Of a DNA stretch of 36,178 nt, positions 1 to 36,178 are shown one piece after another. Where the stretch lies: positions 1 through 36,178 of the forward strand of contig JBFLYA010000009.1 of assembly GCA_040757115.1 (NCBI GenBank), given 5' to 3'. Positions within the stretch are counted from its first letter, which is position 1; every line of letters begins with the position of its first letter. The notes below the pieces were generated by a model. That model ran no database searches. It saw only the letters and a program-made list of their open reading frames with translations, and had not been told where the DNA came from. Origin of the DNA: a bacterium (GTDB lineage Bacteria > UBA9089 > CG2-30-40-21 > SBAY01). Position numbers and translations under genes: made by a program.

Positions 1-144
1 CGGATTAGGGATTAAATCCCCCTTGCAATTGTAGATAGGAATCAGAAAAAAGAGATATCGCTATATCTTATTGAAAATCAAATGGTTATGCTAAATTTTT
101 GCCTTTAAATAGAGGGGAAGTTCCGTTGCAACAGATTAGGGGAG

Positions 145-198
145 AAGAAGTAGAGAGTAGAGAGAATCCCTCTTTTTACTTTCTACTCTCTACTTCTT
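145..198. repeat. Palindrome with 7-bp-period arms (AGTAGAG)n / (CTCTACT)n
   Basis: aagaagtagagagtagagag ... ttctactctctacttctt form inverted arms upstream of the acyl-CoA dehydrogenase RBS. Confidence 0.7.
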
Positions 199-216
199 TA
201 AAAAGGAGATGATTAA

Positions 217-1371
217 ATGGATTATTTTTTAACCGAAGAACAACAGATGATTAAAGATTTAGCCAGACAAATCGCCCAAGAAAAGATTAAACCCGTCGCG
301 GCTGAATTGGACGAAAAAGAAGAATTTCCACACGACTTAATGAAGGTTTTAGCCCAGTCGGATTTATTTGGGGTGTATATCCCGATGGACTATGGCGGAC
401 TTGGTGCGGGTTGTTTTGAATTATGTTTGATAGTTGAAGAATTAAGTAAGGTATGTGGTGGTGTTGCCACGACTTATGCCGCCTCTGCCCTGGGCACTTT
501 CCCAATCTTGTTATTTGGAACAGATGAGCAAAAGAAAAAATACCTACCTGATTTAGCCGCTGGCAAAAAGTTAGCCGCCTTTGGTTTAACTGAGGCTAAT
601 GCCGGTAGTGATGCCGCTAGCATACAAACTACTGCTACACTTGATGGAGATTTCTATATCCTTAACGGCACAAAACAATGGATTACTAATGGTGGTGAGG
701 CAGAAACCTATGTGGTTATTGCGATGACGGACAAAACCAAAGGTGCTCGAGGGGCATCAGCAATTATTGTCGAAAAAGGCACACCAGGATTTAGTTTTGG
801 TAAAAAAGAGAAAAAAATGGGCATCAGGTCTTCTGCTACTACTGAATTAATCTTTCAAGATTGTAAGGTGCCCAAAGAAAATTTGCTTGGTAAAGAGGGA
901 TTAGGATTTATTGTTGCTATGAGAACCCTTGACCGGTCAAGACCTGGCGTAGCCGCACAAGCAGTAGGAATTGCACAAGGGGCATTGGATTTAGCCGTCC
1001 GATATGCCAAAGAACGAGTTCAATTCGGTCAACCAATATCCTCATTTCAAGGAATACAATTTATGTTAGCCGATATGGCTACTCAAGTAGAAGCGGCAAG
1101 GGCATTGACTTATGCAGTAGCTAAAATGGTTGATGCTGGCGAAAAGAATATCACCAAAGCATCGGCGATGAGTAAACTATTTGCCTCAGATGTCGCGATG
1201 AAAGTTACCACCGATGTTGTCCAGATATTTGGTGGTTATGGCTATATGCGGGAATATCCAGTAGAGAAGATGATGCGAGATGCCAAAATTACTCAAATCT
1301 ACGAAGGCACTAATCAGATTCAACGACAGGTAATCGCACTGGAATTGATTAAAGAATCAGCAGGTAAATAA
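217..1371 (+). CDS. Acyl-CoA dehydrogenase (butyryl-CoA dehydrogenase-like)
   Basis: 384 aa; motifs AFGLTEANAGSDA, LNGTKQWITNG, KMGIRSS, RVQFGQPI, QIFGGYGY, QIYEGTNQIQR; RBS AGGAG upstream. Confidence 0.96.
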   Translation: MDYFLTEEQQMIKDLARQIAQEKIKPVAAELDEKEEFPHDLMKVLAQSDLFGVYIPMDYGGLGAGCFELCLIVEELSKVCGGVATTYAASALGTFPILLFGTDEQKKKYLPDLAAGKKLAAFGLTEANAGSDAASIQTTATLDGDFYILNGTKQWITNGGEAETYVVIAMTDKTKGARGASAIIVEKGTPGFSFGKKEKKMGIRSSATTELIFQDCKVPKENLLGKEGLGFIVAMRTLDRSRPGVAAQAVGIAQGALDLAVRYAKERVQFGQPISSFQGIQFMLADMATQVEAARALTYAVAKMVDAGEKNITKASAMSKLFASDVAMKVTTDVVQIFGGYGYMREYPVEKMMRDAKITQIYEGTNQIQRQVIALELIKESAGK

Positions 1372-1382
1372 GAGAAAGAAAA

Positions 1383-1775
1383 ATGGAATTTAATGTTGAG
1401 AAAACTGTCAATTATTGGAAACAAGGAGCAGAATACGATTTAGGTGTAGCTGAAGCTATGTAGCAAGCAGAAAAATACCCTTATGCCCTTTTTATGGGAC
1501 ATTTAGCACTGGAAAAGTTACTTAAAAGCCTCTTTGTTAGAGATAAAAAAGAACATGCACCGTGGATTCATTCTCTTCCGTTACTTGCTAATAAGTTAAC
1601 AATAAATATTCCTGAAGAAACCCTGGAGAGACTGGGTGAATTTATGGAGTTTCATTTTGAAGGACGATACCCTGACTATCAAATGGACTTTTACAAAAAA
1701 TGCACAGGGGAATTTACTAATCAGAAAATGAAAGAGATAAAAGAGGTCTACAAATGGTTGAGCAGTCAATTTTAG
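1383..1775 (+). pseudogene. HEPN-domain protein interrupted by in-frame TAG at codon 27 (1461-1463)
   Basis: ATG 1383 reads MEFNVEKTVNYWKQGAEYDLGVAEAM*QAEKYPYALF, in frame with ORF 1494-1775 (MGHLALEKLLK...HAPWIHSL...GRYPD), which are HEPN-like motifs; overlaps a downstream MNT gene. Confidence 0.85.
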
Positions 1776-2077
1776 AATCAATAAAGAGATTCACTAATGC
1801 TCTTGCAAAGGAAAACATCAGAACTAACAAGGTCTTTCTTTATGGTTCCTATGCAACAGGCAAACATACAGAATATAGTGATATAGATATCGCTGTGGTG
1901 TCAGAGGATTTTGGCAAGGATAGAATTGAAGAAAAGATGTTTCTGTTTCGTCTTGCCAGTCGGATAGACCCACGATTAGAAGCTGTTCCCTTAACCCCAA
2001 CTGCACTTCAAGAAGATACCTGGGTACCATTGATTTATGAAATTAGGACCAAAGGAATCGAATTGCAGGTAGCATGA
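1754..2077 (+). CDS. Minimal nucleotidyltransferase (MNT), partner of HEPN
   Basis: LYGSYATGKHTEYSDIDIAVV fits the GS-x10-DxD Pol-beta NTase motif; 107 aa. Confidence 0.9.
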   Translation: MVEQSILESIKRFTNALAKENIRTNKVFLYGSYATGKHTEYSDIDIAVVSEDFGKDRIEEKMFLFRLASRIDPRLEAVPLTPTALQEDTWVPLIYEIRTKGIELQVA

Positions 2078-2197
2078 TGGATGGCTGGAAGAAAAGTTGA
2101 GAAGTGAAAATCCATAGAATTGTAAAACTATTGAATCGACGGGATATAAGTAAAGTAGATAAAGAACTACGCCGACAGATTGCCATAAAGATAAATG

Positions 2198-2481
2198 GTA
2201 ACCGTTCAGGTGGTAATTTACCGCAGAGACGCAGAGGAACAGAGAAGAAATCAGATAACAGAAAAGATTATTGGTGTAGCCATTGAAATACATAGGACCT
2301 GCTTGCCGAATGTTCAACCGGCAAGCCAGATTTGTTAATCCATCCCTGATTTTCATCAGGGCAAGTTTAATGTTGTTGGACTCAAGAGCTTGCACTGATG
2401 AAAATCAGGGATGTTAAGCCTATCGTAAATAAATTTTAATTTTCTTCTCTGCGTCTCTGTGTCTCTGCGGTGAACGGTTAC
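2198..2481. mobile_element. MITE-like element with GTAACCGTTCA/TGAACGGTTAC TIRs and 8-bp TSD (GATAAATG), carrying GxxExxY fragments
   Basis: Perfect 11-bp TIRs at 2198-2208 and 2471-2481; GATAAATG at 2190-2197 and 2482-2489; internal NQITEKIIGVAIEIHRT fragment; nested 25-bp inverted repeat at 2341-2413. Confidence 0.9.
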
Positions 2482-2549
2482 GATAAATGAAAATAGTAAG
2501 TAGATAGATATGAAGGGATTAACCGTATAAATATAAGGAGGGAAACAAA

Positions 2550-2981
2550 ATGAAAAACCTGAAGGTAAAAGATGCTATGACGCGGGGGATTTTTACTATC
2601 CCACAAGATGCCTCGGTGACACAGGCGTTGGAAATGTTAGCCGACAACGATGTCAGTGGTTTGGCGATTACTTCTGTTGATGGAGAATTAGTTGGTGTTC
2701 TGTCTGAAACGGATATGGCAAAGGTAGTTAGTAAAGGAATTGCCAGTGATGAAGATTTGGATAAAATCAAGGTTAGTGAAATAATGACTGCCCCGGCTAT
2801 AACCGTTGGTCGAGATGATAGCTTAAGAGATGCCTGTAGCCTGATGTGTGAAAAAAATATTCACCGACTAATCATCCAACAAGAAGTAAAAAGGGGTGGA
2901 GAAAGTAAATATTTCCCAAGTGGAATACTTTCGATGTCTGATGTAGTCAAGGCAATGGCAGGTAGGTGGACTCGTGGATAA
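2550..2981 (+). CDS. CBS-domain pair protein
   Basis: LKVKDAMTR...GELVGVLSETD...KVSEIMT...GILSMSDV, two CBS repeats; RBS AAGGAGG. Confidence 0.92.
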   Translation: MKNLKVKDAMTRGIFTIPQDASVTQALEMLADNDVSGLAITSVDGELVGVLSETDMAKVVSKGIASDEDLDKIKVSEIMTAPAITVGRDDSLRDACSLMCEKNIHRLIIQQEVKRGGESKYFPSGILSMSDVVKAMAGRWTRG

Positions 2982-3429
2982 ACTGAATGAAATACTAAAA
3001 AAATACAAAGATACCGACGGGGCATTAATCCCTGTTTTGCAGGAAGCACAGGATACATTTGGCTATTTGTCAAAGGATGTCTTAATTCAAATTGGTAAGG
3101 AGTTAAAATTTCCGCTGAGTAAGGTTTATGGCGTGGTTACCTTTTATGCCCAGTTTTATTTAAAACCACACGGAAAATATACCATTCGAGCCTGTCGAGG
3201 AACTGCCTGCCATGTCCAGGGTGCAAAGAAGATTATTTCAACAATTGAACATATCACGGGTTTAAAAGAAGGAGAGACATCTGCTGACCTTAAGTTCACC
3301 TTTGAAACAGTTGCCTGTCTGGGTGCCTGCGCCCTATCACCGGTAATGATGGTCAATAAAGACTATTTTGGCAAAATGAATCCCAAAAAAGCAATTACTA
3401 TCCTTCAACAATATAATGATAGCAGGTAA
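2974..3429 (+). CDS. nuoE: NuoE/HydC-like [2Fe-2S] subunit
   Basis: LIPVLQEAQ, GVVTFYAQF, CRGTACH, CLGAC; GTG start overlapping the CBS gene. Confidence 0.93.
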   Translation: MDKLNEILKKYKDTDGALIPVLQEAQDTFGYLSKDVLIQIGKELKFPLSKVYGVVTFYAQFYLKPHGKYTIRACRGTACHVQGAKKIISTIEHITGLKEGETSADLKFTFETVACLGACALSPVMMVNKDYFGKMNPKKAITILQQYNDSR

Positions 3430-3437
3430 ATATTTTT

Positions 3438-3778
3438 ATGAAAATTGTCAGGAATAAGATTTCTATAGCTGAACTAAATAATATGGCTCAGGAGATGTTT
3501 GGTAATTTGTAACTATTCACCGCAGAGACGCAGAGGAACAGAGAAAAAAGGATTTAAATTAGATTGTGGATACCGGATAGATCTTTTAGTTGAAGAAAAA
3601 GTTAAAAAGCAGTCGAGCAACTACTTCCGATTCACGAAGCTCAACTTTTAACCTATCTAAAAATGATGATAAGAGATGGAATTAAGCGTATAGCCAATAG
3701 ATTTTAATTTTTTCTCTGTGTCTCCGCGTCTCTGCGGTGAATAGTTACAAAATCATTAATAACCTGGTGGAAAGATGA
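3438..3778 (+). pseudogene. DUF5674-like gene whose middle is replaced by a TIR element
   Basis: 5' part MKIVRNKISIAELNNMAQEMFGNL stops at a TAA inside the TIR (3510-3512). After the element, KIINNLVER* (3749-3778) ends in an ATGA overlap with the next gene. Family recognised from memory. Confidence 0.6.
3509..3748. mobile_element. TIR element (GTAACTATTCACCGCAGAG...CTCTGCGGTGAATAGTTAC) with internally deleted GxxExxY remnant
   Basis: Long terminal inverted repeats; + strand fragments GFKLDCGYRIDLLVEEKV, KAVEQLLPIHEAQLLTYLKMM and RDGIKRIANRF*; no TSD. Confidence 0.88.
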
Positions 3779-4146
3779 AGTATCAACATAAACAATTAGC
3801 ACAAGGACGCTGGTTTGAATTGACCTTCTTCGAACAGATGGGTAATATTGGAACTGATGTTGGACGAGCAATTACCTGGAGAGATAAAAATATTGAATAT
3901 AGCCAGAAGGCAATTGACCGTGCATTAGAACTTTTAGAATTGACTATCGCTGATGTTAAGAATAGAAAAAGGTTAAAAGAGTTATTGAGGTTATATGAAG
4001 CATTGGTAGATTACTTCTATTTTGACAATCAGTTCTCTTCATCTGATAAATTGTGGCAAAACTATTTTTTTGCTTTTAGCTATGCCGCAATAAAAATGAA
4101 GGTAACCGTTCACCGCAGAGACACAGAGACGCAGAGAAAAAATTAA
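3775..4146 (+). CDS. Conserved hypothetical alpha-helical protein; C-terminus runs into a TIR element
   Basis: MKYQHKQLAQGRWFELTFFEQMGNIG...; the final residues VTVHRRDTETQRKN are read from the element starting at 4102. Confidence 0.7.
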   Translation: MKYQHKQLAQGRWFELTFFEQMGNIGTDVGRAITWRDKNIEYSQKAIDRALELLELTIADVKNRKRLKELLRLYEALVDYFYFDNQFSSSDKLWQNYFFAFSYAAIKMKVTVHRRDTETQRKN

Positions 4147-4360
4147 AAACTATTTACCAGACGCTTCATTCCATCCCTGATTTTCATCAGGGCAAGATCC
4201 TGATTTTCATCAGAGCAAGCTTTTGAGGACCGACATATCATGATTGATTAACAAATTTGGTTTTGTCTTATATATTACCTAATCTTTTCTGTTATCTGAT
4301 TTATTTCCATATCTTCTCTGTTCCTCTGCGTCTCTGCGGTGAAAACTATTTTCAGGAGAA
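4102..4360 (-). mobile_element. TIR-family element with minus-strand GxxExxY remnant, ending in an ATTTTCAGGAGAA junction
   Basis: GTAACCGTTCACCGCAGAG at 4102; minus strand MEINQITEKI (ATG at 4310) and RDGMKRLVNSF*; right arm ctctgcgtctctgcggtgaa followed by attttcaggagaa (4348-4360). Confidence 0.8.
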
Positions 4361-4364
4361 TAAT

Positions 4365-7300
4365 ATGACCAAATTAAAATCAGTTTCGGAATTAAACGCA
4401 TATCGAGAATCTATCATTAAAACTAAAGACCCTAACAAAATTTGTATTACTATTTGTGGTGGCACAGGATGTCTTGCCTTTGGGGCAGAAGGGGTTATTA
4501 GTGCCTTTCAAGAAGAAATTAAGAAACAAGGATTGAATAATGTAGATGTCATAAGAACTGGTTGTCCTGGCTTTTGTGAAAGAGGGCCGATTGTTGTTAT
4601 CCTGCCACAACGGATTTCATATCAAAAGGTTGCCATTGAAGATGTATCTGAAATAGTCTCTTCTACGATTATAAAAGGTGAGATTATCGAGCGACTGTTG
4701 TATGAAGACCCGTTAACAGGACATAAGATTATTTATGAACAAGAAATTCCTTTTTATAAAAAGCAGAAAAGGATACTTTTAAGTAATAGTGGCTTAATTG
4801 ATCCCACTCAGATAAATCATTATATTGAACGAAGTGGTTATTCTGCCTTAAGTAAAATTCTTACTTCTATGGCACCTGATAAGGTTATTGAGGAAGTTAA
4901 GAAGTCAGGTTTGCGTGGTAGAGGTGGGGGAGGTTTCCCTACTGGATTGAAATGGAGTTTCTGCCGAAAAGCAGAAGGTGAACCGAAGTATCTCATCTGT
5001 AATGCGGATGAGGGTGACCCTGGTGCTTTTATGGATCGAGCACTCCTTGAAGGCAATCCACATCTTGTCTTAGAAGGAATGCTTATCGCTGCCTATGCCA
5101 TTGGCTCAACAGAAGGATATGTTTATGTCCGGGCAGAATATCCTTTAGCCAGTAAGAATATCCGCCTTGCCTGCGACCAGGCAAAAGAATTAGGATTATT
5201 AGGTGATAATATTTTAGGCACAGATTTTAGCTTTCATCTGAAGATTAAAGAAGGGGCTGGGGCTTTTGTTTGTGGTGAAGAAACGGCTTTAATGGCTTCG
5301 ATTGAAGGCAAACGCGGTATGCCAAAACCAAGACCGCCATTCCCGGCTCAATCTGGACTTTGGGGCAAGCCAAGTAATATTAACAATGTCGAGACATTTG
5401 CCAATATCCCACATATCATTTTAAACGGGGGTGAAAATTATGCCCAAATCGGCACTGAGAAATCTAAAGGCACAAAGATATTTGCCTTAGCCGGCAAGAT
5501 AAATAACACCGGCCTGGTAGAAGTGCCAATGGGAACTATCTTACGAGAAGTGATTTTTGATATTGGCGGCGGTATCCCCAGAGGCAGGAAATTTAAGGCA
5601 GTGCAACTGGGTGGTCCTTCTGGTGGCTGTCTAACCTCTAAAGAATTGGATTTACCCATTGACTACGATACATTAGTTGCCGCTGGGGCAATGATGGGTT
5701 CTGGCGGTATGATTGTTATGGATGAAACTAATTGTATGGTAGAGATTGCTCGATTCTTCTTAGAATTTGTGCAAAGTGAATCTTGTGGTAAATGCACACC
5801 TTGTCGCATTGGCACTAAAAGAATGCTGGAGATAGTTACTCGAATTACCAGGGGAGAAGGTAGAGAAGAAGATATAGATACCTTGATAAAAATGGCTAAA
5901 ATCATAAAGGACTCTTCCCTTTGTGGCTTGGGACAAACCGCTCCCAATCCAGTGCTTTCTACGATTGAACATTTCCGGGATGAATATGAAATACATATCA
6001 AAGAAAAGCGATGTCCTGCCCATGTTTGTGAAGGACTTTATACCGCTCCTTGCACAGATACCTGTCCTGCCGGCATCAAGGTGCATAGTTATGTCGCTTT
6101 AATCGCCCAGGAAAGATTTGAAGAGGCATTGGAACTGATTAAAGAAAGTAATCCTTTCCCTTCGATTTGTGGTCGGGTGTGTCATCACCCCTGTGAAACT
6201 AAATGCAGACGAATAGAGATTGATGAAGCATTAGCCCTTAGAGCCCTAAAACGATTTGTTGCTGACCACGAAATAGAATTGGAAAAGGGAAGACATAGAC
6301 CAAAATTAGAATTTCATCGAACAGAAAGAGTGGCGATTATCGGAGCAGGACCAGCAGGATTAACCTGTGCCTATTATCTGGCAAGACGCGGTTATCAGAT
6401 AACCATATTTGAGGCATTAGAAACACCTGGTGGTATGCTGGCGGTTGGTATTCCCGATTACCGATTACCAAAGAGAATTCTAAAGATAGAAATAGCTGAT
6501 GTTACTGCATTAGGTGTAGAAATAAAGACAGAAACAAGAATTGGTAAGGATCTGGAGTTTTCTGACCTGCTAAGGGATTACAACGCTATTTTTATAGGTG
6601 TAGGAGCACATATCAGTAAAAAAATGGGAATTGAAGGAGAAGAGACAAATAAGGTCATACCTGCTCTGCAATTCTTACGGGATGTTAATCTTGGTAATCC
6701 AGTTGAATTAGGTGAAAAAATAGCCGTCATCGGTGGTGGTAATGCGGCTATTGATGCGGCAAGGGTTGCCATTAGACTTGGAGTCAGGGATGTAACTGTT
6801 CTTTACCGTCGCTCAAGAGAAGAGATGCCTGCTATCCCACAGGAAATTGAAGATGCGCAAGAGGAAGGGATTAAAATAGAGATTTTGACTGCCCCAAAAC
6901 GCATTATCTCTGAAAATGGTAAGGTCAAAGGTATTGAATGTTTCAGAATGAAATTAAGCGACTTTTTTGATAAAAGTGGTCGAAGGATTCCTGAACCAAT
7001 CAAAGACTCAGAATTTGTTGTGGATGTCGATATGGTTATTTCAGCCATCGGGCAGGATGTTAATGTTGATTTTCTACAGGATAGGGTAGAATTGAGTAAA
7101 TGGCAAACGATAAAGGTGGATAAAGAAACGCAAGCCACCAGTTTGGCAGGTGTTTTTGCTGGAGGTGATGCGGCTACTGGAGCGAATACGGTTATTGAGG
7201 CTATTGCGGCCGGCAATAGAGCCGCCATAGCCATTGATAAATACCTCAATAATGGTAAGGAAAGTAAAGAAGTCATCAGACATCCCATAGAGGAAGATGA

Positions 7301-7448
7301 AGAGGCGATGTTGAGAAGAAGACACCTGATGCCTGTATTAGAAAAGGAAAAAAGAATAAGGGGATTTGAAGAAGTAGAGTTAGGATTTACTCGCGAGATG
7401 GCAGTCAATGAGGCAAAAAGATGTCTAAAATGCCACGAAAAGGAGTAG
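4365..7448 (+). CDS. nuoF: NuoF/HydB-like FMN/NAD(H) subunit fused to a GltD/NfnB-like FAD/NADP(H) oxidoreductase
   Basis: N-terminal thioredoxin-like 2Fe-2S (CGGTGC, TGCPGFC); SGLRGRGGGGFPTG, CNADEGDPGAFMDR, GAGAFVCGEETAL, ESCGKCTPCRIG; then PCTDTCPAG, ICGRVCHHPCE, IGAGPAG, GGGNAAID, YRRS, EAKRCLKC. Start moved to ATG 4365 (RBS AGGAGA). Confidence 0.92.
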   Translation: MTKLKSVSELNAYRESIIKTKDPNKICITICGGTGCLAFGAEGVISAFQEEIKKQGLNNVDVIRTGCPGFCERGPIVVILPQRISYQKVAIEDVSEIVSSTIIKGEIIERLLYEDPLTGHKIIYEQEIPFYKKQKRILLSNSGLIDPTQINHYIERSGYSALSKILTSMAPDKVIEEVKKSGLRGRGGGGFPTGLKWSFCRKAEGEPKYLICNADEGDPGAFMDRALLEGNPHLVLEGMLIAAYAIGSTEGYVYVRAEYPLASKNIRLACDQAKELGLLGDNILGTDFSFHLKIKEGAGAFVCGEETALMASIEGKRGMPKPRPPFPAQSGLWGKPSNINNVETFANIPHIILNGGENYAQIGTEKSKGTKIFALAGKINNTGLVEVPMGTILREVIFDIGGGIPRGRKFKAVQLGGPSGGCLTSKELDLPIDYDTLVAAGAMMGSGGMIVMDETNCMVEIARFFLEFVQSESCGKCTPCRIGTKRMLEIVTRITRGEGREEDIDTLIKMAKIIKDSSLCGLGQTAPNPVLSTIEHFRDEYEIHIKEKRCPAHVCEGLYTAPCTDTCPAGIKVHSYVALIAQERFEEALELIKESNPFPSICGRVCHHPCETKCRRIEIDEALALRALKRFVADHEIELEKGRHRPKLEFHRTERVAIIGAGPAGLTCAYYLARRGYQITIFEALETPGGMLAVGIPDYRLPKRILKIEIADVTALGVEIKTETRIGKDLEFSDLLRDYNAIFIGVGAHISKKMGIEGEETNKVIPALQFLRDVNLGNPVELGEKIAVIGGGNAAIDAARVAIRLGVRDVTVLYRRSREEMPAIPQEIEDAQEEGIKIEILTAPKRIISENGKVKGIECFRMKLSDFFDKSGRRIPEPIKDSEFVVDVDMVISAIGQDVNVDFLQDRVELSKWQTIKVDKETQATSLAGVFAGGDAATGANTVIEAIAAGNRAAIAIDKYLNNGKESKEVIRHPIEEDEEAMLRRRHLMPVLEKEKRIRGFEEVELGFTREMAVNEAKRCLKCHEKE

Positions 7449-7950
7449 TTATTTAGCCACTGATTAACACGGATTAGTACGGATAAATACAGATGTCAGA
7501 AGATAGAAGGCAGAGGGCAGAAGGCAGAGGAGAAAGGGGGAAACAGAGAAAGGGAGAAATCTGTGTCCTCTGCGGTAAAATCTTGTGGACATTTTCAGGA
7601 GAAGTTTCACGCCAAGCACGCAAAGGAAAATAAGGGGAAAAATTACCTTTGCGTGAAAAAACTATTTTCAGGAGAAACGCTCATGTCCACAGGGAGTAGG
7701 CACAAACGAAGATGAAAATGGGTTTGATGGTTCAGGTGAAATCAGGCTGAAGCCTGCGGCTACCAGCTTTCCCGAACCCCGAGTCCCGAGTCCCGATTTT
7801 CAGGGGAAAGGAAGTTTCACGCAAAGAACGCAAAGAACGCAAAGGGAAATAAGGGAAAAAATTACCTTTGCGTCCTTTGCGTGAAAAAACTATTTTCAGG
7901 TCACGAATTTTCAGTATTTCATCCGTGTCCATCTGTGGCTAAATAGTTAC
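7445..7950. mobile_element. Composite TIR element containing a tandem array of hairpin modules ending in ATTTTCAGG(A/G)GAA
   Basis: Ends GTAGTTATTTAGCC (7445) and GGCTAAATAGTTAC (7950); junctions at 7591, 7664, 7796 and 7892; homologous to 27776-28131. Confidence 0.85.
7677..7801 (+). mobile_element. Asymmetric ACGCTCAT...GATGAAAAT...ATTTTC element flanked by AGGAGAA/AGGGGAA
   Basis: aggagaa|acgctcatg...cacaaacgaagatgaaaat...attttc|aggggaa; same ends as 21382-21735 and 29893-30010. Confidence 0.75.
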
Positions 7951-8012
7951 ATTTTCTATAGATAAATAGTTACGAAAATTTACTCTTCAAAACTGACCCT
8001 CAAAAAAATGTC

Positions 8013-8041
8013 TTGACAAAATTATAGAAAAATGATATAAA
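8013..8041 (+). promoter_or_regulatory. Sigma70-type promoter upstream of the envelope cluster
   Basis: TTGACA-17 bp-TATAAA with TG extension. Confidence 0.65.
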
Positions 8042-8086
8042 TGATATACTTTATCAATTCTGAATTCTGTTAAGATAGACTATAAG

Positions 8087-8554
8087 ATGAAAAGGGATTA
8101 TGGAAAAATGAATAAAACTTATGACATTCCAAAAAATAACTTTTTATCAGTAGAAGAAATAAAGGGAAAATATCATTATCTCTCTGCAGGGCATAGAGAT
8201 AGAAAAGCCCCCCCCCCCGCAAAAATTAAATCCACAAAAATCACTAAAGAACTAACCGCAGAAAAATTTTCACTACTTAGACTAAATACCAGTAAATTTA
8301 CCTCTCAAAAGAGAGGAATCATTTCTAACGGAATCGTTACCATCAGTATTATTTTCCTTCTGGCATTCTTTATGGGCTATGCATATAATCCAGGCGGTTT
8401 CATTTCAGAAAGATATGTGTATGACCAGGAAGGCCGACTTAAATGCAAAATTGCCCCAGATGGACAGAAGGAAGTTAAGTTATGGAGTGCAGTGTCCGTG
8501 ACACTGCTTGCATTGACAGGGTCAAGGCACTCAAACAATACAATCCAACCATAA
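8087..8554 (+). pseudogene. Probable remnant of a secreted RHS/YD-repeat gene, with a C11 tract
   Basis: Hydrophobic segment followed by one YD-like repeat YVYDQEGRLKCKIAPDG, then reads into a REP-like palindrome; poly-C at 8208-8218. Confidence 0.45.
8480..8535. repeat. TGGAGTGC...GCACTC(C)A REP-like palindrome, copy 1
   Basis: ttatggagtgcagtgtccgtgacactgcttgcattgacagggtcaaggcactcaaa; near-identical to 11140-11195. Confidence 0.85.
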
Positions 8555-8574
8555 TTATACAAGGAGGAAATGTC

Positions 8575-9468
8575 ATGTGCCAATTTAGATTTAATTGTAA
8601 TTGTAAGTTTGAACCCTCGGGTGAAACAAAGGAGTGGTGGTTATATACGCATAAGACTGAACACTCCTTTGCGGGTGTGAAGTTACCTGGTCTTTTTCAG
8701 ACCAGTAAGTTTGAATGCCAGTTTATCGGTTTTCTGGGGATTTTTCTGTTAGAAGGAGTAGCTACTTATTGGTGCAGTAAGGTGGGTGTTATAATAACCG
8801 CAATTTTAGCCTCCATATTTGTTGATTTAGCTCTTGCGATAGTGGCTCATATATTTCAAAAAAGCATTTGCAAAATGAAAAACGAATTAGTTTATAAAGA
8901 AAACGATGAGAAAAGGATAACTGAAAGAAGTCTGCGGTCTACTCAATCACTGCAACGATTTTTCTATTCGCTCATTCTTCTCTCGGCGGGCTTCAAAATT
9001 TGTTGGTTTCTTTCTGCACGTTCAACTCCTGATGCAACAGCCTTATTTATCGGGGTGTGTTACTTTCTAGGCGCGATACTTCACATAACATGTACAGGGT
9101 ATGCAATATTTACATTTATTTTCAAGGGGAAAATAAAGCGTGAATATAATAAATATCTTAACTCGAAGAGTCAAGCCTTTGGGTTTGATGAGAACAATCC
9201 AATAGAAACAGAACTTACTTCAGGCAAGTTAAAGACGGTTACAGTCGGGCACCATGAGATTATAGAAAGTGACGCCAAATTTTTATTAAAAACATTGGGT
9301 GTTTTAACAGACGAAGAACTTTGGAGTATGATTGCTCGCCAAGACGCAGGTGAGCCAAAACGAACACTTGCTATAGAGGGAGTCGAACATCAGATAAAAA
9401 TTCTTCCATTAACCGCAAAGGGAAATATAAAGAAAAAAGAGAGCAATAAGGAGGATAGCTCCAAATAG
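8575..9468 (+). CDS. Hypothetical integral membrane protein (about 4-5 TM segments)
   Basis: RBS AAGGAGG at 8561-8567 before ATG 8575; several hydrophobic helices. Confidence 0.75.
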   Translation: MCQFRFNCNCKFEPSGETKEWWLYTHKTEHSFAGVKLPGLFQTSKFECQFIGFLGIFLLEGVATYWCSKVGVIITAILASIFVDLALAIVAHIFQKSICKMKNELVYKENDEKRITERSLRSTQSLQRFFYSLILLSAGFKICWFLSARSTPDATALFIGVCYFLGAILHITCTGYAIFTFIFKGKIKREYNKYLNSKSQAFGFDENNPIETELTSGKLKTVTVGHHEIIESDAKFLLKTLGVLTDEELWSMIARQDAGEPKRTLAIEGVEHQIKILPLTAKGNIKKKESNKEDSSK

Positions 9469-9535
9469 TAGAATAAATTAAGCACTTACTTCGATTTTTC
9501 AATCAATTGTCTTCAAAAGGAGGAAAGAAGTCAAA

Positions 9536-11131
9536 ATGAAAATCAAAAGATGTTCGATGGTTTCTGATTTCCCAACAATAATGTTTCTATTTTTGGGAAT
9601 ATTGATTATTTTAAGTAGCTGTGGAGAAAAACAGAATAAAAAATTTAATTTAACATTGGTAGTATCTGATAATCTCGGAAAGAATAAAACTGATGCACTG
9701 CCTGAGGATATAATTAAGATTTGCTTGCCGTTCGAATATAAAGGTAATTTCTTGATTCCCAGACCCACTCTTTATCGCTTAGGTTACGATAACTCCACCA
9801 AAATGTCTCTTGAAACGACAATTACGGGAGGGTGTGCTGGAGATCCGAATAACCCTATTTACATTCAGAATCAAACAAAAAAGTATTTAAAATCCGTCAA
9901 AATCGGAAAAGTTTTCTCACAACCTAATGATTCTTCGATTGATTTAAAATCTATATTGGATTCTTCTTTAGAAGTAATTGGAACGCGATCGCTTATTGCT
10001 TTTTATAGTACTAAGGGAATCAATACAGACTCTTACAATGGTATCAAGATATCTAAATCCATAGACGATGTTCCAACTATAATGGCGGAAGGAATTTGTG
10101 AAAATGGTCTAACCTCTGTCTTTGTATTTATTGATCCACCTATATCGGGTGCCGAACCTATACCTCCAATAATAAATAGGGTGGTAGTACCTAAGCTAGT
10201 AGGTGAACCTGTAGAGAAGGCTACATCTATACTCCAAAGAATAGGTTTGCAATGGAGCATCACAGAGGAATATAGCGCTGAACCAAAAGGCAGGGTAATT
10301 AAGCAGAATCCAGCGGCTGATACACAGGTTCCCCCAGGAAGGACAGTAATTTTAACTATCGCAAAATGGCCTAAAGTGCCTCAGGTTGTTGGTATGACAT
10401 TACAACAGGCACAATCTACTATCTCTGCTAATGGTCTTTTTAATGTTAAGGTTAAAACTCCTAAAGCACAGCCTAATTGGGTAGTGACAAGGCAGAACCC
10501 TAAAGGAGGCAAGACAGTAGCTAAAGAAAGCGAGATTCAACTTGTCCTTGAGAAGCCATCAGGTACCGACAACGGAAGTCAACCAAAAGAAAAACAACCA
10601 CAGGGTCAGAAAGAAGAAAAAGAAGTAACCACTCCTTCTTCTGTTCCCTCAGATGTTATCCCATCTCCGTGGAACGATATATTCACACTTTTTAATAAGA
10701 ATACAGAGGACAGCTATAGAGAAATAATAAAGAAATTAAGTAAGAGTGAAGAAGAGAACAAAGAAAAAGAGAACAAAATAGAAAGGAATGTTTATTACTG
10801 GTATTACAAGGGTCTGGCTTATTATCAATTAAAAGATTATAACAAGGCTCCTGAGTGTTTTGATGAAGCATGGAATAGAATTGGAGAGTGGGGAAAACCC
10901 ATAGATTCTCAGGTTGGACTCCCTATGAATTCACAAGAGGCAAAAAAAGAGGCTCGATACTATGGAGCAATGGCACACTATATGAAATATAGAATAACTA
11001 AAGATTCAAATGACCACATGGAAGCACGGCTAAGAGTTGAGGAATGTCATAACAATATTGAGGATTATCCTAATGGTAGTGAAGAAAGAACTAACATTAC
11101 AAACGCCTACAAGGAGTTAGAACAAGAATAG
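9536..11131 (+). CDS. Lipoprotein with two PASTA domains and a C-terminal TPR
   Basis: Lipobox IILSSC; VVVPKLVGEPVEKA...VIKQNPAADTQV and KVPQVVGMTLQQA...VTRQNPKGG; YYWYYKGLAYYQLKDYNKA. Confidence 0.85.
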   Translation: MKIKRCSMVSDFPTIMFLFLGILIILSSCGEKQNKKFNLTLVVSDNLGKNKTDALPEDIIKICLPFEYKGNFLIPRPTLYRLGYDNSTKMSLETTITGGCAGDPNNPIYIQNQTKKYLKSVKIGKVFSQPNDSSIDLKSILDSSLEVIGTRSLIAFYSTKGINTDSYNGIKISKSIDDVPTIMAEGICENGLTSVFVFIDPPISGAEPIPPIINRVVVPKLVGEPVEKATSILQRIGLQWSITEEYSAEPKGRVIKQNPAADTQVPPGRTVILTIAKWPKVPQVVGMTLQQAQSTISANGLFNVKVKTPKAQPNWVVTRQNPKGGKTVAKESEIQLVLEKPSGTDNGSQPKEKQPQGQKEEKEVTTPSSVPSDVIPSPWNDIFTLFNKNTEDSYREIIKKLSKSEEENKEKENKIERNVYYWYYKGLAYYQLKDYNKAPECFDEAWNRIGEWGKPIDSQVGLPMNSQEAKKEARYYGAMAHYMKYRITKDSNDHMEARLRVEECHNNIEDYPNGSEERTNITNAYKELEQE

Positions 11132-11139
11132 AGGTGAAA

Positions 11140-11195
11140 TTATGGAGTGCAGTGTCCGTGACACTGCTTGCATTGACACGGTCAATGCACTCCAA
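11140..11195. repeat. TGGAGTGC...GCACTCCA REP-like palindrome, copy 2
   Basis: Differs from 8480-8535 at about 3 positions; intergenic. Confidence 0.85.
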
Positions 11196-11225
11196 ATGTA
11201 ATTAAAATTGGAGGTAAATAGACCT

Positions 11226-12206
11226 ATGTATAAGAAACAAATTTTATGTGTTTTCTTTATTGCTTTATCGCTGGGAATAATGGGATGTGAACCAGAAAAA
11301 ATAAGTGTTTCAGGACAGATTATAAATTGTTACACATTAAAGGGGATAGAAGGATTAGACATAAGAAGATTAGATATTATAGAGAAAACAACACAAGAAT
11401 CAATTATAAACAGTCCAGTGTCATTAACAACAGGCAACAATGGAAATTTTTCATTAGAGGCAGATGTTAAAAAGATACTTAAAAAGATAGATGACTATCA
11501 ATTGAAAGTAATCTTACCTGATGAGTTTTGTTATCCCTCGGAATTTGATATCACCAGTTCTGAAATTAAGATAAAAAAAGGATTTACTAACAAGCTGATA
11601 ATCTCCCCAATTAAAACCAGTTATGGGATTGTGATAAAAGGAATGATTAAAAATGAAAAAACAAAAGATGTAATCTCAGGAGTTATGGTAACCTGTAAAC
11701 CAGATTATCACGAGGAGAGCTTAAATAAAACAGCTGTTAACAATAATCTTTGCACCAGTGGGAGAAATGGGAATTTTATTTTTAAAAATCTTAGTATAGA
11801 TGGGGTAGGCACAGTTACCTTTAACCTTAGTTTTGATTATTCTAACTACTGGAAAAAATTTAAAAAAATAGATATTTCATCATTGTCTCCTGAGAAAAGA
11901 GTATTCGACCTGGAAATTGAATTACAAGAGATAATAGAAGGAACAAAAACAATAACACTTTCTCCCCCCATAAATGTAACAATATTAGAAAATGAACTCA
12001 ATCAAGGAATACTGACGAAGAATATCAGGGAGACATTTAATAGAAGTAACTATCCACTTAGTAATAACGCACAACTTAATGTAAGAAAACCTAATAAAGA
12101 ATGGACGATAGATGATGGTAAGTTTGAATATATTATTACTAAACAGGGGGATAAACTAAATTGTTATATCAAGATCATCGGCAACATACCCCTTATTACT
12201 CCCTGA
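11226..12206 (+). CDS. Lipoprotein with carboxypeptidase-regulatory-like beta-sandwich repeats
   Basis: Lipobox LGIMGC; SVSGQII...TTGNNGNFSL and IKGMIKNEKTKDVISGVMV...SGRNGNFIF; RBS GGAGGT at 11210. Confidence 0.75.
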   Translation: MYKKQILCVFFIALSLGIMGCEPEKISVSGQIINCYTLKGIEGLDIRRLDIIEKTTQESIINSPVSLTTGNNGNFSLEADVKKILKKIDDYQLKVILPDEFCYPSEFDITSSEIKIKKGFTNKLIISPIKTSYGIVIKGMIKNEKTKDVISGVMVTCKPDYHEESLNKTAVNNNLCTSGRNGNFIFKNLSIDGVGTVTFNLSFDYSNYWKKFKKIDISSLSPEKRVFDLEIELQEIIEGTKTITLSPPINVTILENELNQGILTKNIRETFNRSNYPLSNNAQLNVRKPNKEWTIDDGKFEYIITKQGDKLNCYIKIIGNIPLITP

Positions 12207-12209
12207 AGG

Positions 12210-13625
12210 ATGGTGATAAACTTGGAGGTTATAAAAAAATTTAAAAGATTAATTATTCCTTTAATTTTTATTTCTTTGTTTTTCCCAAAGATAGGACTGG
12301 GTGAAAATAATGGGACAATTAATGCCTATTGGCTCGGAGAAGCTCCCTGGTCGCCAAAAGAAACAGAAAACAGTATAAAATCTATTCTCCTTGATAATGA
12401 TAGGAGCAGAGATGACAAGTCACCGAGGTGGGTACCAGATAATAGAAGGATGGTGGTATATAAGAGAGAAAGAAAAGCAAAAATCTCAGAGGTGTCTGAT
12501 ATAAAAGAGGATAGAGTAGAAGACTCAGAACTGTCTGATATAGATGAAGATATAGCAAAAATCGCAGGAATATCTAATATACCTAACGATAAAACAGAAA
12601 GCCCAGAGTTGTGTTATATAGATGAGGATGGTGAAATTACTTCTCTATATGAAGGTGAGGTTAAGGATATTAGTTGGATACAGGACAAAGAAAAAGTAAG
12701 ATTTATCTTTACTTCTGGAAATGACCTGAAGAGTGGTGAAATTTCAACAGATAACCATATTTCATCTCTTCTTTCCATAGAAAAAAAGGTTACTAATGAG
12801 GGTATTGTCTATCTTCGTCATTCCAGAACAAAAAAATTATTTTATTCAAGAGATGGTCGTATAATAGGGACATCCACAAATATAGATGATAATGGTTGGA
12901 GTCCAATAGTAAATACAAATGGAGATTGTTCAAGAAATAAAAAGGTGGTGTTCACATCTAACTTAGATAGCAATGGTAGAGAAATCTACACCTTTGAATT
13001 ACCACAAGAAGGGGAAGATTTAGACCTATCAATAATAAGACGACTTACCTTTAGCCCTGAGGGAGTAATAAGTCCCAAATGGTCTCCAGATGGGAAAAGT
13101 ATTGTTTATGCTTCTGGTAAAGATATCTATCTTATCCAAAATATATCTACATCTGGGATGAACCCAATCCGATTGACCACGAATACTACTACCGACGAAT
13201 GTAGTAATCCTACCTTTTCACCAGATGGCAAAATGATTGCCTACTACTCGACTAATGGTAAAAACATATATGACTTATGGGTGATGAAAAGTAATGGAGA
13301 AGAAAGAACAAAGGTAGCAGATAATGTTCTTAAACCAGAAAGACACGGTGACATATATGGTCCTTGCTGGATACCTTATGGAACATCAGCTCTAATCTAT
13401 CTCTACAACAGAATGCAAAATCAGATAGAGGTTCTAAATGTCACAGCTAATAGCAGAAAGATGGTTAAAACAGAAGAACAGTTGATAAGTAATATTGATT
13501 CTCTTTATGTAAGTGATAAGGATGGTCAAAAAATCCTGATAGTATATTCTGCCTGGGCACCTTATCCTCAGAAAGAACAGAGGATATATATTAAAGAATT
13601 TAAAGCAGAAGAGTTACCAAGATAA
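12210..13625 (+). CDS. TolB-like (PD40/WD40-like) beta-propeller periplasmic protein
   Basis: Signal peptide; SPKWSPDGKSIVY, NPTFSPDGKMIAY, DLWVMKSNG. Confidence 0.85.
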   Translation: MVINLEVIKKFKRLIIPLIFISLFFPKIGLGENNGTINAYWLGEAPWSPKETENSIKSILLDNDRSRDDKSPRWVPDNRRMVVYKRERKAKISEVSDIKEDRVEDSELSDIDEDIAKIAGISNIPNDKTESPELCYIDEDGEITSLYEGEVKDISWIQDKEKVRFIFTSGNDLKSGEISTDNHISSLLSIEKKVTNEGIVYLRHSRTKKLFYSRDGRIIGTSTNIDDNGWSPIVNTNGDCSRNKKVVFTSNLDSNGREIYTFELPQEGEDLDLSIIRRLTFSPEGVISPKWSPDGKSIVYASGKDIYLIQNISTSGMNPIRLTTNTTTDECSNPTFSPDGKMIAYYSTNGKNIYDLWVMKSNGEERTKVADNVLKPERHGDIYGPCWIPYGTSALIYLYNRMQNQIEVLNVTANSRKMVKTEEQLISNIDSLYVSDKDGQKILIVYSAWAPYPQKEQRIYIKEFKAEELPR

Positions 13626-13635
13626 GGAGAGAAAT

Positions 13636-14985
13636 ATGCAAATTAAGCTATTATGGTCTATTATTATTCTTTGTCTTTACTCTGGTATAACTTATGGACA
13701 AAAATCACCAGAAAGTTATCAAAGGGGTCTACTCTATAAAGAATTATTTAATACCGCAGTAAATACACAAATTAATCATTATAATGCACTATTGATTGAG
13801 AAGGGAAAACCTCCTGTAGATGCAAAGCCAATAAGGAAAGACCATATCTGGTACTACCGCGGACTATGTTATTATTATCAGGGAAATTTCTTATCAGCAA
13901 TAGCTGATTTTAAACGAATTCCTAAATCATCTGATAAATACCCTGAGGCACAAATCAGATGGGGTGCCTGCTATTATAAACAAGGAAAGATTACGGAGGC
14001 AAAGAAATTATGGAATGATGCCTGTTCACAAAAGAAGAATAATCCTCTATTTTTAAGCAAGATGGGTAATCTGTATGCAGAGCTAGGGACAAATACTACT
14101 ACTGCGACTAAATATTGTCAGAAGACAGAAAAAGGAACAAGCGGGCTGGTGTGGATATACCTTAAGAATGGAGATGTAGATAAGGCGTTAGATTTGATAA
14201 AAAAGATTTCCAATAAGCCTGACTTAGAAGATTATATAGGTAGATGTACCGGTGGTAGTGTTACCTTACAGTTTTATGACCCTGGTTTATTATGGATAAG
14301 GTCACAGGTCTATCTTATGTCGGCAGTTAAATATTATCAACAGGCAATAGACTCGCAGAAGAATGATGAACTATCCTGTCAACTTGGTATAACTCAACTT
14401 ATGGCTGGCAGACTAAATGACAGTATTACCACGCTAAAACCACTCATCAATTCTAATAGATGGGAGGTAAAGGCTAAGGCATTGATAAATTTAGGCGTGG
14501 CATATTATCTAAAAGGTTCAAAACAAGAGGCTGAGACAACATGGAATCAGGTAGAGAATAATTACAAAGATAACCCTGCGGTGATGAGTGAATTAGGATA
14601 TACCTATGCGAGGTTGGGGATAAAGTTGGATGATGCTTTATCTCTGTGTAAGGAAGGAAAGGAATCGTATTACTTAGGCATGGTCTATTTTAAAAGAGGA
14701 GTAATAGGAAACAATAGTAACGATATTAACGAGGCATGTAATGAAATGGGGCATTTTGAAAGGGATTCTAATAATCTATTACATTTATTAGGGCTATGCA
14801 ATGCTTATTATGTGAATAGGGATTTTAATGCGGCTACGGAGATATTTTATAAATATCTTCAAAGATATTCTGGCACAAATAGAATTTATGAGAGTCTTCG
14901 GTATATAAACGAGGCACGGAAGGATATTACCTGGTTTGGCAACTTGAAAATTGAATGGAAAGACCTTTGGTATTACCAGAAATAA
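13636..14985 (+). CDS. Secreted tetratricopeptide-repeat protein
   Basis: Signal peptide; WYYRGLCYYYQGNFLSAIADF, ALINLGVAYYLKG, ELGYTYARLG. Confidence 0.85.
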   Translation: MQIKLLWSIIILCLYSGITYGQKSPESYQRGLLYKELFNTAVNTQINHYNALLIEKGKPPVDAKPIRKDHIWYYRGLCYYYQGNFLSAIADFKRIPKSSDKYPEAQIRWGACYYKQGKITEAKKLWNDACSQKKNNPLFLSKMGNLYAELGTNTTTATKYCQKTEKGTSGLVWIYLKNGDVDKALDLIKKISNKPDLEDYIGRCTGGSVTLQFYDPGLLWIRSQVYLMSAVKYYQQAIDSQKNDELSCQLGITQLMAGRLNDSITTLKPLINSNRWEVKAKALINLGVAYYLKGSKQEAETTWNQVENNYKDNPAVMSELGYTYARLGIKLDDALSLCKEGKESYYLGMVYFKRGVIGNNSNDINEACNEMGHFERDSNNLLHLLGLCNAYYVNRDFNAATEIFYKYLQRYSGTNRIYESLRYINEARKDITWFGNLKIEWKDLWYYQK

Positions 14986-14999
14986 AAAGGGGGTAGATT

Positions 15000-16595
15000 A
15001 TGAAAAAGAATCTTTTAGTAATTGCAAGTGTTGTATTTCTCTTAGCAGATATTTCTAAGGCGAGGGACCTGAGATATGGAGAGCTATCCTTCCCTCAAAC
15101 ACTTAATCCTTTAAATACTGATAAGATGGATGAGTCTGCTGGGAGATTGTGTCAACTAATGTTTAATAGCCTGCTGGGTATGGCAGATAAGGAACCGGTA
15201 GAGGAATTATTGGCTAACATGAACGCAAAAAGAGAACAGAAAAGTTATACCTTTAAACTGCGTGAGAAAATAAAATGGCACGATGGAACACTATTTACTG
15301 CAGATGATGTAGTATTTACATTTAATATACTTGCCGATAACAGCATAAAATCTAATCTAAAATGGATAATGCAGGAGGTTGTAGATAGCGTAAAAAAAGT
15401 AGATAGTTATACAGTCAAATTTACCGCAAAAGGAGAAATCTCCAGGGTAGAACTGCTGAACACTATAGGTTTTGTTAAAATTATCCCCAAGCACTTTTTT
15501 GATAACATTAACAAAAGAGATTGGAATGACCGCTGGAAATGGATAACTTGTGGCACAGGACCCTATAAACTACCCGATGAATTTCTTCAGTCTCCCGATA
15601 AAATTCAGTCTATAGCTGACACAGTAAAGGAAATTACCCTGGAACAAAATAAAGATTATTTTAGGGGATGGCGAAAGTTAAAACCGAATGAAGAGAGAAT
15701 CGATAATATAATTATGCGTGTCATCTTGAATTCAGCGACTGCTATGGAGAACTTAAGGTCAAAGGAAATTGACCTGTTACCTATGATTGCCAGCAATCTA
15801 CCATCAGAAAAACCATCAGAAAAAGATATCTCCTGGACGATAATAAAATGTAATAGAAACAGTTTCTATTATTTTGCCTTTGATTGTAGGCGTGTGAATA
15901 CAACAACAAGACAGGCATTCAGCTTAGCTACTAATAGAAAGTATATGTTAAACAACAATTTTTTAAATGGGTATAAAGGCAACACTCCTGAAGAAAAACT
16001 CACGGACGCTATGAATGACTGTATGTATGGACCCTATCCCCAGCACCTAAATGTGGGTGTCAGTAAGTCTCAATTCTATAACATAGATAGGGTTAAGTTA
16101 TGGGCTAAAGAAGTTCAACTTCCATCAAATGTCACATTGAAGGGTCATATATTAGAAGGATGTGAAAAGAATATGTGCACGTGCCTTAAAGTAGACCTTA
16201 AAGAAATTGGAGTAACTCTGAAGATAAAATCTGAATTGACCACTAGGGATGTGGAAAATTTTGATATAGCCTTTGGCTGGTGGACATTCTCTTCCCTGAG
16301 TGACCCGGTAAAGTGGTTATTTGGAACAAATGCTCCCTATAATATATGTCATTATAGTAACAAAGAAGTGGATAAAATTATAAAGGAGAATGAAATTTCA
16401 GATGCAGATACGAGTTCAGGTGCAAATACGAGACTGCGTAATATGGAAAAGATGCAGAAGACAATAGGGGATGACTGCCCATATATATTCCTTTTCAAGA
16501 GACCTTTGTGGATTGGTTTTAACAAAAAGTTATATATAAAGCCTGATGAATATTGGTTCTTTGCCGATATTATCGATTGGTATTGGAAAAAATAG
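15000..16595 (+). CDS. ABC transporter substrate-binding protein, family 5 (OppA/DppA-like)
   Basis: YTFKLREKIKWHDGTLFTADDVVFTF, GTGPY, NKDYF, YSNKEVDKI. Confidence 0.9.
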   Translation: MKKNLLVIASVVFLLADISKARDLRYGELSFPQTLNPLNTDKMDESAGRLCQLMFNSLLGMADKEPVEELLANMNAKREQKSYTFKLREKIKWHDGTLFTADDVVFTFNILADNSIKSNLKWIMQEVVDSVKKVDSYTVKFTAKGEISRVELLNTIGFVKIIPKHFFDNINKRDWNDRWKWITCGTGPYKLPDEFLQSPDKIQSIADTVKEITLEQNKDYFRGWRKLKPNEERIDNIIMRVILNSATAMENLRSKEIDLLPMIASNLPSEKPSEKDISWTIIKCNRNSFYYFAFDCRRVNTTTRQAFSLATNRKYMLNNNFLNGYKGNTPEEKLTDAMNDCMYGPYPQHLNVGVSKSQFYNIDRVKLWAKEVQLPSNVTLKGHILEGCEKNMCTCLKVDLKEIGVTLKIKSELTTRDVENFDIAFGWWTFSSLSDPVKWLFGTNAPYNICHYSNKEVDKIIKENEISDADTSSGANTRLRNMEKMQKTIGDDCPYIFLFKRPLWIGFNKKLYIKPDEYWFFADIIDWYWKK

Positions 16596-16616
16596 GAATA
16601 AGAAAGGTAGAGATTA

Positions 16617-17465
16617 ATGGCAGATATAGGTAAAATTTTGATGAGAGGTATTGCCGCCTTAGTTATTGTGTGGACAAGTATGTTTATTCTTGTTTATATG
16701 GGAATAAAGGTAGCACCTAAGGTTTATATGGGAATAAAGGTAGCACCAGATTCGGGACAACAGGTTCATATTACAATACCCGGCATAATAAAAGAGACTT
16801 CTGTAGTTTGGTCCGAGATAATAAAAGAGACTTCTGTAGTTTGGTCTTGTTTCTGGAAGGTTACTATTCGACTGATGCTTATTGCATTTCTTATATCTTT
16901 GATTTTGTCTCTGGTATCCTTAACACAAGTATATATTTTATCTTCAGCATTTAAGATTTTTTTAAGTCTTTTTTCCTGTTTGCCTGTATTTATTGCCGGG
17001 ATACTTTTATGGAAATTTTTTTGTTATAATAAAGTTCCTCCTCAAGTTGAATTTATTACAGCAGGCGTAATCCTTGGGATTTGTGATACCTTCTTGATTG
17101 AGTTATATCGACATATAGAGATAGAGTATCATAGACTCAAGAATGAATCTTATGTCTTGATGGCAAAAGATAATGGATTAAAAGTTCGCAAGATAATACC
17201 ATATCTAATGAATGATATTATTATTCTTTTATCAAAGATTACTTTTTCAAGATTGATAGGATTGATTAGTGGTGCAGTGATTGTCGAATGTATATTTAGG
17301 AGTATCTCTGGAGGAATTGGATGTATGCTTATGGATGCAGTTAAAAATAATAGTTCCACTAAACTTATAGGTATAGAGATAGGAATAGTAACCATTGTTA
17401 TCACCTTTAATGTCATAGATAGGCTAATAGAAAGACATTTTAATCCAAGATTAAAAGAAGGGTAA
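16617..17465 (+). CDS. ABC permease (OppB-like, divergent) with internal tandem duplications
   Basis: TM helices; EAA-like loop ESYVLMAKDNGL; LISGAVIVECIF...GGIG. Confidence 0.82.
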   Translation: MADIGKILMRGIAALVIVWTSMFILVYMGIKVAPKVYMGIKVAPDSGQQVHITIPGIIKETSVVWSEIIKETSVVWSCFWKVTIRLMLIAFLISLILSLVSLTQVYILSSAFKIFLSLFSCLPVFIAGILLWKFFCYNKVPPQVEFITAGVILGICDTFLIELYRHIEIEYHRLKNESYVLMAKDNGLKVRKIIPYLMNDIIILLSKITFSRLIGLISGAVIVECIFRSISGGIGCMLMDAVKNNSSTKLIGIEIGIVTIVITFNVIDRLIERHFNPRLKEG

Positions 17466-17468
17466 AAG

Positions 17469-18368
17469 ATGAGAATATATAGCAAAAAAGAAGGTGAAAA
17501 AGGAAAGTTATCATTTACATCCATATTTTGGATACTTTCTTTCTGTATGGTGTTTATCACAGGAGTTATTGGTTGTTTTATTAGTCCACCCCTGTCAAAA
17601 GATAAAGATAATGTGCAGACAATATTGATCAAGTGTATATGGGCTCATAAATTCTATTTTATGCCGGGTCTATTAGTGCCTCTTTTAGCCATATCTTTAG
17701 GTAGTTTTTTAGGGATATTCAGCAGCAAAGCAATGAAAGTATCAGGAATGATTAATTTCTTCTTCCTTTCCATAACAGATGCCATAGAATCACTTCCCAA
17801 ATACCCAACTATAATATTAGCTATAATTCTTATGCCTGAATGTATAAGAAATTTATGGGGCATAATGCTCATATTAGGTTTTCTCAACTCATCAAAAATA
17901 AGTCGGCTGATAAAGTCAAAGATTGACTCATTAGAAAAAATGGAATATATAGAATTTGCAGATTCTATAGGAATAAATAGATGGCGGTTAATTTATAAAC
18001 ATATCCTTTTATATAATTGTTTGCCTCTTCTCATCACTCAAATATTTTTTCAGATGTGTGAGGTAATTTTAGTTGAGATTGGACTTGCAGTTATAGGTCC
18101 CGAGGAATACTGCGGTTTTAATTTTGGGATGATAACAACAGATGATACTTTTGGTAATATGTTAATGGCGGGAAGGAACAATATAATGGCTGGAGTAACG
18201 AATATAGTAGCTGGAGTAACGAATATAGTAGCTGAAGTAAGGAATATGGGACCAGGAAGTATGTGGATATTTCTGATTCCGTTGGGAGTGGTTTTGTTTA
18301 ATATATTGATGTATCTTAATCTTGCTAAGATAATAGAAGAGAAAATTTACAAAAAGAGGAAAATATGA
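17469..18368 (+). CDS. ABC permease (OppC-like, divergent)
   Basis: DAIESLP; EAA-like loop EYIEFADSIGINRWRLIYKHILLYN; FGNML. Confidence 0.85.
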   Translation: MRIYSKKEGEKGKLSFTSIFWILSFCMVFITGVIGCFISPPLSKDKDNVQTILIKCIWAHKFYFMPGLLVPLLAISLGSFLGIFSSKAMKVSGMINFFFLSITDAIESLPKYPTIILAIILMPECIRNLWGIMLILGFLNSSKISRLIKSKIDSLEKMEYIEFADSIGINRWRLIYKHILLYNCLPLLITQIFFQMCEVILVEIGLAVIGPEEYCGFNFGMITTDDTFGNMLMAGRNNIMAGVTNIVAGVTNIVAEVRNMGPGSMWIFLIPLGVVLFNILMYLNLAKIIEEKIYKKRKI

Positions 18369-19417
18369 CGGATATATTACTTAAAATAGAAGACCTTAAG
18401 AGTTATGCTGAGGAAAATCGAGGGTTTTTAAGGATTGTAGATGGTATCTCATTCGAGGTTAAAAAGGATGAAGTCGTAGCCTTGTTTGGTGAATGCGGTT
18501 CTGGAAAGACTACGGTAGCATATTCTATTATGGGGGCAGTCAGATATATGCCAGGGATTATAGCTGGTAAAATCGAGTTTAAAGGGAATGGAGATTTACT
18601 TGAAAAATTGAGGATAATGTGCCAGATAAAAAGAGACGACAATGGAAGGTTAGAAATAAAAAAGGATGTCAGAAAATGGAATAAGATATATGAGAAAAAA
18701 ATGAGAGAAGTAAGAGGTAAAGGGCTATTTTTAGTTATGCAAGGGGCTAAATCCAGCCTTAACCCATTCTGGAAAGTAAAAGACCAGGGGGCATATATAA
18801 CTAAGAATAGAAATATAGATTCTATATTCAAAGAACTGGAGTTAGGAGATAAGATGGCTCGCTTTCCCCATCAATTAAGTGGTGGAGAATGTCAACGAGC
18901 ACTTTTGGCTATGGGACTTGCTTCAGGGGCTGAATTACTCATTGTTGATGAACCAACCGTAGGCATTGACGACCACCTAAAGGATGAGATTATAAACTTG
19001 CTGAAGGACTATAAAGAAGGTAAAGGGAGCTTTAAGAAAACTACTTCCAAACATTCACTTTTGCTTATCACTCATGATTTCAAGGTAATAGAAGAACTGG
19101 CAGATAGAATAGTGGTTATATGTAGTGGGAGAGTGGTAGAAAGTGGAAATAAAGACGAAATTGCAAATAATCCAAAACACCCTTATACTAAAATGCTCAT
19201 CGAGAGCTTCAAAACTAAGGATGAAAAAGGTAAACCACTACCTCTCTTATCTGTAAGTGAAGGTGATATTCCTCATCTTGACAGAGAATATAAAGGGTGC
19301 AGATTTTACAGTCGATGTGAAGTTAAGCAAGATAAATGCTCTTCAGAAGAACCAGAGATGGTAGAGTATGGAACTCATGCTATAAGATGCTGGCAAGTGA
19401 GAAAGACCAATGATTAG
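18365..19417 (+). CDS. ABC ATPase (OppD/DppD-like) with HPY/Cys-rich C-terminal domain
   Basis: GECGSGKT, FPHQLSGGECQR, IVDEPT, ITHD, HPYTKMLI, GCRFYSRC. Confidence 0.92.
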   Translation: MTDILLKIEDLKSYAEENRGFLRIVDGISFEVKKDEVVALFGECGSGKTTVAYSIMGAVRYMPGIIAGKIEFKGNGDLLEKLRIMCQIKRDDNGRLEIKKDVRKWNKIYEKKMREVRGKGLFLVMQGAKSSLNPFWKVKDQGAYITKNRNIDSIFKELELGDKMARFPHQLSGGECQRALLAMGLASGAELLIVDEPTVGIDDHLKDEIINLLKDYKEGKGSFKKTTSKHSLLLITHDFKVIEELADRIVVICSGRVVESGNKDEIANNPKHPYTKMLIESFKTKDEKGKPLPLLSVSEGDIPHLDREYKGCRFYSRCEVKQDKCSSEEPEMVEYGTHAIRCWQVRKTND

Positions 19418-20087
19418 ACTTAAGAATATTACCAAGAGATTTAAAGATAATTGTGGAGGCAATATTTGCCCAATAGATAATGTTTCCTTTTCTATTGATA
19501 GGGGAAAGTTTTTCGGGCTTATGGGGAAAAGTGGGGCAGGAAAAACAACCATTGGAAAGATTATCCTTGGGTTATATACTCCTGATAAAGGAGAGGTATG
19601 GATTGACGGTGAAGATATAACTAAATTTTCAGATAACCAGAGACATAAATATCGTAAAGAAATAGGTCTTGCTATGGTTTTTCAGCATCCAGATACATCA
19701 CTTAATCCCGGAATGACTGTGAGAAAGAGTATAGAGGAAATAATAAGATGTAACTTGAAGAGAGGAGTTAGCTTTAAAGAGATAGAAGGTTATTTTGATG
19801 AGGTAAATCTATCCAGAGAAAAACTTGATTTGTATCCTGATAAGCTAAGTGGTGGTGAGAAACGACGGGTAGCCTTGATTCAAACATTGGCAATCAAACC
19901 CAAAATACTTATCGCTGATGAGCTATTTTCTGGCGTAGATAGTATGGTCCGAAATGCTATGGCAAATCTATTGAAAAGAATGCAACAAGAAGAAGGACTT
20001 ACCTTAATACTTATCTCACATGATAGGGACATGGTAGAGTATTTGTGTGAGGATAATTATTTAGAATTGGAAGGTAGCTGTAGATGA
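19410..20087 (+). CDS. ABC ATPase (OppF/NikE-like, short form)
   Basis: GKSGAGKT, VFQHPDTSLNP, LSGGEKRR, IADE, ISHD. Confidence 0.9.
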   Translation: MIRLKNITKRFKDNCGGNICPIDNVSFSIDRGKFFGLMGKSGAGKTTIGKIILGLYTPDKGEVWIDGEDITKFSDNQRHKYRKEIGLAMVFQHPDTSLNPGMTVRKSIEEIIRCNLKRGVSFKEIEGYFDEVNLSREKLDLYPDKLSGGEKRRVALIQTLAIKPKILIADELFSGVDSMVRNAMANLLKRMQQEEGLTLILISHDRDMVEYLCEDNYLELEGSCR

Positions 20088-21373
20088 AAAGATACTTGAT
20101 AGTAATTACTGTTATCTTATTGGGAATGAATAATTATGGATTTTGTGGTGAGTTGTACAAGGAAGGGAAAGAAAAATTAGAAAAAGGCATAATTAATCTG
20201 GAGATGTTTAAACAAGCAGTTTCTTTTGCGTTTCAAAATAAAAAAATAGGTAAGATTAGAAATTGCATAAAGGACATCAAAGATACAGAAAGATTTTCAG
20301 CTTTCTTAGCACTTTCTGGTAACAGTGGTTATCCCTATAGTACTTCCATCAATACTTACTGGATAACTATCGGTCAAGTCTTAAATGAAGCGAAGGAATA
20401 TTTTGGAACGATAGCTCCTGAATCTGTAAATGCCTGCTTATATAAGGCAATTGCTTGTGTCAAGATGGGAGATTATCAAGAAGCATTACATCCATTTAAA
20501 AAAGTTATAACCGCTATGACAAATGGAAATTGTATTATTGAACCTTACTGGAAAATAAAGATAGATGAGTATAAGGATTCTTCATTCAAAAAAAAGTATA
20601 TGTATAAACAAAACTATATGATAGATGCAGTCCAGGAGTTATTTTATGAGATGGCTGATAAAGTAATGAATAGGGAATTGGATATGGGAGGCGAAAAAAG
20701 CTATGATGAATGGGCAAAGATGATAATTAATGTGTTTATGGATTACAGGGAAAGCTGGCTACAAGAAAAAAGACAGACACAAGATATAATTAGCAAAAGG
20801 CTCGATAACAGTTTTGAACTGGTAGATTTCTACATTAGACATCATAAATGTAACGAGGCTAAAAAAGAACTTGGGGAAGTAAAAAAGAAACTAACAGGAA
20901 TAGGGATAGATACTACAAACACAATTCCTACCAAAGAAAAAGAGATAGCAAGATTACAAGAAATTTCAGTAGTAATGAGTGAAGAATTAGTAAAAGAAGT
21001 TAACGGAAAGGTAAAAATAAGATTCTGGAATGATGAAAATTGGTTTAAACCTGAATACTTAGATCTTTCGTTTCTCCCGAAAGGATGTTATCTTAACTTT
21101 AAACCCGACTATTCTTATGAATGTCCTGATATGGGTGGCACACAGACCATTTATCTTAACACCCAGACGACAAAGCCTACTTGTGAAATATTCTCTCAGT
21201 CGCCCATCAAGGTTATGGTAGATGGTAAATCTTATCCCTCTAAAGATGGTACCGTTACTATCTCTCATTTTACTGGAAAAGAAATAGAGATTATCGAGGC
21301 AACTATGAATGTTATCAAGTTGATTACCTATGTTGAAACAGGGATAGGAATTATATGGTTCTTTATAAAATAA
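20084..21373 (+). CDS. Secreted TPR-containing hypothetical protein with hydrophobic C-terminus
   Basis: Signal peptide; LYKAIACVKMGDYQEALHPF; terminal VETGIGIIWFFIK. Confidence 0.7.
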   Translation: MKRYLIVITVILLGMNNYGFCGELYKEGKEKLEKGIINLEMFKQAVSFAFQNKKIGKIRNCIKDIKDTERFSAFLALSGNSGYPYSTSINTYWITIGQVLNEAKEYFGTIAPESVNACLYKAIACVKMGDYQEALHPFKKVITAMTNGNCIIEPYWKIKIDEYKDSSFKKKYMYKQNYMIDAVQELFYEMADKVMNRELDMGGEKSYDEWAKMIINVFMDYRESWLQEKRQTQDIISKRLDNSFELVDFYIRHHKCNEAKKELGEVKKKLTGIGIDTTNTIPTKEKEIARLQEISVVMSEELVKEVNGKVKIRFWNDENWFKPEYLDLSFLPKGCYLNFKPDYSYECPDMGGTQTIYLNTQTTKPTCEIFSQSPIKVMVDGKSYPSKDGTVTISHFTGKEIEIIEATMNVIKLITYVETGIGIIWFFIK

Positions 21374-21381
21374 AAGGAGAA

Positions 21382-21735
21382 ACGCTCATGCCCCTGCAGG
21401 GCACAAAGGGGGGATGAAAATGGTAGCCGCAGGCTTATTGCTTTTTCATAAATAGGTTCCTCTTTTGGGGAGAGCGATAGCAAGAAGAACTTTAATGTAA
21501 ATATCAAAATGCAAATATCAAAATTACAATGCAAAATGCAAAAATACTTGTAAATTAACAAAGTAGCTGGAGAATATTTTGATTTTTGATTTGTAATTTT
21601 ACATTTTGATGTTTGATTTTTAATTTATTTTATGGTATTCCAGAAAAGTGGAAGTTAATTTTGCAAAAACCATTAGCCTGCGTAGGTTGAAACGCAGACT
21701 AAAGTCTGCGACTACCAGCCTTACAGGCTATTTAC
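21382..21735 (+). mobile_element. Nested element: AGGAGAA-flanked element > REP doublet > REP-loop insertion > heptamer palindrome
   Basis: AGGAGAA at 21375-21381 and 21736-21742; REP-like GGTAGCCGCAGGCTT|TAGCCTGCG...CGCAGACTAAAGTCTGCGACTACC (21422-21716); insertion at 21437-21673. Confidence 0.85.
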
Positions 21736-21746
21736 AGGAGAACGAG

Positions 21747-24029
21747 ATGAAATGTAAGAAGTTTAAGATTTTATTGTTAACTATAATTGTCCTTCTTTTG
21801 AAGGCAACTGTGGGATTTTCAGCGTTGGATATCGATGTTATTTCACCTGATGGGGGAGAGGTATGGTCAGGAGGAACATATAAGGAGATAATCTGGAAAA
21901 TATCCGATGGGACACCTACTTATACAATTGAATTGAAATATTCTACAGATGGGGGTAATTCATTCCCTTATGATATAGGGACCACTACCCAAACCGCAAT
22001 TGGAACAGGAACATATAACTGGTTAGTGCCAACCTCTGATTTAACAAATGTGAAGATAATGGTGATGGCTACCGATAGTGCTACACCTACCCCTAATATA
22101 GGTACTACTACATCTCAAGGAACATTTACTATTGATGCCACACCACCAAATGTTCTCTTAAATCTCTATATCCCAGACCCAACTGATGATAATACACCTA
22201 CTTATACCGGAACAGTTACTGATAGCACAACAAAGGTTGTAGATATAGAGTATAAGGTTGATAGTGGAGGTTGGACAGATGTTGACTCATTTATTCCAGC
22301 CGCTACTGCTGCCTTTACCTTTACTACCTCTTCATTATCTGATGGACCGCATACCATCACTGTCAGGGCAAAGGATGAGGCAGGGAACTGGGGGACTTCG
22401 ACTCCAGATACATTGGTGGTTGATACCACAGGACCAATTTCCCAAGTTAATGCTATTACCCCATACTGGCATAATATTGGAACTTTTACTCTCTATTATG
22501 GTGCCAGTGATAATTTAGGACTTGGTTCAATAACGCTCTGGTATAGATATCGTGTGAGTCTTACAACTCCATGGACAGATTGGTCATCCTTTACTACCAG
22601 GTATATATCTGGGACATCTGCCATAGGGAATTTCTCCTTTACCCATCCAGAGCAAGAGGGCTACTATGACTTCTATACAATAGCAGATGATTCTGCTGGC
22701 AATAAGGAATTAGTTCCGCCAACTAAAGATGCAGAGGCAGGTTATGATAAAACACCACCCACCATCCCCTCAAATACATTATTGAGACCAAATGGAGGAG
22801 AGTTATTCATGGGAAATTCTATACAAGAGATACGGTGGAATAATGAAATAATTGGAGATACTCTAAGTGGATTAGGTACATATTCAATAAATTTAAAGTA
22901 TAGCACTGATGGTGGAATGTCATATCCAGAGACAATAACAATGGTTAGCTTACCAAAAGGTAATGGTATAGGAACATATTGTTGGACAGTTCCTATGATT
23001 GAGTGTGACAATGTAAAGGTAGCGATAATAGTAACAGATAATGCAGGCAATCCCGGGACAGATACAAGTAATGGGACATTCGTGATAAGTAGTATTGCTC
23101 CCACATTAAAAATAGATGTTCCTAATGGAGGTGAAAACTGGAGAGGTGGAACAAATCAGATTATAAAATGGTCAACAACAGGAAGTGGTATAAACCATCT
23201 GAAAATATGGTATTCTACAAATGGTGGGGGAACATATACTCAAATTAATGGTACTCTTTCTAATATAGGCACATATAGTTGGACATGCCCAACTATTGAT
23301 TCAAATCAAGTGAAAATAAAGATAACAATATACGATATTGAAGATAAAGAGTTATCAACAGATGAAAGTGATAATAACTTCATTATAGATAGTACTTCAC
23401 CCACTATTGAAAATCTTCGACCGAGTAACGAAATTGTTAATGACCTGCCTGTAATCTCTGCCTGGTTAAGAGATATAGGGGCAATAGCAAATAGCGGGAT
23501 AGGGTCAATTACTGTCTGGATTGATAACTCTGAGACTAACATTAGAATGATAAACTTTGATTCAAATAAATCTCAGAAAACTTTTGAAGGTAATAATCTT
23601 ACTGCTACTCTAAAAAATCCTTTATCTGCGGGTTTGCATGAAGTTAAAGTATGGGTATGTGATAAGGCAGGTAATTCAGCCGCCACAGCAAGCACTACCT
23701 TTACCGTTTCTAACGAACCGGGTATCATTGACCTGATAAACTATCCAAATCCTTTTTCAACCGATGAAAAGACCATTATTAAATATACTCTTGGACGAGA
23801 TTCCAGAGTAACTATTAACATCTATGATATTTCTTTAGAATGGATGATCAGTCTAATTGAAGATGCTGATAGAACAACAGGAACACATAAAGAAAACTGG
23901 TATGGGCAAAACGCCATTGGCGAAAAATTGCCTAATGGTGTTTATATTTGTGAATTGATAGTTAAAGAGAAAAATGCAGGTACGGAACACAAAAAATATC
24001 ATAAGATAGCAATATATACTTCGAAATAA
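21747..24029 (+). CDS. Secreted Ig-like repeat protein with C-terminal T9SS-CTD/FlgD-Ig-like domain
   Basis: Repeated (S/R/V)P(D/N)GGE...W...YST(D/N)GG and D.AGN modules; C-terminal NYPNPF...IKYTL...VTINIYD...WYGQN..GEKLPNGVYI; start moved to ATG 21747 (RBS AGGAGA). Confidence 0.85.
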   Translation: MKCKKFKILLLTIIVLLLKATVGFSALDIDVISPDGGEVWSGGTYKEIIWKISDGTPTYTIELKYSTDGGNSFPYDIGTTTQTAIGTGTYNWLVPTSDLTNVKIMVMATDSATPTPNIGTTTSQGTFTIDATPPNVLLNLYIPDPTDDNTPTYTGTVTDSTTKVVDIEYKVDSGGWTDVDSFIPAATAAFTFTTSSLSDGPHTITVRAKDEAGNWGTSTPDTLVVDTTGPISQVNAITPYWHNIGTFTLYYGASDNLGLGSITLWYRYRVSLTTPWTDWSSFTTRYISGTSAIGNFSFTHPEQEGYYDFYTIADDSAGNKELVPPTKDAEAGYDKTPPTIPSNTLLRPNGGELFMGNSIQEIRWNNEIIGDTLSGLGTYSINLKYSTDGGMSYPETITMVSLPKGNGIGTYCWTVPMIECDNVKVAIIVTDNAGNPGTDTSNGTFVISSIAPTLKIDVPNGGENWRGGTNQIIKWSTTGSGINHLKIWYSTNGGGTYTQINGTLSNIGTYSWTCPTIDSNQVKIKITIYDIEDKELSTDESDNNFIIDSTSPTIENLRPSNEIVNDLPVISAWLRDIGAIANSGIGSITVWIDNSETNIRMINFDSNKSQKTFEGNNLTATLKNPLSAGLHEVKVWVCDKAGNSAATASTTFTVSNEPGIIDLINYPNPFSTDEKTIIKYTLGRDSRVTINIYDISLEWMISLIEDADRTTGTHKENWYGQNAIGEKLPNGVYICELIVKEKNAGTEHKKYHKIAIYTSK

Positions 24030-24032
24030 GGA

Positions 24033-25037
24033 GTGAGGGTTATGAAAAGAAGAAGTTATATCCTGTTAATAATATTGGTGGTCGGGCTGTATCATTGTGA
24101 AGTAAGAGCGGATAATAAAGGTCCAGGAGATACATACACCTTTCTAAAACTTGCGGGTGGTGCCAAAGCTATGAGTATGGGTAATGCCTATGTGGCTATG
24201 GCTGATGATGCGTCAGCTACATATTGGAATCCTGCAGGATTGGCACTTTTGGAGAATAGAGAAATAATCTTTATGGACAGGAGTTCGGCAATAAAAGAAG
24301 TGGGAGAGCAACATCAATATATAGGTGTTGTCTTACCTTACAAAGGATATGACTTTGGGTTCAGTTATATTAATCTTGGGGTTGATGAGATTGAGAAGAC
24401 ATCTATTAATAATTATGATGAACCAATTATTCTCGGTAAATTCAAAGATAAGGAAACAGCTTACATTTTCTCTATTGGTGGATTGGAACCAATCAAAGAA
24501 TTATATTTGGGGGCAAATTATAAATATATTTCTCATAGATTAGCTGGATATGAAGGTAAAGGTATGGGATTGGATGTAGGTTCCTTAATAAACCTATCTG
24601 AAGCATGGGATTGGGAAGGAATATTTGAGGATGTAAAACTTGGAGTTGTTTTTAGATATATGACTGATAAAAAATGGGATTCTGGGCATAAAGACTCAGG
24701 ATATCTGGAAACAGAAATGGGACTGGCATGGATACCAATCTCTACTGAAGATATAAAAAAATGGACTATTGCTATGAGTGGAAAGCGACAATTGAAAAAT
24801 AAAACAGTTAAACTATCGGTAGGAACAGAGCTACAATATAAAATATTAGCACTACGATGTGGTGTTGATAACTGGTATTTAGGAAGTCGGTACGGATTAG
24901 ATAGAAAAAAATTAAACTATGCCAGAAAAGTTACTTTAGGAATAGGGCTAAAAATCAAAAAATTTAATTTTGATTATGCTCTCACTCCAAAATGGTTTGG
25001 AAATGATACTCAGATATCGGTAGGATGGAAATTTTAA
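24033..25037 (+). CDS. PorV/PorQ-family outer-membrane beta-barrel
   Basis: FLKLAGGAKAMSMGNAYVAMADDASATYWNPAGLA N-terminal signature; FDYA; terminal ISVGWKF. Confidence 0.88.
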   Translation: MRVMKRRSYILLIILVVGLYHCEVRADNKGPGDTYTFLKLAGGAKAMSMGNAYVAMADDASATYWNPAGLALLENREIIFMDRSSAIKEVGEQHQYIGVVLPYKGYDFGFSYINLGVDEIEKTSINNYDEPIILGKFKDKETAYIFSIGGLEPIKELYLGANYKYISHRLAGYEGKGMGLDVGSLINLSEAWDWEGIFEDVKLGVVFRYMTDKKWDSGHKDSGYLETEMGLAWIPISTEDIKKWTIAMSGKRQLKNKTVKLSVGTELQYKILALRCGVDNWYLGSRYGLDRKKLNYARKVTLGIGLKIKKFNFDYALTPKWFGNDTQISVGWKF

Positions 25038-25280
25038 CTAATTCATTCCAGAACACCAATCCTTTCTCCTTCCTCACCTCTATGATTATTTGGTTTGCTA
25101 ATCCGCTCAACCCATTCATAATGTTCCAAATTGTAAACGGTCTCCCTATGCAGAATAAAAAAATACAAAAGAGGGTATTGAAAAAGTCTTCACACCCAAC
25201 AAGGGATTAAAACTAATAAGTAATTATTCCTTGACAATTTCTCATCTACTCTCACCTAAGAATTTTTTAATTTTTCCCCC

Positions 25281-25309
25281 TTGACAAAATTGATGATTTG
25301 TGCTATACA
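25281..25309 (+). promoter_or_regulatory. Sigma70-type promoter
   Basis: TTGACA-17 bp-TATACA with TG extension. Confidence 0.55.
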
Positions 25310-25481
25310 CATAATGTTATGATTTCAAGTAGAGAGATAAATAAACTCGTTTCCAAAAGATAATACTGGAAAAAGAAACTTATCCAGGTTATTGATTAAA
25401 AATGCAAATCCTGGCCTGTCCTGAATCGAGTTCAGCACAGTCAGGAATTGAGCGTTGATTTATCGTAAGCGTAAGGTGAAT

Positions 25482-26063
25482 ATGATGAGTTTACGCCAGA
25501 AACTGATTAATATCATCTATAGAATTGCAACTGGCAACAAAAAAGTTAAAATTCTTCTTACTCCCATAGGACCAATTTTCGTTTTTACCCTGATAGGAGT
25601 ACTTATTATCATTTCACTCCAAATGGATAAATTTTTAAAGCTTCCTAAACTTCTTCCTGCATCATTAAATATCATCGTATCTGCACCTATTCTGGCTATT
25701 GGATTGTTTTTAATGGTTTGGTCAAACCTTCATTTTCTTAAAGCGAAAGGAACCCCTGTACCTCTTAACCCACCACCTAAATTAGTTACTACAGGACCTT
25801 ATGCCTATGTTAGAAATCCTATGGTTACTGGTGGGTTTATTATATTATTTGGACTTGGTATTTTACTTAATTCAGTTTCTCTTACCTTTATATTCACTCC
25901 GATTCTTATCCTCTTGGCTGTGCTTGAGTTAAAGATAATTGAAGAACCAGAATTAGAGAAGCGTCTGGGTAAAGAATACATTGAATATAAGAAAAGGATA
26001 CCTATGTTTATACCAGAAGCTTCATTGCCATTATGGAAGAGGGGAGATGAAAAAAACTTATGA
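25482..26063 (+). CDS. Isoprenylcysteine carboxylmethyltransferase/PEMT-family membrane protein
   Basis: GTPVPLNPPPKLVTTGPYAYVRNPM, EEPELEKRLGKEYIEYKKRIPMFIP; start moved to ATG 25482. Confidence 0.9.
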   Translation: MMSLRQKLINIIYRIATGNKKVKILLTPIGPIFVFTLIGVLIIISLQMDKFLKLPKLLPASLNIIVSAPILAIGLFLMVWSNLHFLKAKGTPVPLNPPPKLVTTGPYAYVRNPMVTGGFIILFGLGILLNSVSLTFIFTPILILLAVLELKIIEEPELEKRLGKEYIEYKKRIPMFIPEASLPLWKRGDEKNL

Positions 26064-26089
26064 TATAAAGGTTGTTATCGTATATTTTC

Positions 26090-26119
26090 TTGACTTTTTA
26101 TATGATAGTATCGTATAAT
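26090..26119 (+). promoter_or_regulatory. Sigma70-type promoter
   Basis: TTGACT-18 bp-TATAAT upstream of ATG 26141. Confidence 0.5.
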
Positions 26120-26140
26120 ATTAGAGGGGATAATCGCAAC

Positions 26141-27316
26141 ATGGTGATGGAAGATATTTTATATCGTTATAATCCCTGGTGGGAAGACAAATATGTTTTA
26201 GAGGGTATTATTGAAAGAACAACCCTTTTAGAATTGATGGAAAAATATTTTTCTTTGCCCCAAATTGTTTTTTTAACCGGCTTAAGAAGAATAGGGAAAA
26301 CCACACTTTTAAAACTTTTTATTAGATACTTGATAGATAAGGAAGATATTGACCCCAAAAGGATTTTCTATATGAGTATGGATGATTACCTGCTTGCCAA
26401 AAAGAGCATTTTGGAAATGGTTGAGGAGTTTCGGGGTATTCACAAAATATCTTTTAAAGAGAAGATTTTTTTATTTTTTGATGAGATTACCTACAAAGAC
26501 AATTTTGAATTACAACTTAAAAACCTTTACGATAGCCACAATGTTAAAATATATGTTTCCTCTTCTTCTGCCTCAGTTTTTAAAAGCAAAAAGGCATATT
26601 TAACTGGCAGAAATATGATTATTGAAGCCCTACCACTTGATTTTAAAGAATATTTACAATTCAGGGGAATAAACATTAGTAAGGCTGATGAGCAGTTAGT
26701 AAGGAGGCATTTTGAGGATTATTTAGGCACAGGCGGCCTACCAGAGTATGTGTTGCATGGGGATATGGACTATTTAAGAGAGCTTGTAGATGATATTATT
26801 TATAAGGATATAACTGCTTTTTATGGGATTAAAAATCCAAATATCCTTAAGGAATTCTTTGTTTTACTAATGGAGCGGGTAGGAAAACAGGTAAGCATTA
26901 ATAAAATGGCTAATATTCTTAATATCTCTCCCGATACTGCAAAAAGATACCTCGTGATGTTTCAAGACACCTATCTTATTTACCTTGTCAGTCGCTGTGG
27001 TAAGACAAATGAAAGGATATTATCCCCCAAAAAGGTTTACGCTTCAGATTTAGGAATTAAAACATTGTTTAGCGGCCTTAGGGATAAAGGCAGTTTGTTT
27101 GAGAATTATGTCTATTTAAAGATTAAGCATTGTAATCCTTGCTATGTCTATGAAAAAGCCACAGAGATAGACTTTTTAACACAGAACAATACATTGATTG
27201 AGGTAAAGTATGGTAGTGAAATGACTGATAAACAATTAAATCTCTTCAATATATTTAAGGCAGATAAAAAAGTAGTGATAAGGGATGTCCAGGATGTAGA
27301 AAAATTTCTGCAATAA
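26141..27316 (+). CDS. AAA_14 ATPase with DUF4143 domain
   Basis: NPWW, GLRRIGKT, FFDEI, LTGR, GGLPE, KKVYASDLG, FENYV, EIDF..IEVK. Confidence 0.9.
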   Translation: MVMEDILYRYNPWWEDKYVLEGIIERTTLLELMEKYFSLPQIVFLTGLRRIGKTTLLKLFIRYLIDKEDIDPKRIFYMSMDDYLLAKKSILEMVEEFRGIHKISFKEKIFLFFDEITYKDNFELQLKNLYDSHNVKIYVSSSSASVFKSKKAYLTGRNMIIEALPLDFKEYLQFRGINISKADEQLVRRHFEDYLGTGGLPEYVLHGDMDYLRELVDDIIYKDITAFYGIKNPNILKEFFVLLMERVGKQVSINKMANILNISPDTAKRYLVMFQDTYLIYLVSRCGKTNERILSPKKVYASDLGIKTLFSGLRDKGSLFENYVYLKIKHCNPCYVYEKATEIDFLTQNNTLIEVKYGSEMTDKQLNLFNIFKADKKVVIRDVQDVEKFLQ

Positions 27317-27400
27317 ATTGTAGAGATTGAAAAGGGAAATTTCCTGACCATAGAAGGAAAGGGAGCTCCTGGTAGTAATGAATTTCAATCTATGCTACTT
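27317..27400 (+). pseudogene. Fragment resembling a GyrI-like domain protein N-terminus
   Basis: IVEIEKGNFLTIEGKGAPGSNEFQS with no start codon, followed by a TIR-like end GTAATCGTTCAG at 27429. Confidence 0.4.
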
Positions 27401-27514
27401 CAGGAAAAGTCGCTGACGAAAAATGGAGGTAATCGTTCAGTCCTTACTTGATTAGATGAGGGAGGGTGCGGGTTGGCCAGCACGATAGGTTTTGCACAGC
27501 CTTCAAAAAAATGC

Positions 27515-27543
27515 TTGACAAAAGAGCTGGTTCTAATTAAAAT
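27515..27543 (+). promoter_or_regulatory. Sigma70-type promoter with no adjacent ORF
   Basis: TTGACA-17 bp-TAAAAT. Confidence 0.55.
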
Positions 27544-27614
27544 AATAATTATTATAACTATTTATCCAAATGAAATGTAGGCTCGGTTCTCAACATAAAA
27601 AATAGGATTTTCAT

Positions 27615-27742
27615 TGGTGAACGGTAATGCTCGGAGATTAAGTATCGGTTCCAGGTCTATGTTCCGAAGCGTCAAATCTTGCCAAAGGCAGTAATACGGA
27701 TTATCCGTAGCGCTCTGACCTGTTTTAGCGTGCCGTTCACCA
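27615..27742. ncRNA. Candidate structured RNA or attC-like multibranch element
   Basis: Nested stems TGGTGAACGGTA/TGCCGTTCACCA, CAGGTC/GACCTG, AGCG/CGCT and hairpins TGCC-AAA-GGCA and TACGGA-TTA-TCCGTA. Confidence 0.35.
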
Positions 27743-27775
27743 TTTTTACTACATTCACAGAAATCTCAAAGAATA

Positions 27776-28131
27776 GTAACTATTCAGCCACTGATTAACA
27801 CGGATTAGCACGGATAAATACCAGAGGGCAGAAGACAGATGAGAAAAGGAGAAAGGGAGAAATCTGTGTTCTGTGCGGTAAAATCGGCGGACATTTTCAG
27901 GGGAAAGGAAGTTTCACGCAAAGAACGCAAAGGGAAATAAGGGAAAAAATTACCTTTGCGTCCTTTGCGTGAAAAAACTATTTTTAGGAGAAATTTCCAC
28001 CCCCGCAATCCTCTCCGCCAGAGGGGAGATAAAAAATTAAAAATCTGTGAAATCTGCGTAATCTGCGGATTATTTTCAGGTCACGAATTTTCAGTGTTTC
28101 ATCCGTGTCCATCTGTGGCTGAGTTGTTGAC
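27776..28131. mobile_element. Composite TIR element with module array, sister of 7445-7950
   Basis: GTAACTATTCAGCCACTGATTAACACGG left end; junctions at 27893, 27980 and 28072; degenerate right end. Confidence 0.85.
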
Positions 28132-28164
28132 GAGCATTCAATTTTAGTAAGGAGGAGTTATTGA

Positions 28165-28746
28165 ATGGGGCTTCCTGCAAAAAAAATAGAAGAGCGATTT
28201 ACTTATGGAGATTATCTGAAATGGCCAAATGAAGAACGGTGGGAATTGATAGATGGAGTAGCCTATGATATGAGTCCATCTCCTTCAAGAAGGCATCAGG
28301 AAATAGTTGGAGAATTATACAGACAGATTTCAACTTATTTGTTGGACAAATCCTGTCAGGTGTATGTTGCCCCTTTTGATGTCCGATTGCCTGAGGCTGA
28401 CGAGGCGGAGGAAGAGATAGAAACCGTAGTTCAACCAGATATTGTAATTGTTTGTGATACGAAGAAACTTGATGACCGCGGATGTCTGGGTGCCCCGGAT
28501 ATAATCATAGAAATATTATCCCCCTACACCGCCAAAAAAGACCTGATAACCAAATACCACTTATATGAAAGGCATAAGGTCAAACAGTACTGGATATTTG
28601 ACCCGGTAACAGAAGAAACGATGATATTTAAACTTAAAGAGAATAAGTATGTAAAGCCTGAAGAATATAAAAAAGAAGAGAAGATACTAGTGGATATCTT
28701 TAAAGGTTTAGAAATAGATTTGAGCACAATATTCCCTGCTGAGTGA
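28165..28746 (+). CDS. Uma2-family (PD-(D/E)XK) endonuclease
   Basis: RWELIDG, PSRRHQ, VYVAPFDVRL, VQPD, GAPDIIIEILSP, YWIFDP; RBS AAGGAGG. Confidence 0.93.
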   Translation: MGLPAKKIEERFTYGDYLKWPNEERWELIDGVAYDMSPSPSRRHQEIVGELYRQISTYLLDKSCQVYVAPFDVRLPEADEAEEEIETVVQPDIVIVCDTKKLDDRGCLGAPDIIIEILSPYTAKKDLITKYHLYERHKVKQYWIFDPVTEETMIFKLKENKYVKPEEYKKEEKILVDIFKGLEIDLSTIFPAE

Positions 28747-28790
28747 ATACGAATTACACAAATGGACAAATGACATGAATAAAGAATAGA

Positions 28791-28920
28791 GTAGTTATTA
28801 ACGAAAATTTCTCATAGAACAGATATAGCAACATGGTTGATGGTTTATAGTTTCATAGACTATCAACTATCAACTATCAACCATCAACAATACTAATGTG
28901 AACTTTTGGTTAATACTTAC
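28791..28920. mobile_element. TIR-family variant (GTAGTTATTAAC...GTTAATACTTAC) with (CTATCAA)n heptamer array
   Basis: Imperfect TIRs; ctatcaa-type repeat x4 facing ttgatgg/tttatag. Confidence 0.65.
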
Positions 28921-28961
28921 TATAAGCAGTACACAAAGGGGTAAGTTTCATACAAGAGGAT

Positions 28962-29201
28962 GTGAAATTAAAGATGAAAAAAGGAAAAAATAAGGGGCTT
29001 TTGGATAAAAAGAGGTTTGAATGGATGGAGGAAGAAAGGATAAGGGAATTGAAAGCCCTATCTATTGAGCAAAGCACAGAAGCCCTTGAATCCCTTACAT
29101 CGCCATCCATATTAAATGCCTTTTTAAATAATTTCTCATTGGACAATCCGTTATGTTTAAAGCTTGGATTAAAAAATGGATTCATTGCCGGAAACTTTTA
29201 G
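28962..29201 (+). CDS. Small hypothetical protein, possible partner of the downstream NTase
   Basis: 79 aa; overlaps the next gene. Confidence 0.55.
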   Translation: MKLKMKKGKNKGLLDKKRFEWMEEERIRELKALSIEQSTEALESLTSPSILNAFLNNFSLDNPLCLKLGLKNGFIAGNF

Positions 29202-29730
29202 AAAAATAATATCGTTTCTTGAAGAAGAAAAATTCGACTATCTCGTCATTGGTGAATTAGCATCAGCAACCCTTGGAGAACCAAGAATGACACAAGATGT
29301 GGATATATGTCTATTCATAAAGAAATTAGAGGTAAAAGAATTTCTTCTGAAACTAAAGCAAGAAGGCTTTAGTTTTGATGAGAAGGGGATGATAAAAAGG
29401 GCAAAAGAAAGGGGGACATTTCAGGTTTTTTATGGGAATTTCCATATTGATTTTATTATTCTCTCAACCGATTTTGAAAAATCTGCTTTAAAAAGAAAAC
29501 AGAAGATAAAACTCTATGGTATTGAAGCATCATTCCCTACACCTGAGGACTTAATCCTATTCAAGATTGTTCCGGCAAGACTGATGGATATGATGGATAT
29601 AGAAAATATTGTCATAAGGCATTCAGGAAAACTTGATGAAAAATATCTTCTATCCTGGGCACAAAAGCTTTCAGATGAAGCAGAAGATATAAGGATATAT
29701 AACGAGATAAAGAGATTGTTAAACTTATAA
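29176..29730 (+). CDS. Nucleotidyltransferase (DUF6036/AbiEii-like)
   Basis: YLVIGELA...GEPRMTQDVD, IDFI, TPEDLILFK...R.MD..D. Confidence 0.8.
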   Translation: MDSLPETFRKIISFLEEEKFDYLVIGELASATLGEPRMTQDVDICLFIKKLEVKEFLLKLKQEGFSFDEKGMIKRAKERGTFQVFYGNFHIDFIILSTDFEKSALKRKQKIKLYGIEASFPTPEDLILFKIVPARLMDMMDIENIVIRHSGKLDEKYLLSWAQKLSDEAEDIRIYNEIKRLLNL

Positions 29731-29739
29731 AATGGCAAT

Positions 29740-30079
29740 GTAACTATTCACCACGAAGAGCACGAAGGACACGAAATGGAATTTAAGGTCTTGTAATTTT
29801 CGGTAGTGTCTGACAATAACTACAATTCTTTTAACCACAAAGATCACAAAGAATTTCACAAAAGAGTCAAAGATTTTTGAGAGAATAAATTTTTTCCTGA
29901 AAATAGGCTGAAGGGTATAGGCTGAAGTTTTGAACGCTGTTTCCTTCAGCCTTAAGCCTTCAGCCTTTATTTTCATCCTCCTTTGTGAGTCAGAGACTTA
30001 TGAGCGTTTCTTTGTCTACTTTGTGGTTAATTTCAGAGACCATCTAATTTTCTTCGTGTTCTTCGTGGTGAATAGTTAC
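29740..30079. mobile_element. TIR element (GTAACTATTCACCACGAAG...CTTCGTGGTGAATAGTTAC) with nested elements
   Basis: Perfect 19-bp TIRs; inner aaccacaaag/ctttgtggtt palindrome; reverse-oriented ACGCTCAT element at 29893-30010; orphan right end CTGAACGGTTAC at 30141-30152. Confidence 0.88.
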
Positions 30080-30189
30080 ATTCAATCTTAACAGAACACT
30101 ATAATCTTTGCGTTCTTTGCGGTTAAAAGTGGCTATACCCCTGAACGGTTACAAAAACTGACTACGGGGATAGAACCTACCCTGGCTGA

Positions 30190-33100
30190 TTAATCCCCCA
30201 ATTCCTTTAGTTCAAACAAACTCAGGGTAGTATTCAGATTGGCAGTTAAAATGGTCTCCTGCTTAAGCGGATGGATGGCTATTCCTCTCGGTATCCAGGG
30301 AAGGTTGATGGTCTTCAGACATTCGCCGCTGGCTACCTCCCAGAGCTTTAAGGTCTTATCCCAGGAGGCAGAGAGGATGTATTTACCATCACCAGAAAAT
30401 ATGCCACTAAAAACTTCAGCTGAATGCCCCTTGAAGGTGCGAACCTCCTGACCCGTCTCTTTATCCCAAAGCTTTAAGGTCTTATCACTTGAGGCAGAGA
30501 GGATGTATTTACCATCACCAGAAAATACGCCACTTGTAACTGTAGCTGAATGCCCCTTGAAGGTGCAAACCTCCTGACCCGTCTCTTTATCCCAGAGCTT
30601 TAAGGTATTATCCAAGGAGGCAGAGAGGATGTATTTACCATCACCAGAAAATACGCCACTTGTAACTTCATATGAATGCCCCTTGAAGGTGCGAACCTCC
30701 TGACCCGTCTCTTTATCCCAGAGCTTTAAGGTTTTATCCCTTGAGGCAGAGAGGATGTATTTACCATCACCAGAAAATACGCCACTTGTAACTTCAGCTG
30801 AATGCCCCTTGAAGGTGCGAACCTCCTGACCCGTCTCTTTATCCCAGAGCTTTAAGGTATTATCCCAGGAGGCAGAGAGGATGTATTTACCATCACCAGA
30901 AAATACGCCACTTCTAACTTCAGCTGAATGCCTCTTGAAGGTGCGAACCTCCTGACCCGTCTCTTTATCCCAGAGCTTTAAGGTCTTATCACTTGAGGCA
31001 GAGAGGATGTATTTACCATCACCAGAAAATACGCCACTCCAAACTCTAGCTGAATGCCCCTTGAAGGTGTGAACCTCCTGACCCGTCTCTTTATCCCGGA
31101 GCTTTAAGGTATTATCACTTGAGGCAGAGAGGATGTATTTACCATCACCAGAAAATACGCCACTTGTAACTCCAGCTGAATGTCTAAGGTTAGGGGAGCC
31201 AAAGAAACCCACCAGTTCAGGTATTAAAGTAGCGTAGTAATTAAAGTGTTTATCATCAGCATCATATTCCTTTGAATCTAACTGAAGGATATTCTCGAGT
31301 CCTGTTGGGAGAACCTTTTCTTCTTTTCTGCGTAAGTTTCGCTTTTCTGTCTTCCAGTCCTCAATGAGGCGGAAATAGACCATCTGCTCCAATAAGGTAT
31401 CCCTTGATGCGGCTAACTCAGGTTCTGCCTCAAATAAGGAATAATCCAGTTTAGAGAGTAATTCCCTATCTTCAAACCTGCTGGTGGCATTGAAGACACT
31501 GGCATATTCCTTGAGCTTACCGGGGTCATTTTCTCCAAGATAATTAGTAAATCGTGTCAGGAATTTATCCTTGACTGCTTTAAAATCATTGATGAGAGAT
31601 TGGTGGCTGCGGATAAGGATTTTGTTTCTATAATCATCAGTCTGGTCACGAATAAACCCCTCTGCCTCTATCAAAATACGAAGCCCCATTCCATCCCTCT
31701 GCAACTGCTTACTGACTTGGTCATCCTTTTCCAGAGCAGAGATTGCCTTTTTTAGATTCTCAAATGATAAGGCAGAAAATAAGGGAAGAATCTCTAATGG
31801 GAATAATCCCTCATTAGTCATAAATTCATGAAAACGGTTTAAAAACTCATCTTCTGCTATTTTTGCCAGCCTTCTTGCGGCAAGAAATTCTAAGACAGAG
31901 AGATGGATAAAGGTATAGAAATTTGGTGCCTGAGTAATCCTGAGGAGGAAGTAACCTTCAATCAGATTCTTTAAGAGGTCATCAGCACTACTCCCAGCAG
32001 GTATAGTAGTGAATTGCTTGAGGATGTTGAGGATGACATCTTCCTTAAACCGAGAGACAAAACCTTCCCGATAGCCCTGAACTGCATGCCAGACCACCTC
32101 CTCTAAGGCATTGATTAAGGATGATAGTTCCTTATCATTTTCAATTGCCCTGGGGTCAAGGGTGAGATTAAATACTTCATCAATAGATTTTTGAAAATCA
32201 GGGTTCTTCAACCTATCCCAGATTCTGAGGAGGATAAATAAGGTGATAAAATGGAGTATAGTTGGTCTTCTGGCAAACTCACCTTTCTTTTTAAACCAGA
32301 CCAGCACAAGGGTAGCTAATAGTGGAGTGTTGGCGATTAAGGCGACAACCTCTTGCTGGTTTACTGATGCCTGATTGAATTTTTGTAATAACTTTTTCTT
32401 TCCTTCAAAGAACTTCCTGCCCAGGTCTTGAAATTGGTCAACAGCAAGGGGATTGACAGAGGCAAGAAGGACATCTTCAGAGATTTCAAAAAAGGTGTGG
32501 TCGCGAGCAGTCAGGTAAATATGGGATTCAGGAGTAGATTTAAACCATAACTCGACCTTGTTTAATATCTGTTTCTGCTGAGATGTATTAGTCACCTCAT
32601 CCAGGGCATCAAGGCAAAAGATTGCCTTTCCTCGACTTGCCCATTCTCTAACTGTTTCTGCCATTTTAGCCAGAGTTTGCTTCTCTTCAGCAGTGAGCTC
32701 CTTGTAACTCCTGCCGGGATAGATAAAAGCAGAGGTGACCAGGTCAACCAGAAACCCTTTTATATCTTTTTCTGAAGCGTAAGGGTAGTCCTGCTCCCAT
32801 TGTTCAATATTGGGAATGGTGTGGCAGGGAATAAAGATGGGATATTTATCACTGTTAAATCCTTGAAAGCAGAAATACTTAAGTATAGTTGTCTTACCAA
32901 CACCTGGTATCCCTTTGATAAAGAGGTGTGGACGACGCTCATAGATTTCATCACACTTCAGGAGATCTTTTTGTTCTGCTTTTTGAGCCTTCTGCCTGCC
33001 ATACTTCTGAAAGTCGATGATATCCCATTCTTCTCTTCTTTCTTCTGATAGAACCGGGGCAGTTAATCTCAATTCTATGAACTGGTCTTCCATATTCAAG

Positions 33101-33789
33101 TCAGGATATAACCCGCCGAGTGTCTTTATCTTCTGGACATTCTGCTTTAGCTCATTCATCTTATCCAGGAGGGGGGTGGTGTCTGAAACAGAGAGTATAT
33201 CTGGTGATAGCAAGACAGGCAGGATTAAAAGGTAGAGAGTAGTCGTGGTATCCCTGGCTACAAATGGAGTAAATCCAAAGCCTTTTGATGTTATGTCTGC
33301 ACTAAACTGTTTGTAGAAGTCTGGTGAGACAACCATCTGTCCAGCCGTGGCTTCTTTCTCCATATCTTTAAATAGAAAGTCAATTTCACCGCCTGAGATG
33401 TCTATGATTTGTTGGTGGGAGTTATATTCGGCTTTAAATGAGCAGAAATGTGCTGCCAGCCGAAACTTAATGACAAAACCGCGGTGGATAGTTTTTCTTT
33501 CAGGGCTTATTGGAAACTGTTCTAATGCCTCTTGATAGAAATGAACTGCCTCTATCGGGTCATTTCCAATAAATAAACCAGCATCACGAATGTCCTTTAT
33601 CCAGGTAAAGTTATACTTTGATGAGATAGACTTAATCTTTGTAAGAAATATATTTAGTGCCTCATCACAAATTTCATTACCAAGGTTTTGAATCTGCTTA
33701 GAATGGTCAACAACATCAAATAGTAAGACAATGCCGGATGCCGATTTCATAAATTCAAGTTCGTTTTCTGGATTACTCATTGTCTTCAC
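30190..33789 (-). CDS. NLR-like STAND protein: class III nucleotide cyclase-like domain + NACHT + WD40 repeats
   Basis: VLLFDVVDHS / KDIRDAG / FRLAAH / ISGGEID cyclase-like motifs; Walker A GIPGVGKT, Walker B FCLDALDE, LTAR, TPLL, FIHLSVLEFLAA; 7 near-identical WD40 repeats. Confidence 0.88.
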   Translation of the reverse strand: MKTMSNPENELEFMKSASGIVLLFDVVDHSKQIQNLGNEICDEALNIFLTKIKSISSKYNFTWIKDIRDAGLFIGNDPIEAVHFYQEALEQFPISPERKTIHRGFVIKFRLAAHFCSFKAEYNSHQQIIDISGGEIDFLFKDMEKEATAGQMVVSPDFYKQFSADITSKGFGFTPFVARDTTTTLYLLILPVLLSPDILSVSDTTPLLDKMNELKQNVQKIKTLGGLYPDLNMEDQFIELRLTAPVLSEERREEWDIIDFQKYGRQKAQKAEQKDLLKCDEIYERRPHLFIKGIPGVGKTTILKYFCFQGFNSDKYPIFIPCHTIPNIEQWEQDYPYASEKDIKGFLVDLVTSAFIYPGRSYKELTAEEKQTLAKMAETVREWASRGKAIFCLDALDEVTNTSQQKQILNKVELWFKSTPESHIYLTARDHTFFEISEDVLLASVNPLAVDQFQDLGRKFFEGKKKLLQKFNQASVNQQEVVALIANTPLLATLVLVWFKKKGEFARRPTILHFITLFILLRIWDRLKNPDFQKSIDEVFNLTLDPRAIENDKELSSLINALEEVVWHAVQGYREGFVSRFKEDVILNILKQFTTIPAGSSADDLLKNLIEGYFLLRITQAPNFYTFIHLSVLEFLAARRLAKIAEDEFLNRFHEFMTNEGLFPLEILPLFSALSFENLKKAISALEKDDQVSKQLQRDGMGLRILIEAEGFIRDQTDDYRNKILIRSHQSLINDFKAVKDKFLTRFTNYLGENDPGKLKEYASVFNATSRFEDRELLSKLDYSLFEAEPELAASRDTLLEQMVYFRLIEDWKTEKRNLRRKEEKVLPTGLENILQLDSKEYDADDKHFNYYATLIPELVGFFGSPNLRHSAGVTSGVFSGDGKYILSASSDNTLKLRDKETGQEVHTFKGHSARVWSGVFSGDGKYILSASSDKTLKLWDKETGQEVRTFKRHSAEVRSGVFSGDGKYILSASWDNTLKLWDKETGQEVRTFKGHSAEVTSGVFSGDGKYILSASRDKTLKLWDKETGQEVRTFKGHSYEVTSGVFSGDGKYILSASLDNTLKLWDKETGQEVCTFKGHSATVTSGVFSGDGKYILSASSDKTLKLWDKETGQEVRTFKGHSAEVFSGIFSGDGKYILSASWDKTLKLWEVASGECLKTINLPWIPRGIAIHPLKQETILTANLNTTLSLFELKELGD
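30330..31183 (-). repeat. Seven 126-bp near-identical WD40-coding tandem repeats
   Basis: gcagagaggatgtatttaccatcaccagaaaata recurs at 30368 + 126n up to 31124. Confidence 0.95.
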
Positions 33790-33813
33790 CAGTCCCTTAC
33801 CATAATAGTAAAA

Positions 33814-34342
33814 GTATAACCGTTCAGCCCTATATTATTTTCTGACAGGATTAACAGGATAAGATTTTATGTAACTATTCACCACGAAGAGCACGAAGGA
33901 CACGAAGATTGGACAAGACAAATCTTTTTATGCTTTCTTTCAACCTTTCTACATTGAAATTTAGTAACTATTCACCATTCACAATTCACAATTCACCATT
34001 CACAATTTTTCCCCTAAATTTCCTTAATAATGGTGAATGGTGAATTGTCAATTGTCAATTGTGAATTATCACTCTTCACGGTGTCAAGCAAACCTGGCCC
34101 AAGAGTTCGATGCACCGCTATAGCGCATCCAATGACTCTATTCGATAATTCATCAAATTTCACTTCGTGTCCTTCGTGGTTTAATCTCTTTTAGTCTAAC
34201 AAGGCAATAGGTTGTTCACCAGCGTTTTTTTTCCTTTCTTTGCGTCCTTTGCGAAATCTTCCTTTGTGCCCTTTGCGGTTAAATCTTTATACCCTTTATT
34301 CTTCTGATGTATCATCCGTTTCGCAATACCCTGAACGCTTAC
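33814..34342. mobile_element. Composite nested TIR element between the NLR-like gene and its putative promoter, with split GxxExxY remnant
   Basis: Left (GT)ATAACCGTTCAG, right CTGAACGCTTAC, flanked by AGTAAAA on both sides; inner left ends at 33871 and 33964; minus strand KFDELSNRVIGCAIAVHRTLGPGLL (GTG 34163) and LNFNVERLKESIKRFVL. Confidence 0.82.
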
Positions 34343-34348
34343 AGTAAA

Positions 34349-34377
34349 AATATATCATAACGATGTGATTTTGTCAA
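34349..34377 (-). promoter_or_regulatory. Sigma70-type promoter facing the NLR-like gene
   Basis: Minus strand TTGACA-17 bp-TATATT with TG extension. Confidence 0.55.
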
Positions 34378-34417
34378 TCGTTAATTACACCGGAGGCATT
34401 CGGGGAAGAAAAAAGCC

Positions 34418-34445
34418 TTGACATTTTGAATAATTTCAGTATAAT
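34418..34445 (+). promoter_or_regulatory. Sigma70-type promoter for glyA
   Basis: TTGACA-16 bp-TATAAT. Confidence 0.65.
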
Positions 34446-34627
34446 ATAGTCTAGCTCCGAGAGCGTTCTACATTTACCACTATTAAAACTTAAGTGAAGG
34501 TAGTGTTCTGTCAAAATTTCTATCTAAACTTTTGCGTTTTTTTTATAACTTACTGTTCTGCAAGAAGTTAGAGCCTGAATCCACAACAGGCTCAAAAACG
34601 CAAAAGTTAAGATATAATAATAAGACG

Positions 34628-35884
34628 ATGAAGAAACCATTAGAGAATTTAGAAAAAGTTGACATGGAAATAGCACAACTTATTTACCAGGAGGCGAAAA
34701 ATGAGGTTTATAATCTCAATATGATTGCCTCTGAAAATATGGTCAGTGAGGCGGTGCTTGAGGCTCAGGGTTGTCTGATGACCAACAAATATGCCGAAGG
34801 GTATCCCTATCGAAGATATTATGGTGGTTGTAGTTTTGTTGACCGGGCAGAAGAATTAGCCATATTAAGGGCAAAAGAACTTTTTGGGGCAGAACATGTC
34901 AATGTTCAACCTCACTCGGGTTCACAGGCAAATATGGCCGTTTATATGGCAATGTTAAAACCAGGTGATAAAATTATGGGTTTGAGCCTTTGTTGTGGCG
35001 GACATTTAACTCATGGCAGTAAGGTAAATTTTTCAGGAATTGTCTACAACACGGTTGCTTATAAGGTCAACAAACAAACTCAACTCATTGATTTTGATGA
35101 ACTTATGAAAATAGCAAAAGAAGAAAAACCAAAGTTGATTGTTTGTGGTGCCAGTGCTTATCCGAGAATTATTGAATTTGATAAGTTTAGAGTCCTTGCT
35201 GATAGCATTGGTGCTTATCTTTTAGCAGATATTGCTCATATTGCGGGATTAGTCGCGGCAAAACTCCATCCTGACCCCATTGTGTATTGTGATTTTGTTA
35301 CAACTACTACTCATAAAACCCTGAAAGGCCCTCGTGGTGGAATGATAATGTGTAAAAAGGAGTATGCGGATTTAATTGATAAAACTATCTTTCCCGGTAT
35401 TCAGGGAGGACCACTAATGCATATCATTGCGGCTAAGGCAGTTTGTTTTAAAGAGGCATTGAGCCCGGCATTTAAAATGTATCAGCAACAAATTCTCTTA
35501 AATGCAAAGACATTAGCAAAAGAGTTAATGAGTCTGGGATTTGACCTTGTCTCTGGTGGAACAGATACCCATCTTCTCCTCATTGACCTTACTTCAAAAG
35601 GAATTACAGGTCAACAAGCAGAAAAAGCCTTAGAGCAAGCAGGTATCATTGTCAATAAAAATACCATTCCTTTTGAGACAAAAAGTGCAATGGTAACAAG
35701 TGGTATTCGACTTGGAACTCCGTCTTTAACCGCAAGAGGAATGAAAGAAGAACAAATGCGGCAAATAGCCTCATTCATTGCCGAAGTTATCCAGAATATT
35801 GGAAAAGAAAATGTAATTAAAACTGTCCGAGAAAAAACAATGGAACTTTGCAGTAAGTTTTTAATATATAAAGAGTTGCTGTAA
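34628..35884 (+). CDS. glyA: Serine hydroxymethyltransferase
   Basis: [69 protein letters not shown]; start moved to ATG 34628. Confidence 0.97.
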
Positions 35885-35951
35885 GCATTCAGTTTTCAGC
35901 TATCAGCATTTTTAAACTTGACAGAACTGTACTCGATTACTCCAATATTTG

Positions 35952-36178
35952 GTAACCGTTCAGGGATATAGCCACAGAGTCACAGAGAACACAGAGGGAA
36001 TATATAACCACGAATGAACACGAATAATAAAAAGATTTGTAGTGCGAGGCGTTAGCCTCGCTTCTGGCAAGCAGGAAAGCGAACCTAATTGCTTTTTCAT
36101 AAATAGGTTCCTCTTTTGGGGAGAGCGATAGCAAGAAGAACTTTAATGTAAATATCAAAATGCAAATATCAAAATTAC
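35952..36178. mobile_element. TIR element (truncated by window end) containing a REP doublet with loop insertion
   Basis: GTAACCGTTCAG at 35952; REP-like GTAGTGCGAGGCGTTAGCCTCGC at 36039-36061; 36088-36178 identical to 21437-21527. Confidence 0.8.

Follow-up and report, generated by a model that had tools for sequence, protein, structure and literature searches.

A gene-less repeat unit that probably integrates in one orientation at Shine-Dalgarno motifs and leaves the motif before the downstream gene

The window analysed here, a stretch of 36,178 nt, is contig C452 of a groundwater metagenome-assembled genome (MAG; G000: 4.32 Mb, 462 contigs, 36.8% G+C). Two ABC-ATPase genes precede a 429-aa open reading frame (ORF) with no Pfam match, and an intergenic repeat separates this ORF from the gene for a 760-aa protein with bacterial Ig-like domains (Pfam). 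On the forward strand, positions 21371–21749 read TAA-a-AGGAGAA / ACGCTCATG-GCCCCTGCAGGGC-ACAAA-GGGGGG-ATGAAAAT ... CTATTTAC / AGGAGAA-cgag-ATG. By this sequence reading, the element spans 354 nt (21382–21735) and comprises a left module, cargo and a right end. The left AGGAGAA (21375–21381), 1 nt past the TAA of the upstream ORF (21371–21373), is the target-side Shine-Dalgarno motif; the right one (21736–21742) is followed by cgag and by the ATG of the 760-aa protein gene at 21747 (21736–21749 in all). An earlier note had described this locus as an insertion into a stop/RBS/start junction, and all of its coordinates hold, with ATTTAC ending at 21735. From its position, the right AGGAGAA copy (21736) would serve as the ribosome-binding site (RBS) of the 760-aa protein gene.

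Within this copy, also on the forward strand, the left module (21382–21421) consists of ACGCTCATG, a hairpin termed hp1 (GCCCCTGCAGGGC, 21390–21402), ACAAA, GGGGGG and ATGAAAAT, and was delimited from the sequence and from covariation of the hp1 stems over 85 distinct inserts. The right end, CTATTTAC (21728–21735), is a variant of CTATTTTC and forms the 3′ arm of a 7-nt inverted repeat with ATGAAAAT. The cargo hairpin is interrupted at the centre of a GCAGG^CCTGC palindrome by a 243-nt repeat of another family (21434–21676), which has 14 full-length copies at no less than 98% identity in the genome, each inserted in the middle of a short palindrome, and a k-mer depth ~26–140× that of its flanks. 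Because 243 of the 354 nt belong to this nested insertion, the basic unit at 21382 measures ~111 nt. The flanks of this copy gave no DNA match in 30 relatives, and the protein encoded upstream of the element had no match in G001–G005 (0/5), hence no orthologous empty site for this copy there.

Further copies had been claimed at 7677–7801 and, reversed, at 29893–30010, and both proved real. The first (forward strand, 7670–7808) runs from AGGAGAA (7670–7676) through the unit (7677–7801) to AGGGGAA (7802–7808), stands head-to-tail with neighbouring units and has a module common to the sister genome G001, a member of the same genus that is 94–99% identical to G000 in shared regions. Between ATTTTCAGGAGAA and this shared module lies a module-less unit of 66 nt on the forward strand (GTTTCACGCC...CTATTTTC, 7604–7669), identified from the sequence and by comparison with G001; it is missing at the orthologous G001 site, and the difference between the two genomes is the gain or loss of one unit. 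The reversed copy lies at ~29897–30007 on the minus strand, where its flanks are degenerate (CAAAGAA / GGAAAA) and ATA replaces ATG in the left module. At 4346–4367 (forward strand), the right end of another hairpin repeat reads CTATTTTC-AGGAGAA-taat-ATG before the gene for a 1027-aa NuoF-like/GltD-like fusion (Pfam), confirming the right junction that had been reported as the nuoF RBS; upstream of the NuoF-like gene, G001 reads ...aatGGAGAAaattaatATG, without the repeat.

Across the genome, the unit is a discrete element of constant order: AGGAGAA / ACGCTCATG, a small covarying hairpin, CACAAA-NNNN-GATGAAAAT, a variable hairpin cargo and (C)TATTTTC / AGGAGAA, with a basic size of ~110–175 nt. 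A right end was located within 3 kb in 131 of 141 units, at a median distance of 106 nt from the module and a maximum of 678 nt, so that no unit can encode a transposase-size protein; the long, enzyme-bearing copy that the earlier note had suggested looking for was not found among them. hp1 lies between CAT and ACAAA, and its 85 distinct inserts form at least eight unrelated stems, including GCCCAC/GTGGGC, GAGTC/GACTC, GAACC/GGTTC, GACGGC/GCCGTC and GCCGAC/GTCGGC. Its uninterrupted outer stem averages 4.0 bp, against 0.72 bp in shuffles, and its G-T pairs (20) do not outnumber its A-C mismatches (33), counts that give no sign of which strand folds, be it as RNA or as single-stranded DNA. The second hairpin (hp2) has a conserved base, TGAAAAT/ATTTTCA, and an interior drawn from about ten cargo families with simple-repeat stems, which combine freely with the hp1 types. 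hp2 is bordered 5′ by GGAGGA and 3′ by GGAGAA, which resemble each other and are not complementary.

Comparison of the two ends revealed no terminal inverted repeats: ACGCTCATG at the left shows no match to the reverse-complemented right end (CCTGAAAAT), and the sole inverted pair, the 7-nt TGAAAAT/ATTTTCA, has its left arm ~33–40 nt inside the element. RNA folding of one unit gave a stability no greater than that of shuffled sequence (z = 0.39). No Rfam family reached its gathering score in the window, and permissive Rfam scans of eight loci of other phyla and of window positions 7400–8000 returned generic miRNA-like hairpins far below threshold. Each unit contains AGGAGAA-N8-ATG and AAAGGAGGATG motifs. 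A coding reading of the module was rejected, its frame not being conserved and hp1 hairpins of 13 and 17 nt shifting the mini-ORF; likenesses to hammerhead ribozymes, k-turn or box C/D, dif/Xer and attC were dropped by eye, the defining core nucleotides being absent.

Genome-wide, ACGCTCAT occurs at 124 sites, of which 79 extend to ACGCTCAT-N(8-20)-CACAAA (strict copies) and 59 extend on to GATGAAAAT. A relaxed pattern recovered 199 modules at ~155 loci, comprising 124 single units and 31 arrays of two to five units, with neighbouring modules in the same orientation in 53 pairs versus 4. The head-to-tail arrays already contain the junction expected of a circular form. GG[AG]GAA stands immediately 5′ of 61 of the 79 strict copies. 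The ATTTTCA-type right end of another unit precedes 38 of them (junction ATTTTCAGGAGAA/ACGCTCATG), and among the 41 with a non-repeat left flank GG[AG]GAA is present in 36; the logo of these flanks (n = 41, positions −7 to −1) is A33 G37 G39 A36 G40 A41 A41. Given a background of 6.8e-4 per position, GG[AG]GAA is enriched at left flanks far beyond chance, and the AGGRGAA enrichment on which the earlier note had staked its reading is thus present genome-wide.

Right ends matching ATTT[TA][CT]AGG (n = 677) are followed by the next module in 93 cases, and 104 of them sit 5–13 nt before the start of an ORF of at least 60 codons, mostly as ATTTTCAGGAGAA-N(3–8)-ATG. Among the 426 GG[AG]GAA sites located 2–10 nt ahead of an ORF of at least 100 codons, 54 are preceded by an element right end; that is, ~13% of the GG[AG]GAA-type RBS of G000 are element-borne, which matters for annotation. 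The left and right hexamers are identical in 46 of 129 units, where 36.8 would be expected (p = 0.024), and in 14 of 37 single units (p = 0.04). They are unlike in 83 of the 129, and rare variants match on both sides (GAAGAA/GAAGAA, GGTGAA/GGTGAA).

Comparison of 14 G001 module loci and one G003 locus with G000 yielded three clean filled/empty pairs. In the first, G001 contig C216 reads taaAGGAGAA/ACGCTCATG...(138 nt)...ATTTTC/AGGAGAAcgtaATGAATG (right junction also as ATTTTCAGGAGAAcgtaATG) and the empty allele on G000 contig C419 reads caaAGGAGAAacatgATGAATG (also as caaAGGAGAAacatgATG). In the second, the filled allele on G001 contig C394, ttGGAGAA/ACGCTCATG...(116 nt)...ATTTTC/AGGAGAAagaATG (right junction also as CAGGAGAAagaATG), corresponds to ttGGAGAAaagaATG on G000 contig C411. 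The third pair comprises two reverse-orientation units on G001 contig C51, with the motif on both sides (left copy AGCAGAA), and the empty allele CAGGAGAAgatacctcaATG on G000 contig C150. Empty sites in related genomes, as predicted earlier, therefore exist at three orthologous loci: all three empty alleles carry a single AGGAGA(A), 4–10 nt before an ATG, and the motif is regenerated in the filled alleles, which carry one on each side. At a fourth locus, G001 contig C57 reads caagtaAAGGAGAAaaaaattATG (also as AAGGAGAAaaaaattATG), and G000 contig C405 is longer there by 2.7 kb, at the end of which stands a three-unit array, ...ATTTTTAGGAGAAattATG.

These three pairs are unpolarised, since only two genomes are compared, and insertion and precise loss fit them equally. 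As regards target duplication, the 6–7-nt AGGAGA(A) lies on both sides in the three filled alleles and the two hexamers agree in the proportion given above, at junctions that are ambiguous by rotation. Because the junction slides within the repeat, duplication of AGGAGA at the target is neither a better nor a worse fit than insertion, 3′ of AGGAGA(A), of an element whose own end is AGGAGA(A). Three groundwater DNA sequencing runs of one study, available as contigs, yielded no joints and hence no sign at population level of empty sites or circular forms.

Taxonomic distribution revealed a patchy family that extends over several phyla. Within the phylum, the module was found in 3 of 25 genomes, namely G000 (29 strict matches), G001 (14) and G003 (1), the pattern expected if the element was acquired horizontally. 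In a scan of a single genome per species, 17 loci came to light in nine genomes outside this phylum: three or four Nitrospirota MAGs, a Syntrophaceae MAG (six loci), a Syntrophus MAG, a Pseudomonadota MAG, an unclassified MAG and the isolate Anaerosolibacter carboniphilus DSM 103526 (Clostridia), a cultured strain with one apparent minimal unit; a looser pattern found 25 copies in five of these genomes. Environmental metagenome contigs carry further units, none of which, among the matches listed, is long enough for a gene. The metagenome scan returned at least 120 loci, and most of those among the matches listed are an unrelated, conserved coding sequence of gut metagenomes that fits the pattern by chance.

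Outside the phylum, the unit reads (A/G)TGAAA/CGCTCATG-hp1-CACAAAGGGGGATGAAAAT-hairpin-ATTTTCAG-(A/G)TGAAA; the smallest measures ~75 nt, and one array holds five short units. In 34 distinct outside-phylum or environmental units, ATGAAA is the left hexamer of 21 and GTGAAA of 4, the other 9 having a different NNGAAA. The flanks in other phyla are NTGAAA, mostly ATGAAA, and in a minority of cases this motif is the start codon of a gene: of the 21 units with a recognisable right end, 9 have a right-hand RTG with which an ORF of at least 60 codons begins. Two of the encoded N-termini, judged by eye, we take to be FabD-like (VKKAAYIFPGQGSQ) and phosphoglycerate-mutase-like (MKYIVIVGDGMGD). Aligned in register, the two lineages are one base apart at the left flank and again at the right end (CAGG-T-GAAA versus CAGG-A-GAA(A)), which suggests that where an element lands depends on its own terminal hexamer.

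The module is itself a target for insertion. At 25 contig ends it is broken after CACAAAG by TCTTATGGTGAAATGTCAAG..., and 24 contig starts read ...ATATATTATACGAG followed by GA(C/G)GATGAAAAT. Left junctions of this insertion sequence (IS) after CACAAAG lie in modules in 23 of 25 cases and right junctions before GA(C/G)GATGAAAA in 22 of 24; four junctions lie outside modules at AAAG/GAGG-like sequences, two of them with an ATG just downstream. Both junctions show AG, which is CT on the opposite strand, and the IS ends, CTCGTATAAT...CCATAAGA, differ from the unit ends. A Pfam search of the 50-aa IS fragment alone gave no match, and 42 residues from contig C197 are 98% identical to residues 258–299 of a 412-aa protein (P0001) with PF01548 and PF02371. 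The G000 assembly lacks the IS interior, every copy ending ~100–190 nt from a contig end, and a P0001 search of the family's genomes returned only a 43%-identical relative, in G001, whose IS110 element begins tacctc-ct-cgTATAAT and so occupies the same kind of site.

In recombinase orientation, the right end of the IS finishes ...TTGACATTTCACCATAAGA and CGTATAAT opens the left end; joined in a circle through a single CT, the two would read as a TTGACA-17 nt-TATAAT promoter. IS110 elements are described in PMC11208160 as lacking inverted repeats, targeting repeats, rebuilding a promoter across the core and having a CT core, and in the IS110/IS1111 family (PMC11208160, PMC11187229) the DEDD recombinase works with a bridge or seeker RNA. 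The nested IS agrees with the IS110 family in its DEDD and Transposase_20 recombinase, its lack of inverted repeats, its CT core and its predicted junction promoter. It is a second-order parasite of the family that uses the module's internal RBS mimic (CACAAAGGAGGATGAAAAT) as a landing pad, and it offers a natural case of a bridge-RNA recombinase with an RBS-like target.

No enzyme gene could be tied to the unit itself. The recombinase is absent from the window, as had been stated earlier, and from the interior of all 141 units. No autonomous copy was found in G000, in five other genomes or at the loci among the matches listed from genome and metagenome contigs, all of these being fragmented assemblies. 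G000 has four PF01548 and seven PF01797 loci, none flanked by modules, and in the genomes searched no PF01548 or PF01797 gene stands beside a module.

The flanks and the three filled/empty pairs support the earlier reading of a discrete, non-autonomous, site-specific element that sits on a Shine-Dalgarno motif and uses the RBS as a safe harbour. We consider it probable that the feature is a gene-less mobile element without terminal inverted repeats, which integrates in one orientation on AGGAGA(A), leaves the motif before the gene and is moved in trans. The target AGGAGA(A), a Shine-Dalgarno-like hexamer or heptamer, would be entered in a single orientation, and since the product has the motif on both sides, the downstream gene would keep an RBS at normal spacing; later copies could land on either motif, which would build head-to-tail arrays. 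A recombinase encoded elsewhere would move the unit in trans, probably as single-stranded DNA, and would recognise the conserved single-stranded segments together with the two hairpins. The landing site may be chosen by likeness to the unit's own 3′-terminal hexamer, which in this genus would be GGAGAA and in other phyla (A/G)TGAAA, often a start codon.

A wider reading, possible but tentative, would join these parts into one cross-phylum integration system in which a recombinase acts in trans on two-hairpin DNA, probably single-stranded, and landing is set by the 3′-terminal hexamer. Such a system may have been retargeted from start codons to Shine-Dalgarno motifs, rebuilding the signal in each case, and a bridge-RNA IS may then have adopted its internal RBS mimic.

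Comparison with known systems places the unit beside several of them without a full match. Integron cassettes carry attC, a hairpin site with conserved ends and a variable-length centre, are flanked by a short core and form head-to-tail arrays. The unit shares the hairpin with a variable centre, the core on both sides and the head-to-tail arrays; unlike attC, in which R′ is paired with R″, its core is not base-paired to an inverse core, and its gene-less cargo is dispersed over ~155 loci. Rickettsia palindromic elements are selfish inserts within coding sequence that leave host gene expression intact. The unit resembles them in concept, persisting without disturbing host gene expression, whereas it differs in occupying and rebuilding the initiation signal. 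Like bacterial MITEs (miniature inverted-repeat transposable elements), it is short, gene-less, high in copy number, intergenic and hairpin-forming and can supply signals to a neighbouring gene; Correia/CREE, RUP and ERIC (PMC2229807, PMC10969869) are among the MITEs or small intergenic repeats that lie next to expression signals or provide them. Set against classical DDE-derived MITEs, however, the small size, lack of an ORF and high copy number are matched, whereas terminal inverted repeats are lacking and no parent insertion sequence with the same ends was found in G000, the five other genomes or the contig loci listed; the unit further differs in its fixed 6–7-nt RBS repeat, as opposed to a TA or random duplication, its strictly oriented insertion and its cross-phylum module.

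Elements of the IS200/IS605 family have asymmetric ends with subterminal hairpins and insert in one orientation beside a fixed short motif that is kept at the left flank, and IS608-type ends carry similar hairpins. We judge it unlikely that the unit is a palindrome-associated element of this type, moved as single-stranded DNA by a Y1 HUH transposase and inserted 3′ of a fixed penta- or hexanucleotide, with the right-hand motif being its own end. Its asymmetric ends with a hairpin near each, its oriented insertion and its left-flank motif are those of the family, the junctions fit insertion 3′ of GGAGAA(A) by an element ending in GGAGAA, and right-end variants go with cargo type. Yet the hairpins are dissimilar, the hp1 stem being variable and GC-rich and the hp2 base being fixed as given above; the motif reappears at the right end; and no guide-like compensatory change accompanies the shift between the GGAGAA and TGAAA lineages. 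Neither an adjacent TnpA/TnpB gene nor a Y1 gene beside a module was found in the genomes searched. PF01797 is present in all seven element-bearing genomes tested (G000, G001 and five others); since 18 of the phylum's 25 genomes have it too, it neither tracks the element nor is excluded, and does not discriminate.

The earlier note had pointed instead to IS110/IS1111-type recombination, and in that case the unit would be a deletion derivative, a MITE, of an IS110/IS1111 element, moved by a DEDD recombinase whose bridge or seeker RNA targets the RBS motif; we regard this as quite unlikely. The unit does share with IS110, as described in PMC11208160, the lack of terminal inverted repeats, strict sequence-specific integration in one orientation and a liking for repeated sequences; TTCTCC, the reverse strand of the repeat, contains CT; and the genome has several IS110 genes as well as a high-copy IS110 element physically tied to the module. 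That element, however, inserts into the module and has different ends, and ACGCTCATG or ATTTTCAGG termini are absent from all five IS110 loci inspected (four in G000, one in G001). PF01548 is found in 13 of 25 phylum genomes, against 3 of 25 for the element, and in two of five element-bearing genomes of other phyla, a comparison weakened by MAG incompleteness. The repeat, moreover, is 6–7 nt long instead of a 2-nt core. On these differences in ends, co-occurrence and repeat length, the IS110/IS1111 attribution is not supported.

That no dedicated enzyme is involved, and that the units spread by microhomology-mediated template switching or recombination between RBS or ATGAAA motifs, aided by the hairpins, seems very unlikely to us. 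The repeats do fall on those conserved motifs that are most frequent between genes, modules and cargo types have been reshuffled from copy to copy, units have been gained, lost or partly deleted at ATTTTCAGGAGAA junctions between G000 and G001, which are 97–98% identical, and no transposase was found. Against this stands a 45-nt module conserved at the nucleotide level over several phyla, with a hairpin stem free to covary, a pattern indicating that a specific machine recognises it; orientation and junction position, too, are uniform. The least credible reading, a selected, mainly cis-acting translation leader of RBS-like motifs, mini-ORF and hairpin that is copied along with genes, could draw on the AGGAGAA-N8-ATG and AAAGGAGGATG motifs and on the right ends that form the RBS or start codon of ~100 genes, but the mini-ORF frame is not conserved, Rfam gave no match, the units form arrays and adjoin unrelated genes, and orthologous genes do without a unit.

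The reading of a gene-less element moved in trans onto Shine-Dalgarno motifs bears on both the genome and the family. Intergenic arrays of units break short-read assemblies. The open-access main texts searched describe no RBS- or start-codon-homing repeat, and AAACGCTCATG is absent among the matches listed; the unit would be the first documented bacterial element that integrates at, and restores, the translation-initiation signal itself. The restored signal would explain how more than 100 copies can stand directly before genes without silencing them. The conserved, cross-phylum 45-nt two-hairpin module, to which no enzyme is linked, points to a recombinase–substrate pair still to be found, the specificity of which may be easy to reprogram.

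The 243-nt repeat nested in the window copy of the element (21434-21676), also found at 36085-36178, is represented by 14 full copies with an identity of at least 98%. It always splits a short palindrome at the midpoint, as in GCGAAC^GTTCGC, GCAGG^CCTGC and GCGAGG^CCTCGC (^, insertion point), and it is therefore a second site-specific element, whose target appears to be hairpin tips.

Further foldback repeat families were located in the window at 2210-2481, 3506-3751, 4102-4350, 29737-30082 and 33860-34073, sharing the conserved ends GTAAC(T/C)(A/G)TTCACC...GGTGAA(T/C)(A/G)GTTAC around stems composed of short simple repeats (GCAGAGAC, CACGAAG and ATTCACAA). Across the genome, intergenic regions are mosaics of such nested repeats, which is why the assembly is broken into 462 contigs.

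A high-copy insertion sequence of the IS110 family, with at least 24-25 copies in the genome, was also observed at contig ends, its interior being unassembled; examples are C11:1-183 (L023), C197:4300-4833 (L246) and C53:1-140 (L022). This insertion sequence has a CT core and targets the RBS-like CACAA[AG]GAGGATGAAAAT within the conserved left module of the element, and we infer that TTGACA-17-TATAAT constitutes its junction promoter. The left non-coding end, of roughly 300 nt, carries about eight TTATCCACA-like 9-mers, which we take to resemble DnaA boxes, as well as two TTGTGG motifs, each identical to part of the target that lies right of the core.

Seven tandem copies with a 126-nt period (window 30212-31267) lie within a minus-strand gene encoding a 1198-aa WD40-repeat protein, and a short Y1-transposase-like gene on contig C430 (about 12900-14200, L007; PF01797, 56 bits) has on both sides the repeated 37-nt sequence GTGCGAATAATAGACCTGATGAATAAGGGATTGCGAC, which looks like a CRISPR repeat.

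Outside this genome, most of the metagenome matches listed for GAAACGCTCATG-N-CACAAAG (L059-L178) are a single conserved coding sequence of gut assemblies that has no relation to the element; its chance fit calls for caution in scans by motif alone. One apparent minimal unit directly follows a terminator-like hairpin in Anaerosolibacter carboniphilus DSM 103526 (L046, NZ_JACHEN010000039.1:34495-34937), a cultured Clostridia isolate, and could provide an experimental handle on the element.
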